From positions 529 through 64,528 of the forward strand of contig JAVHPL010000005.1 in assembly GCA_036170555.1 (NCBI GenBank): DNA of 64,000 nt. Reading direction: 5' to 3'. The position numbers were made by a program, and so were the translations under genes. How positions within the stretch are numbered: position 1 is the first letter of the stretch; every line of letters starts with the position of its first letter. The DNA comes from Sediminibacterium sp. (GTDB lineage: Bacteria > Bacteroidota > Bacteroidia > Chitinophagales > Chitinophagaceae). Below are positions 1 through 64,000 of this stretch, one piece after another. The notes below the pieces were generated by a model, which was given only the letters and a program-made list of their open reading frames with translations, was not told where the DNA came from and searched no databases.

Positions 1-1233
1 GCAGTGCTTAAAAAAGCTACTCCATTATTTGACGGTGGATACACTTTTGGTGGCTTATTGGGCAATGGATACAGCTTTGTAATGCGTGATGCTCACGGTA
101 TTCGCCCAGCGTACTATTATATAAATGATGATGTAATTGTTGCTGCTAGTGAACGTGCTGCCATTAGAACCACTTTTAACGTAGGCGAAAATGAAGTGTT
201 AGAATTAATGCCTGGTATGGGTTTAATTGTAGATGACAAAGGCAATTACAGTATTGAACAAATACTTCCTCCCAAGGAAAGGAGGGCTTGCTCTTTTGAA
301 AGAATTTATTTTTCTAGAGGGAGTGATGAAAAAATTTATAGAGAAAGAATTGCATTAGGGTATCATTTAAGTGAAACGGTATTAGATAGTATTGGTAATG
401 ATTTAAAAAATACCATCTTTTCTTATATTCCCAATACTGCTGAAGTGGCTTTTTATGGTTTAGTAAAGGGGATGGAAGATTACCTTAATAAAATTAAAGT
501 AGAACGTATTTTAAGTTGGGGTAATACGTTTACGCAAGAAAAATTAGAGGAAATGGTGAATAGAAAAATTCGCCAAGAAAAAATTGCCATCAAAGATGTA
601 AAGTTAAGAACGTTCATTACCGAAGATGCTAACAGAAATGAAATGGTTCAGCATGTATACGATATTACTTATGGTACGGTTCGTAGAAATCAAGATACTT
701 TAGTTGTTATTGATGATAGTATTGTTAGAGGAACTACTTTAAGAGAAAGCATTGTTCTCATGTTGTCTCGTTTACATCCCAAGAAAATTATTGTGGTTTC
801 TTCTGCTCCACAAATTCGCTATCCAGACTGTTATGGTATAGATATGAGCAAGTTGGGTGATTTTATTGCATTTCGCGCTGCTATTGCCTTGTTAAAAGAG
901 CGTGATATGGAATATATTCTTACTGAAGCTCAAGAAAAAATAATTCAATTGAATAACAGCAATCAATTACATACCGAAAACGTTGTTCGCAAAATTTATA
1001 AGCCTTTTACAACACAAGAAATATCCAACAAAATTGCTCAACTAATTACACCAACAGGAGTTGATTTACCCATACAGGTAATTTACCAAACTATCGAAGA
1101 TTTACATGATAGTTGCCCTACTAATACAGGTGATTGGTATTTCACTGGTAATTATCCAACACCTGGTGGTAACCGCGTAGTTAATAAAGCTTTCTTAAAT
1201 TATTTAGAAGGAAAAAATGTTAGAGGTTATTAA
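1..1233 (+). CDS. purF: Amidophosphoribosyltransferase, Bacteroidota type (5' partial; frame is open from the window edge)
   Basis: PRPP-binding motif VVIDDSIVRGTT; CSFERIYFSRG and APQIRYPDCYGIDM segments typical of PurF. Confidence 0.9.
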   Translation, partial: AVLKKATPLFDGGYTFGGLLGNGYSFVMRDAHGIRPAYYYINDDVIVAASERAAIRTTFNVGENEVLELMPGMGLIVDDKGNYSIEQILPPKERRACSFERIYFSRGSDEKIYRERIALGYHLSETVLDSIGNDLKNTIFSYIPNTAEVAFYGLVKGMEDYLNKIKVERILSWGNTFTQEKLEEMVNRKIRQEKIAIKDVKLRTFITEDANRNEMVQHVYDITYGTVRRNQDTLVVIDDSIVRGTTLRESIVLMLSRLHPKKIIVVSSAPQIRYPDCYGIDMSKLGDFIAFRAAIALLKERDMEYILTEAQEKIIQLNNSNQLHTENVVRKIYKPFTTQEISNKIAQLITPTGVDLPIQVIYQTIEDLHDSCPTNTGDWYFTGNYPTPGGNRVVNKAFLNYLEGKNVRGY

Positions 1234-2309
1234 ACTCTATAACAAATTGCATTGATATTCATACCTGCGCCTACCGATGCAAATAAAACAATATCCCCTG
1301 GCACAAGATGATGCTCATCTAATTCTCCTCGGTTTACTAAATCGTATAATGTGGGAATAGTGGCAACTGAACTATTTCCTAGTTTATGAATACTCATAGG
1401 CATGATATTTTTAGGAATTTCACGATAGCCATACAGTTTAAATAATGCTTTGATAAATCCTTCATCCATTTTTTCGTTGGCTTGATGCAAGAAAAACTTT
1501 TTTACTTCTGTAATATCTACTCCTGCTTTTTCTAAACAAGACTTCATTGCCTGAGGAACATTTTTGATAGCGTATTCATATACTTTACGTCCTTTCATTT
1601 TAATATATCTAACAGAAGGATCTGCACCGGGTAAATATGATTGACCCATGGTAATAAAGTTTACTTCATCTACACAATGACTTTGCATATTGGTTGCCAT
1701 AATTCCTTTGCTCTGTTCATCTCCTTCTATTCCTTCAATAATAGTAGCCCCGGCACCATCACTAAAAATCATACTGTCTCTATCAAAATGATCAATCACC
1801 CTGCTGAGGGTTTCGGTACCAATGACCAAACATTTTTTTGCAAGGCCAGCTTTTATAAAAGCATCTGCTTGTGTAACCCCTAAGATCCAACCCGGGCAAC
1901 CAAACATTACATCATAAGCTACACAGTTGGGATTACGAATACCTAACCCACTTTTAATATGGGAGGCTAATGAAGGAACCGAATCACTTTGAATTGTATT
2001 CTTTAAGATGTTCCCAAAATTATGGGCTACAATTATTTGATCAATTGTTTCTGGATCAACACCTGCATCGTCTATTGCATGCTTTGCTGCAATCAATCCC
2101 ATATCAGACGACTTAAATTCATTCCCTACATATCTCCTTTCTTCTATACCCGTAATATCTTTAAACTTTTCTACTATTTCGGTAGAAGGTGCAGTAATTT
2201 TTTGATGATCTTCTCCATAAAAATCTTGTTCTGCAAAATCTTTATTCGACTTGATATGCGGGGGAATATAACTACCCGTTCCTGTAATTACTGTTCGTAA
2301 TGTTGCCAT
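1230..2309 (-). CDS. fabH: 3-oxoacyl-ACP synthase III (FabH family); probable start ATG 2309 (MATLRT), ORF track start 2333
   Basis: ITGTGSYIP start, catalytic Cys (FGCPG), His (FLHQAN), Asn (LGNSS), C-terminal GAGM; the 2333 start lies inside a -7 promoter box. Confidence 0.85.
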   Translation of the reverse strand: MATLRTVITGTGSYIPPHIKSNKDFAEQDFYGEDHQKITAPSTEIVEKFKDITGIEERRYVGNEFKSSDMGLIAAKHAIDDAGVDPETIDQIIVAHNFGNILKNTIQSDSVPSLASHIKSGLGIRNPNCVAYDVMFGCPGWILGVTQADAFIKAGLAKKCLVIGTETLSRVIDHFDRDSMIFSDGAGATIIEGIEGDEQSKGIMATNMQSHCVDEVNFITMGQSYLPGADPSVRYIKMKGRKVYEYAIKNVPQAMKSCLEKAGVDITEVKKFFLHQANEKMDEGFIKALFKLYGYREIPKNIMPMSIHKLGNSSVATIPTLYDLVNRGELDEHHLVPGDIVLFASVGAGMNINAICYRV

Positions 2310-2330
2310 TGTTAGGAAATTATTATTGGT

Positions 2331-2338
2331 CAAATGTA
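2331..2338 (-). promoter_or_regulatory. Bacteroidota housekeeping -7 promoter box (TACATTTG) for the FabH-like gene
   Basis: Exact TAnnTTTG match 21 nt upstream of ATG 2309. Confidence 0.55.
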
Positions 2339-2348
2339 AGTATAAATA

Positions 2349-2370
2349 AAAAGGGATGGTAAGCCATCCC
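2349..2370 (-). terminator. Intrinsic terminator of manC
   Basis: GGGATGG/CCATCCC 7-bp stem, 4-nt loop, followed by a T-run on the minus strand. Confidence 0.75.
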
Positions 2371-2396
2371 CTTATATATTTAAAACTAACAAGCGT

Positions 2397-3479
2397 TTAT
2401 AAGTATTGATCTCCCTTATTGCGTTTTACTTCTGCAACATATTCTTTAATGGCTTGCTCTTTTTCTTTTTTGCAAATCATCAGAACATCGGGTGTATCTA
2501 CCACAATAAAATCATCTAAACCTTGTAGTAATACTAGTTTTTCATGCGGTGCAGAAACCATGCATTTTGTAGCATCAATTACAATTACGTTTTCAGAAGC
2601 TACTGCATTACCTAGATAATCTTTTTCTAAATTATCATAAGCACTATTCCAAGTACCTAAATCACTCCATCCAAAAGAAGAAGGAATTACATATACATTA
2701 TCTGCTTTTTCCATGATGGCAAAATCAATAGAAACATTGGTGCATAATGGATAAATACGATTGATGGCTTCTTTTTCTAATTTGGTATTAAAATATTCTT
2801 TTTCTGCATCAAATAATTCAAACATTTCTGGCTGGTACTGTTCAAATGCTTTCATTACATTTTTTACCTGCCATACAAAAATACCTGCATTCCAAAGAAA
2901 ATCTCCACTGGCTAAAAATGTTTTGGCAAGTTCTAGGTTGGGCTTTTCTGTAAAGGTTTTTACTTTATATATTCCATCTGCCACCTGCATGGGTTCATGT
3001 TGAATATATCCGTATCCTGTGTTGGGATGTGTTGGCTTTATACCCAGTGTAACCAACGACTTGATATGACATACAAAATCTAATGCCTGTAAAGTAATTT
3101 TTTTAAAATTTTCTGTATCTAAAATCATGTGATCACTTGGTGCAACAATTAAGGATGCTTCTGGATCTTTTTGCAATAATTTATAAGATATATAAGCTAC
3201 ACAAGGAGCAGTGTTTTTTCTACTTGGTTCTGCTAAAATATTGTCAATGGGCAATTCGGGTAACTGCTGTTTTACAATTTCAACATATTCATCGGAAGTA
3301 ACGATAAAAATATTTTCAACAGGAATAAATGCTGCATAACGTTCATAGCTCCACCTAATTAAAGATTTACCCGTATTGAGTATATCTAAAAACTGTTTTG
3401 GATAAGAGGTTCGGCTTTTAGGCCAAAACCTACTGCCTATACCGCCAGCCATGATGGCTACATAATGGTGTTTGTTCAT
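2397..3479 (-). CDS. manC: Mannose-1-phosphate guanylyltransferase
   Basis: MAGGIGSRFWPKSR, PKQFL, RKNTAP, TGYGYI, FTEKP, WNAGIF, WSDLGTW motifs. Confidence 0.92.
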   Translation of the reverse strand: MNKHHYVAIMAGGIGSRFWPKSRTSYPKQFLDILNTGKSLIRWSYERYAAFIPVENIFIVTSDEYVEIVKQQLPELPIDNILAEPSRKNTAPCVAYISYKLLQKDPEASLIVAPSDHMILDTENFKKITLQALDFVCHIKSLVTLGIKPTHPNTGYGYIQHEPMQVADGIYKVKTFTEKPNLELAKTFLASGDFLWNAGIFVWQVKNVMKAFEQYQPEMFELFDAEKEYFNTKLEKEAINRIYPLCTNVSIDFAIMEKADNVYVIPSSFGWSDLGTWNSAYDNLEKDYLGNAVASENVIVIDATKCMVSAPHEKLVLLQGLDDFIVVDTPDVLMICKKEKEQAIKEYVAEVKRNKGDQYL

Positions 3480-3563
3480 CGCTAGAATTTAAGTTAAATA
3501 GTTCAATTTTTTAGTGTAAAAGTACATATACACTCAACGAGTTTAATATGAACTTATTGCTTT

Positions 3564-4526
3564 TTATACAATTCCTTCTCTAATTAAATCATGTAAATGT
3601 ATAATGCCCATATATTGGTCTTTTTCTGCAACAATGAGTTGACTAATATCATGCTTTCTTAACATGTTTAGTGCTTCTACGGCAAGTGCTTGCGGGTTAA
3701 TGGTGATGGGTTTAGGACTAAGAATATCACTAGCCAGTAAATGGTTAATATCGGTTGTTTTCTCTAACATTCTTCTTAAATCACCATCTGTAATAATACC
3801 TATTAATTTACCATTCGTATTTACAACGGCTGTAACTCCTAATCTTTTTTCTGTAATTTCTACAATTACTTTTTTAAGTGGTGCATTGGCTAGTACAGCA
3901 GGTTTTTCATTTGTTGCAGCTATATCTTCTACTCGTAAATACAATCTTTTTCCTAAGTTTCCTCCGGGGTGAAAGCGTGCAAAATCTCTATTATTAAAAC
4001 CATTTATTTCCATCAAACAAACAGCTAACACATCTCCCATTACCATTTGTGCCGTGGTACTACTGGTGGGTGCTAAATTATTAGGGCAAGCCTCTTTCTC
4101 TACGGTGGTATTTAGTACCATATTTGCTTGCTTTGCTAAAAAACTATCCATATTTCCCACCATGCCAATTAAAGGGTTCCCAAAATTTTTAATTAGGGGA
4201 ACCAATACTTTTATTTCTGGGCTCTCGCCACTTTTACTAATAATGAGTACCACATCGTTTTTGGTAACCATACCCAAATCTCCATGAATTGCATCTGCTG
4301 CATGCATAAACAAAGAGGGTGTTCCTGTAGAATTAAGTGTGGCTACAATTTTTTGAGCAACAATGGCACTTTTCCCAATTCCGCTTATTACTAAACGGCC
4401 CTTTGATTGGTGAATTAATTGAATTATTTTCTCAAAAGATTCATCAATAAAAGCGGTTAACCCTTTTACAGATTGAACTTCTGTTTCAATTGTGTTAATG
4501 GCGGTTTGAATTAGATTTAATTTCAT
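3564..4526 (-). CDS. kdsD: KpsF/GutQ-family arabinose-5-phosphate isomerase (SIS + 2 CBS); probable start ATG 4526
   Basis: GIGKSAIVA, HAADAIHGDLG, SKSGES, LAPTSST, FHPGGNLGK, C-terminal CBS pair. Confidence 0.9.
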   Translation of the reverse strand: MKLNLIQTAINTIETEVQSVKGLTAFIDESFEKIIQLIHQSKGRLVISGIGKSAIVAQKIVATLNSTGTPSLFMHAADAIHGDLGMVTKNDVVLIISKSGESPEIKVLVPLIKNFGNPLIGMVGNMDSFLAKQANMVLNTTVEKEACPNNLAPTSSTTAQMVMGDVLAVCLMEINGFNNRDFARFHPGGNLGKRLYLRVEDIAATNEKPAVLANAPLKKVIVEITEKRLGVTAVVNTNGKLIGIITDGDLRRMLEKTTDINHLLASDILSPKPITINPQALAVEALNMLRKHDISQLIVAEKDQYMGIIHLHDLIREGIV

Positions 4527-4532
4527 GCGGTA

Positions 4533-4540
4533 CAAAGGTA
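4533..4540 (-). promoter_or_regulatory. -7 promoter box (TACCTTTG) for kdsD
   Basis: TAnnTTTG match 6 nt upstream of ATG 4526. Confidence 0.55.
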
Positions 4541-4711
4541 AACTTTAACATCTAAGAGAAGATAATGCGCCAGCATTTTATTAACTTAGCTGCCCTTTTA
4601 CAAAATAAGCCCATTCATCACAATTTGATAAATTTTTTAGGCTTTAAAGGATAATTTGTTTAACTTATAATGGCATTGATATACTTATCTGCAGAAAATA
4701 GAATTTGAGCG

Positions 4712-7012
4712 ATGGCAACCACTAAAAAAGCGGCTCCTAAAAAAGCAGTCGAAAAAAAAGCAATAGAAAAGAAAACCAGTAATAAAAAACTGAACCCCAA
4801 AGCTTCAGTTGCTACTCATAATTACAATATTTATGGGGCATTGGAACAGTATTTTGGATTTAGAGAATTCAAAGGAACTCAAGAAAAAGCCATTAATAGC
4901 TTACTAGATGGAAATGATACTTTTGTAATAATGCCTACAGGCGGTGGTAAAAGTCTTTGTTATCAACTACCTGCCTTAATTAAACCTGGTTGCGCTATTG
5001 TTGTTTCCCCTCTTATAGCTTTAATGAAAAACCAAGTTGATTTGGTAAGAGGGTATAGTGAAAATGATGAAGTTGCTCATTTTTTAAATTCTTCTTTAAA
5101 TAAAGGTCAAATTAAAGCAGTTAAAGATGATTTGAATAGCGGAAAAACCAAATTATTATATGTTGCTCCAGAAACTTTAACTAAGCAAGAGAATCTTGAA
5201 TATTTTAGTGACCTTGAAATTTCTTTTTTTGCAGTAGATGAAGCGCATTGTATTTCGGAATGGGGGCATGATTTTCGTCCAGAGTACCGAAGGCTTCGTG
5301 AAATGATGGATATTATTAATCCAGATATTCCTGTAATTGCTTTAACAGCAACAGCTACACCCAAAGTTCAAAGTGATATTGTAAAAAATTTAGGATTAAG
5401 AGATCCCCATATTTTTGTTTCTTCTTTTAATAGGTCTAGTTTATTCTACGAAATTCAACCTAAAATAGAAAAAGACCAAACTGTAAAAAGTATTGTAAAA
5501 TTCATTTCTCAACATAAGGGTAAGAGTGGTATTATTTATACTTTAAATAGAAAAACTACCGAAGAATTAGCTGCATTATTAGTAGCCAATAAAATTAAAG
5601 CGGTAGCCTATCATGCTGGGTTAGATCAAAAATTAAGGGCCGAGCGGCAAGATCAGTTTTTAAATGAAGATGTGCAGGTAATAGTTGCCACTATTGCATT
5701 TGGAATGGGGATAGACAAGCCAGATATTCGTTTTGTAATTCATTTTAATATTCCTAAATCTATTGAGAATTATTATCAGGAAACAGGACGTGCCGGTAGA
5801 GATGGATTAGAGGGAATTTGTGTACTATATTATTCACATAAAGATGTTGCTAAATTAGAACATTTTATGCGTGATAAACCATTGAGTGAAAGAGAGGTTG
5901 GTGCGCAATTGATAGATGAAATGGTTGCTTACGCAGAAAGTTCAGTATGCAGAAGAAAAATTCTTTTGCATTATTTTGGAGAAAACTGGGATACACCTAA
6001 TTGTGGATTATGTGATAACTGTAAAAATCCAAAAGAAAAATTCGAAGCAAAAGAAGATGTGATTGCTGTATTAAAAGTTGTGAATGCATTAGATGGTAGA
6101 TTTATTACCGATTATGTTGTAAATGTGATAATGGGAAAATTAACGCCTCAAATAACTATGTTTAGGCACGATGCTTTGCCTGTTTTTGGAATTGGTAAAG
6201 ACAAGGAACCGCATTTGTGGAATAGCTTGGTAAGACAATTATTGTTAGAGAATTTTTTAGAGAAAGATATTGAAGAATACGGCTTAATAAAAGTAACAAC
6301 CAAGGGTAATCAATATTTGAAAAAGCCAGTTTCGTTTAAAATGGTATTGAATAATTTATTTGAAAATGCCAATGCGGATGATGAAGAAAATGAAACGGCT
6401 TCTCAATCTAGTGCCGCATCTGATGAAAAATTATTTGCTATGCTGATGGACCTGCGTCAGAAAGAGGCAAAGAAAAAAAGCCTTCCTCCATTTGTAATAT
6501 TTTTAGAAAATTCTTTGCAAGATGCAGCTACCCTTTTTCCTACTACTTTAGAGGAAATGGAGAAATGTCAAGGGGTGAGTAAAGGGAAAGCTATAAAATA
6601 TGGCAAGCCCTTTGTAGAATTGATTGCAAAATATGTAGAAGAGAATGAAATAGAAAAGCCCGATGAGTTTGTGATGCGCAGTGTGGCCAATGCAGCCAGT
6701 AATAAAATTTATATTATTCAAAATGTAGATAAGAAAATACCACTCGAAACTATTGCTAAGAATAAAAGCTTGAAATTAGATGAGTTATTAGAAGAAATGG
6801 AAACCATCGCTGCTAGCGGAACTAGACTTAACCTAGATTATGCCATAGATGAGTGGTTAGATAAAGATGACCAAGACGAAATAATTGAATACTTTAAAAG
6901 CTGCGAAACTTCTTCTTTACAAATTGCACAAGAAGAATTGGCTGAGTACGATTATAATTGGGAGCAATTAAAAATTATGCGCATTAAGTTTTTAAGTGTA
7001 TATGGAAATTAA
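4712..7012 (+). CDS. recQ: ATP-dependent DNA helicase RecQ with Lys-rich N-terminal tail
   Basis: [39 protein letters not shown], Zn-binding CRR...CGLCDNC, RQC and HRDC regions. Confidence 0.95.
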
Positions 7013-7056
7013 TATCCTAATTACAGTGTTTATTTAAACAAATATTAGTAGATCAA

Positions 7057-8028
7057 TTAAATTCTACTAATTTGATTAGGTATTTGTTTGAATAGGATAT
7101 TATTTTTTAATAAATATTCCTTTGGCAATACACAATTGTTAGCATATATAATATACTGTTTTGCATTAGACTTTATTATAGAAAGTGAATCAATATCTAG
7201 GGTAGTAATTTGTTCTGCTTCAAAATAAAAATAGTAGGCTATATCTTTATGAATGCCTAGTAAATACGGCTCATGTAAATGAAAAGTATTTATTTCATAA
7301 TTTGTGTTTGTTTCACTAAACCAAACGTATTCTCTAATTTGTTTAACAGGAAGGTTTTCGTTTAGTTTTTCTTGGGGTTCCCCTATAAACATGGCTTCTC
7401 CTAATGTATAATAGTGAAAATGTAAATCCTGTTTTTGTGATTCTGTACATCCGCACATTAATTTTTTTGTAATAGTGTTTTTAGTAAAACTTAAGGGCTC
7501 CATTATAATGAATTGTCTATTGCCATGGTCTAATTTATTTAATCTAATCAGGTCTTTAATATGAGCAATATTACCCTTATAATTTTCTAGTATCCTACAG
7601 GTACTATTAGCAAAAATGGTATGTAGTACATTATTTAATTCTATTTGATTGGTGGAAAAATGATACTCATTTAATTGTTGAACTACTTGATCCAAAATAT
7701 TTTTATCTGTATAAATGAGGAGTACGCCAGTTTCACTTAGTAATGCGTTTAGTAAAAAAATCATCGAGGGTAGTTCTTCTATACCATCTTTTGTGCATAT
7801 TGCTAAACTTAGATGATAGTAGATACAATTAATTGTACCATAATAATTGGGTAATAATCTTTTTACTATTTCTATTGTATTTCCACTAATAATTTTATTG
7901 TTGGTTTCTGTAATATTACTTGTTATATCACCACCATCTACTGCATAATCAAAATACATTCCTTTATATGGAATGGCATTCTGAATAAAATGGTACTTAC
8001 TTTTCTTTTTCCAATAAATAATATGCAC
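7057..8028 (-). CDS. Degenerate type III R-M Mod-like protein, predicted catalytically inactive and lacking the TRD
   Basis: By-eye similarity to Mod: NKIISGNTIEIVKRLLPNYYGTINCIY (cf. NKIIHGDNLEALKSLLPEYEGKIKCIY), LNKLDHGNRQFIIME (cf. LNKQDGGNRKFILIE), C-terminal QYIIYANNCVLPKEYLLKNNILFKQIPNQISRI; no DPPY or FxGxG motif; GTG start. Confidence 0.7.
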   Translation of the reverse strand: MHIIYWKKKSKYHFIQNAIPYKGMYFDYAVDGGDITSNITETNNKIISGNTIEIVKRLLPNYYGTINCIYYHLSLAICTKDGIEELPSMIFLLNALLSETGVLLIYTDKNILDQVVQQLNEYHFSTNQIELNNVLHTIFANSTCRILENYKGNIAHIKDLIRLNKLDHGNRQFIIMEPLSFTKNTITKKLMCGCTESQKQDLHFHYYTLGEAMFIGEPQEKLNENLPVKQIREYVWFSETNTNYEINTFHLHEPYLLGIHKDIAYYFYFEAEQITTLDIDSLSIIKSNAKQYIIYANNCVLPKEYLLKNNILFKQIPNQISRI

Positions 8029-8034
8029 TAACAG

Positions 8035-8111
8035 GTATCTTTTAAAGTGTATAAATGTCTTTAAAATACAAAAATGTACTATAAGTATAAAATAATGTAC
8101 TTAAAAGATAC
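8035..8111. promoter_or_regulatory. 11-bp perfect inverted repeat (GTATCTTTTAA / TTAAAAGATAC) in the divergent intergenic region
   Basis: Arms at 8035-8045 and 8101-8111; operator role is inference. Confidence 0.4.
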
Positions 8112-8164
8112 TAAAACATATTATTAGGATAGTTATAAATGGCTCAATTGTTCAATTTTGAAGA

Positions 8165-8524
8165 GTGAAAAAAGCCATAGGAACAAGAATCAGAAAACTC
8201 AGGGTAAGCAAAGATTATACGCAAGATAATATGGCGGCGGAATTAGAAATTACTGCAGGCGCGTATGCTAAAATAGAGCGTGGGGAAACTGATCCTTCTG
8301 CAACTAGATTAATTCAAATTGCTGAAATTTTAGGAGTGGATATTGCTTTCTTTTTTCAAGAAGCAGCAAATCCTCAGCAGTTATTAGATAAAAATACTCA
8401 TTACGGGAATGCCTCTTATCAAGATATTGAAAAGCTTCATATATTAATTGAATCGCTTAGTAGAGACATGGAAAAAATTAAGCTTGAATTAGCATTAATC
8501 AAAAAATATAAAAATAAAAAATAG
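8165..8524 (+). CDS. XRE/Cro-C1 family HTH transcriptional regulator
   Basis: IGTRIRKLRVSKDYTQDNMAAELEITAGAYAKIERGETDPS is a typical HTH_3; C-terminal coiled-coil-like tail. Confidence 0.9.
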   Translation: MKKAIGTRIRKLRVSKDYTQDNMAAELEITAGAYAKIERGETDPSATRLIQIAEILGVDIAFFFQEAANPQQLLDKNTHYGNASYQDIEKLHILIESLSRDMEKIKLELALIKKYKNKK

Positions 8525-8597
8525 GGTATTTATTTTCTTAGATTTCAAAATAAATAGTGCAGCAAGCATATAAAAATTGTTCTTGAAAAGGTATATT

Positions 8598-9641
8598 TTA
8601 TTTCTTCCGGAATGCTTTACTGCGCAGTACTGCATTTTCTCGTATACTTAAATAGAATAAGTTTATATCGGCTATATGATAATTCTTGGTTGTGTAAAAT
8701 AGGTTACCAAAAAAATGTGGTTTCTCGGTCCACAATACATTTCCATTCACTTTTGCATCAGAAACCCTGTTTACTAGTTTATTGAATTTTAATAATACGC
8801 CACCCTTATTTAAATCTCTGGATGCAATGGGGTAACTGCTATCCCAGGTAAGTGGGTTTGTAACTATGGCTGCGAAATTTTCTCTATCTACATAAATTGG
8901 TTTATATCCTTCTTTAAAAGTTCTCCAACTACATATACATCCTGTTTGCCATGGATTAATACAAGGGGGAAGATCATTGAAATAATTACGCTCTATGGGC
9001 ATACCCACTAAATAGGCTGCTACCAACTTATTTTTTAATTCTTTGCCTTCAAAAAATTCTTTTAGTAAGCGTTTACCATGGGTGCTGCCCTGGCTATGTG
9101 CCGCTATAATTATTGGTTTACCATGATTTAAATTGGCTAAATAATATTCAAATGCGGCTTTGATATCTTGATAGGCTAATTCCAATGCATTAATAGCCAT
9201 GGCAGTATCCTTAGCGGTAATAGGGTAGTATGCACTTAAATGTGCTTGTCTATATCTTGGTGAAAAAACCCTTCCTGCTGCATTAAACACACTTGCCTGA
9301 AAAAGAATAGTGCCATTATCGGTTTTTGCATTTATACTAGTGTTATAAACGGGTGCATTCCATCCTTCCAATCGGTTGGGATTGGTATAAGTTGTTGGAT
9401 GTATAAAAAAAATATCAACACTACTATCTGGCAAATACCCGCTACGCAATGGTTTGGGCACACTATCAGAGGGGTCCTGTTTGAATGGATGCGCTGCCCA
9501 ATAATCTACATTGGCGTAGTTGGGTGCGCTAATAAGTGTATCTAATAACGCTAGTCCTTTTACCGTGGGCTTACTGGTGGTGCATCCAATAGTTAACAAA
9601 ATGAGTACACTACTTAAAATGGATATAAATAAACGATTCAT
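8598..9641 (-). CDS. DUF3089-family alpha/beta-hydrolase lipoprotein
   Basis: Lipobox LTIGC, DIFFIHPTTY, PRYRQA, nucleophile elbow AHSQG, YHIADINLFY. Confidence 0.8.
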   Translation of the reverse strand: MNRLFISILSSVLILLTIGCTTSKPTVKGLALLDTLISAPNYANVDYWAAHPFKQDPSDSVPKPLRSGYLPDSSVDIFFIHPTTYTNPNRLEGWNAPVYNTSINAKTDNGTILFQASVFNAAGRVFSPRYRQAHLSAYYPITAKDTAMAINALELAYQDIKAAFEYYLANLNHGKPIIIAAHSQGSTHGKRLLKEFFEGKELKNKLVAAYLVGMPIERNYFNDLPPCINPWQTGCICSWRTFKEGYKPIYVDRENFAAIVTNPLTWDSSYPIASRDLNKGGVLLKFNKLVNRVSDAKVNGNVLWTEKPHFFGNLFYTTKNYHIADINLFYLSIRENAVLRSKAFRKK

Positions 9642-9755
9642 AACATGAAGTTGATAAAAAATAATGAAAATGCCATCTTATTAACGCTAATGCTTAATTG
9701 AACTCAGTTTCGTAATTTACATTTTTGATTGATTGCTTATCTAAACTAAATTGTT

Positions 9756-10700
9756 ATGAGTATTCCTGTAGTTGATCTTGCCCATTTTACCCAAGGAAGC
9801 CCTGATTTAAAAGCCGCTTTTGTACAAGCTCTGGGAAAAGCCTATGAAGAGGTTGGTTTTGTTGCTGTAAAAAATCACGGTATTCCCGATGCATTAATTA
9901 GCCAGCAATATGAATATGTTCAACAATTTTTTTCTCTTCCTTTAGAAAAAAAAAGAAAGTATGAAATTCCAGGCTTGGCTGGCCAACGCGGCTATACTAG
10001 TTTTGGAAAAGAACATGCCAAGGGAAGTGATGCACCCGATTTAAAAGAGTTTTTTCAATATGGACAAACTGTAGAAAATGAAGATCCTATAAAATTAGAG
10101 TATCCAGATAATGTACAAGTAAAAGAGATCCCTGCTTTTAATGCTACTATTTTTAACGCGTATAGAAATTTTGAAAAAAGTGGTAAATCAATGCTACAGG
10201 CCATTGCATTGTATTTAAATTTAGATGAACACTTTTTTGATGAACCTATTTTAAATGGAAATTCTATTCTTCGTTGTATTCATTATCCCCCCATTACCAG
10301 TGAACCCAAAACGGCTATTCGTTCGGAGCAACATGAAGATATCAATTTGATTACTTTATTGGTAGGTGCTTCGGCAGATGGCTTACAAATTTTAACCAAA
10401 CAGGGTGAATGGATTAATGTTACTTCTTTGCCCGAGCAAATTGTGGTGAATGTAGGTGATATGTTACAGCGCTTAACCAATAATAAATTAAGAAGTACTA
10501 CCCATCGGGTGGTAAATCCTGCAAAAGCATTATGGCATACCAGCAGGTTCTCCATGCCCTTTTTTCTGCATCCCCGAAGTGAAATGAGCTTAGCCTGTTT
10601 ACCTAGTTGTATAGATGCATTGCATCCTAAAGCTTATCCTGATGCAACTGCAGGTGACTATTTAGATGAACGTTTACGTGAAATTGGGTTGAAAAAATGA
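9756..10700 (+). CDS. 2-oxoglutarate/Fe(II) dioxygenase, isopenicillin N synthase family
   Basis: HED...H facial triad ([14 protein letters not shown]), RFS 2OG-binding motif, N-terminal IPVVDL...GFVAVKNHG. Confidence 0.88.
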
Positions 10701-11953
10701 TCATGCTTCGCCATATACCTTTTTTGCGTGCGGTATTTTTTTACAGCATTACTGCCTTTGGTGGTCCACAAGGTCATATGGGTATGATGATGAAAACCTT
10801 TGTTCAAAATAGAAGAGATGTAACAGAAAAAGAGTTGATGGAATACAATGCTTTTTGTCAATTGTTACCAGGAGCATCTTCTACACAAACCATAACGCTT
10901 ATTGGATATAAACGCGGAGGCGTATGGTTAGCCTTAATCACATTACTCGTTTGGATTTTGCCAGCATCTATTTTAATGTCGGGCTTATCTTTTTTCTTAA
11001 ATTATTTTACTGATGTAAATCATCCATCTAATTTATTTCGTTTTATTCAACCAATGGCTATAGGATTTATTGCGTATGCATCTTTTAGAACTTTTGGTAT
11101 ATCTATTCACAATACTATTACGCGTATAATTATGGTGGTAGCTACTCTTGCTACTTTCTTGGCTTTTAAAACGCCTTGGATTTTTCCTGTATTAATTATA
11201 GTAGCTGGTATAGTTACCAACTTCAGCGAAAAACGTATTCCGCAAAAAGAAGTGCCCCCTAAAAAAATTAAATGGGGTAATATCCTTATTTTTTTGGCGC
11301 TATTTGGTATAACAGGATATTTATCGGAAACGGCAACAAAAAATAATTGGGAAAACAGAAAAGCCTTTAACTTATTTGAAAATAATTATCGTTTTGGTAG
11401 CTTGGTTTTTGGCGGGGGAGATGTTTTAATGCCACTCATGTATGAGCAGTATGTTACGCGTCCTCAAACCAAAAGAATTCAAACAACAAAACGTGATGTT
11501 TTAAAAATAGATAGACAAGCATTTTTAACAGGCTCTGGCTTGGTAAGGGCAATTCCGGGCCCCGTTTTTTCTATTGGGGCATTTACGGGGGGGATGGTAT
11601 TGAGCCAGCAAGGACCATTCATGCAATTATTGGGTTGCTTAATTGGGGCTGTGGCTATTTTTTTACCTAGTGCTTTATTGGTTCTATTCTTTTTTCCTGT
11701 TTGGCAAAATTTAAAAAAATACGCCGTTATTTATCGTTCATTGGAAGGAATTAATGCTGTTGTGGTGGGTATTATGGTTGGCGCCACTGCTTATTTATTA
11801 AAAGACAATATATTCTTTCCACTATTTGAAGGCAACTGGATGGCTATTTTGGATATTATTATTATTATGGTTACATTTTTTCTACTCAAGATGAATCGAA
11901 TTCCTGCCCCTTTTATAGCTTTAGGATGCCTTTTATTGGGCTTCTTACTGTAA
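10697..11953 (+). CDS. chrA: Chromate ion transporter (ChrA, long-chain CHR family)
   Basis: Duplicated AFGGP / VFGGG and LPGA / IPGP motifs, multiple transmembrane segments. Confidence 0.85.
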
Positions 11954-11980
11954 TTTTAGTAACTTTCTTCATTACTCAAA

Positions 11981-12733
11981 ATGCTATATATGGTTACCAT
12001 TGCTCTCTATAACCTAAAAGGTGGGGTTGGAAAAACAGCCGCCACTATTAATTTGGCTTATCTATCGGCAAAAGAAGGATATAAAACCTTGGTTTGGGAC
12101 TTAGATCCTCAGGGGTCTTCTTCTTTTTATTTAGGGGTTCAATCGAATGTAAAAAATGAAGCCAAAAAAATATTAAGTAGTGAAATTAATTTAATTGATG
12201 CTATTCAGCCTTCAGCGTATGATCATCTCCATATAATTCCTGCAGATCTTTCAGCAAGGCATGCAGATATATTATTGAGTGATATGAAACAGTCTAAGAA
12301 AAAAATTAGCTCCATCCTTACTTCAATTAAGAAAGAATATGATATTGTTTTTCTAGATTGTCCTCCAGGTATTTCCTTATTACATGATGCTATTTTTGCA
12401 GGAGCAGATTGGGTACTCATGCCCAATATTCCTACTACCTTGTCTATACGTTCCTATGAAACTGTTTTAAGTTATTGCAAAGAGAACGACGTTGACCTTT
12501 CTAAGTTAAAATGTTTTTTTAGCATGGTAGATCATAGAAAAAATTTACACCATGAAGTAATTAATGAATTTTATAAAGACAAAGTATTCTTTAAAAATTA
12601 TATTCCTTATTTAAGTGATGTAGAAAAAATGGGTGTGAACGAAGCTCCTCTAGAAACCTTTGCTGCAAGCAGTTATGCTGCACAATGTTATAGAGATCTT
12701 TGGAAAGAAATTAAGAAAACCTGTATAGATTAG
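11981..12733 (+). CDS. ParA/Soj-family ATPase (no adjacent parB)
   Basis: Deviant Walker A NLKGGVGKT, WDLDPQG, DCPPG. Confidence 0.88.
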   Translation: MLYMVTIALYNLKGGVGKTAATINLAYLSAKEGYKTLVWDLDPQGSSSFYLGVQSNVKNEAKKILSSEINLIDAIQPSAYDHLHIIPADLSARHADILLSDMKQSKKKISSILTSIKKEYDIVFLDCPPGISLLHDAIFAGADWVLMPNIPTTLSIRSYETVLSYCKENDVDLSKLKCFFSMVDHRKNLHHEVINEFYKDKVFFKNYIPYLSDVEKMGVNEAPLETFAASSYAAQCYRDLWKEIKKTCID

Positions 12734-12773
12734 CCTCTCTTAAAACCGAATTGATCAGATTAAATTTATTGAA

Positions 12774-13505
12774 GTGAATAAAGAAATTACTTCCTGGTTT
12801 AGCCCAGCTCTCACCAAACAAATGCCAATAGCTTCTTATGGTCATTATGGTTTTGCTTTGTTGTTAATACCAACAGCCGCAGCAGATTTTTTAGAATATG
12901 AACGATTTCAATTAATAGATGCATTGGCTCCTTTAATTGATGCTGGTAAGCTTAGGGTATTTAGTATTGATAGTATGAACAAGGAAAGCTGGATGAATAA
13001 TGAAATGCTTCCTGAACATAAAGCCATTCGGCATAACCAGTTTAATGAATATGTTTTTAATGAAGTGGTTCCTTTTATTAGAAACTGCACTAGTAATGAA
13101 ACCATGATTTATACCTGTGGTGCATCCTTTGGTGCTTTGCATGCTATGAATTTATTTTTAAAAAGGCCAGATATCTTGAATGGTGCCATCAGCATGAGTG
13201 GTGTTTATAATCTCACCGAATACACAAAGGGTTTTTGGGATGAGCAGGTTTATTTTAATAGCCCCGAACATTATATACCTAATTTAACCGATGAAGATAT
13301 TTTAGCTAAAATTAGAGCCAGCCATCATATTCATATTTATACGGGAAGTGGAAGTTTTGAAGATCCCGAAGCTGGCAAAAGATTTTCAAAATTATTATTC
13401 GATAAAGGTATTTGGAATGATTTAGAAGTTTGGGGTGCCGATATCACCCATGACTGGCCTACATGGAGAAAAATGTTGCCCATCATTATAGATACAAAGT
13501 TCTAA
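12774..13505 (+). CDS. Alpha/beta-hydrolase esterase family protein
   Basis: GASFGA nucleophile elbow, HDWPTW C-terminal His motif; GTG start. Confidence 0.8.
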   Translation: MNKEITSWFSPALTKQMPIASYGHYGFALLLIPTAAADFLEYERFQLIDALAPLIDAGKLRVFSIDSMNKESWMNNEMLPEHKAIRHNQFNEYVFNEVVPFIRNCTSNETMIYTCGASFGALHAMNLFLKRPDILNGAISMSGVYNLTEYTKGFWDEQVYFNSPEHYIPNLTDEDILAKIRASHHIHIYTGSGSFEDPEAGKRFSKLLFDKGIWNDLEVWGADITHDWPTWRKMLPIIIDTKF

Positions 13506-13588
13506 ACTGTAAAAATGGCGTTAATTCAAACGAATTTTGATGGAACTCTGCCTTCCCTGAATTAATATTACAGCATAATTAACCGCAG

Positions 13589-14371
13589 TTGAGCAATTGG
13601 CCCATGATTCGTTGGAGTTTATGTATACTGTTCTGTGTAGCCATGCTTGGATCTGCAGAAGGCCAATTTGTTACCATTACAGGAAATGTATATGATATAA
13701 CCGCCCGTAGACCTTTAGAAGCAGTTGCTGTTCAAAGTACTTCTGGAAGAGGAACCATTACCGATTCAACTGGACGATATTTATTGGTGGTGCTTACCAC
13801 CGATTCAATTTGGTTTTCTATGATTGGAAAATCTACCATGAAATATCCAGTAGATACCATTAGCAATACGAATCAGTTTAATGTAATGATTCACGTGAAG
13901 GCAACTGAATTGCCCGAAGTAAAAGTGCGGAATAATTATTACCGATACGACTCTGCTATGAATCGGAAAGATTATGCCAAAGTTTTTAATTTTAAAAAAC
14001 CTACTTTAAGCGTAGTTAAAAACAATACCTATAATCCGGGTGCTACTGTTGGATTCAATTTAACTGAGATCATTAATATGTTTAGGGTAAAGCGCAACCA
14101 AAGTATACTCAGTTTACAAAAAAGACTAATTGAGCAGGAGCAAGAAAAATATGTAAATAATAGATTTAGTAAACAATTTGTACGTAAAATTACCAAATTG
14201 ACATCTCCGGAGTTAGATACTTTTATGAGAAGATATCGCCCCGATTATGAATTGTTGCAACAATTGAACGATTTGGAATTAGGGTATTGGATTACCAAGA
14301 GTTATGAAATGTATAAATCGTTAAAATACAATTGGAGAGGGGGTATGTATAAAAGGAAAGAGGAGTTTTAA
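13589..14371 (+). CDS. Secreted protein with carboxypeptidase-regulatory-like domain
   Basis: Signal peptide, ITGNVYD...GTITDSTGRY...IWFSMIG...LPEVKV pattern; TTG start. Confidence 0.7.
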   Translation: MSNWPMIRWSLCILFCVAMLGSAEGQFVTITGNVYDITARRPLEAVAVQSTSGRGTITDSTGRYLLVVLTTDSIWFSMIGKSTMKYPVDTISNTNQFNVMIHVKATELPEVKVRNNYYRYDSAMNRKDYAKVFNFKKPTLSVVKNNTYNPGATVGFNLTEIINMFRVKRNQSILSLQKRLIEQEQEKYVNNRFSKQFVRKITKLTSPELDTFMRRYRPDYELLQQLNDLELGYWITKSYEMYKSLKYNWRGGMYKRKEEF

Positions 14372-14372
14372 A

Positions 14373-15413
14373 TTAATGATTAGTTGCTTCTAATGCTTTT
14401 ATTCCAAGCAATTGTATCAACGGTAACAATGCCCCAAAACGTGCATCCTTACTATGTCCTTGTTTAAATCTATGATAAATTTGTTGTGCAATCACTGCAT
14501 TTTTAAATAAGCCAAATACATAATAAAAATGGATATCACTTAAGTCTCTGCCACTTTTTGCAGCATATCTATCTATCAATGCTTGTTTGGTATAATTTCC
14601 GGGTAGCCAAGTTAAATTGTAGTTTTTAAATAGTTCGTTTTCTCCTGCTTCAAACCAATAAGCCAACATTGCCCCAAAATCCATTAGCGGATCTCCTACA
14701 GTAGCCATTTCCCAATCTAATACTCCTATAATTTTCGTAAGGTCGTTTTCTGCCAATATGATATTGTCGTATTTAAAATCATTGTGTAATAAAGTTGGTG
14801 CTTGTGTTCTTGGTTGATATAATTTTAGCCATTCGGCTACTTCATTCATACTAGTAATGGTATCTGTTTGGGCAGTATCATATCTTTTAATCCATCCTTC
14901 TATTTGCCTATTTACATATCCTGTAGGTTTACCCAATTGAATTAATCCGGTTTGTTCAATATCAATTGCATGCAATTGCACAAGGGTATCAATTAAATTT
15001 TCGGAAAGGGTAGTATATATAGATGCTTGAATAGATAGTTTGGGTGCGTTCTGCGCACGCAAAATAGTTCCTTCTATTTTTTCCATTATATAAAATGGAA
15101 GGCCCAATATTTTTTCATCTGCTTCATATACAATGGGTGTGGGCACTAAATTAAAATGCGGTTTTAATAATTGTAGCACATTATACTCCCTTCCCATATC
15201 ATGGGCCGACTGTATATGCGCTCCGGGTGGGGGCATTCTTAACACATATTGGTTGCTATGGGTTTGCAGGCAATAGGTAAGATTAGCATATCCGCCAGGA
15301 AAGCGTGTAATTATTTCAATAGGTTCTATGGGGATAGCTTTGTTGCGAATAAAAGCGTTCAAAACATCTATTGAAATAAATTCTTGTTGAGAAAGGGCAA
15401 CTGTTTTTTCCAT
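14373..15413 (-). CDS. APH-family phosphotransferase (ACAD10/11 kinase-like, LvaA-like)
   Basis: GGYANLTY, HDMGREY, LLHNDFKYDN, LDWEMATVGDP. Confidence 0.85.
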   Translation of the reverse strand: MEKTVALSQQEFISIDVLNAFIRNKAIPIEPIEIITRFPGGYANLTYCLQTHSNQYVLRMPPPGAHIQSAHDMGREYNVLQLLKPHFNLVPTPIVYEADEKILGLPFYIMEKIEGTILRAQNAPKLSIQASIYTTLSENLIDTLVQLHAIDIEQTGLIQLGKPTGYVNRQIEGWIKRYDTAQTDTITSMNEVAEWLKLYQPRTQAPTLLHNDFKYDNIILAENDLTKIIGVLDWEMATVGDPLMDFGAMLAYWFEAGENELFKNYNLTWLPGNYTKQALIDRYAAKSGRDLSDIHFYYVFGLFKNAVIAQQIYHRFKQGHSKDARFGALLPLIQLLGIKALEATNH

Positions 15414-15414
15414 A

Positions 15415-16629
15415 TTATTTTTTCTTCAGATCTAACCCATATTTTTTTAAAATATGCATAGCCAAACTTTGCTTATGTACTTCATCTGCCCCATCCCAAA
15501 TTCTTGCACCACGTTCGTGTTGATATAAATTAGCTAACATGGTTTCATCCGTTAAGCCTTTAGCTCCATGTACTTGAATGGCCCTATCTAAAACCTTTAC
15601 AACCATATTGGCTACATAAAATTTTATGCCCGCTATTTGATCTCTTGTTGCAGCAGCTCCATACAAATCTATATGATGCGCAGTGCGTAGAACCAATAAT
15701 CTTGAAGCGTCTATTTCTACCCTGCTTTCTGCTATAAATCCTTGTATAAATTGCTTTTGACCTAAGAAAACATCCTCATCCATTTCTCTCGATACCGCTT
15801 GTTTACACATTAAGTTAAATGCTTTTTCTGCAATACCTACCCATCGCATACAATGATGAATTCTACCTGGTCCCAACCGTTCTTGCGCTAGCTTAAAACC
15901 CATACCTTCCTCGCCAATTAAATTTTCAACAGGTACTCTACAGTTATTGTACCTAATTTCTGCATGACTGGCCCATCCTTCTCCTGTTTCTCCAAACACC
16001 GGAATATTTCGTACAAATTCAAAGCCTGGTGTATCCGTTGGCACAATAATCATACTGGCTCGTTGGTGTTTATGTGCAGTTGGATTGGTAATGGCCATCA
16101 CCACTGCAAATGCAGCACCGTCTGCAGAAGAAGTAAACCATTTATGTCCATTAATTATATATTCATTTCCTTCCCTTACTGCTGTAGTAGCCATCCTGGT
16201 TGGGTTTGAGCCAGCAAATGCTGGTTCAGTCATAGAAAAACAACTGCGTATTTTTCCTTGTAATAAAGGGAGTAGAAATTTTTCTTTAATTGCATCTGAT
16301 GCAAATTTGCTAATGAGTTCGGTATTGCCAATATCGGGTGCTTGCGCGTTAAAAGTATATTGCCCATAATATGGTGCTAAAGAAAGTACTTCACTAATTT
16401 GTCCAAACTCACATAGGGTAAGACCCATTCCACCTTCATCTTTAGGCAAATGCAAGTTCCACCAGCCCCTTGCTTTTACCAGTTCTCTTTTTGTAGCTAA
16501 TATTTTTTCTGTTTCTTTAAATGGCCGGGTAGTATGGTCTTTTTCTAATGGAATTAATTCATCTTCTACAAATTGTTGAATCAATGGAATTAAAGTACGA
16601 ATGCGTTCTGTAACAAAAATGGCTTCCAT
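15415..16629 (-). CDS. Acyl-CoA dehydrogenase (ACAD10/11, LvaC-like clade)
   Basis: APDIGN, FSMTEP..AGSNP, INGHKWFTS, AQERLGPGRIHHCMR, RIWDGADEVH. Confidence 0.9.
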   Translation of the reverse strand: MEAIFVTERIRTLIPLIQQFVEDELIPLEKDHTTRPFKETEKILATKRELVKARGWWNLHLPKDEGGMGLTLCEFGQISEVLSLAPYYGQYTFNAQAPDIGNTELISKFASDAIKEKFLLPLLQGKIRSCFSMTEPAFAGSNPTRMATTAVREGNEYIINGHKWFTSSADGAAFAVVMAITNPTAHKHQRASMIIVPTDTPGFEFVRNIPVFGETGEGWASHAEIRYNNCRVPVENLIGEEGMGFKLAQERLGPGRIHHCMRWVGIAEKAFNLMCKQAVSREMDEDVFLGQKQFIQGFIAESRVEIDASRLLVLRTAHHIDLYGAAATRDQIAGIKFYVANMVVKVLDRAIQVHGAKGLTDETMLANLYQHERGARIWDGADEVHKQSLAMHILKKYGLDLKKK

Positions 16630-16638
16630 AAAATAAAA

Positions 16639-17406
16639 TTATATTGTTAATCCTCCATCTGCTGTAAATAAAGTTCCTGTGCAATAACCCGATGCGGGGG
16701 TAGCTAAAAATAGGGCCAATCCAGCAATTTCCTCCACCGATCCCATGCGCGGAATTGGAGATTGTTTTATAAATCGGGTAAGCCATTTTTCATCTTTCCA
16801 AAGAGCTTCTGAAAATTTTGTTTTAATTAATCCCGGGCATATCGCATTCACCCGTATGCCATCTATACCCCATTCTTTGGCCATTACTTTTGTGAGCATA
16901 TTCAAGGCTGCTTTTGAAACGGAATAAATGCCTAAACCAGGGTCTGGTGTATAACCAGAAACAGAACTAATATTGATAACGGATCCTCCGCCTCTTGCCT
17001 TCATGATAGGGTAAACCAATTTGCCTAATGCTAAGGGTGCTTTTACGTTTACATTCATAATTTTATCAAATGCCCATTCCTCCACAGTTACTACTGGGCC
17101 AAATACAGGATTCGTTGCTGCGTTATTAACCAGTATATCTATTCCTCCGTACAAGGCAACTGCTTTTTCTACCAATAATGTACAGGCTTCTATTTCTCCT
17201 GCATTTGCTGCAATACCTGCACAAATACCCCCCTCTGATTGAATGCTTTCGGCAACTTTATCTAAATCTTCCTGCTTTCTCGAATTAATAATTACCTTGG
17301 CCCCATTGGCTGCAAAAATTCGCGCAATGGCTTCCCCTATACCCTTGCTGGCACCGGTTATTAAAGCTACTTTTCCTTCTAAATTACATAATGTACTGGC
17401 TTTCAT
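16639..17406 (-). CDS. Classical SDR oxidoreductase (DHRS4/LvaD-like)
   Basis: TGASKGIG, NNAATNP, YSVSK catalytic motif, PGLIKTKFS. Confidence 0.88.
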   Translation of the reverse strand: MKASTLCNLEGKVALITGASKGIGEAIARIFAANGAKVIINSRKQEDLDKVAESIQSEGGICAGIAANAGEIEACTLLVEKAVALYGGIDILVNNAATNPVFGPVVTVEEWAFDKIMNVNVKAPLALGKLVYPIMKARGGGSVINISSVSGYTPDPGLGIYSVSKAALNMLTKVMAKEWGIDGIRVNAICPGLIKTKFSEALWKDEKWLTRFIKQSPIPRMGSVEEIAGLALFLATPASGYCTGTLFTADGGLTI

Positions 17407-17422
17407 GGATTCATTATTTTAA

Positions 17423-18253
17423 CTATTTCATGGCCTTTTTCATAGCATGCATAAATTGTTCTTTCACTATTTTTCTAAACCTGGTAGGAGCAAATCTTTT
17501 GTACAACCACATTGTATACGCGCTTTTGGGAAGTATGATATACAATTCTTTTTTTGCTGCACGTTTTAAAATTTCTTGTGATACCTCTTTTGCTTCTAAC
17601 CCCGAACGATCAATAAAATGTTGGGATATTTTTTGAATCATTCCACCACTTCTTGAAGATTGCGCAATATTTGTTTTAAAATAAGTGGGCATGATGCAAC
17701 TAACATTAATGTGATGATCCATCAGCTCACTGTACAATGTTTCACTAATGGCTAGCACTGCCGCTTTGGTCATATTGTACGCACCCATGGTAGGTGCACA
17801 TCCAATGGCAGCGGCACTTGCCGTATTAAGGATATGTCCAAATCCTTGCTTTTTCATAGTAGGAATAAAATAAGTACAACCATATACAACACCCATTTGA
17901 TTAATGCCTACCATCCATTCGTAGTTTTCTAAAGGGTAAGCTTCAAAAGCACCCCCATCGCCTACGCCAGCGTTATTAAACAATAAATCAATTCCCCCAA
18001 CGTCTTGTAAAAATTGTTCTGATACTGTTTTATACTGATATTTATTAGCTACATCAAGATGGTAACTAAAAATAGTTGCGCCAAGGGCTTGAATTTCTTG
18101 GGCAGTTTGTGCCAACAGATTAGCATTATTGTCTGCCATACCAATAGTCCAACCGTCAGATGCCAATTCGGAAGCAAATGCTTTTCCTAATCCCGAAGCT
18201 GCCCCTGTAATAAATGCACGCTTAGCGGGATAAATTGCAGATAATGCATACAT
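17423..18253 (-). CDS. Classical SDR oxidoreductase
   Basis: TGAASGLG, NNAG, YNMTK catalytic motif. Confidence 0.88.
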   Translation of the reverse strand: MYALSAIYPAKRAFITGAASGLGKAFASELASDGWTIGMADNNANLLAQTAQEIQALGATIFSYHLDVANKYQYKTVSEQFLQDVGGIDLLFNNAGVGDGGAFEAYPLENYEWMVGINQMGVVYGCTYFIPTMKKQGFGHILNTASAAAIGCAPTMGAYNMTKAAVLAISETLYSELMDHHINVSCIMPTYFKTNIAQSSRSGGMIQKISQHFIDRSGLEAKEVSQEILKRAAKKELYIILPKSAYTMWLYKRFAPTRFRKIVKEQFMHAMKKAMK

Positions 18254-18399
18254 ATAGCAAGTGTATTAATGCATGAATGTACAATTTGATTGGGTTAATG
18301 CCATGTTTACACGAATTATTTATGGGTTGAACCATTCATCATAGACATCACATTGGGTTTAAATATATTCTATCTTTATAGCTTCCAAAAATTTCGCAT

Positions 18400-19449
18400 T
18401 TGAAAAATATACTTATTGGTTTAACTTTTACAATCCTGCTATTTTCTTGTAAGCAAAAAAAAGATGCCCCGGCACAAAATACAAAAGCACAAGGCCCCAC
18501 AGTTGTTGATGTAATCATTGCAGGAACCAGCAATACTAGCAACTTGGTAGAAGTGAGTGGTGCTGTAATTCCCAATGAAACCATCAATATAAACGCTGAA
18601 ATAAGTGGCAGGCTTACTTATTTGAATATTCCAGATGGAGGTTCAGTATCACAAGGAGCTGTTCTGGCTAAAATTAATGATGCCGATTTGCAAGCTAATC
18701 TTAGCAAAACCAAAGTGTTGCTAGAAATGGCACAGAAAACCGAATCAAGGTTAAAAAAATTATTGTCTATTAATGGTATTAATCAGGCTGATTATGATTT
18801 GGCATTGAATCAGGTAAACAGTTATAAAGCAGATTTAATTGTAACACAAGCTCAAATAGATAAAACAGTTATTAAAGCACCTTTCACTGGTGTGTTGGGG
18901 TTGAGGCAAATTAGCCCTGGTGCGTATGTAACGCCTGCTATCATATTATCTACACTTCAACAGGTAGATCGCGTAAAAATAGATTTTAATGTACCCGAAT
19001 TGTATACTAACCTTATTCATAAAGGGGCTACCATTACAGTACAAACCAACGAAACTGGCATTAAAAGAAAAGCAGTTGTAATTGCTACCGATCCTCAAAT
19101 AAATTCAACAACACGTAATCTTAGAGTGAGGGCTTTGTTAGAAGGAAAGGCAATTAATCCAGGTACTTTTGTAAAAGTATTATTAGAAAATGGAGGAGAT
19201 AGAAACAGCATCATGATTCCAACCAATGCCATCATTCCCGATGCTAGGGCAAAAAAGCTGATTGTAGTTAAAAATGGGAAGGGGGTATTTGTAGACATTG
19301 AAACAGGAATCCGAAGTGCAGGAATGGCAGAAATTACCAAAGGAATTAAAGCAGGTGATAGTGTTGTTGTAACAGGCGTATTATTTGTTCGTCCAAATTT
19401 GCCTGTTACAGTAAGAAGTGTTAAGCAATTGAGTGATTTAGTAAAATAG
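18400..19449 (+). CDS. RND efflux periplasmic adaptor (MFP) lipoprotein
   Basis: Lipobox LFSC, IKAPFTGVLG, PTNAI motifs; directly upstream of an RND permease; TTG start. Confidence 0.9.
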   Translation: MKNILIGLTFTILLFSCKQKKDAPAQNTKAQGPTVVDVIIAGTSNTSNLVEVSGAVIPNETININAEISGRLTYLNIPDGGSVSQGAVLAKINDADLQANLSKTKVLLEMAQKTESRLKKLLSINGINQADYDLALNQVNSYKADLIVTQAQIDKTVIKAPFTGVLGLRQISPGAYVTPAIILSTLQQVDRVKIDFNVPELYTNLIHKGATITVQTNETGIKRKAVVIATDPQINSTTRNLRVRALLEGKAINPGTFVKVLLENGGDRNSIMIPTNAIIPDARAKKLIVVKNGKGVFVDIETGIRSAGMAEITKGIKAGDSVVVTGVLFVRPNLPVTVRSVKQLSDLVK

Positions 19450-19469
19450 TAGAAGTACCAAGTAGTAAA

Positions 19470-22400
19470 ATGAATATTTCAGAATTAGCATTAAAGCGTC
19501 CCATACTTGCAACAGTGATGAATATACTCATTGTGTTGTTTGGTGTGGTAGGATATAGTTTTTTAGCAGTGCGTGAATACCCCGCTATTGATCCACCAAT
19601 TGTAAATGTGCGAACATCTTATGCAGGAGCAAATTCCGATATTATCGAAAGCCAAATTACGGAACCCTTAGAAAAATCTATTAATGGTATTCCTGGTATC
19701 AGAAGTATTTCTTCTTCTAGTTCAAATGGATCTAGCAATATAACCGTAGAGTTTAATATTACTGAAAATTTAGAAGCTGCAGCCAATGACGTTCGAGATA
19801 AAGTGAGTCAGGCGGTTAGAAATTTACCCCAAGACATAGATGCACCTCCGGTAGTGAGTAAATCGGATGCCAATAGTGATTTTATTATAATAATGGGCGT
19901 ACAGAGTAGAACTAAGGGATTGCTGGAGTTGAGTGATTATGCCGAAAACGTATTGCAAGAAAGATTCCAAACAATTCCTGAAGTAAGTGCTGTAAATATT
20001 TTTGGTCAAAAAAGGCCTGCCATGCGTATTTGGATAAATCCAGATAAACTCAACGCGTTTAATATTGCTTTCAGTGATATCCGTACTGCCTTATCTACGG
20101 AGAATGTAGAAATTCCATCAGGTAAAATTTATGGTGACAATACCGAATTAACCATTAGAGCTTTAGGAAGGCTTACTACAGAAGATGATTTTAGAAATTT
20201 AATTATTAGGCAAGATGCTACTGGCATTGTACGCTTGTCTGACATAGCTAAAGTGGAAATTGGCCCTGAACAGGATGAATATAGTTGGAGATTAAATGGA
20301 GTAAATGCCGTAGGTATTTCTATTGTTCCACAACCAGGAGCAAACTATATTAAAATTGCCGATGAATTTTATAAACGATTAGCAGAAATACAAAGAACGG
20401 AAAAGGGTGATTTTCAAATGACACCCCTTATAGATCAAACATTGAATGTTCGAAAATCTTTAAAGGAAGTTGAAGAAACCTTGCTCATTTCTTTTACGCT
20501 GGTTGTACTGGTTATTTTCTTCTTTTTTAGAAACTGGCTCATTGCCATCCGCCCATTAATTGATATTCCTATTTCATTGGTGGCCACTTTCTTTATTATG
20601 TATTTAGCTGGATTCTCTATTAATGTGTTAACACTATTGGGTGTAGTGTTGGCCACTGGGCTTGTAGTGGATGACGGAATTGTTGTTACTGAAAATATTT
20701 TTAGAAAATTAGAAGGTGGCTTGCCTATTCGCAAAGCTGCATTAGAAGGCAGTAAGGAAATTTTCTTTGCAGTCATTTCTACTTCAATTACACTGGCAGT
20801 AGTATTTCTTCCGGTTATTTTCTTACAAGGATTTGTTGGAAGCTTGTTTCGTGAATTTGGGATAGTAGTAGCAGGTGCTGTATTGGTTTCAGCTTTTGTT
20901 TCATTAACCATTACGCCCGTTCTCAATGTTTTCTTAAATAGAAAAAATGCGGGTCATGGTAAATTTTATAATAAAACTGAGCCATTCTTTAAGGGGATGG
21001 AAAACGGATATAAATCTTTATTAGCTTCTTTCTTAAAAGTAAGGTGGGTGGCTTGGGTTATTGTAGTAGCATGTTTGTTTACCATCTATTTTATAGGGAT
21101 CAATTTGCAAAGTGAATTGGCTCCATTAGAAGATAAGAGCAGTATTCGTTTCCAAATGAGTGGGCCAGAAGGAGCTAGCTATGGTTATATGGTAGAAACA
21201 GGGGATAAACTATTAAACTATTTAAATGATTCTGTTCCCGAGAAAGATTTTGTTTTTATAGCTGTGCCTGGTTTTGGTGGCAGTGGCGTTAATTCGGGAA
21301 CTGCTAGAATAAAATTGGTAGAGCCCAATCAGCGGAATAGAACACAAGGCGATATAGTTAAAGACATCAGTAAAAAACTACCTCGTTTTAACAATGCTCG
21401 TATTTTTCCTGTAGAAGAACAAACTATTTCGGTAGGGCTTGGATCTAGAGGATCATTACCTGTACAATTTATTTTACAAAATCTCAATTTTGAAAAAATA
21501 AAAACAACTATTCCGCTATTTTTAGAAGAAGCAAGAAAAGACAAAACTTTTCAGAATGTAGATGTGAATTTAAAATTCAATAAACCCGAATTGCAGTTAA
21601 CCATCGATCGAATTCGTGCTAAAGATTTGGGTCTTTCTATGTTAGATGTGGGAGATGTTGTTTCAAGTGCTTTTAGTGGAAGAAGATTGGCTTATTTTAT
21701 CATGAATGGCAAACAATACCAAGTAATTTCTCAGGTAGAATATGCCGATCGGCAACAACCTGCCGACATTGAAAAATTATATGTAAGAAATAATCGTGGG
21801 GAAAGAATTCCCTTGAGTGCAGTTGTTAAACTACAAGAAAATTCAAATCCTCCAACACTTTACCATTACAATAGGTTTAAAGCAGCTACCATTTCTGCTT
21901 CATTGGCCGAAGGAAAAACAATTGGGGATGGAGTAAAAGCCATGGAAAGGATTTCGAAAAAAATATTAGATGAGAGTTTTAAAACAGCCTTAAGTGGTCC
22001 ATCAAGGGATTATGCTGAAAGTTCATCTAATACCAATTTTGCATTTGGGTTGGCTTTGATACTTATTTACTTAGTATTAGCTGCTCAGTTTGAAAGCTTT
22101 AAAGATCCATTTACCATTATGCTTACAGTACCGTTGGCATTGGCTGGTGCTTTATTGTGTTTGTGGATTTTTGATCAAACCATTAATATTTTTTCACAAA
22201 TAGGCATGATTATGCTCATTGGGCTTGTTACTAAAAATGGTATTTTAATTGTAGAATTTGCCAACCAAAAAAGGGAATTTGGCTTACCTAAAAATCAGGC
22301 TGTTTTAGAAGCTGCTACCCAACGGTTACGACCTATATTAATGACCAGTTTGGCTACTGCATTAGGTGCATTGCCCATTGCATTAAGTTTGGGTGCTGCC

Positions 22401-22541
22401 TCTACTAGCCGAATGCCCTTGGGTATTGTAGTAGTAGGTGGATTGTTATTTTCATTGATATTAACTTTATTGGTAATTCCTGCAGTGTATACGTATATTT
22501 CTGGCAAACATGATGTTGAAAAAGTGGAGATAACAGAGTAA
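19470..22541 (+). CDS. RND efflux permease (AcrB/AcrD/AcrF family)
   Basis: 1023 aa; REYPAIDPP, GLVVDDGIVVTENI, KNGILIVEFAN, RLRPILMT. Confidence 0.95.
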   Translation: MNISELALKRPILATVMNILIVLFGVVGYSFLAVREYPAIDPPIVNVRTSYAGANSDIIESQITEPLEKSINGIPGIRSISSSSSNGSSNITVEFNITENLEAAANDVRDKVSQAVRNLPQDIDAPPVVSKSDANSDFIIIMGVQSRTKGLLELSDYAENVLQERFQTIPEVSAVNIFGQKRPAMRIWINPDKLNAFNIAFSDIRTALSTENVEIPSGKIYGDNTELTIRALGRLTTEDDFRNLIIRQDATGIVRLSDIAKVEIGPEQDEYSWRLNGVNAVGISIVPQPGANYIKIADEFYKRLAEIQRTEKGDFQMTPLIDQTLNVRKSLKEVEETLLISFTLVVLVIFFFFRNWLIAIRPLIDIPISLVATFFIMYLAGFSINVLTLLGVVLATGLVVDDGIVVTENIFRKLEGGLPIRKAALEGSKEIFFAVISTSITLAVVFLPVIFLQGFVGSLFREFGIVVAGAVLVSAFVSLTITPVLNVFLNRKNAGHGKFYNKTEPFFKGMENGYKSLLASFLKVRWVAWVIVVACLFTIYFIGINLQSELAPLEDKSSIRFQMSGPEGASYGYMVETGDKLLNYLNDSVPEKDFVFIAVPGFGGSGVNSGTARIKLVEPNQRNRTQGDIVKDISKKLPRFNNARIFPVEEQTISVGLGSRGSLPVQFILQNLNFEKIKTTIPLFLEEARKDKTFQNVDVNLKFNKPELQLTIDRIRAKDLGLSMLDVGDVVSSAFSGRRLAYFIMNGKQYQVISQVEYADRQQPADIEKLYVRNNRGERIPLSAVVKLQENSNPPTLYHYNRFKAATISASLAEGKTIGDGVKAMERISKKILDESFKTALSGPSRDYAESSSNTNFAFGLALILIYLVLAAQFESFKDPFTIMLTVPLALAGALLCLWIFDQTINIFSQIGMIMLIGLVTKNGILIVEFANQKREFGLPKNQAVLEAATQRLRPILMTSLATALGALPIALSLGAASTSRMPLGIVVVGGLLFSLILTLLVIPAVYTYISGKHDVEKVEITE

Positions 22542-22546
22542 ATTTG
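22539..22546 (+). promoter_or_regulatory. -7 promoter box (TAAATTTG) for pdxH, overlapping the RND stop codon
   Basis: TAnnTTTG match 10 nt before ATG 22557. Confidence 0.5.
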
Positions 22547-22556
22547 CAAAAAAAAT

Positions 22557-23204
22557 ATGGCCAGCTCCATTTCTGATATCCGTCGCGATTATATGCTCAA
22601 ATCTTTTGATGAATCAGATGCATCTGCAAATCCATTTGATCAATTTACTTCTTGGTGGGATGAAGCAATCAGTGCAGATATTGATGAAGTGAATGCGATG
22701 ACTTTGGCAACGGTTACACCTCAAGGGAATCCTACTGCCAGAATTGTTTTACTCAAGGGGTATACACAAGAAGGTTTTGTATTTTTCACTAATTATAATA
22801 GTGCTAAAGGACAAGAAATTGCAGCGAATAATCAGGTAAGCTTGTTATTTTTTTGGAAAGAGTTAGAAAGACAAGTTCGTATAGAAGGGATTGTTGAAAA
22901 AATTGAAGCTGCTGAAAGTGATGCGTATTTTCATTCTCGCCCTGCAGGAAGTAGAATTGGTGCATGGGTATCACCTCAAAGTGAAATTATTCCGAATAGG
23001 GCTTTTTTAGAAAATAATTTTATTCGTTTAAAGGCACAATATCCAGATGAATCATCTGTTCCCCGTCCTGAGCATTGGGGAGGCTATATTGTAATTCCTC
23101 ATTCTATTGAATTTTGGCAAGGAAGAAGTAGCCGATTGCACGATCGGTTAAAATATATAAAGCAAGCTAACCAAAGCTGGGATAGAGTTAGACTGGCTCC
23201 TTAA
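22557..23204 (+). CDS. pdxH: Pyridoxamine 5'-phosphate oxidase
   Basis: ARIVLLK, FFTNYNSAKG, RQVRIEG, PRPEHWGG, EFWQGRSSRLHDR. Confidence 0.95.
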   Translation: MASSISDIRRDYMLKSFDESDASANPFDQFTSWWDEAISADIDEVNAMTLATVTPQGNPTARIVLLKGYTQEGFVFFTNYNSAKGQEIAANNQVSLLFFWKELERQVRIEGIVEKIEAAESDAYFHSRPAGSRIGAWVSPQSEIIPNRAFLENNFIRLKAQYPDESSVPRPEHWGGYIVIPHSIEFWQGRSSRLHDRLKYIKQANQSWDRVRLAP

Positions 23205-26200
23205 TTTAAATTAAAATCTTGGGTTAATTCTACAAACACTTGCTCAAGTATGGTAGATAAGTATTCATATAATCCAGGTATTTTATCTATTTGCTCATTT
23301 GTTTTTGCATAAAACTCTATGCTCTCGATTGTTTTATATGATTGCTTAATGCCCAAACTGTATATGGATGATTTCATTCTATGGGAAAACAAATATATAT
23401 CGTTGATATGATTACTTGTAATGGCATTTTTTAAGGTAATTAAATCTGCTTTGGTATTTTTAATAAAAATTTCCGCAATCTCTTTAATAAATTCTGTATC
23501 GTCTAAATCTATACCACTCAAGCTAGAAAGGTCGTATAGCTTTGTGTTAGTATTTTCTACAATGGGTTCGGATTGGGTGGTAGTGGTGTTTATCGTTAAC
23601 GGATCTATGGTATTATTTAATTGAAGTAATTTTTTTAAGCAGGTAAATAATTTTTGTTCTGTAAATGGCTTGGTGATATATTCATTAAAACCTGCTTCTG
23701 CAAAACGATCTGTTTCATTTTTAAATGCGTTTGCTGTAAGTGCAACAATAGGGATAGTTGCTTTTGAAGCGTCTTTTAATTGTCTAATCATTTGAGTTGC
23801 TTCATAGCCGTCTACTTCGGGCATATGAATATCCATTAATATCAAATCAAAATCTTCTTGTAATAAAAAATTAACTGCTTCTTTACCATTATTGGCTATA
23901 ACTACTTCGTGTCCCCAATCTTCTAAAATTTGTTTTACAATAATCTGATTAATCACTACATCTTCTGCAACCAAGATCCTTTTCTTTTCTATGCTAGTAT
24001 ACGATTGATCATCGGTAATTGCCATTTTTAATAATGAAGGGTCTCCTTTTTTATAAGGGAGGTTTACTATAAATGTAGTGCCTTCATTGGGTACACTCTC
24101 TACTTTGATATTTCCACCCTGCATTTCTATTAGGTTCTTAGAAATAGATAATCCAAGACCTGTACCACCAAATTTCCTACTGGTATCGGAAGAAGCTTGT
24201 ACAAATTCTTGAAAAATGAGTGGCAACTGTTCACTGCTAATTCCAATGCCTGTATCTTTTACCTTAAATTGAAATAATGGTTTTTCTGGATCTTTGGTGA
24301 GTTGATTCGCAATTACAGTAATGCTACCTTTTTGCGTAAACTTAACTGCATTACTAATAAGATTATTTAATACTTGACCTAATCTAAATGGATCCCCAAT
24401 TAAAACGGTATCTTTTTTTATATTATTTTCAAAGTGTAAAGCCAATCCTTTTTCTTCTACCTTAAAAATAAATGTTTTTAAAGTGTTGCTTATTTTATGG
24501 GTTAGTTCAAAGGGGATATATTCAAATTCAACTTTACCTGATTCAATTTTTGTTAAATCCAATACATCATTAACAATATGTAGCAAATTATTAGCTGATT
24601 CTAAAATGAGTTTAGTGTATTCTGCTTGTTTTGGATTTAAATTGGTTTTGTACAAAAGACCACCAATACCTAAAATTCCATTCATGGGGGTTCTAATTTC
24701 ATGACTCATATTAGCCAAGAAAATTTCTTTAACCTTACTCGCTTTTTCAGTGGCTTCTTTTGCTTGAATCAATTCTTGTTCTGCCTTAATTCTCTTGGTA
24801 ATGTCTTGTGAAAAGCCAATGATATAAGGGGTACTGCCTTGTTCTTCTACCTTATAGTTTTGATAAAGCAAATAGATATATTCTTTATTTTTATTTATTA
24901 CAATAAATACTCCTTCTGCTCTTCCTTTTTCAATAACTGTTTTTTGGTATACATTTTCAAATTTTGCTCTAAATTCTACTGGAACAAAATCTTTAATATT
25001 CTTGCCAATTAATTCATCTTTTGTATAACCCAAAGCACTACAAATTGCAGGATTTACAGTTAATATAATTCCACTAATATCATGAGTGCATATTAAAGCT
25101 TGGCTATAATTAAATAAGTCTCTATATCTTTTTTCATTCAGTTTAAATTGCTCCTCAATGTTTTTCCTATCTGTAATGTTTAATCCATATCCAATTACCA
25201 ATTTCACTTCATTTTTCTCATCTAAAACTGGATACATATTTCTTATAAAATATTCTTTAGTACCATCAGGCAATATCAAGGTTTCTTCCCAAGAATTGAG
25301 CTGTTTAGATTCGGTTACTTTATTAAATAATGCTCTTCTATCCTCAGCAATTTTCAATGGTCTATTTTTAAAGGCGCAATAATCTTCATCCCTTTTGCCA
25401 ATCATCCATTTACGTAATTCTGGATCTTTAATAGCTATTGGATTTAAGAATAAATAACGATGATCTTTATCAAATACAGCAATATCAGTTGGTATACTGT
25501 TTAATATACTTTCGTAAAAACTTCTTTGTGATTCAAATGCAGCTTCTGCTTCTTTTAATTTGGTGATATCGGTATGTGTTCCTGTAATTTTTAATGGCTT
25601 GCCCGATGCATCTGCTTCAGTAACAATACCTCTGTCTAATATCCAGCGAATATTTCCTTTCTTGTCTACCATTCGGTACTCAATGCTATGATGATCTAAT
25701 TTTCCTAACTTATACAAACGATCATTTTCTTCTAATAAAATTTTGTCATCTGGATGCACGGCCAACCACCAGCTTTCGGCAGTTGATAAACTAGAATTAG
25801 TGTATTCTAAAAATTCGGTATTGGTTTGTGAAAATTCAGTAATACCTGTTTTAAAGTCATGTTGCCAAACATTGTCTCCAATTTTTTCTAAGGTTAATCT
25901 AAATCGTTCATCATAGGCTTTAATTTTTTCATCTTTTACTTTTGCATCTGTGATGTCTTCTTCTATGGCAAAAAAACCAGCAGGTTCTCCTTGTTGATCA
26001 AACAATGGTTGCCCATTAATTCTTGTCCAATAAGGTTTTCCACTTTTGTGGTAGTTAATGATTTCACATACAAAAGGTTGTAATTTTTTTATTTGGTTGG
26101 CTAAGTAGTCAATGGTTGCCGGGTCACTATCTTTGCCTTGTAATAATTCACCAGGCTTTTTCCCAATCACTTCCTCTAAAGAATATCCGGTAATAGTTTT

Positions 26201-26770
26201 AAATGCTTTATTGGCCCAATTAATTTTACCATGTTTATCTGCTATAATTACCGCGTTGGTACTTTCTTCTGCAATTACAGAAAGCCTTTTTAGGTCTTTT
26301 CTTTGAGAATCAATTGTTGCCAATAATTCTTTAACTTCTTCTGTAACCGTTTGCTGATTTTTTAAAACTTCTAATAAATCTATAAGTGGATCATGGATGG
26401 CAAAGTCATTGCTATTTAATTGATGCAATTTTACTTGTTCCATAGAGTTGAACCACGGTGATCCTATAAATACCAATTGGTCTGTTTCTTGAATATATTC
26501 TAATTGACCTCTTAATTGAATGGGGTTGCTAGGATTAATTTCTAGCAATAATAATTTTTTGGTTAGCTTTTGCAAGCTATCAAATGAAATAGCTGATGTG
26601 TTTGGTTGAACTATTTTAAAGTGTTCTGTAAATAAGGCTTGTTTATGCAATGGAGTTAACTTGCCTAGGGTTTTGCCATAGCGCTCAATCCTGCTCTCAT
26701 TATTTACTAAAAAATAAAATGGAAAAAGATTTTCAAATTGCTCAATGTTAAAAGCAATATTCATTTCCAA
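23201..26770 (-). CDS. Cytoplasmic hybrid histidine kinase: HNOBA-like + several PAS + HisKA + HATPase + REC + Hpt
   Basis: N-terminal FENLFPFYFLVN...LRGQLEY...FIGSPW...DFAIHD is HNOBA-like; PAS repeats; [31 protein letters not shown]. Confidence 0.85.
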   Translation of the reverse strand: MEMNIAFNIEQFENLFPFYFLVNNESRIERYGKTLGKLTPLHKQALFTEHFKIVQPNTSAISFDSLQKLTKKLLLLEINPSNPIQLRGQLEYIQETDQLVFIGSPWFNSMEQVKLHQLNSNDFAIHDPLIDLLEVLKNQQTVTEEVKELLATIDSQRKDLKRLSVIAEESTNAVIIADKHGKINWANKAFKTITGYSLEEVIGKKPGELLQGKDSDPATIDYLANQIKKLQPFVCEIINYHKSGKPYWTRINGQPLFDQQGEPAGFFAIEEDITDAKVKDEKIKAYDERFRLTLEKIGDNVWQHDFKTGITEFSQTNTEFLEYTNSSLSTAESWWLAVHPDDKILLEENDRLYKLGKLDHHSIEYRMVDKKGNIRWILDRGIVTEADASGKPLKITGTHTDITKLKEAEAAFESQRSFYESILNSIPTDIAVFDKDHRYLFLNPIAIKDPELRKWMIGKRDEDYCAFKNRPLKIAEDRRALFNKVTESKQLNSWEETLILPDGTKEYFIRNMYPVLDEKNEVKLVIGYGLNITDRKNIEEQFKLNEKRYRDLFNYSQALICTHDISGIILTVNPAICSALGYTKDELIGKNIKDFVPVEFRAKFENVYQKTVIEKGRAEGVFIVINKNKEYIYLLYQNYKVEEQGSTPYIIGFSQDITKRIKAEQELIQAKEATEKASKVKEIFLANMSHEIRTPMNGILGIGGLLYKTNLNPKQAEYTKLILESANNLLHIVNDVLDLTKIESGKVEFEYIPFELTHKISNTLKTFIFKVEEKGLALHFENNIKKDTVLIGDPFRLGQVLNNLISNAVKFTQKGSITVIANQLTKDPEKPLFQFKVKDTGIGISSEQLPLIFQEFVQASSDTSRKFGGTGLGLSISKNLIEMQGGNIKVESVPNEGTTFIVNLPYKKGDPSLLKMAITDDQSYTSIEKKRILVAEDVVINQIIVKQILEDWGHEVVIANNGKEAVNFLLQEDFDLILMDIHMPEVDGYEATQMIRQLKDASKATIPIVALTANAFKNETDRFAEAGFNEYITKPFTEQKLFTCLKKLLQLNNTIDPLTINTTTTQSEPIVENTNTKLYDLSSLSGIDLDDTEFIKEIAEIFIKNTKADLITLKNAITSNHINDIYLFSHRMKSSIYSLGIKQSYKTIESIEFYAKTNEQIDKIPGLYEYLSTILEQVFVELTQDFNLN

Positions 26771-26929
26771 CTCACTTTAATGGATTTTAATTAAGTTTCC
26801 ATTAAAGTTACCATTTTTTAAGTTCATTACAATTAATTGAAATACGATTTTGGGTATTAAAATACCACAATAATCAATTTCAATGATTAATGAATGTATA
26901 CAAGCAATTTAAAGAATAGGATTAACTAA

Positions 26930-27892
26930 CTATTTCCTAGCCATTGCTTTTTCAGCAGCAGCTACAATAAACGGGGTATCCAAGCCATATTTGGTTAGTA
27001 ATTCAGTTGGTTTGCCGCTTTCTCCAAATGTATCATTGGTGCCAATATATTCAATAGGTATTGGACAATTTTTAGCAGCTACCTGCGCAATTGCATCACC
27101 TAATCCACCAATAATATTATGTTCTTCAACAGTTACTGCGCATTTGGTTTTAGCAATAGAAGCTATAATAGCTTCCGTATCTAAGGGCTTAATGGTATGT
27201 ATATTAATTAGTTCAACACCAATGCCTTTTTGTTCAAGTATTCTTCCTGCTTCTATGGCTTTCCAAACCATATGGCCACAGGCAAAAATACTTATATCTG
27301 CACCATCACTTAATTTTTGTGCTTTACCAATAATAAAATCACTTCCGTCTTCCTTGGTAAAATTGGGCCATTTTGGGCGGCCAAAACGAAGGTAAACAGG
27401 CCCTTCATAAGAGGCAATGGCCTTGGTTGCAGCCTTGGTTTGATTAAAGTCGCAGGGAACAATTACTGTCATACCGGGCAACATTTTCATCAAACCAATA
27501 TCTTCTAATATTTGGTGTGTGGCCCCGTCTTCTCCCAATGTTAAGCCTGCATGCGATGCACAAATTTTTACATTTTTATTACTATAAGCTACACTTTGTC
27601 TAATTTGATCGTATACTCTACCCGTACTGAAATTGGCAAAAGTGGTGGTATAAGGAATTTTACCTCCAATGGTCATACCCGCAGCAATCCCAATCATATT
27701 GGCCTCAGCAATACCACATTGCACAAAACGATTGGGGAAATCTTTAATAAAGGGTCCTAATTTTAAAGAGCCAGCTAAATCGGCAGTAAGTACCACTACA
27801 TTGGGATTTTCTTTGCCTATCTCGTGAATTCCTTCACCAAATCCACCCCTAGTTTCCTTTTCATTTAAAACCTGTATATCTGTTAATTTCAT
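26930..27892 (-). CDS. Transketolase C-terminal (pyrimidine-binding) subunit of a split transketolase
   Basis: GIAEANMIG, FSTGRVYDQIR, GEDGATHQ, EEHNIIGGLG; 320 aa. Confidence 0.9.
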   Translation of the reverse strand: MKLTDIQVLNEKETRGGFGEGIHEIGKENPNVVVLTADLAGSLKLGPFIKDFPNRFVQCGIAEANMIGIAAGMTIGGKIPYTTTFANFSTGRVYDQIRQSVAYSNKNVKICASHAGLTLGEDGATHQILEDIGLMKMLPGMTVIVPCDFNQTKAATKAIASYEGPVYLRFGRPKWPNFTKEDGSDFIIGKAQKLSDGADISIFACGHMVWKAIEAGRILEQKGIGVELINIHTIKPLDTEAIIASIAKTKCAVTVEEHNIIGGLGDAIAQVAAKNCPIPIEYIGTNDTFGESGKPTELLTKYGLDTPFIVAAAEKAMARK

Positions 27893-27934
27893 GGTATAAT
27901 GGTATTGCTAAAGAAATGCAAAGTAAAGCGTTTT

Positions 27935-30900
27935 TTAAATGGCATCCTGCACATTTCCTGTTCTTTTAAGTACTCCCCAATGTTGAAGCTCCCCTTTTAT
28001 TGCTTTGTTCATGGTTTTAAATAAAACAACCAATAATAACCACCTATAAATAACTCTTTGTGGTATTAGCCAAATTAGTTTCCAAAGGGGCTCTTTTTCA
28101 AACAAAAAGGCAATGGTAGCTACCAGTATATCCACGGCCATAAACATTATATAATAAACTCCAATTTCACTTGCGTTTCCGGTAAATAATCCAATCAGCA
28201 TTAACAAATCGGCAAAGGGTGCAAAAATAGGTATGATGTATTTAAACAATAAAATATCGGGAAGTGCAATAAACCCTAGAATTGTATATTTTGTATTAAA
28301 TAAAGTATCTCTGTTTTTCCAAAAAGTTTGCATTACGCCAAAAGTCCATCTAAAACGTTGTTTCATAAACTGCTTCAATGTTTCGGGAGCTTCGGTCATG
28401 GCAATAGCACTATTTTCATTTTTTATGATATAATTACATCTGAGAATTCGAACGGTAAGGTCTGCATCTTCTGCAAGGGTATCCGATGTAAAACCACCAG
28501 CATCTACAATGGATTGTTTTCTAAATGCACCAATCGCGCCAGGTACTACAGTAATTCCATTGAAATAGCCAAAGGCTTTTCTATCTATATTTTGGCTTGT
28601 AGTGTATTCTATACTTTGCCAACGTGTAATTAAATTTATTTCATTTCCCACTTTTACATTTCCCGCTACTGCGCCAATATCTTCATTGGTAAAATGTACC
28701 ATTAATTTACTTACTGCATCTGGTTTAAGTTTAGTATCTGCATCAATACAAACTACAAATGCTGCATCGGTAGCATCAATACCATAATTAAGTGCAGAAG
28801 CTTTTCCACCATTTAACTTATTGAGTATTTTAATTTTAGGCTCATCTTTAAATGCGGCTTCTACCTTTGCTAGCGTTTGATCTTTGCTACCGTCATTTAC
28901 AAAAATGATATTGAAATGTGGGTAATTGCATTTTAGCAAATTGTGTAATGAACTAACTGCGTTTACCTCTTCATTATATGCTGGTACTATAATAGAAACA
29001 AACTCAGTAGGTTGATTAACTAACAATAAGGGCGTATTTTCTTTTTTACGTTGCAAAAAGGAAAATACCAATGTGATCAATAACCGAATGGTACCTAATA
29101 TTAAAAAAAGTATAAAAAGACTATAAAATAATCTACTTCCATAATAACCCATTTCTGCTAAATAATAATTAAGCTGTAATAAATAATTGCCTTTATAATT
29201 GGGAACGGGGGGCATTACATCATCTCTGGTTTTTCCCATCAAATCGGCAACAGTAGTAAACGTATATCCTTCTTTATGAAAATATTCTATAATTCTAGGA
29301 AGTGCTTCTACTGTGGCACTTCTATCTCCACCAGCATCATGTAATAAAATAATATTACCCAAGTCTTTCATCCGAACAACCCTATTAAAAATAGTATCTG
29401 CATTAAAAAATTTGGTTTCTCCGGCCTGCCAATCTTCGGGATCAATATTTTCCCCAATGGTTAAATAATTTTTTGTTCTGCTTAATGCAACAGGTACTAG
29501 TTCTTCCATTTTTTCGGGATGACTATCTGCATTAAATGGTGCACGAAACATAATAGTACTTCTTCCTGTAATAACTTCTATTAGTAAGCGTGTTGCATCC
29601 ATTTCTAGCAAGGCGCGCTGCTTACTTACAATGGCCATATTGGGATGCGTAAAAGTGTGGTTCCCAATTTCGTGACCATCATTGTAAATTCTTTTAACCA
29701 GTGGTATATTTTGTTCGGCTTCAATTCCTACAATAAAAAAATTAGCAACCACTTTATACTTAGCAAGAATATCCAAAATTTCACGAGTATATTTAGGATC
29801 AGGGCCATCATCGAAAGTGAGTACTAATTTTTTATCATCCGACTTGCCAAATTGTTTAACTACAAACATAGATGGAAGTGTATCGTAAAACTGTTCGCTG
29901 ATGAGCATCCAAGTAGAATCTAGCTCTGTTCTTATTTTACCTGGTGTTGGGGTAGAAATTACATCTAGTATTTCACCCTCACCCATAAAATCCACATCAT
30001 TGCTAGGCTTAACTTTACTAAATTCATCAAAATCAAAATGCTTGATAGCGGCAGTGTTCATGGGTAAATGATAAAAATCCCAAAGCCTACTGTCTTCACT
30101 TCCCATACGCCATAAAGAAGTACCTGCTAAGCCATACTCTGTTACAAAACGAATAATGTTGAAATTGGTAGCCGCATCGGTAAAATGAACTTCTCTTGGG
30201 TGATTGTTATCGTCGAAATAGCTAAAATGCAAATTGTAAGAATCATTATTAAAAATAATTTTTTCTTTATTTTCTTTTGCAATGCTTAATGCTTGTTGAT
30301 ATGTTATATCTGTGCCTTCACCACCCTTGGGCCAATCATAACCGAAAGCAGCAATACATAGCACTATTTTTTGTACAGGTACTTTTGCTACCAATTGTTC
30401 TACTGCGGCTTCTATCCATTTCTGTCCACTGATGGGCCCAGGCTTAGTATCAGATGTATGTTCATCATAGGCCATCAAAAATAAATAATCATTGTATTTC
30501 GAAAGGGTTTTGTAATCGTAGTCATCATTAAAGGGCATCACATCTTGTGATACTAATAATTGATTGGCATGAAATTTTTCATACAATTCTTTTTGAAAAT
30601 TAGCTAGTACACCATTGTCGTTCTCAACCAATTCTTCTAAATCTATATTTACGCCTGAAAATTTTTCTTGTTGAATATGTTTTAATAAATCATTAATTAG
30701 CTTAGCACGTTTTGTTTTATCATTTAAAATACGATGCACCACATCTCCCTGCCATTTGCCATTAAAGTTATTGGTAAGCATGGGCATTACTTTTACTCCT
30801 GATGCTTTAATGGCATCATATCCTCTTGCATCATGCCTTACAATTAATGAATCACCCACTGGATCTAAAAAAAACCATTCGGGTAATATTAGATTAAGTT

Positions 30901-31303
30901 TATTGATATTTCTTTTTAAAGAGAAAAAAGCCTGTGGATCCCAGTCTACATAAAATGCGGCCCTAATGCCAATACTTTCATTAAATAAATGGGAACTTGA
31001 TAATTTGATTGAGCTATCAAATTGCTTATAGCCCTTACCCTCTGCCCATCTATTATCTATGAATTTTCTAAATCCCTGATAAGCTTTAGTGATAGAGTCA
31101 GATGTTGTAGGAGATTCCAATATTTTTTTAAATGCCTGACGTTGCGCAGTAGGCACATCGGGTAGATAGGCTGTTTTAATTGCCATGATAATTGCAATGA
31201 TGGCAATCATTAGCAAAAAAACAATTAATCGGCTACCCCATTTAAAGCGTTGCCACCTATTGGGGTTACTGGTATGAAATATTTGATGATGTTCTTTTGC
31301 CAT
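27935..31303 (-). CDS. Membrane fusion protein: GH18-like hydrolase + CE4 polysaccharide deacetylase + processive GT2 glycan synthase
   Basis: GVNIDLEE (GH18), TFDDGP / HTFTHP / FRAPF / LLHD (NodB), DAD / EDAD / QRFRW (GT2), C-terminal TMs. Confidence 0.88.
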   Translation of the reverse strand: MAKEHHQIFHTSNPNRWQRFKWGSRLIVFLLMIAIIAIIMAIKTAYLPDVPTAQRQAFKKILESPTTSDSITKAYQGFRKFIDNRWAEGKGYKQFDSSIKLSSSHLFNESIGIRAAFYVDWDPQAFFSLKRNINKLNLILPEWFFLDPVGDSLIVRHDARGYDAIKASGVKVMPMLTNNFNGKWQGDVVHRILNDKTKRAKLINDLLKHIQQEKFSGVNIDLEELVENDNGVLANFQKELYEKFHANQLLVSQDVMPFNDDYDYKTLSKYNDYLFLMAYDEHTSDTKPGPISGQKWIEAAVEQLVAKVPVQKIVLCIAAFGYDWPKGGEGTDITYQQALSIAKENKEKIIFNNDSYNLHFSYFDDNNHPREVHFTDAATNFNIIRFVTEYGLAGTSLWRMGSEDSRLWDFYHLPMNTAAIKHFDFDEFSKVKPSNDVDFMGEGEILDVISTPTPGKIRTELDSTWMLISEQFYDTLPSMFVVKQFGKSDDKKLVLTFDDGPDPKYTREILDILAKYKVVANFFIVGIEAEQNIPLVKRIYNDGHEIGNHTFTHPNMAIVSKQRALLEMDATRLLIEVITGRSTIMFRAPFNADSHPEKMEELVPVALSRTKNYLTIGENIDPEDWQAGETKFFNADTIFNRVVRMKDLGNIILLHDAGGDRSATVEALPRIIEYFHKEGYTFTTVADLMGKTRDDVMPPVPNYKGNYLLQLNYYLAEMGYYGSRLFYSLFILFLILGTIRLLITLVFSFLQRKKENTPLLLVNQPTEFVSIIVPAYNEEVNAVSSLHNLLKCNYPHFNIIFVNDGSKDQTLAKVEAAFKDEPKIKILNKLNGGKASALNYGIDATDAAFVVCIDADTKLKPDAVSKLMVHFTNEDIGAVAGNVKVGNEINLITRWQSIEYTTSQNIDRKAFGYFNGITVVPGAIGAFRKQSIVDAGGFTSDTLAEDADLTVRILRCNYIIKNENSAIAMTEAPETLKQFMKQRFRWTFGVMQTFWKNRDTLFNTKYTILGFIALPDILLFKYIIPIFAPFADLLMLIGLFTGNASEIGVYYIMFMAVDILVATIAFLFEKEPLWKLIWLIPQRVIYRWLLLVVLFKTMNKAIKGELQHWGVLKRTGNVQDAI

Positions 31304-31339
31304 ACATTAGGTGGTTCTACAAATATCGTACTGTAAAAC

Positions 31340-31367
31340 AAAAAAGGTTGCTAAAGTTCAGCAACCT
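31340..31367 (-). terminator. Intrinsic terminator after the short carB
   Basis: AGGTTGCT/AGCAACCT 8-bp stem, 7-nt loop, T-run on the minus strand about 20 nt after the stop. Confidence 0.75.
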
Positions 31368-31389
31368 CTACTCATTAATTAAATGAATA

Positions 31390-33033
<1,644 letters not shown>

Positions 33034-33052
33034 GATATTTGAATAAATTGCA

Positions 33053-33060
33053 CAAATGTA
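33053..33060 (-). promoter_or_regulatory. -7 promoter box (TACATTTG) for carB
   Basis: TAnnTTTG match 19 nt upstream of ATG 33033. Confidence 0.55.
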
Positions 33061-33134
33061 AGGCGGTAAGCGCAAATAGGAGGGTAAAACTTCGTTTAGT
33101 CCGTTAAACTGCGTGCATCAATAAAAAAAACAAT

Positions 33135-33602
33135 ATGGCAGTATTAAAAGAAGGCAGCAAAGCGCCAGCATTTAAATCGTTAGATCAGGATGGGAAAACA
33201 GTATCCCTGGCTGATTTTAAAGGAAAAAAAGTAATCTTGTATTTTTATCCAAAAGATGATACACCGGGTTGTACAGCGCAAGCTTGCAATTTAAAAGACA
33301 ACTACAAAGCGCTTTTAAAAAAGGGTTTTGAAATAGTAGGAATCAGCGTTGATAGTGTAGCCAGTCATAAAAAGTTTCAGGATAAATTTCAGCTACCCTT
33401 TCCATTAATTTCAGATGAAGACAAAAAAATTGTAGACAAATACAATTTATGGGGTGAAAAGAAATTTATGGGCAGAACTTATATGGGCACTACCCGAACT
33501 ACTTTTTTAATAGATGAAGCAGGTATCATTAAAAAAATTATCGCTAAACCAGATACAAAAAATCATACGGAAGAGATATTAGCCGCTTGGGAAACCATTT
33601 AA
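33135..33602 (+). CDS. bcp: Thioredoxin-dependent thiol peroxidase Bcp
   Basis: YFYPKDDTPGCTAQAC, RTTFLIDE. Confidence 0.93.
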   Translation: MAVLKEGSKAPAFKSLDQDGKTVSLADFKGKKVILYFYPKDDTPGCTAQACNLKDNYKALLKKGFEIVGISVDSVASHKKFQDKFQLPFPLISDEDKKIVDKYNLWGEKKFMGRTYMGTTRTTFLIDEAGIIKKIIAKPDTKNHTEEILAAWETI

Positions 33603-33710
33603 TAGGATTTGAATAGGTAAGTATTCTGTAAATATTTGCAGCATATTTACCTATTATACCCAATAAAAAGCCCGTTTATGCGTTAAAGACTAGGAAAACC
33701 CTCTTTTTTA

Positions 33711-34958
33711 ATGCGAAAAAAGAACGAGCCGCTAAAGCAAATCAATCTTTTTATGGTACCTCCCCATATACCACCAGACGATCAACGGCGTTTGCGCGAG
33801 CTCTATCGCTATGAAGTACTAGATACTTCATACGAAGATGAGTTTAATGATGTGGTTAAATTGGCAGCTACCATTTGTAGAACTCCCATTGCGCTTATTT
33901 CACTCATAGATGCGAATCGTCAATGGTTTAAAGCCAAAGTGGGTATTGACGCGAACGAATTTTCTCGCGAAATTTCTTTTTGTGGACATACCATTGCAGC
34001 GGAAGCAGCTGTATTTGAAATACATGATGCAACACAAGATGAACGTTTTTTAGATAATCCATTGGTAGTAGAAGAACCCTATATTCGTTTTTATGCAGGC
34101 GTTCCATTAATCAATAACAATGGATTTAAAATGGGTACCATTTCTGTAATGGATACCAAGCCAGGAGAGTTAAACGAAGAGCAAATTTACACTTTACAAT
34201 CATTGGCCCGTCAGGTAGTAAAACTGCTGGATCAAAATTTATTGAATAAACAATTAGAGCAACAGAGTATAAAGCTGCAGCAACAGATGGAATTGCAGAA
34301 TCGAATCCTCTCCATAATAGCGCATGACGTACGCAATCCTATAGGAGCTGTAAAATCTATTATAGAATTGAATGCTCGTAAAATATTAAGTCAGCAAGAT
34401 TCGGTTGAGCTAATGAATATGGCGGGTAAACAAATAGATGGAACAGTAGAGTTGTTGAATAACTTGGTAGACTGGGGATCTATGCAGATGCGCGGAAGAG
34501 GTGTGGAAACGGAGAAAGTGCATGTTCGTACTTTGGTAAGTAATATGTTCAAGAGCTTTGAGGTAATGAGTTCCTTGAAATCGAATATTATGGTAAACTT
34601 GGTAGACGAAGATCTTTTTGTTCGGTCAGATATCAATGCTATGCGATTCATTTTGCGCAACCTCATTAGTAATGCCAATAAGTTTACCAAAGAAGGAGTT
34701 ATAACAGTATATGCACACAAAGAAGATAAACATGTAATGATATCTGTAAGTGATACCGGAGTTGGTATGACAGACGAAATGCAAACCAAATTATTTGATG
34801 GAGAGCATTACCAAAGTACCACGGGTACAGGTAATGAAAAAGGTAGTGGATTGGGATTGATTTTAACCAAAGACTTTATTGAAATGCTCGGCGGTACCAT
34901 TAAAGTAGAAAGCCAAGAAGATAAAGGTACTTCGGTATGTTTACTGTTTGCAGATTAA
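33711..34958 (+). CDS. GAF-domain sensor histidine kinase
   Basis: GAF (RQWFKAKVG, FCGHTI, RFYAGVPL), AHDVRNP, NLISNANKFT, DTGVG, GSGLGL. Confidence 0.9.
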   Translation: MRKKNEPLKQINLFMVPPHIPPDDQRRLRELYRYEVLDTSYEDEFNDVVKLAATICRTPIALISLIDANRQWFKAKVGIDANEFSREISFCGHTIAAEAAVFEIHDATQDERFLDNPLVVEEPYIRFYAGVPLINNNGFKMGTISVMDTKPGELNEEQIYTLQSLARQVVKLLDQNLLNKQLEQQSIKLQQQMELQNRILSIIAHDVRNPIGAVKSIIELNARKILSQQDSVELMNMAGKQIDGTVELLNNLVDWGSMQMRGRGVETEKVHVRTLVSNMFKSFEVMSSLKSNIMVNLVDEDLFVRSDINAMRFILRNLISNANKFTKEGVITVYAHKEDKHVMISVSDTGVGMTDEMQTKLFDGEHYQSTTGTGNEKGSGLGLILTKDFIEMLGGTIKVESQEDKGTSVCLLFAD

Positions 34959-35010
34959 TATCCTTCTTTTTTATTCGTAAAAAATTTACCTTAGGGAATC
35001 AATCAGGTTT

Positions 35011-35874
35011 ATGAAACGATTTCCTTTTTTTATTTGTGCCTTGCTATTAAGCATAGCCACCTTAGCTCAAAAAACCGATCAACGCCTCACATCAAAAATT
35101 AATGATTTACTAAAAGGATTCAAAGGAGATGTAGGTGTGTACGTGCATGATCTTGAAAAAAACAAGATTGTTTCCATCAATGCCGATACCATTTTTCCTA
35201 CAGCAAGTATGGTAAAGATTCCGATACTAGTAGGCGTAATGGATAAAATAGTAAAGCAAGAATTGCAATACCATCAAACACTTACTTACACCAATAATTT
35301 ATTTTACGATGATGGAGATATTGTAAGCAATTTAAAAGACAGCGCTAAAATTGAATTGAGCAAAGTGATGATGCTGATGCTAACCACCAGTGATAATACA
35401 GCAAGTTTATGGTTACAACAATTAGCTGGCACAGGTACCCGCATTAATGAATTGATGGCCCAAAATGGGTTTGAGGCAACAAGGGTAAATAGTAGAACCC
35501 CTGGACGAGAACTTAATAGAACGCAATATGGATGGGGCCAAACCACTCCAAGAGAAATGGTGCAATTAATGGAAATGATTGCCAACAAACAATTATTAAA
35601 CGATACTGCTAGTGAAAAAATGCTGCGTTTATTGGGTAGAAATTATTGGGATGAACAAGCTTTATCACAAGTACCTGCTGGTGTTTTTGTTGCCAGTAAA
35701 AATGGTGCAGTGAATGCAAGTAGAAGCGAAGTATTGTATGTGAATGCAGATGATGCGCGATATGTATTTTGTATTTGTACCAAAAACAATCAAGATACTT
35801 CTTGGGAAAATTCCAATGAGGCCTGGGTGCTTACCAATCAATTGAGTAAATTATTGTGGGAGTATTTTAACTAA
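35011..35874 (+). CDS. Secreted serine hydrolase with class A beta-lactamase-like fold
   Basis: SxxK (ASMVK), SDN, KNG in place of KTG, TTPREM; signal peptide. Confidence 0.82.
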   Translation: MKRFPFFICALLLSIATLAQKTDQRLTSKINDLLKGFKGDVGVYVHDLEKNKIVSINADTIFPTASMVKIPILVGVMDKIVKQELQYHQTLTYTNNLFYDDGDIVSNLKDSAKIELSKVMMLMLTTSDNTASLWLQQLAGTGTRINELMAQNGFEATRVNSRTPGRELNRTQYGWGQTTPREMVQLMEMIANKQLLNDTASEKMLRLLGRNYWDEQALSQVPAGVFVASKNGAVNASRSEVLYVNADDARYVFCICTKNNQDTSWENSNEAWVLTNQLSKLLWEYFN

Positions 35875-37984
35875 AAGCCAAATACACCAACCAACTCATG
35901 CAATAAGCTAATATGGTCATATATGTCAATTGAAATACAGGCCATTTCCAGGTTTTGGTTTCTCGTTTAACTACAGCCAGTGTACTCATACACTGCATGG
36001 CCAAAACATAAAATACCATTAAAGATAAAGCAGCGGCCAGTGTATATACTTTAGTACCATCTGCATGAGTGGCCGATTGTAGTTTTTGCCTCAGAGATTG
36101 ATCATCATCATCTTCTACACTATATAGGGTTGCCATGGTTCCTACAAATACTTCTCTGGCAGCAAAAGAAGTAATTAAGGCAATGCCTATTTTCCAATCA
36201 AATCCCAGTGGGGCAATAACTGGTTCAATAGTTTTACCCAAAATGCCTGCATAAGAATGTTGAAGTTTTTCAGTGAGCATTTGCCTATGTAAAGAATCTT
36301 TATATTGTGGTATAGCTTGTATTATACCAGCGTATTTATTTTCTACCTGTTTAATTTGTTCTCCAGGGCCATAGGAACTTAAGAACCAAAGTAATAAACT
36401 AATGATCATAATTATTTTACCTGCATCGGTTACAAAAATGCGGGCTTTTTCTACCATGGTGATGGCTACATTATTCCATCGAGGCGCACGGTAAATGGGC
36501 AACTCTAAAATAAAAAAGCTCTTCTCTTTAATATTGATAAACCATTTTAAAATATAGCTCACGAACAATGCCATGAATGTTCCCAAAAAATACAGGGCCA
36601 TCATCACCAAGCCTTGAAGGCTTATAAATCCCCAATAATAATGATCGTCAATTACCAATGCTATTAAAATAGTGTACACGGGTAAACGGGCACTACAACT
36701 CATTAATGGGGTAACCAATATGGTGAGTAATCTCTCTTTTTTATTTTCAATATTGCGCGCACTCATAATGGCAGGTACTGCACAAGCAAAACTGCTAATC
36801 ATGGGCATTACACTCTTTCCATTTAACCCTACTTTTCGCATCAAACGGTCACTTAAAAAACCAATCCTGGCCATATATCCACTATCTTCTAGCATAGTAA
36901 TAAGCCCAAATAAAATCATGATCTGTGGAATAAACACCATGATACCACTCATACCTGCAACAATTCCATTAATCAATAAATCACTCCACCATATATCGGG
37001 TAATTGTTGGGTTAGCCAACTGCTTATTTGTGCAAAACACCATTCAATTCCATCCATTGGATATTTAGCCAAAGCAAAAACACTTTGGAATAGCAAAAAA
37101 AGTACCGTAAGTAAAATGATATATCCCCAGGTACGGTGCAACAATAAATTATCTAATTTATCGCTGAACATTTTTTTATCTAGTGGGCCAGGCTCTACTA
37201 CATTATCCTTCATAATTTGCCGGATATGTGTATAACGCTGCATAATTTCCTCTGCCTGTGTTTTGGTGGCATTAAATTGATTTCGTTCTACAATTGCTGG
37301 AATTTGTGCATGATCTTCATTAACAGAAAGCTCATCATAATTAATTAAATGATGAATGGCTGCATATTTACTCAATTGTGGAAACAGGGTTTGTACTTCT
37401 TTAATAGCGTTGGGAGCTAGTTTTTCAACCTCAATAAAATTATGGCATTTTTTACAAGACTCAGTAGAAGTATGAGTAAGTGTGGCGATAGCATTTTTTA
37501 ACTCAGGTAAGCCCTTGTTTTTTCTAGGGTTTACCACTACTACCGGAATGCCCAAGGATGCTTCTAAGCCAGCGATATTTATTTTGATACCTTTTTTAAC
37601 CGCTAAATCATTCATCGTAAGTGCTAACACTACGGGAATTTTGAGATCAATGATTTGGCTACAAAACAATAAATTTCGCTTTAAATTACTGGCATCTGCT
37701 ACCAATAATACCATATCTGCTTTTACGGTTTCATCAACTCCCATTAATACTTTATAGGCTACTCGTTCATCTGCCCTGCGGGGATAAAGGCTATAAGTTC
37801 CTGGTAAATCAATCAATTCGGTATCTCTATTATGGTCTACAGAATAAAGGCCCGTTTTTTTATCTACTGTAACGCCAGGGAAATTGCCCACTTTTTGATT
37901 CATACCCGTAAGGGCATTGAACAGAGAACTTTTACCACTGTTGGGGTTACCTACTAATGCAATATGAAACTTTGCGGTTGCCAA
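35867..37984 (-). CDS. feoB: Ferrous iron transporter FeoB; probable start TTG 37984 (ORF track 38053)
   Basis: GNPNSGKS, VGNFPGVT, DLPGTYS, gate motifs SFACAVPA, CSARLP, ELPIY. Confidence 0.93.
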   Translation of the reverse strand: MATAKFHIALVGNPNSGKSSLFNALTGMNQKVGNFPGVTVDKKTGLYSVDHNRDTELIDLPGTYSLYPRRADERVAYKVLMGVDETVKADMVLLVADASNLKRNLLFCSQIIDLKIPVVLALTMNDLAVKKGIKINIAGLEASLGIPVVVVNPRKNKGLPELKNAIATLTHTSTESCKKCHNFIEVEKLAPNAIKEVQTLFPQLSKYAAIHHLINYDELSVNEDHAQIPAIVERNQFNATKTQAEEIMQRYTHIRQIMKDNVVEPGPLDKKMFSDKLDNLLLHRTWGYIILLTVLFLLFQSVFALAKYPMDGIEWCFAQISSWLTQQLPDIWWSDLLINGIVAGMSGIMVFIPQIMILFGLITMLEDSGYMARIGFLSDRLMRKVGLNGKSVMPMISSFACAVPAIMSARNIENKKERLLTILVTPLMSCSARLPVYTILIALVIDDHYYWGFISLQGLVMMALYFLGTFMALFVSYILKWFINIKEKSFFILELPIYRAPRWNNVAITMVEKARIFVTDAGKIIMIISLLLWFLSSYGPGEQIKQVENKYAGIIQAIPQYKDSLHRQMLTEKLQHSYAGILGKTIEPVIAPLGFDWKIGIALITSFAAREVFVGTMATLYSVEDDDDQSLRQKLQSATHADGTKVYTLAAALSLMVFYVLAMQCMSTLAVVKRETKTWKWPVFQLTYMTILAYCMSWLVYLAFS

Positions 37985-37989
37985 GGTTG

Positions 37990-37997
37990 CAAAAGTA
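37990..37997 (-). promoter_or_regulatory. -7 promoter box (TACTTTTG) for feoB
   Basis: TAnnTTTG match 5 nt upstream of TTG 37984. Confidence 0.5.
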
Positions 37998-38054
37998 GGT
38001 GCTACAATTAGGATAAGGTTACGAGATTGGGAACAGAATATAAGTTCATCCACT

Positions 38055-38062
38055 TACTTTTG
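38055..38062 (+). promoter_or_regulatory. -7 promoter box (TACTTTTG) for the M28 peptidase gene
   Basis: TAnnTTTG match 17 nt upstream of ATG 38080. Confidence 0.5.
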
Positions 38063-38079
38063 TAATTCAAACTTCATTT

Positions 38080-39723
38080 ATGAAAAAATGGATTGCATTT
38101 TTTTTATTTATTCCCTTGCTTTTAGATGCACAATCGAAGCGTAAACTAAGAATTGCCGAGCAAAAAGAAACTATTTCAATTATCGCTAATTTAAAAAAAC
38201 ATGTACAGTTTTTGGCAAGTGATGCTTTAGAAGGAAGAAGAACCGGCACGAAGGGCGAATTACTAGCAATGGAGTATATAATAGATCAATATAAACAAAT
38301 GGGTTTAATGCCCAAAGGGGTGAATGGATTTATTCAAGAATTTGAAATTAATGAAGGCAAACAAATTGATGCACGTACTATTTTAAAAATAGATGAAAAA
38401 CAATTGCTATTGGGAGAAGATTATTTTCCATTAGCATTTAGTGCGTTAAATTACGTAAAAGGCAATACAGCAGCAGCTTTGAACGAGTCTAATTTACCTT
38501 GGTTTAAAGACCTTGCCGAATTATTAGAAGAAAATAAAACCAATCCGCATTTTGATATAGACGAAGCCATTAAAAAAGAAGTGAATGCTGCTGCTGCAAA
38601 AAAAGCAACTGCTTTGTTTGTATACAATAGCACTAGCATAGTAGACAATGTTCAATTTAATAAAAATGATCATTCTCAGCCTGCGCTTATTCCTGTTATT
38701 TATTTAACCAAGGATGGATTAAAAAAATACCTGCCCGATTTTACTGCATCCGTAAATATAGAATTAAATGTTGCCTACAGCGATAGAATACGAAAAGCTA
38801 GAAATATTATTGGGTATATTAATAATAATGCCACCAATACGGTAATACTGGGCGCACATTATGATCATTTAGGCTATGGGGAAGATAAAAATGCATTAGA
38901 TACAGGGCATATCATTCGTAATGGAGCCGATGACAATGCCAGTGGAACAGCCGCTTTGATAGAATTAACCAGGAACTTACTAAAAAAATCGCCCACCAAT
39001 AACAATTATTTAATAATCCATTTTTCTGCTGAAGAGTTAGGCTTATTTGGTAGTAAATACTGGTTAGAAAATCCTACTGCAACAATTACACCCAATTATA
39101 TGATTAATATGGATATGGTTGGAAGGTATGATACAGCAAGAAAATTAACGATTGGCGGATATGGCACATCTCCAGCATGGGCAACTATTATACCATCCGT
39201 AATAGGTAAGCTGGCTTTTAAAATTGATAGTGCAGGAAGTGGACCTAGTGATCATGCAAGTTTTTATAGAAAAGATATGCCCGTACTATTTATGTTTACT
39301 GGTAGTCATACAGATTATCATAAAGCTACTGATGATTGGGAAAAAATTCAATATGACGGCGAACGTGAAATTATTCGCTTGGTATATAATATAATAGTGC
39401 AGGCAGATGCAAATGGCAAACTGCTTTTTACCAAAACGAAAGAGCCGCAAATGGGCCGTAGCAAAAGGTTTACGGTAAGTTTAGGGGTTATTCCAGACTA
39501 TGGATTTTCAGGAACAGGGATGCGCATAGATGGAGTAAGTCCAGGTAAATTGGCAGAGAAAAAAGGGTTGCAAGCAGGTGATATTTTATTGCAATTGGGA
39601 GAGTATAAATTTGTAGATGTAAATAGTTATATGCAATCTCTTTCTAAATTTAAAAAAGGAGATAAAACTATTTTAATCATTAAAAGAGGAGCAGAAGAGA
39701 AACAAATTGAGCTAGAGTTTTAA
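38080..39723 (+). CDS. M28-family secreted metallopeptidase with C-terminal PDZ domain
   Basis: HYDHLG, GADDNASG, AEELGL, NMDMVG, SDH; PDZ segment SLGVIPD...GLQAGDIL. Confidence 0.88.
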   Translation: MKKWIAFFLFIPLLLDAQSKRKLRIAEQKETISIIANLKKHVQFLASDALEGRRTGTKGELLAMEYIIDQYKQMGLMPKGVNGFIQEFEINEGKQIDARTILKIDEKQLLLGEDYFPLAFSALNYVKGNTAAALNESNLPWFKDLAELLEENKTNPHFDIDEAIKKEVNAAAAKKATALFVYNSTSIVDNVQFNKNDHSQPALIPVIYLTKDGLKKYLPDFTASVNIELNVAYSDRIRKARNIIGYINNNATNTVILGAHYDHLGYGEDKNALDTGHIIRNGADDNASGTAALIELTRNLLKKSPTNNNYLIIHFSAEELGLFGSKYWLENPTATITPNYMINMDMVGRYDTARKLTIGGYGTSPAWATIIPSVIGKLAFKIDSAGSGPSDHASFYRKDMPVLFMFTGSHTDYHKATDDWEKIQYDGEREIIRLVYNIIVQADANGKLLFTKTKEPQMGRSKRFTVSLGVIPDYGFSGTGMRIDGVSPGKLAEKKGLQAGDILLQLGEYKFVDVNSYMQSLSKFKKGDKTILIIKRGAEEKQIELEF

Positions 39724-39732
39724 ATAAGATGT

Positions 39733-40167
39733 ATGAAGCTACGCTTAGATGTGGATGAATTAAATGATGATTTTTTTGAGGACACCCGATTACTGGGCAT
39801 AACGGCAACCGTAAAAAACTACCAGTTTTGTATGCAGTTGAACAATATGCTTGGGTATGACTTTAGGTTGAACCCGGAAATAGAAATTCACCTGAAAAAA
39901 AAGGGGAGGAATTATTATTTCTCTATTTATCAATATGCCGAGCCTAATACTCCACTCATTCATTATTTATATCAAAATCAATTTGATGGTGAGTATTTAT
40001 TACCCGAATTTAAGCACATGGATTTCTTATGGTTAATGAAATACGATTATGTTGATGAAGACAAATACAATTGGATCAAACAAACTATTCGCAACCTTAA
40101 TGGGGTACAGATGATTGTAGAGTTAACCAATGAGCAAATAAAGAATAAGGGGAATATGGTTTTTTAA
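39733..40167 (+). CDS. IPExxxVDY family protein (Bacteroidota)
   Basis: LLPEFKHMDF variant of the family motif; acidic N-terminus LDVDELNDDFF. Confidence 0.7.
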   Translation: MKLRLDVDELNDDFFEDTRLLGITATVKNYQFCMQLNNMLGYDFRLNPEIEIHLKKKGRNYYFSIYQYAEPNTPLIHYLYQNQFDGEYLLPEFKHMDFLWLMKYDYVDEDKYNWIKQTIRNLNGVQMIVELTNEQIKNKGNMVF

Positions 40168-40172
40168 TTTCC

Positions 40173-41225
40173 TTACAGTTCTACACAAATTCTTTTTTCA
40201 CCTTTTGCTGTTAAAGAACCAATGGGCTCTATAAAATTTTGTAACCCATGTTGTACAAAGATGGCTTGCACATCATTGACCGAGCTGGGATCTACCGCAA
40301 TAAGTAAGCCTCCGTTGGTTTGTGGATCGGGTAAAATAGAAAACGCTTCCATTACATTCACACCTTTAGCAAATGACACTTCTGAGCTATATGCATTCCA
40401 GTTTCTAAAAGTTGCATCAGGAGTAGATTTCTGTGCCAGCAATGCTTTAGCTTCTAATAAAATAGGTACTTTGCTATAAGAAATGGTTGCTCCAATACCA
40501 CTACCTTCTGCCATTTCCATCAAATGACCAATTAATCCAAAACCAGTAACATCTGTCATGGCATGAACTCCTTTAATTAAGCCCAAATCTTGGCCTACCC
40601 TATTTAATTCATTCAATTGCTTAATGAGTAAGGGTAAATCTGCTTCATTTAATAAACCTCTTTTTTGCGCAGTTGCTAAAATGCCTACTCCTAAGGGTTT
40701 AGTTAAAAACAATTGATCCCCTTCCTTGGCGCAATTGTTTTGTTTAATATTTTCAGTAGCTATTAATCCATTTACCGATAAACCAAATATAGGTTCGGTA
40801 GTATCAATGCTATGGCCACCAGCCAAAGGAATACCTGCTTCCAAGCACTTACTTCTTCCACCTTCTATAACATCGGCAGCAATACTTGCAGGAAGTTTAT
40901 CAATAGGCCATCCTAAAATAGCCAATGCCATAATGGGTTTACCGCCCATAGCATATACATCGCTAATAGCATTGGCAGCCGCAATTCTTCCAAATTGATA
41001 CGGATCGTCTATGATGGGCATAAAAAAATCGGTAGTGCTAATGAGTGCAGTTCCATTACCCAAATCGTAAATGGCAGCATCATCCTTGCTACTATTACCT
41101 ACTAATAAATTTGGATAGTTAGGTTGTTCAGTTGCCGTTTTAAGAATGGAATTTAACACCGCAGGGGCAATTTTACATCCACAACCACCTCCGTGAGAAA
41201 ATTGAGTAAGTTTTACTTCGGGCAT
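40173..41225 (-). CDS. selD: Selenide, water dikinase (Cys form); probable start ATG 41225
   Basis: LTQFSHGGGCGCKI, DDAAIY, TTDFFMPIIDDP, AANAISDVYAMGG, TDVTGFGL, PDPQTNGGLL; both active-site codons are Cys, no in-frame UGA. Confidence 0.95.
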   Translation of the reverse strand: MPEVKLTQFSHGGGCGCKIAPAVLNSILKTATEQPNYPNLLVGNSSKDDAAIYDLGNGTALISTTDFFMPIIDDPYQFGRIAAANAISDVYAMGGKPIMALAILGWPIDKLPASIAADVIEGGRSKCLEAGIPLAGGHSIDTTEPIFGLSVNGLIATENIKQNNCAKEGDQLFLTKPLGVGILATAQKRGLLNEADLPLLIKQLNELNRVGQDLGLIKGVHAMTDVTGFGLIGHLMEMAEGSGIGATISYSKVPILLEAKALLAQKSTPDATFRNWNAYSSEVSFAKGVNVMEAFSILPDPQTNGGLLIAVDPSSVNDVQAIFVQHGLQNFIEPIGSLTAKGEKRICVEL

Positions 41226-41284
41226 AACTACATATTTATGCGAAGGTATAGTCAAACACATTCATGTAGGGTATAAATGAAGAA

Positions 41285-41305
41285 AGCTGCAAATTAATTG
41301 CAGCT
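41285..41305 (-). terminator. Terminator-like hairpin upstream of selD with no annotated gene feeding into it
   Basis: AGCTGCAA/TTGCAGCT 8-bp stem, 5-nt loop, followed by TTCTTCATTT on the minus strand. Confidence 0.5.
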
Positions 41306-41483
41306 CTCTTACCCCCAATTATTACTGTAAGTAACTAGGTAAAAATGATTAATATAATGAAACAAAAAGTTATTTTTATTTAAACAAGCTAAATTCTTTC
41401 ATGAACAAGGCAATTTATTTTGTGATGCCTTTTTTGAGAATTCACATACGAACTTATATTAATATCATTCATTATCTTCAATT

Positions 41484-44429
41484 ATGCGGCGTTTATTCAT
41501 ATTATTTTTGATTTTATTAATGGCAGATAAACTAACTGCACAATTTCCGTATACACAAAAATTTAATGCGCAGGTTAAACTCCCTACACAAGTAATATAT
41601 GATATGCTTGCCGATAGTAAAGGCTATATATGGTTGGCTACCGATAAAGGGCTATATCGTTTTAATGGAAGTCGTTTTACAGAAATTCCTTTTGATAAAA
41701 CAAGCTTGAAATCTATTAGTTATTTACAACAAGATCCAGCGGGGAATATTTGGTGCATGAATTTTTATAAAGAATTATTTTATTTTAAAAATGATACCCT
41801 TCACAAATTCAATTTAAAAAATCCGGAAAAATTTACGAATGCTACTTTTTTAAATTTAGTGGTAACAACAAATGATATTTGGATTGGTACTTTTGAGGAA
41901 TTATATCAAATCAATAAAAAAACAGGTGATCCTATTCAAAAAATTATTCCTCCAAAAGCGGGTATAAGTTACTTATTGAATATGGGAGATACCATTTATG
42001 CTTATGGAGGCAATGGTTGGCTTTTTACTTATCCTAAGTTTGGCAAACAAAATTGGGAGAAAACAAATTATCAAAATTTAGGGAATATACATATCGTTAG
42101 TAATGGAAAATCATTATTTGTATCTTCTATAGGTACTATACGAACACCCGGTTTTAAAATTGATCAGCATAAATTATCTTCCATTCCTGCATTGCAAATT
42201 CCGTCTAATACAGTGGTATATCATTTTGCAACAACGGATATAGATGAGCAGTGGGTTTGTACACAATCTGGGGGTTATTTATGGAATGTAAAAACAGGAA
42301 AAACCACTTTATATTTTCCTAATCAAAGTATTACAGATATTGTAAAAGATTATCAAGGCAATTATTGGGTTGCTACTTTAGACAATGGATTATTTGTTTG
42401 CCCTTCTTTAGAAAATAAATTATATAAAATGCATTTGGGAGAGCTAGACAATATAACATCCATTGCCGCCATTAATAATCATCAGGTAGTTACAGGAAGT
42501 AGTAAGGGGTTGTTAACCAGTTTTGATGTACTCAATAATTCTATTTTTCAATATAATTTAACAGATGCCAGGGAAATAGAATTTATTCATTATGATACTA
42601 TTTCAAAAAATATTTTTAGCAATAGAGGTATTATTAAAGTAGGAGAAAAAAATCCAATTGAAAACTATGATTATAGTAAACAAGTTGCGAGAGATCCATT
42701 TGGCAATATGATTGTTGCCTATTTTAATGGTGCTTATATTATAAATAATCGCTTTGGATTGTATAGTGGCAGAACCCCAAAGATTACTTGTAATTTATAT
42801 AAAAAATTTAGCCCTTCCATGGTGTATCGGCTTATAAAAGATGCATTGATACTAAGAACTACCCGAAGCAATACCGTATTAGCCTCTGCTAATAAAAAGC
42901 AGTTTTGGATAGCTTATGTTGATGGATTATTTGAGTATCATTACCAAGACTCCTTTCGTATTATTAAAAATACAGAAGGCTTACCCATTGTTGCCAAAAC
43001 ATTATTTGAAATGAAAGATGGATCCTTAATTGCAGGAACCTCTACCGATGGAATTTATATAATAAAAGATGGTTTGGTAACGCATCACTTTGATAAATTA
43101 ACCGGATTAAAAAGTGATAATATAAAGCATTGTAAATATTTTAATAATGCTATTTGGGCTTTAACCGATGAAAGTCTTGAGTTAATAAATATATCAACTG
43201 GAGCTATTAGAAATTTATCGGATGAATTTGGTTTTGAACAATTACAAGTGAACGATTTTACTGTAAATCCAGCAAGATTTTTTTTGGCAACAACCAATGG
43301 GGTATTGGTAAATAGTTTTCCTACAAATAAACAAGAAAGGGTAATTAGTTTCCCAACTTTTAATGCAACAGCTAACGAAAATGAATTTGTTGACCAAGCA
43401 ATATTACCTTTTAATACAAACAATATCATTTTTAATATAGAAGCACTCCATTTTAAATCGCCAACATCTTTAATGTATAAATACAGAATGATTGGGTTAG
43501 ATTCTACTTGGAGAACCACTAATTATTTCACTCAATCAATTACATACAGTAGATTATTGGCAGGTAAATATACATTTCAAATTCAGGCTCAGGACAGAAG
43601 TGGCTACTACAAAAGCAAATTATTGGTGCATACATTTAAAATACAATTGCCATTTTGGTTAAGATGGTGGTTTATTTTATTGGTTTTATTTTCACTAATA
43701 TTATTAGTATATATATTGCTTAAGTGGTGGTCTAAAAGAATTTTAATTCAACAAACATTAAAAGAACAATTATTTAAAAGCCAGTTAGTAGCATTAAGAT
43801 CTCAAATGAACCCTCATTTCTTGTATAATGTATTAAATACAGTTCAGGGGCTTTTATACGATAATAGAAAAACAGAAGCTGGAACTTTGCTAGGAAATTT
43901 TAGTGACTTGATGCGTAAAATTTTAAAAGCAAGCGATACTCAATTACAAACTTTGCAAGAAGAAGTAGAGAATTTAAACTTATATCTCCAATTAGAGAAG
44001 GCACGTTTTGATACCGATTTTAATTATTCCATTCAAACTAATTTAACAGAAGATGCCTCTTCTATTTATATTCCTTCATTAATGTTACAACCATTTGTAG
44101 AAAATGCAGTAAAACATGGTTTAATGCACAAGCATGGCTTAAAAGAATTGTTCATTATATTTGATCAAATAGAGGGGGGATTAAAAGTAGTAATAGAAGA
44201 TAATGGGATAGGACGAAAACATTCGGAAATTATCAATAGCAGAAATAAATCTAAACCATCCAGTTTTGCCACAAAAGCCATTGAAGAGCGCATTCAACTC
44301 TTTAATAGGTTGTACAAGCAAAAAATTACTTATACGGTAATAGATAAAACAGATGAAGGGAATTTGCCTATTGGCACTTTGGTTTCTATTTTTATTCCAG
44401 ATTACACCAATGAAGCATCCCAATTTTAA
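41484..44429 (+). CDS. LytS/YehU-type sensor histidine kinase with periplasmic beta-propeller and Y_Y_Y domain
   Basis: Signal peptide, repeated WLAT/WVAT-type propeller blades, YKYRMIG, TM, QMNPHF, LQPFVENAVKHG, DNGIG. Confidence 0.9.
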   Translation: MRRLFILFLILLMADKLTAQFPYTQKFNAQVKLPTQVIYDMLADSKGYIWLATDKGLYRFNGSRFTEIPFDKTSLKSISYLQQDPAGNIWCMNFYKELFYFKNDTLHKFNLKNPEKFTNATFLNLVVTTNDIWIGTFEELYQINKKTGDPIQKIIPPKAGISYLLNMGDTIYAYGGNGWLFTYPKFGKQNWEKTNYQNLGNIHIVSNGKSLFVSSIGTIRTPGFKIDQHKLSSIPALQIPSNTVVYHFATTDIDEQWVCTQSGGYLWNVKTGKTTLYFPNQSITDIVKDYQGNYWVATLDNGLFVCPSLENKLYKMHLGELDNITSIAAINNHQVVTGSSKGLLTSFDVLNNSIFQYNLTDAREIEFIHYDTISKNIFSNRGIIKVGEKNPIENYDYSKQVARDPFGNMIVAYFNGAYIINNRFGLYSGRTPKITCNLYKKFSPSMVYRLIKDALILRTTRSNTVLASANKKQFWIAYVDGLFEYHYQDSFRIIKNTEGLPIVAKTLFEMKDGSLIAGTSTDGIYIIKDGLVTHHFDKLTGLKSDNIKHCKYFNNAIWALTDESLELINISTGAIRNLSDEFGFEQLQVNDFTVNPARFFLATTNGVLVNSFPTNKQERVISFPTFNATANENEFVDQAILPFNTNNIIFNIEALHFKSPTSLMYKYRMIGLDSTWRTTNYFTQSITYSRLLAGKYTFQIQAQDRSGYYKSKLLVHTFKIQLPFWLRWWFILLVLFSLILLVYILLKWWSKRILIQQTLKEQLFKSQLVALRSQMNPHFLYNVLNTVQGLLYDNRKTEAGTLLGNFSDLMRKILKASDTQLQTLQEEVENLNLYLQLEKARFDTDFNYSIQTNLTEDASSIYIPSLMLQPFVENAVKHGLMHKHGLKELFIIFDQIEGGLKVVIEDNGIGRKHSEIINSRNKSKPSSFATKAIEERIQLFNRLYKQKITYTVIDKTDEGNLPIGTLVSIFIPDYTNEASQF

Positions 44430-44436
44430 TAAAAAG

Positions 44437-44466
44437 GCAGTTTCACAAACAATTTACCCAGTATTA
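44437..44466 (+). promoter_or_regulatory. Candidate LytTR-binding direct repeat (GCAGTTTCA / CCAGTATTA, 21-bp period)
   Basis: Imperfect 9-mers 21 bp apart upstream of the LytTR gene; TAACTTCG -7-like box at 44499-44506. Confidence 0.35.
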
Positions 44467-44509
44467 AAAAACTAATTTTATTTAGCAATGATGAGTATTA
44501 ACTTCGATC

Positions 44510-45259
44510 ATGATGGAACTAATTAAAGCAATCATTGTAGATGATGAACCCAATGCACAAAAAGCATTGCAGGGACTTTTAGTGGAAAACTTTGAGCAAG
44601 TAAAAATTGTAGCACTTTGTAAAGATGTTCCCGAAGCGGTAAAAACTATTCATAAACTAAAGCCCGATTTGGTTTTTTTAGATATTGAAATGCCAGGCTA
44701 TAATGGATTTGAATTATTAGATTTTTTTGATGCTCAGCAAATTGACTTTAAAATCATTTTTGTTACTGCCTATAGTGATTATTCACTTAGAGCATTTGAG
44801 AGTTCTGCGGTAGATTATATTTTAAAACCAGTTCGCTTAGAGCATGTGGCACGGGCATTAAAAAAACTATCTATAGAAAAGCCGGAAGCTGATAAAATTC
44901 AATACCAGGTGTTAAGAGACAATTTTACTCAGCAGGAAAAGAAAATCGTTCTACAAACTTCCGAAACCATTTTTGTAGTGAAGCAAGATGACATTATTTA
45001 TTTGCAAGCAGAAGGAAGCTATACCAAAATATTTACTACTACTCATGGAACACTTACCATCACAAAGAAATTATTAGACTTTGAATACCTAGAAATAGAT
45101 GGTCCCTTTTTTAGAACCCACCGAAGCTTTATTGTTAACTTAAACCATATTAAAAAAGTAGATAAAAAAGATTTTGTACTGATTATGAGTAACGAAGCGG
45201 CTGTTTACTTAGCTCAAGACAAAAAGAATCAACTACTTACAAAAATTATTACACAATAA
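44510..45259 (+). CDS. LytTR-family response regulator
   Basis: REC (IVDDE, FLDIEMP, FVTAY, LKP) plus LytTR (FFRTHRSFIVNL). Confidence 0.93.
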   Translation: MMELIKAIIVDDEPNAQKALQGLLVENFEQVKIVALCKDVPEAVKTIHKLKPDLVFLDIEMPGYNGFELLDFFDAQQIDFKIIFVTAYSDYSLRAFESSAVDYILKPVRLEHVARALKKLSIEKPEADKIQYQVLRDNFTQQEKKIVLQTSETIFVVKQDDIIYLQAEGSYTKIFTTTHGTLTITKKLLDFEYLEIDGPFFRTHRSFIVNLNHIKKVDKKDFVLIMSNEAAVYLAQDKKNQLLTKIITQ

Positions 45260-45260
45260 G

Positions 45261-46016
45261 CTATACCCATTCTACAGATCCGTGGGCAAATTGAAGTTCT
45301 ATACCAGCCGTTACTAGTAAATCTCCGTTTTCAGTTACCGATTGAATAGTATAATCACCCACTATATTGTTTCTTTTAAGCCTAACTGTACTATTCTTTT
45401 TGTATAAATGTTGCCTATACAAGGATAATAATTGGGCAAATCCATTTGCTTTTAATTGTTGGTAACGTAGTTCTAAGAAATGACAAAGCTCTTTTGCTAG
45501 TTGAATAGGATCCTGTGATTTACCCGTAATTTGTTTTATAGAAACGGCTTTATTGGCTAGGCTAGAAAAATGGGTTTGATTTACATTGATGCCAATTCCA
45601 ACTACAGCCCAAGGCCATTTATCTCCAAAAACGCTAGTTTCGATTAATATACCGGCTGTCTTTCTGTCACGCCAGTACAAATCATTGGGCCATTTAATAC
45701 TCAATTCATCAGGAATATATTGCGCTAAAAAATCAAAACAGGCCAATGCCACCATCACCGTTAAGTGAAATTGTTGGCTTATCATTAAGAATTGGGTGTT
45801 TAAAACCACTGATAACAATATATTCTCTCCTTTGCCAGCCTCCCATTGTTTGCCTCTTTGCCCTTTTCCTGCTGTTTGTTCATTGGCAAAATAAGCTGCT
45901 CCATGAACAGCCAAATTAGCTTGTAACTGTTCCATGGCATAAATGTTGGTACTATCTACAACGGATAGTTCTGAAAACGGGTTACCGATAGTACTTTTAA
46001 CAGATTTTCGTGGCAA
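45261..46016 (-). CDS. birA: Biotin-[acetyl-CoA carboxylase] ligase without an HTH domain
   Basis: VDSTN, EQTAGKGQRGKQW, KWPND, GILIE, GIGINVNQ; TTG start; TAACTTTG box at 46034-46041. Confidence 0.92.
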   Translation of the reverse strand: MPRKSVKSTIGNPFSELSVVDSTNIYAMEQLQANLAVHGAAYFANEQTAGKGQRGKQWEAGKGENILLSVVLNTQFLMISQQFHLTVMVALACFDFLAQYIPDELSIKWPNDLYWRDRKTAGILIETSVFGDKWPWAVVGIGINVNQTHFSSLANKAVSIKQITGKSQDPIQLAKELCHFLELRYQQLKANGFAQLLSLYRQHLYKKNSTVRLKRNNIVGDYTIQSVTENGDLLVTAGIELQFAHGSVEWV

Positions 46017-46078
46017 AGAATTACTATTTTTGACAAAGTTAAACAGGCTTAATTAATTAACTAAAATATTCATCATTA

Positions 46079-46477
46079 TTGGAACCTCTTTCTGTTCTAC
46101 AATCGCGTAACAAAAGTACCGTAACCAGGTTAACGCGTAACTCGAAAATCTTCAAAACCATTATTCAAGCAATCTTAGATAAGAAAGGGGATAATGTGCT
46201 TAGTTTAGACTTAAGAAAAATACCCGAAGCGGCGGCTGATTTTTTTATTGTATGTGAAGCATCCAGTACAACTCAGGTAAAAGCAATTAGTGAATATATA
46301 GAAGACCAAGTGAAAGCGATATGTGGGGAAGATCCTTATAAACATGAAGGAAAACAAGTAGGTCAGTGGGTATTAATAGATTATGTGAATGTGGTAATAC
46401 ATATCATGCACCCAGAATCAAGAAAATTTTATCAATTAGAAGAAATGTGGAGTGATGCAGTATCTATGATGCATTAA
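46079..46477 (+). CDS. rsfS: Ribosome silencing factor
   Basis: DKKG, DFFIVC, QVKAI, WVLIDY..VVIHIM, RKFYQLEEMW; TTG start. Confidence 0.93.
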   Translation: MEPLSVLQSRNKSTVTRLTRNSKIFKTIIQAILDKKGDNVLSLDLRKIPEAAADFFIVCEASSTTQVKAISEYIEDQVKAICGEDPYKHEGKQVGQWVLIDYVNVVIHIMHPESRKFYQLEEMWSDAVSMMH

Positions 46478-46536
46478 TATCCTAATACCTTAAACTTTTT
46501 AAGGATTTATTTTTTATTATAGAGGAATATCAAGCT

Positions 46537-48651
46537 ATGGCAAAGGAAAATCGTCAATTTAAAGACATGAATCAGCAAAAAGGAGACAGCTCTAAAAAGG
46601 GCCCCAAATTTAATATATACTGGATCTATGCAATCGTTGCAGTGATGTTGTTATCAACGCAATTCATGCGCTTCTCCCCAGATCTTACCAAAACAAGTGA
46701 GCAGGAGTTTATAAACAATATGCTTATTAAGGGAGATGTAGATCGGATGGATATTGTTAAAAATAAAGATCGCATACGCGTTTATATTAAGCTTGATAGC
46801 TTAGCAAAAGATTTTTATGTAACCAAGTTTAAAAAAGACTTAAGTAAGGAAAAAGCCAAACTAAAAGGAGTGCCCTTGTTTGAGTTTGAAGTAACGGATA
46901 TTAAAAGTTTCAAAGACGATTTAAAAGAAATTTACATAGCCAACCCTGCAATAACCAAAGTTCCAGATAACCCTGTATCAGACCCCGAATGGTTTGGCCC
47001 AGTTTTCAACACAGTACTGTCTTTGCTCTTTATTATAGGGGCATGGGTATTATTGATGCGTAAAATGGGTGGTGGACCAGGCGGCGGCGGTGGCGCAGGG
47101 GGTATTTTTAATATTGGAAAATCTAAAGCTACTCTATTTGATAAGGGCGCAAAAGTAAATATCACATTTGCCGATGTAGCAGGTTTAGACGAAGCAAAAG
47201 TAGAAGTGATGGAGATTGTAGATTTCCTGAAGAACCCTAAAAAATATACTGCGCTAGGAGGTAAAATACCTAAAGGAGCATTGTTAGTGGGCCCTCCAGG
47301 AACGGGTAAAACCTTATTAGCTAAAGCGATGGCTGGTGAAGCGCAAGTACCATTCTTTAGTTTAAGCGGAAGTGATTTTGTAGAAATGTTTGTAGGAGTT
47401 GGAGCAAGTAGGGTACGTGATTTATTTAAACAAGCAAGAGAAAAAGCACCATGTATTATTTTTATAGATGAAATTGATGCAATAGGAAGAGCTCGAGGTA
47501 GAAATGCCATCATGAGCAATGATGAAAGAGAAAATACCCTTAACCAGTTATTGGTAGAAATGGACGGTTTTGGTGGAGATACTGGTATCATTATTTTGGC
47601 AGCAACCAATAGACCAGATGTATTAGATACAGCACTATTAAGACCAGGAAGATTTGATCGTCAAATTTCTATTGATAAGCCCGATGTTAAAGGAAGAGAG
47701 TCTATTTTAAAAGTGCATTTGCAGCCTATTAAAGTTTCTGAAACATTGGATTTACATAAACTGGCCGAACAAACACCCGGATTTGCAGGTGCAGATATTG
47801 CCAATGTATGTAATGAAGCTGCATTGATAGCTGCTCGTAAAGGCAAGGAAGCAGTAGACATGAGTGATTTTCAGGATGCGATTGACCGAGTAATTGGTGG
47901 ATTAGAAAAGAAAAATAAAATCATTGCACCACATGAAAAAGCCATCATTGCATATCATGAAGCAGGTCATGCAATATGTGGTTGGTTTTTAGAACATGCC
48001 TATCCATTATTAAAAGTAACTATTGTTCCAAGAGGTACGGCTGCATTGGGTTACGCGCAATACACACCAACAGAACAATACTTATACAATACCGATCAAT
48101 TAATGGATCAGATTTGTATGACATTGGGCGGAAGAGCTGCTGAAGAAATATTTTTTGGTAAAATTTCTACAGGTGCAGCAAACGACTTACAACAAATTAC
48201 ACGTATTGCTTACAGTATGGTAACTGCTTACGGTATGAATAAAAAAGTAGGTAATGTAAGTTTCTACGATCCTTCTCAAGAAAACACATTCACTAAACCT
48301 TATAGTGAAGAAACAGGTAAAATAATAGATGAAGAGGTTCGTGGAATTATAGATGATGCATATCAACGCACTTTAGACTTATTAACGTTGAAAAAGCATG
48401 AAGTAGAAGTATTGGCCAAGGAATTATTAGACAAAGAAGTATTACATAAATCGGATGTAGAAACCTTAATAGGTAAACGACCATTTGAAGAAAAGAAATT
48501 ATTGGAAATTGAATTAGATTCAATTGTTGTTCCAGGAGCTGAGAAACATGAAGAAACTGTTGAAGAGAAACATGAAGAAACTGCTGTTGATCAAAAAGAA
48601 GAATCAGCGGCAGAAGACAATCTACTCAACAAAGAAATACCGAAAAACTAA
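46537..48651 (+). CDS. ftsH: ATP-dependent zinc metalloprotease FtsH
   Basis: Two TMs, [38 protein letters not shown]. Confidence 0.97.
48541..48583 (+). repeat. In-frame 19-bp direct repeat (GAGAAACATGAAGAAACTG x2, 24-bp period) in the ftsH acidic tail
   Basis: Copies at 48541-48559 and 48565-48583 encode EKHEET twice. Confidence 0.9.
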
Positions 48652-48653
48652 AG

Positions 48654-49283
48654 ATGTTGTCATCAAGAGAACATATTTTGCAAAAAATTAAACAGGCACT
48701 TGTGCAAAAACTGCCTGTTCCTTTTTCGGAAGCTCCTCAAAATCCCTCTCATTTTGCTTCATCAGCAAAGGAGTTGGAATTAGAATTTGCAGAAAACTTT
48801 ACAGGTTTGCTAGGCAAGTTTTCATACTGTATCAATAAAATGGAGCTGATTGATCAGTTAAAAGCACTTTTTGAAACAAGGGGATGGAAAAATATTTATT
48901 GTAGAGAAGAAACCATTAAAGAAAGTTTTACTAAACAAGGATATACCTTAACTTATACCAATGATTTGGCGAACTGTGATGTAGCATTAACAGGTTGTGA
49001 ATATTTGGTTTCACGTACGGGTAGTATATTATTGAGTAGTGCAATGCAAAGCGGAAGAACCGTAAGTGTATACGCTCCAGTGCATATTTGCATAGCAAAA
49101 TCTACCCAATTGGTATATGATGTAGAAGATGCTATTATGCAGTTGAGAACCCGATATGGGGCCAATTTTCCTTCTATGGTAAGTTTGGCAACTGGCCCAA
49201 GTAGAACTGCAGATATAGAAAAAACCCTGGTAGTAGGTGTGCATGGCCCCAAAGAAGTATTTTGTTTTTTGATAGATGAATGA
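48654..49283 (+). CDS. LUD-domain protein (LutC/YkgG family)
   Basis: SREHILQKIK, GSILL, PVHICI, GPSRTADIEKTLVVGVHGPK. Confidence 0.88.
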   Translation: MLSSREHILQKIKQALVQKLPVPFSEAPQNPSHFASSAKELELEFAENFTGLLGKFSYCINKMELIDQLKALFETRGWKNIYCREETIKESFTKQGYTLTYTNDLANCDVALTGCEYLVSRTGSILLSSAMQSGRTVSVYAPVHICIAKSTQLVYDVEDAIMQLRTRYGANFPSMVSLATGPSRTADIEKTLVVGVHGPKEVFCFLIDE

Positions 49284-49720
49284 TAAATTCAGGTATGGAT
49301 AAGATTCCCCAAAAACTATTTGTATACAGTTCGCTAAGAAGTGGATTTCAGCATCCCGCATACGCCTATATCAGTAAATACTTTACCCTGGAAGGAGAAG
49401 CAATTGTAAAAGGTAAATTGTACGATTTAGGAGATAATATAGTAGGAATTCCTACAGCCGAAAATTATTTTGTAAAAGGAGAATTGTATGTAATAAAGGA
49501 GCCTGCTGAATTTTCTTGGGCAATGGCTCAATTGGATGATTATGAAGGAGCATTAAATCAGGAGGAATCTATTTTGCCATTATATATACGCGCATTAAAT
49601 ACAGTGTATATAAATGGAGCAGAAGAGAAAGCCTGGATTTATTGGTTTAATGGTACAATACAAAATGGAAAATTCATTGAATCTGGAGATATACTTGCCT
49701 ATCTGCAAGCAAAGAAATAA
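49280..49720 (+). CDS. Gamma-glutamylcyclotransferase-like (AIG2/GGACT) protein
   Basis: LFVYSSLR (cf. FVYGTL), VKGELY, LDDYEG, AWIYW. Confidence 0.78.
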   Translation: MINSGMDKIPQKLFVYSSLRSGFQHPAYAYISKYFTLEGEAIVKGKLYDLGDNIVGIPTAENYFVKGELYVIKEPAEFSWAMAQLDDYEGALNQEESILPLYIRALNTVYINGAEEKAWIYWFNGTIQNGKFIESGDILAYLQAKK

Positions 49721-49728
49721 TCAATCTC

Positions 49729-50484
49729 ATGACAGTTACGCCGGGTAAAAAAATATATTTTCTTTCCGATTTTCATTTAGGTGCTCCTCACGCAGCAGGT
49801 AGTTTGCTTAGAGAAAAAAAGTTGGTTCGGTTTTTAGAAGAAATACGTTCTACCGCAACAGCTATTTTTATTGTTGGTGATATTTTTGATTTTTGGTATG
49901 AGTATGATAAAGTAGTACCCAAAGGATATGTTAGATTATTGGGAAAGCTAGCTGAATTAACCGACGCAGGAATTCCCATTCATGTATTTGTAGGCAATCA
50001 TGATATGTGGATGAGTGGCTACTTTGAGCAAGAGTTAAACATTCCTGTTTACCATGAGCCCAAGGCTTTTACATGGAATAATAAACAATTTTTAATTGGT
50101 CATGGAGACGGACTAGGACCTGGTGATCAAGGCTACAAGTTTATAAAAAAAATATTTAGAAATCCTATTTGCCATTGGTTGTTTGGCATCTTGCATCCCA
50201 ACTGGGGAATTGGAATTGCCAATTATTTTAGTAGAAAGAGCAGAGAAAAAACAGGCAATGCCGATGCAGCTTTTTTAGGGGAAGATAAAGAATGGTTAAT
50301 CGTTTATTGTAAAGAGCTCATTAAAACAAAACCCTACCATTTTTTAATATTTGGGCATCGTCATTTTCCTATTGATTTTGCATTATCTGAACAAAGCAGA
50401 TATATAAATTTAGGAGATTGGATTAGCAATTTCACTTATGCAGAATTTGATGGAAATGATATGAAATTATGTAGCTACAAATAA
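49729..50484 (+). CDS. lpxH: UDP-2,3-diacylglucosamine diphosphatase
   Basis: Metallophosphoesterase motifs SDFHLG, GDIFD, GNHD, HGD, GHRH, NLGDW. Confidence 0.85.
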   Translation: MTVTPGKKIYFLSDFHLGAPHAAGSLLREKKLVRFLEEIRSTATAIFIVGDIFDFWYEYDKVVPKGYVRLLGKLAELTDAGIPIHVFVGNHDMWMSGYFEQELNIPVYHEPKAFTWNNKQFLIGHGDGLGPGDQGYKFIKKIFRNPICHWLFGILHPNWGIGIANYFSRKSREKTGNADAAFLGEDKEWLIVYCKELIKTKPYHFLIFGHRHFPIDFALSEQSRYINLGDWISNFTYAEFDGNDMKLCSYK

Positions 50485-50498
50485 AATAGTTTTATTAC

Positions 50499-51587
50499 AT
50501 GAAATCCATTTTACAGCAAGTAGTTTTAAATAATACCATTGAAAATTTTCTTTATGTGACAATGGTATTGCTAATGGTATTTGTACTAAAGCGAATCATC
50601 TCTAAATATGTAGCCAAGCTTTTATTTAAATTGCTTGGGAAAGCCAGTAAAAGTATTGCGAGAGAGTCATTTTTAAATTTAGTGGTACAGCCTTTAGATT
50701 TATTTTTAGTAATCTTCATAAGTATGATTGCTTTAGATAGATTATACTTTCCAAATGCCTTTGATTTTACTATTTTCAGAATTACTTCTCGTAATCTCAT
50801 AGATGCGCTTGCAGATGGTATTTTAATAATTGCTTTTATATGGCTTTGTTTGCGAGTTATTGATTTTATTGCAATGATTTTAGAAGAAAAAGCCAACACA
50901 ACTGCTGATCAAACAGATAACCAGCTCATCATCTTTTTTAAAGATTTTTTTAAGGCAATCCTTATCCTGATTGGGGTATTATTAATTCTTCGATTTTCTT
51001 TTAATAAAAATATAGGGAGTTTACTTACTGGTTTGAGCATTGTGGGGGCAGCTTTGGCATTGGCAACACGAGAGAGTATGGAAAACTTGATAGCATCATT
51101 TATCATTTTTTTTGATAAACCATTTACCACTGGAGATCTAGTAAAAGTAAATGGCTTTACGGGTACTATTGAAAAAATAGGATTACGAAGTACTCGAATA
51201 CGCACATTAGAAAAAACATTTATTTCTGTACCCAATAAACAAATGGTAGATACCATAGTAGATAATATTTCATTAAGAACTCAGCGAAAGGCGGAATTTA
51301 AATTAGAGATAGATCTTAGTGCCAATGCCAATCAATTAAAAAAATTTATCACCCAAGTTAACTTACTTATTCAAACTCCATTTTCACAAAATAGTTTAGT
51401 ATACTTAATGGATACAGGAAAAAATGCGCATATTATTAGTATAGAATATTACACTACCATTGAACAAACCATTGAAACCTTTTTGCATAATAAGCAGCAA
51501 GTAACTTTAAATTTAATTGAATTGATGGAAGAGAATCAAATTAAATTAGCTGCATCTAGTACCGACATACGCGTTACAACTAATTAA
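50499..51587 (+). CDS. Small-conductance mechanosensitive channel (MscS family)
   Basis: ALALATRESMENL, FDKPFTTGD, GTIEKIGLRSTRIRT, VPN. Confidence 0.9.
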   Translation: MKSILQQVVLNNTIENFLYVTMVLLMVFVLKRIISKYVAKLLFKLLGKASKSIARESFLNLVVQPLDLFLVIFISMIALDRLYFPNAFDFTIFRITSRNLIDALADGILIIAFIWLCLRVIDFIAMILEEKANTTADQTDNQLIIFFKDFFKAILILIGVLLILRFSFNKNIGSLLTGLSIVGAALALATRESMENLIASFIIFFDKPFTTGDLVKVNGFTGTIEKIGLRSTRIRTLEKTFISVPNKQMVDTIVDNISLRTQRKAEFKLEIDLSANANQLKKFITQVNLLIQTPFSQNSLVYLMDTGKNAHIISIEYYTTIEQTIETFLHNKQQVTLNLIELMEENQIKLAASSTDIRVTTN

Positions 51588-52228
51588 TGGGCGTTGGCTA
51601 AGGAAGATTTTAATTGAAGTAGAAAATTTTTAAACCCAGTAAGGGATTGAACTAATTGTGTTTCTACAGAAATTTTTTGTTTATTATTTTTCAAATAGCT
51701 TTTAGCACCTTCAATAGAAAATTTACGTTGCCTTAGTAGAAAGTAAATAAGTTGTAAGTTTTTAATGTCTTCCACTCTAAACAACCGATCACCTTTTCTG
51801 GTTTTTCTAGGTTGCAAAATATCAAATTCATTTTCCCAGTAACGCAGTAAAGAGGTATTCACATTAAACCATCCAGCTACTTCACTAATTGAATAATATA
51901 ATTTTTGTTGAAGTATTTCGTCGTTGGGGATATCAATCAGATCGGCTACTGCATCTATTTCCTTAAAAGATTTTCTACCTCTCTTACCCAATTGTTTAGG
52001 TAATGCTTTGGATGTAGTATTTGCAGCAACTGTTTTTGGTTTAATCTTAACTACAATTTGTTCACTGGAATACACTATAGGATCTTCGGAAGAAGCCGGT
52101 GCTGCTAATGGGGAATTGTTAATTGGCAAATCTGCTTTTGCCAATACTGGCTGCTTCTTTTTTTTATGAGAAGCAACTGTGTTGATGGGCATGCCAAAAA
52201 GGTCTAACTGTTGCAGTGGTGTTGCCAT
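51584..52228 (-). CDS. MerR-family HTH protein with a long low-complexity N-terminal extension
   Basis: YYSISEVAGWFNVNTSLLRYWENEF...RKGDRLFRVEDI; the extension carries QLDLF and KRGRKS. Confidence 0.88.
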   Translation of the reverse strand: MATPLQQLDLFGMPINTVASHKKKKQPVLAKADLPINNSPLAAPASSEDPIVYSSEQIVVKIKPKTVAANTTSKALPKQLGKRGRKSFKEIDAVADLIDIPNDEILQQKLYYSISEVAGWFNVNTSLLRYWENEFDILQPRKTRKGDRLFRVEDIKNLQLIYFLLRQRKFSIEGAKSYLKNNKQKISVETQLVQSLTGFKNFLLQLKSSLANAH

Positions 52229-52317
52229 TTTATAAAATTAGCACCAATTTTTTCTTTTAACACCCTTAAAATGGTGCAGGTGGATAAGATGTAAGTATCT
52301 TGCCCTTTTAAGTAAAT

Positions 52318-53169
52318 ATGAACGCTATTCAAGTTATTGTAGTTTGTGGAGCTGGTACCATGGGAAGTGGTATTGCCTTGGTGGCTGCACAAGCAGGTTT
52401 TACCACTATACAATTCGATTTAAATGAAGCTGCATTAGTAAAAAGCAAGCAGGGTATATATGCACAATTAACCAAATTAGTGCAAAAAGAAAAGCTAAGC
52501 CAAGCAGAAATGAATGCTATTTTGGCCAGGATTCAATTTACCCACCAAATTAATGATTGTAAAGGGCAGCTCATAATTGAAGCTATTTTAGAAGATGTAT
52601 CTATGAAGCAGCAATTATTTAAGCAGTTGGCCAATATCAATGGGCCCCATACTATTTATGCCTCCAATACTTCTTCCATTTCAATTGATGCCATTGCTGA
52701 ATCATTCAATTATGCAGAAAATTGTATCGGCATGCATTTTTTTAATCCTGCTCCAATTATGAAACTCGTAGAAATTATTAAAGGAGCTAAAACATTGCCG
52801 GCAACGGTACAAAAAATAGTTCTCCTCACCAAGCAATTAGGTAAAGTGCCTGTTGTTTGTAAAGATGCACCCGGATTTATTGTGAACAGAGTAGCAAGAC
52901 ATTTTTATTTAGAAAGTATGGAAATGGTAAGCCAAGGTCTTATTACCATTGAACAGGCGGATGCATTACTGGAAGCAGCCGGATTTAAAATGGGACCATT
53001 TAAACTGATGGATTTAATTGGGCTGGATATTAATTATAGTGTAAGTAACATTGTATGGGAGTCTTTAGGAAAACCTGCAAGGCTGCAACCATCTACCTTA
53101 CAAAAAGAAAAAGTGAATAAGGGTAATTTAGGTAAAAAAACAGGGAAGGGTTTTTATACTTATAACTGA
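52318..53169 (+). CDS. 3-hydroxyacyl-CoA (3-hydroxybutyryl-CoA) dehydrogenase
   Basis: GAGTMGSGIA, IIEAILE, ASNTSS, GMHFFNPAP, PGFIVNR, MGPF.LMDLIGLD. Confidence 0.92.
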   Translation: MNAIQVIVVCGAGTMGSGIALVAAQAGFTTIQFDLNEAALVKSKQGIYAQLTKLVQKEKLSQAEMNAILARIQFTHQINDCKGQLIIEAILEDVSMKQQLFKQLANINGPHTIYASNTSSISIDAIAESFNYAENCIGMHFFNPAPIMKLVEIIKGAKTLPATVQKIVLLTKQLGKVPVVCKDAPGFIVNRVARHFYLESMEMVSQGLITIEQADALLEAAGFKMGPFKLMDLIGLDINYSVSNIVWESLGKPARLQPSTLQKEKVNKGNLGKKTGKGFYTYN

Positions 53170-54566
53170 ATAGTCACTTCATTGTCCCAATTTGCTTTTA
53201 CATTAAGTGTTTGTGGAATAAGTTGAACAATTTCTGGTTGTTTTTTTTGTTTCCAAAAATTACCTGTATCCCATACACCATTTTGATTGGTATCGTATAA
53301 AATGCGCAATTCATAAGCACCAGGTGCAAAAAGTTTTCTAGTAAATTCAAAACTAGTGAGTGGTACAGATTCTATTAATTTATCGGATAAAATAAATTGC
53401 AATACAGGATGTTTTGCTAATTGAATATTAGTAAACCTAATTTTAATACTACCATAGTCTGATTCTCTTTTAGTATTGAATTTTAAAGTGTCTGATTTAA
53501 TTAGCGTAATACCACCAGTATCTGATAATGCATTTTTAGGAATCACTAATCTATAGTAATTCATTTCTTTCCAAGGGTGCTGAATAATTAATTTAGTTTT
53601 AGCAGTATCTAAATGAAAAGTAAAACCTGTTAATTTAGTGAAATTGGTATCGCACAATGTAATTGGCATACTATCGGCCAATTTTATTTTTCTATTAAAA
53701 GATAATTGCAGAGTGGTTAAAATATCTTGTTGGCCATTTTCTAAATTAGTTTGGTATTTTAAACGTTTATCTACTTTGCCAATTTTATCTACTACCTCTG
53801 TTGGTTTTACTGGCTTCTCTTTTATTTTAAATTCTTGATAAGCATATAAAGTGTCTAAGGGTGTATTTGCAGAAACAGTAAGAATAGCCGATTTAAATGC
53901 AAATACTTTTACGCTGTCATCGTATTTTTTAGTAAAGTCGTTTGGAAGTACAAATGCCCGATATTTTCCGGGGGATAGATTTTTAAATAAAAATTCTCCT
54001 TTACCATTTATTCTAGTGTAATAGCGAGGTCTTTCTTTTGAGATTGCTGAATCTGCCAAGTTTTTATGGAGTATTACAAGTAAAGTTGAATCTATTTTTC
54101 CTGTTTCAGCTAATAAAACTTTTCCTTTATAACGAAGGCTGTCGATAGTTTTACCCGTAGAAAAAACATAAGTAAAATTTTTTAAAATATTCGACTCATT
54201 GATATCCTTAATAGCATTTCCAAAATTGAGCGAATAAGTAGTATTGGCGTCTAATGAGTCTTTAATTTTAATAGTAACTGTTCTTAACTTATAATCTACT
54301 AATGGATTGCTTTTGATGGTAGGTGAAACAATTAAATTGTCATTTATATTTTGAACATTAATATATTCATCAAATTGGAGGGTAATTAATTTAGGTGAAA
54401 TATTAATTGCAGAATCTTTTGGAGTAGATATCAATAAACGGGGAGGAAGGCTATCTCTTGCTCCTCCATCTGGCGGAATAATATTAGCGCAAGCGCCCAA
54501 TAAACTCACTAGCCAAATCATCAGCAAACCGCCAATCATTTTTTTTATATTCATACTATGTACCAT
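53160..54566 (-). CDS. Bacterial Ig-like (Big_5) domain lipoprotein
   Basis: Lipobox LLGAC, PPDGGARDSLPP, FDEYI, TTYSLNFGNAIKD, D.NQNGVWDTG; TAACTTTG box at 54575-54582. Confidence 0.8.
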   Translation of the reverse strand: MVHSMNIKKMIGGLLMIWLVSLLGACANIIPPDGGARDSLPPRLLISTPKDSAINISPKLITLQFDEYINVQNINDNLIVSPTIKSNPLVDYKLRTVTIKIKDSLDANTTYSLNFGNAIKDINESNILKNFTYVFSTGKTIDSLRYKGKVLLAETGKIDSTLLVILHKNLADSAISKERPRYYTRINGKGEFLFKNLSPGKYRAFVLPNDFTKKYDDSVKVFAFKSAILTVSANTPLDTLYAYQEFKIKEKPVKPTEVVDKIGKVDKRLKYQTNLENGQQDILTTLQLSFNRKIKLADSMPITLCDTNFTKLTGFTFHLDTAKTKLIIQHPWKEMNYYRLVIPKNALSDTGGITLIKSDTLKFNTKRESDYGSIKIRFTNIQLAKHPVLQFILSDKLIESVPLTSFEFTRKLFAPGAYELRILYDTNQNGVWDTGNFWKQKKQPEIVQLIPQTLNVKANWDNEVTIQL

Positions 54567-54673
54567 AATTAGCGCAAAGTTATAGTTTCAGTTTCACTCG
54601 TATTATAAAATTCAGGAATACACTATAAACTATCTAGTACATTCGTACTATAATTTAAACAAGCTTATTGTTA

Positions 54674-57600
54674 TCAATCTTCATCTGTTTCATTTTGTTC
54701 ATGTAGGGCAATTGCCAATTGATTTGTTTTTACAAACTCACACCAATGACAATCTGGTTTGCCGCAGCCTGTATAAAATTCTTTATTTTGAATCTTTTCC
54801 CAAACGGTAGTAATTTGTTGAGTAACCGTAGCAATATCAGCAGGTGAAATCACCAGTTTTTCTTTTCTATATGCTTTCTTTTTATCGGGTTCAATAAAGT
54901 CGAATTCACTACTTACCACTTGCCAATTTTTTTGATTATAATTATCTACCAGTATTTTATAAAATACGGCCTGCCTCCAATAATCTCCACCATGAGGATT
55001 TTTATCGTTGGGAGGCAGTAATTTATTTTTAGCTTTTTCAATATCTCCCGTTTTATAATCTACCACATTTACTTCTTTTCCATTGAATTCTATTTTATCT
55101 AACTTACCTTTAATAGGAACTCCATGAACTACTACATTCTTAATGGTACGTTCAATTACCACAATTTTATTCCAAGTATCTAGATAGGCATTATAATAAT
55201 TAGTAAGCACTTCTTGTCCATATTCCATTCTTCTAGCAAACTGTTCCTTGGTAAAATTTTCTCTATGCCTGCGCATATAATAGTCAAAGTCTCCAATGAA
55301 AGTTTCAATAGGCGGAAACTGTTCTTTTTCCTGCATCTGCTGAAATAAGCGTTGTAAGGCATGGTGTACAGCCGAACCAAACTCGGTAGATTCCGATTTT
55401 CCAGAAGGCACACGCACCAGATTATTAAAATAAAATTGGAGTGGACATTTTAAATAATTATTTAAAGCAGTAACATTCATTACAAACTTTTCTAATAGTT
55501 TGTTAATGAATTCAGTTTCAATTTGATCAATTTCAGGCATTAGGGTATCTTCAAAAGCCAACGCACTAAAGGCACTAATATGATCTGCCGAAACAGTAAC
55601 CCGCTGAATAGGTAAATGTTGTATTTCTTGAATTTCGGCAATAAACATAGAGGGCTCTAATGGCTTTCCATCCGATTTGAATTGGCTATATGAAATAGTT
55701 AACTGTTTTTCGGCTCTGGTAACTGCCACATAAAAAAGTCTTCTTAATTCTTCTTCCTCACTTAATTTTGGTTGCGAGCTAAACATGGTATCGGGTAGCG
55801 TATAACCTCCACCAGGTTTTCTTTTCTTTTCCCAATAGCTTGCATTACTACCTGCAATAAATACATATTCAAACTCTAATCCTTTTGATCCATGAGCCGT
55901 TAATAAATTAACTCCTTTATCACTTCCACTAACCTGTACTAAGGGTAAACTCAATCCTTCTTTTTCCATTAATTCAATTACAGAAACCAATTCTTGTAAT
56001 TTCAATGTTGGATTTCTTCTGGTTTCATCTTTTACAAAATCAAATAAACCAGTAAGAACTTGCAAGTGCCAATGTTTTTCTGGGTCTTGCATAATAAATT
56101 GTAAAACCCCAGCACGGCGAATGATATTTTCAAATAAGCCTTGTAATGTACTATTTGGAGCATCTCCAATTAAATTTTCAATAGCATCGCTTACATTTTT
56201 TATTCCATTAATGGGTACGCTGAATAAATCTTTTGCTGGTTTATTGGCTAATTCGTAAATATATTTTCGTAAACTGGTTTTTTCATTTCCAAAACGTTTA
56301 TCAGCTACACTAGAACTTATTTTTGCAATTTCTATTGGAGCAATATTAAACCAGTTGAAATGCATAATTTCAAATAACATTTCATCTCCTCCATAGGGTA
56401 TATCATGTTCAGCCGCAATATATTTTAATAGTAGAATTATTTTTTTAGCAAGAGGAATATGTAAAATATTTAAATTACGTTTACTGTAAACAGGAATTTG
56501 TTGCTGTTTAAAATAAGTGCTCAAAACTTCGCCATACTTATTTTCTTTATAAATGATGGCAATTTTTCCTGGTGCAATTCCTTTATTTATTAATTCACTT
56601 ACTTGTAAAGTAAGATCAATCATTTCTTGTTGTTGCGTTTCATATTCACGCAGTATAGGTTTTTCGTTAACACCATTGAATTTTGTATTAGCGGCCAATA
56701 ATGTTTTGCTTAGTCCATCAATTTTTTTTACTAATCTTTCTTCATTCTTATCAATCAAGGTTTTTGCAGTATCTAATATGGGCTGAGTAGATCGGTAATT
56801 ATTGGTTAATACAATTGTATGAAGGCTTTGGAGGTACTTACTGGCAAATTTTTCCATATTTTCAATATTGGCACCCTGAAAACGGTAAATACTTTGGTCA
56901 TCATCGCCAACAACAAAAATATTGGGATCTTCCCAGTAATTTATAAGCAAATCTACTAGGTTATTTTGTGTTCCACTGGTATCTTGGTATTCATCTACTA
57001 AAATATATTGATACTGTTCCTGGTATTTAGCAAGCAGTAATTTATTTTCTTTAAACGCAATCAATACCCAATTAATCATATCATCAAAATCATAACGGCC
57101 TCTTTTTTGCATCAATTGCTGAAAATGGTCAAACTCATTCACAGCAGCTTGTAGTTTTTCCATTTTCTCAAGCTCCTCGTTTATCTTGTTTTGTTTAAGA
57201 TCTCCTGCCTTAAACTGCTTATATGCTCGTTTATATATAAATTCTTCTCTGGTAGTAATCTCAAGCAAATATTGAGCTATACATTCTTGAATATAGGCTG
57301 GTGTCCAGCCTTCGCGCTTCATATTACTGAAGAGCTGTTTTAAATTATTTATTTCAAAATACACATCACCTCTATATCTTTTTAAAGGATGATTTTTAGG
57401 AAATTGATCAATCAATTGTTTAAACAATTCAATACTTTCTAATTCGGAAATGGGATCTAAAGCCGTTTTCTCAAATAACGATAAATTATCTTGAATAATA
57501 TCATTGCAAAATGCGTGAAACGTATATACGTTTACTTTGTATGCATCTGGACCTATAAAATGAAGTAATCGTTTGCGCATGGCAATCACTCCTGCGTCTG

Positions 57601-57811
57601 TATAAGTAAGACAAAGAATATTTTCTGCCTTTGTATCGGGTTCTAATAAAATTTTACCAATTCTTGCACTAAGTATTTGGGTTTTACCAGTACCTGGCCC
57701 GGCAATTACCATTACAGGTCCTTCAATGGTATCTACCGCTTTTTTTTGTTCAGCATTTAGCGATTGGTAAATTCGGTTATAATGATCTAATTGTTGATCT
57801 TTATTGCTCAT
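54674..57811 (-). CDS. UvrD/REP-family SF1 helicase fused to a C-terminal PD-(D/E)XK nuclease
   Basis: AGPGTGKT, VDEYQD, GDDDQSIYRFQGA, NYRST, TAHGSKGLEF, YVAVTRA; GKLDKI...VDYKTG. Confidence 0.92.
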   Translation of the reverse strand: MSNKDQQLDHYNRIYQSLNAEQKKAVDTIEGPVMVIAGPGTGKTQILSARIGKILLEPDTKAENILCLTYTDAGVIAMRKRLLHFIGPDAYKVNVYTFHAFCNDIIQDNLSLFEKTALDPISELESIELFKQLIDQFPKNHPLKRYRGDVYFEINNLKQLFSNMKREGWTPAYIQECIAQYLLEITTREEFIYKRAYKQFKAGDLKQNKINEELEKMEKLQAAVNEFDHFQQLMQKRGRYDFDDMINWVLIAFKENKLLLAKYQEQYQYILVDEYQDTSGTQNNLVDLLINYWEDPNIFVVGDDDQSIYRFQGANIENMEKFASKYLQSLHTIVLTNNYRSTQPILDTAKTLIDKNEERLVKKIDGLSKTLLAANTKFNGVNEKPILREYETQQQEMIDLTLQVSELINKGIAPGKIAIIYKENKYGEVLSTYFKQQQIPVYSKRNLNILHIPLAKKIILLLKYIAAEHDIPYGGDEMLFEIMHFNWFNIAPIEIAKISSSVADKRFGNEKTSLRKYIYELANKPAKDLFSVPINGIKNVSDAIENLIGDAPNSTLQGLFENIIRRAGVLQFIMQDPEKHWHLQVLTGLFDFVKDETRRNPTLKLQELVSVIELMEKEGLSLPLVQVSGSDKGVNLLTAHGSKGLEFEYVFIAGSNASYWEKKRKPGGGYTLPDTMFSSQPKLSEEEELRRLFYVAVTRAEKQLTISYSQFKSDGKPLEPSMFIAEIQEIQHLPIQRVTVSADHISAFSALAFEDTLMPEIDQIETEFINKLLEKFVMNVTALNNYLKCPLQFYFNNLVRVPSGKSESTEFGSAVHHALQRLFQQMQEKEQFPPIETFIGDFDYYMRRHRENFTKEQFARRMEYGQEVLTNYYNAYLDTWNKIVVIERTIKNVVVHGVPIKGKLDKIEFNGKEVNVVDYKTGDIEKAKNKLLPPNDKNPHGGDYWRQAVFYKILVDNYNQKNWQVVSSEFDFIEPDKKKAYRKEKLVISPADIATVTQQITTVWEKIQNKEFYTGCGKPDCHWCEFVKTNQLAIALHEQNETDED

Positions 57812-57871
57812 TTAATAAAGATAGCATGAACCTTATTAAAGAAAAACTGTTAAAGAGTTAATACTTTATTT

Positions 57872-58369
57872 ATGTCTAGCGTATATAGCATTAAAACCGT
57901 ACAAAAAATACCCATTTCATTAGAAACAGCTTGGGATTTCTTTAGTAAACCTGATAATTTAAAGGAAATAACCCCTAAAAATTTAGGATTCAATATAGTA
58001 AGTAAGCACCATGGTACTAAAATGTATGCTGGGCAAATTATAGAGTATACTGTTCGCCCAATTTTGGGAATTCCACTGTATTGGATGACAGAAATTACCC
58101 ATGTGGCAGACCATCAATATTTTGTAGATGAGCAACGTTTTGGGCCATACAGTATGTGGCACCACCAACATCATTTCAAATCCATTGAAGGTGGGGTAGA
58201 AATGACTGATATAGTACATTACAAATTACCGCTTTGGTTTTTGGGAGATATAGCCAATACCATCATGGTAAAGGCCCAATTACGGGGAATTTTCAATCAC
58301 CGATACAAGGCGGTTGATGAGCGTTTTGGTAGTTTTAAAGATGCACAAAATGAGGTAGTGTTTGGCTAG
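57872..58369 (+). CDS. SRPBCC (START-like) family protein
   Basis: AWDFFSKPDNLKEITP, FVDEQRFGPYSMWHHQHHF, IFNHR. Confidence 0.85.
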   Translation: MSSVYSIKTVQKIPISLETAWDFFSKPDNLKEITPKNLGFNIVSKHHGTKMYAGQIIEYTVRPILGIPLYWMTEITHVADHQYFVDEQRFGPYSMWHHQHHFKSIEGGVEMTDIVHYKLPLWFLGDIANTIMVKAQLRGIFNHRYKAVDERFGSFKDAQNEVVFG

Positions 58370-58372
58370 TAA

Positions 58373-59857
58373 CTACTTTATTTCCATCAAGGCGCTTACA
58401 TTATTATTTATATCAATAGTAGCCACGCAAATTCTTTTACCAGTGGCATCGGGAACTTTAGATAAATCTACTAAAGCGGATTTACTAGTTAATATCAATT
58501 GCACCAGTTGCCCATTGATAAATTTAACTTCCATATTCTTATCTAAGGTAAATAAACCAAACCCTTTAATTTTTAATGAGCCACCATAGCTGAGTTCAAT
58601 TTCATTGCCAGTTCTTTTTCCCAAAACAGGTTGCTCTGGTGTATCATTATTAATCCAGGGCATTGGTGGAACCAATGCTGGGTAATAATAATAATGATTC
58701 CGTAAGCTATCATTCCAACCGTTTGGATTTTTCTCAAATACTTTACTATTAAAATAAATACTGCCTTGGGTAGTTTTATATTTTCTTAACTCCTGAATTT
58801 GTGCAGGTAATTCGTTTTTATTTCTCCATGCCTGGTTGGTTCCAGCTCTATAAATACCTTGGCCAATATAAATATGTTTACCATATCCATGCTCGTTCCA
58901 CCATTTTAACAATACATCATAATCAGCTAGTTTGTGCCCACGCTCCCAATACAATTGGGGAGTAACATAATCTATCCAACCTTTATGTAACCACAATAAA
59001 ATATCGGCATATAAATCATCGTAATTGGTTTGTCCTGCTTTTGTATCGCTGCCCATGGGGTCTTGGCTTTTATTTCTCCAAACTCCAAAAGGGCTAATAC
59101 CAAATTTTACCCTAGGGTTGGTACTTCTAATAGTGCGGTATAATTGCACAATAATACTATCGCAATTACTTCTTCTCCAATCTTCTTTATTTAATTTACC
59201 ACCGTATTGTTCAAATGTTTTTTGATCGGGAAATTCCTTGCCTGTAATTCTATAAGGATAAAAATAATCATCCATGTGAATAGCATCTACATCGTACCGT
59301 TCCAGCATATCTTTTACAATACGAACCGTATGTTGCCTTACAGAAGGTAATCCCGGATTAAAATATTTTTTATCTCCATACACTACAAACCATTCAGGAT
59401 GAATTTTAGTAAGGTGTGAAGGAGAAATAGACGATTTAGCAATATTAAAAACTGCTCTATACGGATTAAGCCAAGCGTGAAATTCCATACCTCGTTTATG
59501 GGTTTCACTAATCATGAATTCCAGTGGATCATAGTATGGATTAGGAGGTAAACCTTGCTTGCCAGTTAAGTATTCGCTCCAAGGCTCGTATTGTGAAGGA
59601 TAAAGTGCATCTCCAGCCGGTCTTATTTGCATTACAATTGCATTCATGCCATTGGCCTGATGCATGTCTAAGAGCTTAATAAACTCTTCTTTTTGTTGTG
59701 CAACTGTTAGATTTTTTTTACTAGGCCAATCTATATTTTCTACACTGGCTACCCAAACTCCTCTAAATTCATAATTAGAACTATACTGGGCAGTAGATAT
59801 AAATGCACTACCCACTACAAATAATAGGGTAAAGATTATTCTCCAATTTTTCATCAT
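58373..59857 (-). CDS. GHL10 (DUF187, YddW/DigH-like) glycoside hydrolase
   Basis: EFRGVWVASVENIDWP, YDPLEF, HAWLNPYR, DAIHMDDYFYP, GISPFG, PQLYW; signal peptide. Confidence 0.88.
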   Translation of the reverse strand: MMKNWRIIFTLLFVVGSAFISTAQYSSNYEFRGVWVASVENIDWPSKKNLTVAQQKEEFIKLLDMHQANGMNAIVMQIRPAGDALYPSQYEPWSEYLTGKQGLPPNPYYDPLEFMISETHKRGMEFHAWLNPYRAVFNIAKSSISPSHLTKIHPEWFVVYGDKKYFNPGLPSVRQHTVRIVKDMLERYDVDAIHMDDYFYPYRITGKEFPDQKTFEQYGGKLNKEDWRRSNCDSIIVQLYRTIRSTNPRVKFGISPFGVWRNKSQDPMGSDTKAGQTNYDDLYADILLWLHKGWIDYVTPQLYWERGHKLADYDVLLKWWNEHGYGKHIYIGQGIYRAGTNQAWRNKNELPAQIQELRKYKTTQGSIYFNSKVFEKNPNGWNDSLRNHYYYYPALVPPMPWINNDTPEQPVLGKRTGNEIELSYGGSLKIKGFGLFTLDKNMEVKFINGQLVQLILTSKSALVDLSKVPDATGKRICVATIDINNNVSALMEIK

Positions 59858-59876
59858 AAAAAATTATTTAGATTGA

Positions 59877-60329
59877 TTATACCTTTTCGCGCATTTTATC
59901 TAATAGATCATTCAGCAACACTATTTCCTCCTCATTTAAATTTTTAAGAATGGAATCAATTTGCCCATTTTTTTTATCTAATCGTTCTAAGGTTGCCAAT
60001 CCTTTGCTAGTAATGTTTACATCTACCAATCTTTTATCGGTTATTGCAATTTTTTTCTCTACCAAACCTTTTAAAATTAATCTATCTACCATTCTGCTAA
60101 CATCACTCATTTTATCGAGCATTCTCTCTCTAATTTGCAATGTGCTCAAAGGTTTCATGCTGCCTCTTAATATTCTTAAGATATTGTATTGTTGCGGCGT
60201 AATACTTTCTTCATCTAGTAGTACTTTAATTTGTTCTGTTAACCAACTAGCAGAAAAAATAATATTTACAGTAGCTTTTTGATAGCCATTTCTAAATACT
60301 TGTTGCTGAATATCTTTTTCTATACTCAT
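59877..60329 (-). CDS. MarR-family transcriptional regulator; probable start ATG 60329
   Basis: ITPQQYNILRIL, SRMVDRL..KGLV, DKRLVDVNIT. Confidence 0.9.
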   Translation of the reverse strand: MSIEKDIQQQVFRNGYQKATVNIIFSASWLTEQIKVLLDEESITPQQYNILRILRGSMKPLSTLQIRERMLDKMSDVSRMVDRLILKGLVEKKIAITDKRLVDVNITSKGLATLERLDKKNGQIDSILKNLNEEEIVLLNDLLDKMREKV

Positions 60330-60330
60330 A

Positions 60331-61362
60331 TTAATCCTCCCAAACACTTAACCCTTCACTACAGTTAGAACAGATATCTATGTTTTTTCTGCTGCTCATT
60401 AATTCTTTTCTAAACTGCTGATAATTGCTATTATTCCAGGTTTCTTTAAACGTTTGTGATTTTAAATTTCCCAACTGATGCATGGCATCTTTATCAAAGC
60501 AGCAAGGTACAACCAAACCATCCCAAGTAATTACATTGGCATGCCATAATTTCCAGCAATGATTTTTTAATCCACTTTTCACCGTCATTTTTCCTGCGGC
60601 ATTTTTTTTATAACGGCTGTATTTGTTATTGGTAGGAATTAATTGATTGGGATCATTTTCATAATCATATACTTGCGCGGTTTTAAATCGAACTTGATCT
60701 ACCCCTATTTCTTTACCCAATTTTTTAATAGCTTCTATTTGATGTTCATTGGGCTTTACTACTAAAAATTGAAAAAACACAAAGGGTGTTTTGCTGTTTA
60801 ATTCTTTTTTCCATTTAACTATATTTCGAGCGCCTTCTAGTACTTTTTCTAGTTTTCCACCAACCCTGTATTGTTCATATACATCCTGAGAAGTACCATC
60901 AATAGAAATAATCAATCGGTCTAACCCACTTTCTACCGTTTTTTTAGCTTTTTCATCGGTTAAATAATGCGCATTGGTAGAAGTAGCCGTATAAATTCCT
61001 TTTTGATGGGCATAAGCTACCATCTCTAAAAAATGGGGATTTAAGTATGGTTCCCCTTGAAAATAAAAGATCAAGTACAGTAAATCTTTATATATATCAT
61101 CAATGGTTTGCTTAAAGAAAGAGGGCTCCAGCATACCCGTAGAACGGGTGAAAGCCCTAAGCCCGCTAGGACATTCAGGGCAACGAAGGTTGCAAGAAGT
61201 GGTAGGCTCAAATGAGATAGAGATCGGGTACCCCCATTGAATAGGCTTTTTGAGCAATTTAGATAATTGATAACTACTATATACTTTACCCGCGTTTACC
61301 AAACGGCGAACAGTAAATTTAGAAAACAGGTTAATGCTATCATTCCAATTAAAATAGGCCAT
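60331..61362 (-). CDS. Radical SAM protein with SPASM/twitch domain
   Basis: CNLRCPEC (CxxxCxxC), QGEPYL, STNA, SIDG; C-terminal CWKLW...VVPCC...CSNC. Confidence 0.9.
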   Translation of the reverse strand: MAYFNWNDSINLFSKFTVRRLVNAGKVYSSYQLSKLLKKPIQWGYPISISFEPTTSCNLRCPECPSGLRAFTRSTGMLEPSFFKQTIDDIYKDLLYLIFYFQGEPYLNPHFLEMVAYAHQKGIYTATSTNAHYLTDEKAKKTVESGLDRLIISIDGTSQDVYEQYRVGGKLEKVLEGARNIVKWKKELNSKTPFVFFQFLVVKPNEHQIEAIKKLGKEIGVDQVRFKTAQVYDYENDPNQLIPTNNKYSRYKKNAAGKMTVKSGLKNHCWKLWHANVITWDGLVVPCCFDKDAMHQLGNLKSQTFKETWNNSNYQQFRKELMSSRKNIDICSNCSEGLSVWED

Positions 61363-61585
61363 AATATGAGATCAAAAATACGATTTATCACTAATGTAAT
61401 TCTTTAACAATTTCTTATTAAACATATAGTAGGAATTTGAATCTATTTTATAGAACTTTATAGAAGTGCTTAAATGGATAGAAGCATAAAAAGCTTTAAC
61501 AAAGCAGATAAGGTTTTTGGCACGTAAATTGAATTAGTACTATAAATAGATTTATTTAAATTTTCTCATAAGCAGTTAGTTTTGG

Positions 61586-61621
61586 TTGCGGTCCCGATTT
61601 CTATCGGGACCAACTTTTTTT
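61586..61621 (+). terminator. GC-rich hairpin (GGTCCCGAT-TTCT-ATCGGGACC) with a T7 run on the plus strand, abutting the vanZ stop
   Basis: Perfect 9-bp stem 61590-61611; A-tract precedes it on the minus strand, T-tract follows on the plus strand. Confidence 0.65.
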
Positions 61622-62000
61622 AGAACCTGCTTAAACGGATATACACTAAAAATAGCAGGCAACCCACTGCATCTGCCAGTATATCTAGCTTTTCAAATGA
61701 ACGGCCTTCTACGGCTGATTCTTGATAATATTCAACCCCAATGCCATACAGTAAAAAAAAACCTGCAATCAGGATGGCCAATAAGCCTCCAATTCTTTTA
61801 AAACTGATGCTATAAATAGCTGTGGCGGCAGTAAAACAGAGGGTAAAAAAAATACCAGCATGAATGAATTTATCTAATTGTGGAATTTTTATCCAAATAA
61901 TGGAGGGAACTTGCGAACCTGGGAGTGTAAAAAGAAATAAACTACCAGCAAAAGCAATTAAAAATACAATCAAGGCTAAAAGAACAGGATATTTTTTCAT
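61620..62000 (-). CDS. VanZ-family membrane protein
   Basis: LDKFIHAGIF, YGIGVEYYQ, GRSFEKLDILADAVG. Confidence 0.85.
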   Translation of the reverse strand: MKKYPVLLALIVFLIAFAGSLFLFTLPGSQVPSIIWIKIPQLDKFIHAGIFFTLCFTAATAIYSISFKRIGGLLAILIAGFFLLYGIGVEYYQESAVEGRSFEKLDILADAVGCLLFLVYIRLSRF

Positions 62001-62012
62001 GGATAGGGTAAA

Positions 62013-63797
62013 CTAAGCAGTCCATTTTTCCATTACTTTTCTCAACTGCTCAATCGTAAATGGTTTAGTAATAATATCTTTCATTCCAACACTTAAACAA
62101 TCGTCTTCAGCCTCCTTTATAACATTGGCGGTCATGGCAATGATAACCGGTAATTTGCCCGGTTTACTATTTAAAATAATAGAAGTGGCTTCTAGTCCAT
62201 CCATTTCGGGCATGTGGATATCCATAAAAATTAAGTCGTAATCGTGTAAGCTGGCTAGGTCTACCGCCTCTCTTCCATTATTGGCAATATCAATAGAGTA
62301 TCCAATTTTCGAGAACATTTTTTTAGCCAATAATTGGTTCATGCTATTGTCTTCGGCCACTAGCATTTTAATGGGTTTCAATACCGAATCTGCAGAAATA
62401 AAAGGCGTTTTGTTTACAGGAGCGCTATGAACTTTTTTAACCAAATTAACTTGTACAGGAATAATAAATTTAAATGCACTGCCTTTGCCCTCCTCACTTT
62501 CAATCCAAATTCTACCACCCATTTCTTCAATAATTTTTCTGCAAATAGATAGGCCCAATCCAGTGCCACTATGCTTTCTGGTTGCGGTATTGTCTATTTG
62601 ACTAAAGGGCACAAATAAATTGCGTTTATGTTCTTCACTTATACCAATACCAGTATCAATTACCGCAAAATTAAGTTCTTGTAAAGATTCGTCTATGTGC
62701 AAAGCCGTTACCTCAATTTTAATAGTTCCTGTTTCGGTAAACTTAATGGCATTTCCTACCAGATTAATTAATATTTGTTTTATTCTACTCTCATCGGCAA
62801 TAATTTCTTTTTCAACTTTTGGATCAATCTGAACCAAAATAGTTAAGTCTTTTTTAAGGGCACTAATGCGAGGGTAACTAATGGCAATCACATTTTTAAT
62901 AATTAATTCTAAATTGGCAGGGCCTTCGAATAATTCTAATTTATCGGCTTCAATTTTAGAAATGTCTAGTACATCATTTACAATATCTAATAGTAAAGTA
63001 CTACTAGATTTTAGTGCTTGCATTAACTCCTCTTGTTCTTCAGATAATGTGGTATGATGCATTAAGTCAATAGTGCCAATAATGCCATTTAAAGGGGTTC
63101 TAATTTCATGGCTCATATTGGCCAAAAAGGTAGATTTTGCTTTAGTAGCTTCCTCTGCTTGTATTTTGGTTTCTGATAAATACTCACGCGATTCTTCTAA
63201 ATCAATAGATTTTTTTATGAGGCTCTCCCGATCCATATCGTAGGTACGCTTATACAAACTAATGGTTGCACCAATAATACCAAAATAAAGAAAGATGGTT
63301 AGGAGCGTATCCATCTGCCTTATATTTTCATTGGCATACGGTATAATCCATTGTGGGTTACGTTGTTCTACATAAATGAGTAACATTACAATGGCAATGG
63401 TAACGCCAATAAACGGAGAGTGAAATTTTTTAGGAAGAATCAACATGGCAACTACCAAAATAAGGCTATACGCAATAATAGTAGGTCCTTCAATTCCACC
63501 ATTAGTAAACCAAATAGGTACATAAAATAAGTGGCAGAAAATAATATACCAACCACTGATGGGTTTGTACAGATCTTTATAGCGAGAGAGGTAAAAGAAA
63601 TAAAAAGACATGACCAGCATACATAGAATAAGCCAGTTTAAAATTATATTTCTACCAAAAAAAATATTGCTAACAAAGCTGATGCTCATAGCAATAAAAA
63701 CAAGGAACGAAACAAAGTTAAAAATCTTATTCTCTAAAGAGATGACTTCTTTTTTTAATCCAATAAGTTTTTTAAGTTCGTAGTAGTTCATGTTCAA
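62013..63797 (-). CDS. Membrane-bound hybrid histidine kinase (TM sensor + HisKA + HATPase + REC); TTG 63797 or ATG 63791 start
   Basis: About 5 TMs, [37 protein letters not shown]. Confidence 0.92.
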
Positions 63798-63958
63798 CTA
63801 TAATAGCATTAAAGATAATTGTATTTAACTATTCAGTAAGCAAAACAAGTTAACTATACCAATTTAGCTACACACAAATCCAATAGCATAACAGGTCAAG
63901 ATAAATTATTACTTGCCGATTATTCATTAAATAAAATACCTCCGTTTACATCAGTTGA

Positions 63959-64000
63959 TTATCCAACAAGTGATGCATAAGCATCCTTATTTAGTAATGC
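63959..64000 (-). CDS. gcvH: Probable 3' end of glycine cleavage H protein (window edge)
   Basis: Frame reads ALLNKDAYASLVG*, resembling the GcvH C-terminus (LL..AY..L.G*); only 13 residues visible. Confidence 0.5.
   Translation of the reverse strand, partial: ALLNKDAYASLVG

Follow-up and report, generated by a model that had tools for sequence, protein, structure and literature searches.

A type III Mod homologue without catalytic motifs and target-recognition domain is retained by selection in Sediminibacterium-like bacteria

Results and Discussion

It was found that a Sediminibacterium sp. carries an intact homologue of the Mod subunit of type III restriction-modification (R-M) systems which, although a Mod by descent, has neither catalytic motif IV, nor SAM-binding motif I, nor a target-recognition domain (TRD). 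The gene, called here the short Mod or sMod, is not a pseudogene. It was shown that sMod has been inherited vertically together with its flanking genes and is under purifying selection. The protein probably works as a binding protein and not as an enzyme. My tentative reading is that sMod is an exapted non-catalytic pseudo-subunit whose partner may be a cognate Res or Mod encoded in trans.

A dead and TRD-less derivative of type III Mod

The following features were assigned in the window (the whole stretch of DNA that was analysed, 64,000 nucleotides in length).

7057–8028, minus strand: coding sequence of sMod, with a GTG start, 323 aa and a stop codon; derived from a type III Mod but catalytically dead and without a TRD.
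7900–8028, minus strand: N-terminal domain (NTD) of sMod, residues 1–43; corresponds in position to the NTD of EcoP15I Mod, which contributes to the interface of the Mod dimer.
7804–7815, minus strand: HLSL, residues 72–75, in place of catalytic motif IV (DPPY), by alignment.
7663–7899, minus strand: remnant of the N-terminal half of the methyltransferase (MTase) core, residues 44–122 (beta4 and motifs V–VI), by alignment and AF2 model.
7567–7587, minus strand: ENYKGNI, residues 148–154, in place of SAM-binding motif I (DSFAGSG), by alignment.
7432–7662, minus strand: remnant of the C-terminal half of the MTase core, residues 123–199 (motif X helix, beta1, beta2 and then a variable linker).
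7060–7431, minus strand: C-terminal domain (CTD) of sMod, residues 200–323; the most constrained part, with 74% identity among the short forms.
8029–8164, no strand: divergent control region of 136 nt between the sMod gene and the HTH gene, 88% conserved.
8040–8047 and 8059–8066, no strand: inverted repeat TTTTAAAG-N11-CTTTAAAA within the control region.
8165–8524, plus strand: XRE-family HTH regulator of 119 aa with a GTG start; the controller-like gene of the ancestral R-M system.

The PADLOC model MTase_III PDLC03644 matches residues 114–322 of sMod (E = 1.2e-38) and, more weakly, the N-terminal part. About 65 full-length (~530 aa) PF01555 methyltransferases match sMod with E-values from 1e-30 to 1e-63, and the profile of the family matches solved type III Mods (8e-83 for 6k0w and 1e-69 for EcoP15I Mod, 4zcf). 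The Pfam profile PF01555 gave nothing for sMod at E <= 10, and single-sequence searches with sMod returned no match in Pfam, NCBIfam and PHROGs and a chance match only in the PDB. The AF2 model of sMod is compact and well folded (pLDDT 84), the underlying alignment being dominated by active Mods, and its significant fold matches in the PDB are type III Mods only (1.6e-7 for 6k0w, 2.7e-4 for 4zcf and 1.7e-3 for 7dsu).

At the site of motif IV, IYIDPPYNTGNE aligns to IYY---HLSLA in sMod. IDPPY is thereby replaced by Y-HLSL (residues 71–75), and a deletion of about 30 aa relative to active Mods follows HLSL. The motif (D/N/S)PP(Y/F) is absent from all eight short forms, one of which (L011) has AAPPD there. 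Motif I, FxGxG (DSFAGSG), is replaced variably among the short forms, by ENYKGNI, TKFTGTT or YSRSVIT (aligned as DLYSRSV). About 190 aligned residues are gone from sMod, comprising beta6/7 and the whole TRD that is normally found between motifs VIII and X, and the junction of this deletion lies at residues 120/121 (7668/7669). In the alignment, residues W6, K9, P20 and Y28 are conserved with full-length Mods, and beta2 carries the invariant LNKxDxGNRxF...E177.

These results agree with the initial annotation, which had been made from the letters of the sequence. It had described an intact 323-aa ORF at 7057–8028, which proved to lie on the minus strand with a GTG start, and had recognised in it a type III Mod homologue, as is now supported by PADLOC, by the full-length relatives and by the profile match to solved Mods. 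The alignment gave the same mapping of DPPY to HLSL and of DSFAGSG to ENYKGNI, and the TRD segment, said to be almost entirely missing, is indeed absent along with the rest of the ~190 aa. Comparison of a predicted structure with Mod folds had been proposed there as a check, and the significant matches were those to type III Mods given above.

The locus and its intact relatives

sMod was found in eight lineages of Sediminibacterium-like bacteria, which share one common locus in the order DUF3089, XRE-HTH, short Mod and recQ. Besides the source of the window, GCA_030681695.1 and the CALPNW02 MAG carry the short form. The stop codons of sMod and recQ are 44 nt apart, and four independent metagenome assemblies each contain the locus without a break. 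Sister strains (L005 and L010) have an intact system at the same locus, consisting of the HTH, a Mod of 543 aa and a Res of 878 aa. As judged from the sequences of these loci, it was shown that a type III R-M system was formerly present at the sMod locus and that sMod was derived from its Mod subunit.

In the family, Res, which combines an SF2 helicase with a nuclease, normally lies 0–2.5 kb downstream of Mod (74 of 80 genome loci). Res was not found at any short-form locus. In the 64-kb window, tblastn with the cognate family Res gave noise and the large ORFs elsewhere are housekeeping genes, as expected from the earlier statement that the window holds no res gene. There was no second family Mod among the loci returned for the L011 MAG, and no partner, either Res or full-length Mod, is known in genomes with the short form. 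Related intact systems were found on IMG/VR viral contigs, and one MAG assembly contains such systems alongside a short-form strain. The idea that mod and res enclose the gene of a conserved third subunit was dismissed; the genes embedded there (Fic, RhuM-like and an AAA ATPase pair) are variable hitchhikers.

The short architecture is very rare. In an exhaustive profile search of 1.84 billion representatives, it was found in two clusters, namely the window's own cluster and the L011 protein. The other matches of about 300 aa are N-terminally truncated fragments of active Mods in which FAGSG is still present. A scan of genome contigs with the single sMod protein found no relative, while an alignment-based scan did find relatives; a scan of metagenome contigs yielded full-length Mods only and no more short forms. 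The distribution is very narrow, with one genus-level clade and one locus.

Selection on the short Mod

All eight short-form copies are open, at divergences up to saturated dS, and the dS of sMod equals that of the flanking genes. The whole-gene omega of sMod is 0.24–0.34, versus 0.01–0.12 for the neighbouring genes, and purifying selection was found in three independent close pairs (whole-gene omega 0.26–0.34, p = 5e-5 to 1e-8). The constraint is strongest in the CTD, with an omega of 0.13–0.19 in most pairs. The omega of the core is 0.13–0.8, that of the NTD is poorly defined, and no omega exceeds 1 anywhere in sMod. In a simulation of neutral decay, none of 4000 copies stayed open at 0.17 substitutions per site, which is the smallest divergence observed. 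It had been supposed in the initial annotation that the scaffold is kept by selection, and a clade of homologues with dN/dS below 1 had been named as a way to check it. Both are in line with the eight intact lineages, the omega of 0.26–0.34 in the close pairs and the outcome of the simulation; the gene is not limited to one strain in neutral decay.

The CTD of the short forms is 68% identical to that of the intact L005-type Mod. Their core has diverged to 25–36% identity, and their NTD is strongly diverged from that of active Mods (~30% identity). In the CTD tree, the intact L005 and L010 Mods are placed between L011 and the seven close short forms, with a support of 96.5%.

Which parts of Mod co-evolve with Res?

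The divergence of each Mod domain was compared with the divergence of Res in 105 intact Mod-Res pairs. The correlation (r) with Res was 0.966 (partial 0.96) for the CTD, 0.83 for the NTD, 0.40 for the MTase core and 0.16 for the TRD; the corresponding values after dereplication were 0.95, 0.78, 0.39 and 0.02. Within one Res class, the CTD gave 0.77. The end of mod that encodes the CTD is physically linked to res, and the covariation of the CTD could partly reflect this linkage. By this measure, it was shown that the CTD and the NTD are the parts of Mod that appear to co-evolve with Res in the intact family members. Since these two domains track the divergence of Res and the core and the TRD do not, the short form keeps the Res-coupled modules.

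In EcoP15I, the Mod dimer is made by the NTD and the MTase core, and Res is contacted by the CTD and the MTase domain of ModA (PMC4490356). The family profile aligns to EcoP15I up to motif II only, and no similarity in sequence or fold could be detected between the family CTD and that of EcoP15I (aa 539–644). A model of the CTD by itself (pLDDT 80) had no PDB match better than E = 0.38 and no structural relative. The putative role of the family CTD in Res binding therefore rests on position and covariation.

A possible role as a pseudo-subunit

The initial annotation had put forward three functions, namely a dominant-negative or regulatory partner of a type III system, a decoy for phage anti-restriction proteins and an adaptor for a distant Res-like nuclease. 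Without a TRD and an active site, sMod would be able neither to recognise nor to methylate DNA, and so it would have to act via protein-protein contacts. The CTD, together with the dimer surface of the NTD and the core, may bind a cognate Res or a full-length Mod in trans. This partner could be encoded elsewhere in the genome or on incoming mobile elements with the R-M family. Complexes formed in this way would be unable to recognise DNA sites or to methylate, and sMod might therefore act as an inhibitor or modulator of the R-M system. Its expression would presumably be controlled by the HTH, acting on the conserved operator-like repeats. In favour of this reading, sMod is still paired with the XRE-type regulator, and both the control region and the DNA-binding half of the HTH are strongly conserved.

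A bolder version, which I regard as unlikely, is that sMod serves as a host-encoded "Res sponge", that is, an anti-restriction or R-M-exclusion factor built from the R-M system's own Mod subunit. It would bind Res, or poison the Mod dimer, of cognate type III systems that are present on arriving phages and mobile elements or in competing sister strains. A selfish R-M family would thus be neutralised at the very locus where it normally inserts, and the intact system and the short form would be competing alleles.

Alternative explanations

Is the short Mod a partner of the neighbouring regulator? It is conceivable, if doubtful, that sMod is a co-factor or modulator of the XRE regulator, which it might bind or for which it might sense a signal, and that the two together control genes of the host or of an island without involvement of a Res. 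In every case, the HTH and short Mod genes are neighbours and are transcribed divergently from the control region. The conservation of this region holds across the eight short-form and two intact R-M loci, though dS is about 1 or more, and the region also holds a central palindrome, AAGTAyA-N6-TATACTT. A sigma-70 promoter scan was no better than shuffled sequence, Bacteroidota promoters being outside the coverage of the tool. Residues 1–60 of the HTH are almost invariant in all loci, and its DNA-binding half exceeds the housekeeping neighbours in conservation. The HTH resembles regulators of defence systems, as seen in the PADLOC matches to HTH_VI (5e-12), capH (2e-11) and Control_protein (1e-6), and has weak sequence matches to C.BclI and C.AhdI (E about 0.08). 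However, the intact R-M loci of L005 and L010 have the same HTH and control region, and no new function is needed to account for them. The C-terminal variants of the HTH follow the lineages, with no special coupling to the short Mod, and this explanation does not account for the constraint being strongest in the Res-coupled CTD.

An improbable alternative is that the dead Mod attracts phage anti-restriction proteins by its likeness to an R-M subunit, and that their binding either soaks them up or triggers a response. The locus does behave as a defence hotspot, in which a PDC-S01 candidate defence ATPase is inserted beside the short Mod in some lineages, and the core of sMod evolves fast. Yet the omega of the core, 0.13–0.8, never rises above 1, and an effector is not linked in most loci, the window included. 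The viral structure library contained no analogue of sMod, and no known inhibitor that targets Mod was found. The best-conserved part is the Res-coupled CTD and not a surface that is expected to be attacked; the covariation of the CTD and NTD with Res, as far as it can be read from sequences, favours a Res- or Mod-binding role over a decoy.

It is more improbable still that sMod has no function of its own, being a decaying remnant or a sequence conserved through gene conversion with intact Mods or through a role of the DNA in cis. In-frame deletions of Mod do arise independently, as in the Mod of a Bacteroidales MAG (L087), the place of L005 and L010 in the CTD tree could mean past exchange between intact and short forms, and the whole-gene omega of sMod is above that of the flanks. 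Nevertheless, this explanation is largely refuted by the eight lineages that are all intact up to saturated dS, and by the neutral simulation, in which none of 4000 copies stayed intact at 0.17 substitutions per site. Recent short-short pairs of nearest relatives still have a CTD omega of 0.13–0.19 and a core omega below 1. The strand opposite sMod is without a long ORF, and the L087 gene looks different. Finally, it is very improbable that sMod is still an enzyme, either a minimal methyltransferase or a protein that binds SAM through non-canonical motifs. Some of the Rossmann core has been retained, with the acidic E177 of motif II, and is predicted to fold. However, motif IV is deleted, and the replacement of motif I varies from one short form to another. 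The beta6/7 hairpin and the TRD have also been lost, and PF01555 finds no match at E <= 10.

Significance

Remnants of R-M systems are usually dismissed as pseudogenes. sMod is a dead Mod that is kept by selection across many lineages, and it has been retained together with the regulator of the system after the loss of the nuclease. With both Res-co-evolving modules kept, it offers a minimal construct made by nature with which the interfaces of Mod with Res and of Mod with Mod could be mapped, in a type III family without a solved CTD. If the pseudo-subunit indeed titrates Res or Mod, sMod would represent an inhibitor of type III restriction that is encoded on the chromosome and derived from an R-M system, and would bear on the tolerance, exclusion or tuning of selfish R-M systems by bacteria.

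Comparison with known systems

In the literature searched, nothing was found on dead or TRD-less Mods, on a dominant-negative Mod or on R-M pseudoenzymes. The type III Mods (EcoP15I 4ZCF, H. pylori 6K0W and the Bacteroidota PDLC03644 family), which are beta-class N6-adenine MTases, are the relatives of sMod by descent, and sMod has the NTD and the beta-class Rossmann remnants in the same order. They differ in having about 530–545 aa with DPPY, FxGxG, the TRD, beta6/7 and an adjacent Res, all of which sMod lacks, and the sMod core has evolved rapidly after inactivation. The intact L005 and L010 Mods belong to the Bacteroidota family and share with sMod the family-specific CTD, the locus, the HTH and the control region. 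The L087 Mod belongs to the same family and has lost the TRD and motif I by in-frame deletion. In contrast to sMod, which is old, diverged and selected, it has kept DPPY, is almost identical to active Mods, lies beside a Res fragment and occurs once; it gives the impression of recent decay.

Orphan or phase-variable type III mods (phasevarions) occur in Haemophilus, Neisseria and Helicobacter with res absent or inactive. As with sMod, a type III Mod has been retained and selected after restriction was lost. However, phasevarion Mods still have a TRD and methyltransferase activity and exert their effect by methylating DNA, while sMod is predicted to be incapable of methylating or reading DNA.

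The sMod locus may also be compared with R-M systems regulated by C proteins, in that a small XRE-type HTH lies beside the R-M genes and conserved inverted repeats lie in the promoter region. C proteins are typically found in type II systems and have a length of about 75–100 aa, whereas the HTH of the sMod locus has an extra coiled-coil-like C-terminal tail. It matches CapH-like regulators better than C proteins, and the repeats are putative operators.

METTL14 is a catalytically dead partner with a methyltransferase fold. DNMT3L is an inactive accessory factor of DNMT3A/B (PMC3130282). Like sMod, both have an MTase fold without catalytic and cofactor motifs, and they are conserved as binding or scaffold subunits; the likeness is one of possible mode and not of family. 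They belong to unrelated lineages and their active partners are known in the same genome, while sMod, for which no partner was found, has also lost the TRD and part of the core. sMod is a candidate for a prokaryotic defence subunit turned pseudoenzyme, with a logic comparable to that of DNMT3L or METTL14.

Relation of sMod to type III methyltransferases

The analysis concerns the following genes of the window.

7057-8028, minus strand: short Mod (sMod), an uninterrupted ORF of 323 codons with a GTG start
8165-8524, plus strand: XRE-family regulator (HTH), divergent from sMod
54674-57811: AddA-like UvrD helicase with a C-terminal PD-(D/E)XK nuclease, 47 kb from sMod

As a single sequence, sMod had no useful match in Pfam, NCBIfam, PHROGs or PDB. 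Among PADLOC models, PDLC03644 for type III methyltransferases covers residues 114-322 (E=1.2e-38), and another one covers the N-terminus. A homologue search covering 5.8 billion proteins returned two groups: six more proteins of 322-323 aa aligning over the full length (53-88% identity; the short forms, together with sMod), and about 65 methyltransferases of about 530 aa with PF01555, which align via the N-terminal ~70 and the C-terminal ~180 residues. In the alignment, IYIDPPY of active Mods is replaced by IYY-HLSL (residues 70-75) and DSFAGSG by ENYKGNI (residues 148-154). About 30 aa are missing after motif IV, as are about 190 aa comprising beta6/7 and the entire target recognition domain (TRD). 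The family profile matches the solved type III Mods 6k0w (8e-83), 4zcf (EcoP15I Mod, 1e-69) and 7dsu (2e-52). An AlphaFold2 model of sMod, whose underlying alignment is dominated by active Mods, is compact (pLDDT 84, pTM 0.83), and the same three structures are its only significant PDB fold matches. By descent, sMod belongs to the type III Mod family, but it lacks all the functional hallmarks that were checked: motif IV, motif I, the TRD and a Res next to it. The initial annotation had claimed whole-length homology to Mod, the two motif replacements and the near-complete loss of the TRD segment; all were recovered, the motifs almost residue by residue.

The locus and its intact allele

All short forms share one gene order: a DUF3089 gene, the divergent XRE-HTH gene, the short Mod and a convergent recQ. 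In the window, 44 nt separate the stop codons of sMod and recQ. It was confirmed that the 64-kb window has no res gene, since tblastn with the cognate family Res gave noise only and the remaining large ORFs are housekeeping. The sole helicase-nuclease is the AddA-like protein, presumably a housekeeping AddAB component. The sMod locus is contiguous in four independent metagenome assemblies, which differ by SNPs only, one of them being C192S in the variable linker of sMod.

Some lineages have an extra gene between the short Mod and recQ. PADLOC identifies its product as the candidate defence ATPase PDC-S01 (E=4.5e-183; Pfam AAA_14/DUF4143). The two genes converge and share 4 nt at the 3' end of the short Mod.

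L002:10966-12306, PDC-S01 insertion
L003:1524-2864, PDC-S01 insertion
L006:1495-2616, PDC-S01 insertion
L007:3593-4069, PDC-S01 insertion

This neighbour comes in two versions beside one and the same short Mod protein (P0003), pointing to an insertion hotspot at this site.

Two loci, L005 and L010, have an intact system at exactly the sMod locus, consisting of HTH, a 543-aa Mod (PDLC03644, 1e-170) and an 878-aa Res, the type III nuclease subunit (REase_III, 3e-77). L005 (JAUXRZ010000083; HTH-Mod-Res) and the short-form locus L002 (JAUXRZ010000028; HTH-short Mod-PDC-S01) are both from the MAG assembly GCA_030681695.1. Their flanks share 94-99% nucleotide identity, while the island between the flanks shares only 79-83%. 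Thus, the two versions behave as alternative alleles of one locus in strains that are close relatives and occur together. Two such strains were probably binned together, and the R-M system is probably a presence/absence polymorphism within one population. L005 also has two extra genes between DUF3089 and HTH (L005:186-1172). Their 76-aa and 248-aa products have hydrophobic N-terminal segments, with no PADLOC match and no precomputed Pfam match on record.

In a more distant genome (L011, CALPNW020000012.1), the synteny matches the other short-form loci. Its short Mod (314 aa, 37-39% identical) shares both deletions, and its motifs have degenerated independently (AAPPD, YSRSV). The MAG carries the name Sphingobacterium thalpophilum, while its protein sequences resemble the Sediminibacterium-like window and its gene order is the same (DUF3089, HTH, short Mod, recQ, SIS/CBS, ManC, KAS III); the label or binning looks wrong.

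In an exhaustive profile search over 1.84 billion representatives, only two 50%-identity clusters showed the full short architecture, the window's own and that of the L011 protein, and a metagenome scan found no short forms. The short form is confined to one clade, with Sediminibacterium sp. and Sphingobacteriia MAGs as named sources; the window sequence is present in groundwater metagenomes. Four viral contigs were found, all carrying full family Mod-Res pairs, so that related systems move on mobile elements.

Selection on sMod

The flanking genes have the same dS as sMod (about 1.0-1.2 against L002-L009 and 0.17 against L001), a sign of joint vertical inheritance. The dN/dS of sMod is 0.24-0.34, as against 0.01-0.12 for neighbouring genes. 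In three phylogenetically independent close pairs, the whole-gene omega was 0.34, 0.28 and 0.26 (Fisher p=5e-5, 6e-9 and 1e-8). The C-terminal domain (CTD, residues 200-323) is the most constrained part (omega 0.13-0.19 in most pairs, 0.37 in the window-L001 pair), while the MTase remnant (core) and the N-terminal domain (NTD, residues 1-43) range from 0.13 to 1.9 across pairs with wide confidence intervals. The gene is AT-rich (27% GC), and no ORF of at least 60 aa was found on the opposite strand. In neutral simulations, 0.085 substitutions per site produced 4.5 stop codons on average and left 0.7% of copies intact; at 0.17 or more substitutions per site, none of 4000 copies was intact. The short Mod is open in eight of eight lineages. 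It is not a pseudogene, and the earlier proposal that selection keeps the scaffold is upheld by these values.

An independent in-frame deletion of a family Mod in a Bacteroidales MAG (JAWOEH010000118, L087:262-3186) serves as a contrast. This 302-aa protein keeps DPPY, has lost the TRD, motif X and motif I, and elsewhere hardly differs from active Mods. Downstream of it are a gene pair for an AAA ATPase and a 219-aa protein and, of Res, only a 70-aa fragment. This is evidently a recent deletion in an R-M system caught in decay, a look that sMod does not share.

Covariation of the Mod ends with Res

Of 80 genome loci from the wider family, 74 encode a Res (40-90% identical to the L005 Res) at 0-2.5 kb downstream of Mod, which makes it an ordinary type III family of the Mod-Res kind. 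In many loci, for example at L014:10594-11806, L018:10723-11780 and L064:10570-12361, further genes are embedded between mod and res, of the following kinds.

354-aa Fic-domain protein carrying HPFxDGNGRxGR (13 loci)
329-aa RhuM-like protein (10 loci)
AAA ATPase (367 aa) and 218-aa protein pair (8 loci)

A third subunit encoded between mod and res was rejected; the embedded genes are variable hitchhikers.

In EcoP15I, the Mod dimer is formed by the NTD and the MTase core, the TRD of ModA reads DNA, the catalytic pocket comes from ModB, and Res is contacted by the CTD and the MTase domain of ModA (PMC4490356). Between the family CTD and that of EcoP15I, no similarity was detected in sequence, the profile alignment ending at motif II, or in fold, a CTD-only model having no PDB match better than E=0.38. 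The equivalence of the two CTDs is thus positional only. Pairwise divergence of Mod regions was compared with Res divergence in 105 intact Mod-Res pairs (loci L005 and L010-L173).

Table. Correlation (r) of Mod region divergence with Res divergence: 105 pairs; partial, controlling for the core; dereplicated, n=61; one Res class, n=31
CTD: 0.966; partial 0.96; dereplicated 0.95; one class 0.77
NTD: 0.83; partial 0.80; dereplicated 0.78; one class 0.43
MTase core: 0.40; dereplicated 0.39; one class 0.39
TRD: 0.16; partial -0.06; dereplicated 0.02; one class 0.00

Both Mod ends are inherited and diverge together with Res, from which the central core and the TRD are decoupled. Part of the CTD correlation comes from the CTD-coding end being physically linked to res. 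Since the NTD is encoded at the opposite end of mod, its correlation is not explained by linkage alone. The pattern suggests that the central part of mod may be exchanged between systems as a cassette. In effect, sMod is these two Mod ends joined by a minimal core.

Possible roles of sMod

The analysis showed that sMod is an old, selected, TRD-less type III Mod derivative, predicted to be non-catalytic and kept at the ancestral locus, along with the system's regulator, since Res was lost, while the intact allele persists in sister strains. It would neither read nor methylate DNA, and selection keeps its CTD, the part that co-varies most with Res, along with a putative NTD/core dimer surface. 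The likeliest reading, offered tentatively, is that it binds a cognate Res or Mod supplied in trans, and may thereby inhibit or modulate the cognate system; against this, no such partner was found, and the NTD has diverged strongly in the short forms. A heterodimer with a full Mod would be without a recognising TRD or a catalytic pocket, depending on the role taken by sMod; an sMod dimer with Res attached would be unable to recognise DNA sites. In both cases, the effect would be to inhibit or modulate the system.

The 136-nt sMod-HTH intergenic region is 88% identical across eight short-form and two intact R-M loci, whereas the adjacent genes are saturated, or almost so, at synonymous sites. 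It contains an invariant inverted repeat, TTTTAAAG-N11-CTTTAAAA, 12-40 nt upstream of the sMod start, and a central palindrome, AAGTAyA-N6-TATACTT. HTH has a GTG start in every locus (orthologues in L001-L011). Its DNA-binding half (residues 1-60) is almost invariant and more conserved than housekeeping neighbours, and its C-terminal tail has two lineage-specific variants. PADLOC matches are HTH_VI (5e-12), capH (2e-11) and R-M Control_protein (1e-6), with weak matches to C.BclI and C.AhdI. CapH, the CBASS regulator, is thus among its best defence-library matches; no CapP-like protease was found near HTH. The conserved region and regulator indicate that a putative controller circuit of the ancestral R-M system has been preserved around sMod.

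It is unlikely, if conceivable, that sMod is instead a co-factor of the HTH regulator. That it is a decoy or guard against phage anti-restriction proteins is improbable. Still less probable is that it has no function of its own, its conservation coming from gene conversion or from a role of the DNA in cis. A residual enzyme is barely credible. The remaining probability falls to some other, different function.

Short-form CTDs share 74% identity on average with one another, and 68% with the intact L005-type Mod. The short-form core is only 25-36% identical to the L005-type core, which is itself 73-77% identical to other active Mods. The NTD and core tree places every short form in one clade (100% support), which has a long stem and L005/L010 as its sister; in the CTD tree, L005/L010 cluster with seven close short forms (96.5% support), leaving L011 outside. 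The conflict could be a rate artefact, or reflect past exchange or recombination between intact and short alleles. Recent short-short pairs are mutual nearest CTD relatives and still have omega of 0.13-0.19; thus, constraint acts within the short-form lineages themselves. 

No description of a protein like sMod was found in the searchable literature. Phasevarion-type orphan Mods are active enzymes, whereas sMod is predicted not to be. It is similar in logic to dead MTase-fold partners of the DNMT3L kind, DNMT3L being an inactive accessory factor (PMC3130282).

Follow-up and report, generated by a model that had tools for sequence, protein, structure and literature searches.

Gene, protein architecture and start codon

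The window, which is the whole stretch of DNA analysed, comprises 64,000 nucleotides. At 51584-52228 of its reverse strand, a single long ORF was found at the locus, whose translation of 214 aa begins with MATPLQQLDLFGMP. The protein consists of M-x5-QLDLF, a disordered linker of about 90 residues, a KRGRKS patch and a MerR fold lacking a sensor domain. The following features were delineated:

51584..52228, reverse strand: whole gene including the stop codon, encoding the 214-aa MerR-type protein (P0001; ORF translation)
52233..52240, reverse strand: promoter-like box TAATTTTA, -12 to -5 from the A of the ATG (position-wise counts, 49 upstream regions)
52196..52210, reverse strand: QLDLF, residues 7-11, candidate β-clamp-binding motif (CBM) at the extreme N-terminus (orthologue conservation)
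51986..52195, reverse strand: disordered, hypervariable linker, residues 12-81 (pLDDT 50-65, no secondary structure)
52034..52081, reverse strand: second, semi-conserved linker element PIVYSSEQIVVKIKPK, residues 50-65 (alignment and regular expression)
51968..51985, reverse strand: KRGRKS basic patch, residues 82-87, just ahead of the MerR domain (alignment of 27 orthologues)
51686..51895, reverse strand: MerR_1 winged helix-turn-helix (HTH), residues 112-181 (Pfam E 5.3e-16, pLDDT >90, Foldseek)
51590..51673, reverse strand: long C-terminal helix, residues 186-213, where MerR proteins have their dimerisation coiled coil (AF2 model, Foldseek alignment)

The Pfam search of the 214-aa protein listed MerR_1, MerR and a chance match to DSPc. 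MerR_1 (PF13411) was found at residues 112-181 and scored 58.9 bits (cut-off 21.6); no second domain reached its threshold. In NCBIfam, the MerR-type matches CarH, HspR, MlrA and FtsR were all sub-threshold. The AF2 model has residues 100-214 at pLDDT >85, folded as a winged HTH and a long C-terminal helix; in the Foldseek alignments, residues 186-213 match the helix of HiNmlR and MtaN, two MerR proteins without a sensor. The leading Foldseek PDB matches were all MerR-family chains with a probability of 1.0, albeit with E-values of only ~1e-3; profile matches were 3gpv, CarH and GlnR. An effector domain is absent in both the translation and the model, as the protein stops at residue 214 straight after the helix. 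The protein belongs to the MerR family by sequence threshold as well as by fold, and residues ~100-214 are a canonical minimal MerR module of winged HTH and long helix. A preliminary description of this DNA had given the same layout. The translation agrees with its QLDLF at residues 7-11 (52196-52210), the stretch of about 90 residues rich in P/K/A/S is recovered (45% of residues 12-100 vs 23% elsewhere), and the compact MerR HTH without effector domain is confirmed, since only MerR_1 passes and the protein ends in a dimerisation-type helix.

The same description had considered that the true start might lie downstream, e.g. at M13, which was not borne out. An ATG at the M13-equivalent position was present in only 5 of 49 orthologues, and the residues ahead of it are conserved with synonymous codon variation. 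Position-wise counts of the 49 upstream regions revealed a promoter-like box with the family consensus TAnTTTTACAnnATG, spanning -12 to -3 in the orthologues. Because M13 is not conserved and this conserved box abuts M1, M1 was taken as the start. We infer that the box may be a Bacteroidota -7 element and the transcript leaderless. Beyond the box, no palindromic operator stood out in the 49 aligned upstream regions.

Conservation of the N-terminal motif and its flanks

In the following, 'family' denotes the host family of the window genome, the nearest named relatives being Sediminibacterium, Chitinophagaceae. The gene was present as a single copy in 118 of 121 sampled family genomes. All 118 loci were re-read for a motif census; two are cut by contig ends, leaving 116 readable copies. 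A CBM-type N-terminal peptide was found in 114 of these, beginning 0-9 residues past the start codon. The pentapeptide Q[LI]x[LI]F starts 51 copies, 35 of them with exactly QLDLF; the copy of genome G034 is counted here only via a frameshifted upstream frame. The hexapeptide Q-[ILMVG]-x-[FLMI]-x-F (e.g. of the QITFDF type) accounts for 42 copies and the Q-less form x[LP]x[LI]F (e.g. RILTLFGEE) for 21. Of the two exceptions, one has only an internal QLSLPV and the other has no motif at all.

In an alignment of 27 orthologues from different genera, Q7, L8 and F11 are invariant. The motif codons vary synonymously among 49 orthologues (CAG/CAA 24/25, five Leu codons, TTT/TTC 39/10), so selection acts on the protein. 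In a wider sample of 150 cluster representatives (50% identity, drawn from 1.84 billion proteins), 136 have the penta- or hexapeptide form within the first 30 residues. Several of the 14 representatives without motif are visibly truncated gene calls.

A chance-match scan of the six-frame ORFs ≥ 60 aa of the window genome found QL[SD]LF in three further, unrelated frames, namely a spurious ORF of 66 aa and two ordinary proteins. A lone match of this kind is not beyond chance; it is the conservation across relatives which raises the motif above it. Other terminal QLxLF matches in the genome, by sequence a secreted protein and an MgtE-like transporter, were rejected as chance.

The flank behind the motif behaves differently. 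Residues 1-87 are modelled at pLDDT 50-65 without secondary structure, the linker is unalignable between genera in the 27-orthologue alignment, and the distance from the N-terminus to the MerR core ranges from 28 to 730 residues (median ~95) in 112 orthologues. Such a flank, disordered, unalignable and of varying length, is characteristic of tethered short linear motifs. The preliminary description had proposed looking for a Q-x-[DS]-L-F motif conserved amid a divergent linker in family orthologues; a motif of this type was indeed kept (114/116). The linker element [VI][VI][FY]x[DN]xxIxVK[IV]K matched 13 of 50 pentapeptide-type orthologues and none of the 62 others. In the N-terminal half, the peptide of 5-6 residues is the sole element conserved family-wide. 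Within the basic patch, the alignment shows no variation at G84, R85 and S87 and a conservation of 90% or more at K82, R83 and K86; an RGR-like patch occurs in 88 of 112 orthologues. This patch had been called AT-hook-like. It is conserved and basic as described, but the Pro of the R-G-R-P core is missing and Pfam found no AT_hook match at E ≤ 1, hence identity as an AT-hook was rejected.

For comparison with known clamp ligands, the definitions in excerpts of PMC11139829 were used. Two CBM forms are given there, Q-phi-x-[LM]-[FL] and Q-phi-x-[LM]-x-[FL]. According to the same source, no binder stronger than QLDLF is known, the motif has a Gln that is 'important but not necessary', and binding benefits from acidic residues downstream. 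This definition is E. coli-based: only Leu or Met is accepted at position 4, Phe at this position weakened a test peptide, and AMSLF of the delta subunit is a weak CBM (PMC11139829). Strictly, 51 penta- and 13 hexapeptide forms of the family fit. Departures are Phe at position 4 in 29 of the 42 hexapeptides and the missing Gln in 21 copies, the latter resembling just the weak AMSLF. As predicted from sequence and model, the N-terminus qualifies as a CBM by peptide fit, by its disordered terminus and by a conserved motif with diverging flanks.

DinB served as an in-lineage control. In 39 of 39 readable family genomes (one further locus was unreadable), its orthologues carry Qxx[LMI]F followed by D/E/N, in one case exactly QLDLF; the two Y-family polymerases of the window genome have QGSLF and QGNLF. 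The DinB tails retain Qxx[LMI]F across all types of the MerR motif and show no parallel shift, which yields no co-variation argument for or against clamp binding. DnaN of the window genome was identified (371 aa) and 30 family sequences were aligned; E. coli DnaN ranks tenth among its PDB matches.

Relatives outside the family

Other Bacteroidia have an orthologue of ~110 aa without the N-terminal tail, and a clamp-type motif was absent from these short forms in 12 of 12 loci and in two more. In other classes of the phylum, GEQLEL[LIM] (or SEQLELI) was found in 12 of 12 loci of the families f22, f24 and f44, and the variants QLQLL, QASLF, QTVLPF, QLDFL and ELSLF occur in f33, f35 and f48. The other-class motif sits in an internal loop with pLDDT <50 between the winged HTH and the last helix. 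Families f29, f38, f36, f39 and others of these classes have no clamp-type motif. Since the short orthologues and several other-class families are without it, the core function does not need the motif.

In a tree based on the MerR core only, the long forms group together behind a branch with an SH-aLRT of 91, with at least 13 changes of motif-type label. Single-branch grouping together with interconverting types indicates that the tail was probably acquired once and then drifted among equivalent motif forms. The gene is chromosomal and vertically inherited, and its synteny with an upstream M23-peptidase gene is shared by the short orthologues. The divergent 3-hydroxyacyl-CoA dehydrogenase gene and the convergent MscS-like gene are syntenic in closer genera only (20 and 14 of the loci searched), and they are not taken to be functionally connected with it. 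No replication genes were found near the locus, which is not beside dnaA, dnaN or oriC.

Interpretation and comparison with known systems

The gene product is a probable clamp-tethered MerR-type regulator. Taken jointly with this explanation, the gene is on balance likely to be a family-specific long form of a small, sensor-less MerR-type protein which is widespread in Bacteroidota. Because the conserved N-terminal peptide looks like a clamp-gripping motif, the activity of the regulator may be tied to DNA replication; we infer from the sequence that it would be replisome-tethered, and a role in transcription is assumed from family membership only.

Alternatively, the peptide may bind another partner, and its likeness to a clamp motif would then be coincidental. 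Such a partner could be RNA polymerase, a protease, an adaptor, or a protein of cell division or of the cell wall with a link to the neighbouring M23 peptidase. This alternative is unlikely. It would account for the Phe at position 4 and the lost Gln, which break the E. coli-based rules, and for the Q-less clade, where LTLFGEEIxPE is conserved over a greater length than a plain clamp motif requires; the missing co-variation of the DinB motifs with the MerR motif type can be counted here as well. We know of no other bacterial motif of clamp-motif form. The variants QLxLF, QxxLxF, xLSLF and QLxL[LIM], however, cover the range described for clamp ligands in the excerpts of PMC11139829, in other classes the motif has a second, independent placement, and DinB of the same genomes uses Qxx[LM]F.

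Slightly less likely still is a clamp binder which acts in replication or chromosome biology instead of transcription. It might control initiation or the availability of clamps in the manner of Hda/YabA, be a RacA-like nucleoid or anchor protein behind the forks, or be a substrate of replication-coupled destruction. The chromosome anchor RacA, one of the Foldseek matches, has the MerR fold as well, the conserved basic RGRKS patch suggests DNA contact of low specificity, and the tolerance of any tether length fits simple tethering. According to excerpts of PMC12867686, excess of the phage Mu protein MuC perturbs RIDA by soaking up clamps. On the other side, Pfam gives MerR_1 only and no AAA+ or DnaA-binding domain, the short orthologues work without the tail, and the gene is remote from dnaA, dnaN and oriC. 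We could name no Hda or YabA equivalent in Bacteroidota. Hardly credible is an artefact, i.e., a true start at M13 or later or a functionless chance motif: although the six-frame ORFs of the genome contain a few chance occurrences of QL[SD]LF, the orthologues of 27 genera show no change of Q, L or F, the codons change synonymously, an M13-equivalent ATG is rare, a conserved promoter-like box lies directly ahead of M1, and nearly all family copies retain the motif.

For the clamp-tethered regulator, the following mechanism is proposed. The protein would form a MerR-type dimer on DNA, whose two flexible tails could capture a DNA-loaded DnaN ring by both of its peptide pockets. How far the protein occupies its target promoters, or acts on them, would thereby be coupled to the passage of the replication fork, which would make it a cellular analogue of MuC/Mor of phage Mu. 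Lacking an effector domain, this sensor-less protein might have the clamp as its regulatory input. The tolerated tether lengths of 28-730 residues suggest recruitment by local concentration and not a rigid activation complex. A bolder reading, to which we assign a low probability, holds that a MerR switch without a sensor has DNA-loaded clamps as its allosteric effector, which would give Bacteroidota a replication-timed transcription programme by a module invented at least twice. Clamps left behind the fork would capture the tails of a promoter-bound dimer and switch it on or off. The programme might serve cell-wall or division genes, given that the ancestral gene is syntenic with the M23 peptidase, and the same protein family would have gained the module as an N-terminal tail here and as an internal loop in other classes.

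To our knowledge, clamp-dependent transcription is known from phages only, i.e., T4 and, since 2025-26, Mu. If a vertically inherited housekeeping regulator binds the clamp, bacteria themselves would read it as a signal for a just-replicated locus, and the coupling of gene control to the cell cycle would become accessible in Bacteroidota for the first time. The natural variants (QLxLF, QIxFxF, xLTLF, QLELL) with their tethers of 28-730 residues would form a ready mutational data set for clamp-ligand rules beyond E. coli.

The closest functional precedent is MuC/Mor, for which excerpts of PMC12867686 (PNAS 2026) report that neither the N-terminal CBM nor the clamp can be dispensed with in transcription activation. 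MuC (MQHDLF...) has QHDLF at residues 2-6, and the consensus of the Mor/C family is Qx[DE][LM]F (PMC12867686). Common to both is a small HTH DNA-binding protein with a near-consensus CBM near the N-terminus, the Mu proteins being dimeric and having it right after the initiator Met. Unlike MuC/Mor, the protein described here has an unrelated DNA-binding fold (Pfam MerR_1, no match to Mor), a disordered tether of 28-730 residues between motif and DNA-binding domain, and no second motif at the C-terminus; its gene is cellular, single-copy and vertically inherited and not phage-borne, and its binding to the clamp is a prediction from sequence. The proposed clamp-driven activation also resembles T4 late transcription by gp33/gp55-gp45, in which the clamp is a mobile activator (excerpts of PMC12867686 and PMC7892883); in T4, however, the phage encodes both the clamp and the partners that bind RNAP, and a factor that binds DNA sequence-specifically is not involved. 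Hda of E. coli likewise has its CBM in a disordered N-terminus (PMC11139829), but is an AAA+ protein acting on DnaA, and no such domain is present here. The preliminary description knew of no such role for the MerR family. This holds insofar as no cellular MerR counterpart with a clamp-binding tail was found in the literature searched, but MuC/Mor provides a close functional precedent (PMC12867686).

Among cellular proteins, the sensor-less or minimal MerR proteins (HiNmlR, MtaN, BldC, the N-domain of RacA, GlnR/TnrA) are the top structural and sequence matches and have the same winged HTH and long helix without a ligand-binding domain. We know of no clamp-binding tail described for HiNmlR, MtaN, BldC, RacA or GlnR/TnrA. 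GlnR and TnrA sense glutamine synthetase through a C-terminal tail, which provides a conceptual parallel for tail-based regulation.

Architecture and start of the MerR-type protein

The gene and the features of its product, all on the minus strand, are as follows.

51584-52228, minus: MerR-type gene, the sole long ORF there; 214 aa, beginning MATPLQQLDLFGMP
52196-52210, minus: QLDLF, residues 7-11 (translation)
52034-52081, minus: semi-conserved linker element [VI][VI][FY]x[DN]xxIxVK[IV]K, residues 50-65, here PIVYSSEQIVVKIKPK
52233-52240, minus: promoter-like box, TAATTTTA in the window
Residues 82-87, minus: KRGRKS patch (translation)
Residues 112-181: MerR_1 (Pfam, E-value 5.3e-16, above the curated cut-off)
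Residues 186-213: terminal long helix (AlphaFold2 model)

QLDLF is found in the translation exactly where the preliminary description had placed it. The P/K/A/S-rich stretch including KRGRKS, also described there, was recovered as well, these four residues making up 45% of residues 12-100 versus 23% of the rest of the protein. Beyond MerR_1, the Pfam search returned no domain of note, and the NCBIfam matches were MerR-type only and all sub-threshold (CarH, HspR, MlrA, FtsR). In an AlphaFold2 model built from 27 orthologues, residues 1-87 had pLDDT values of 50-65 and were without secondary structure; residues ~100-214 formed a confident fold (pLDDT > 85), i.e., a winged HTH followed by the long helix. 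The leading Foldseek matches in the PDB were all MerR-family chains with a probability of 1.0; their E-values were only ~1e-3, because half of the model is disordered. Among them are the sensor-less HiNmlR and MtaN, together with MerR-like domains from GlnR/TnrA, RacA, CarH and BldC. A profile search of PDB sequences agreed with this assignment. Judged by Pfam, the model and the PDB matches, the protein is a minimal MerR module without effector domain behind a disordered tail, in accordance with the earlier description of a MerR HTH without obvious effector domain.

The stop codon of the gene (minus) overlaps, at 51584-51587, that of a convergent MscS-like gene (50499-51587, plus). The two genes therefore share their last bases, and there is no space for a separate terminator.

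The preliminary description had considered that the true start might lie downstream at M13. In 49 pentapeptide-type orthologues, the residues before M13 are conserved as protein and their codons vary synonymously (within the motif CAG/CAA 24/25, five codons for Leu, TTT/TTC 39/10), and the position equivalent to M13 is ATG in only five. M13 was therefore rejected as the start, and an artefactual downstream start is essentially excluded. A further point against M13 is a conserved stretch, TAnTTTTACAnnATG, that directly precedes M1 in the orthologue loci. Across genera (loci L002-L030), the 12 bases ahead of the ATG (52229-52240, minus) are conserved as TAnTTTTACAnn: of 49 cases, 41 have T at -12, 38 have A at -11, 37-42 have TTTT at -9 to -6 and 36 have C at -4. 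Bacteroidota promoters have a '-7' element, TAnnTTTG. The box before M1 looks like such an element, which would place the predicted transcription start on or beside the A of the ATG; the mRNA would therefore be leaderless.

Conservation of the N-terminal motif and divergence of the linker

A lone QL[SD]LF in this protein is not in itself more than chance would give. The pattern recurs in three unrelated ORFs of the six-frame translation of the 2.9-Mb window genome, and further terminal QLxLF matches were found there in an apparent secreted protein and an apparent MgtE-type transporter. Since a single occurrence is not beyond chance, the case for the motif rests on its conservation. Nearly all of the 120 closest database proteins, which, where named at all, are called 'MerR family transcriptional regulator [Sediminibacterium sp.]', start with M-x5-Q[LV]DLF; six are shorter gene calls beginning within or right after the motif.

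The family, Chitinophagaceae, of which Sediminibacterium is a member, was sampled with 121 genomes, one per genus; all counts are of the genomes searched, which as relatives are not independent of one another. The gene is present as a single copy in 118. The window protein as query matched no homologue in three small genomes (G006, G070 and G075; 1.4, 1.9 and 2.1 Mb; completeness 96, 100 and 79%), where the gene may have been lost during genome reduction. At each of the 118 loci, the open frame preceding the MerR core was read; contig ends cut two of the copies.

N-terminal motif classes in the 116 readable family copies
Pentapeptide, Q[LI]x[LI]F: 51 copies, exactly QLDLF in 35
Hexapeptide, Q-[ILMVG]-x-[FLMI]-x-F: 42 copies, e.g. 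QITFDF, QISLDF
Q-less, x[LP]x[LI]F: 21 copies, mostly RILTLFGEE
Internal QLSLPV alone: 1 copy (genome G058)
No motif: 1 copy (genome G028)

The motif begins 0-9 residues past the start codon. When orthologues of 27 genera were aligned, a check proposed in the preliminary description, Q7, L8 and F11 were invariant amid a divergent linker, the 40 to >300 columns after the motif being unalignable. By this conservation, a chance match as the source of the motif is essentially excluded. The same alignment served as query for an exhaustive HMMER search against 1.84 billion cluster representatives, which gave 399 proteins at E ≤ 1e-30. Among the best 150 of these, 136 have a penta- or hexapeptide form within residues 1-30; of the remaining 14, several are visibly truncated gene calls.

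In the family orthologues, 28-730 residues (median ~95) separate the N-terminus from the MerR core. Of 50 pentapeptide-type orthologues, 13 have the linker element at residues 50-65; no orthologue of another type has it. In two orthologues the linker is very long, acidic and repetitive: L031 of genome G029, a protein of 835 aa, and L032 of genome G034, a protein of >560 aa. The G034 pentapeptide is reached solely via an upstream frame: a frame starting MQQLSLFD is parted from the remainder by a frameshift 559 bases upstream, within the repetitive linker; the shift is either genuine or an error made in assembling the repeat.

Long and short forms and a second motif placement

Outside the family, the same MerR core was found in 225 of 301 sampled phylum genomes (E ≤ 1e-10). 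Families elsewhere in the same class and order encode a short form of 109-116 aa, which begins at the MerR domain (MPYKEKxIEKLYY...); tail and motif are absent in 12 of 12 such loci and in two more. A Peptidase_M23 gene (~320 aa) lies directly upstream on the same strand in seven of the 12 (L154-L156, L158, L160, L163, L165), and upstream on the same strand in 36 long-form loci of the family (e.g. L069-L122). This common synteny supports orthology of short and long forms; as a speculation, the ancestral linkage hints at cell-wall or division functions. In the window genome, the M23 orthologue is on a separate contig (C92:95599-96567). In two further loci, alaS is the neighbour.

A tree was calculated from the MerR core alone (113 columns) and is weakly resolved. 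All 116 long forms are grouped to one side of a branch with SH-aLRT 91. The motif classes follow clades, with an all-pentapeptide clade of 39 members, a mostly hexapeptide clade of 48 members including seven pentapeptides, and a Q-less clade of 20 members (support 99); the labels must change at least 13 times on the tree. The simplest reading is that the tail was acquired once, followed by interconversion among motif forms that would be functionally equivalent.

Orthologues from other classes of the phylum likewise begin with the MerR domain, but an insertion separates their helix 4 from the terminal helix. Within it, 12 of 12 loci of families f22, f24 and f44 have P[ED]x[DE]xGEQLEL[LIM] (SEQLELI in one); variants are QLQLL, QASLF and QTVLPF (twice) in f33, QLDFL in f35 and ELSLF in f48 (loci with internal motif: L169, L178, L181, L188-L199, L207, L174, L208). 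In the model of one such protein, QLELI (residues 90-94) lies within the sole internal segment of pLDDT < 50 (residues 85-102). No obvious motif was seen in families f29, f38, f36, f39, f45, f47, f49, f30, f18, f19 and f20. Although this is evidence from sequence patterns only, a clamp-type peptide that recurs in disordered segments at two different places in one protein family is hard to put down to chance.

Proposed clamp binding and comparison with known systems

Natural motifs binding DnaN, the beta sliding clamp, are defined in a 2024 review (PMC11139829) as Q-phi-x-[L/M]-[F/L] and Q-phi-x-[L/M]-x-[F/L], which bind about equally. QLDLF is given as the strongest known clamp-binding peptide and the hexameric LQLELDF peptide as the top phage-display binder; Gln is rated 'important but not necessary', with AMSLF as the motif of delta, acidic residues downstream favour binding, and in Hda the motif sits in a disordered N-terminus (PMC11139829). 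At the sequence level, the three MerR motif classes, commonly followed by G/D/E-rich residues, mirror this range. As an in-lineage control, the two Y-family polymerases of the window genome (C41:27579-28742 and C63; L166, L167) carry QGSLF and QGNLF ~40-60 residues before their C-termini; a pattern scan of the 1245-aa DnaE frame gave no clear internal QxxLF. DinB orthologues from 40 family genomes have Qxx[LMI]F followed by D/E/N in 39 of 39 readable cases, one being exactly QLDLF. This motif is constant across the MerR motif classes, hence, there is no co-variation argument either way. DnaN of the window genome has 371 aa, and 30 family DnaN sequences were aligned.

With architecture, conservation, disorder and fit to the clamp-motif definition demonstrated, the proposed replisome-tethered regulator survived all tests applied and is partly supported, DnaN binding being a prediction. 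The protein would dimerise via its terminal helix, as MerR proteins do, thereby offering two tails to two pockets of the DnaN ring. DNA would be bound through the winged HTH, perhaps aided by the conserved RGRKS patch. Replication-loaded clamps may recruit or activate the protein, coupling its output to fork passage; as it is without effector domain, the clamp would be its regulatory input. The wide tolerance of tether lengths speaks for recruitment through local concentration and against an activation complex of fixed geometry. The same binding may instead serve a replication or chromosome purpose, not transcription. The N-terminal peptide may also bind a partner other than the clamp; this is favoured by a longer conserved block in the Q-less clade and by departures from the E. 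coli rules, i.e., Phe at position 4 in 29 of 42 hexapeptides, which the E. coli-based definition disallows, and 21 copies without Gln.

For a replisome-tethered regulator, a full-text literature search found no cellular MerR-type or other chromosomal transcription factor with a described clamp-binding motif. In MuC, the late activator of phage Mu, QHDLF forms residues 2-6 and a QPDLF lies close to the C-terminus; DnaN binding was seen in a two-hybrid assay, transcription depends on motifs and clamp in vivo and in vitro, and MuC in excess sequesters clamps by titration at the expense of RIDA (Ho and Harshey, PNAS 2026, PMC12867686). An N-terminal Qx[D/E][L/M]F is common to Mor and ~100 family members, and clamp-assisted transcription is predicted by these authors to be more widespread (PMC12867686). 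Clamp-motif-bearing transcription factors were hitherto known from phage only, and the MerR-type protein is a candidate cellular case. It is unrelated to MuC/Mor in sequence (Pfam MerR_1, no Mor match), but would follow the same logic: a DNA-binding factor, probably dimeric, with a clamp-type motif right after the initiator Met.
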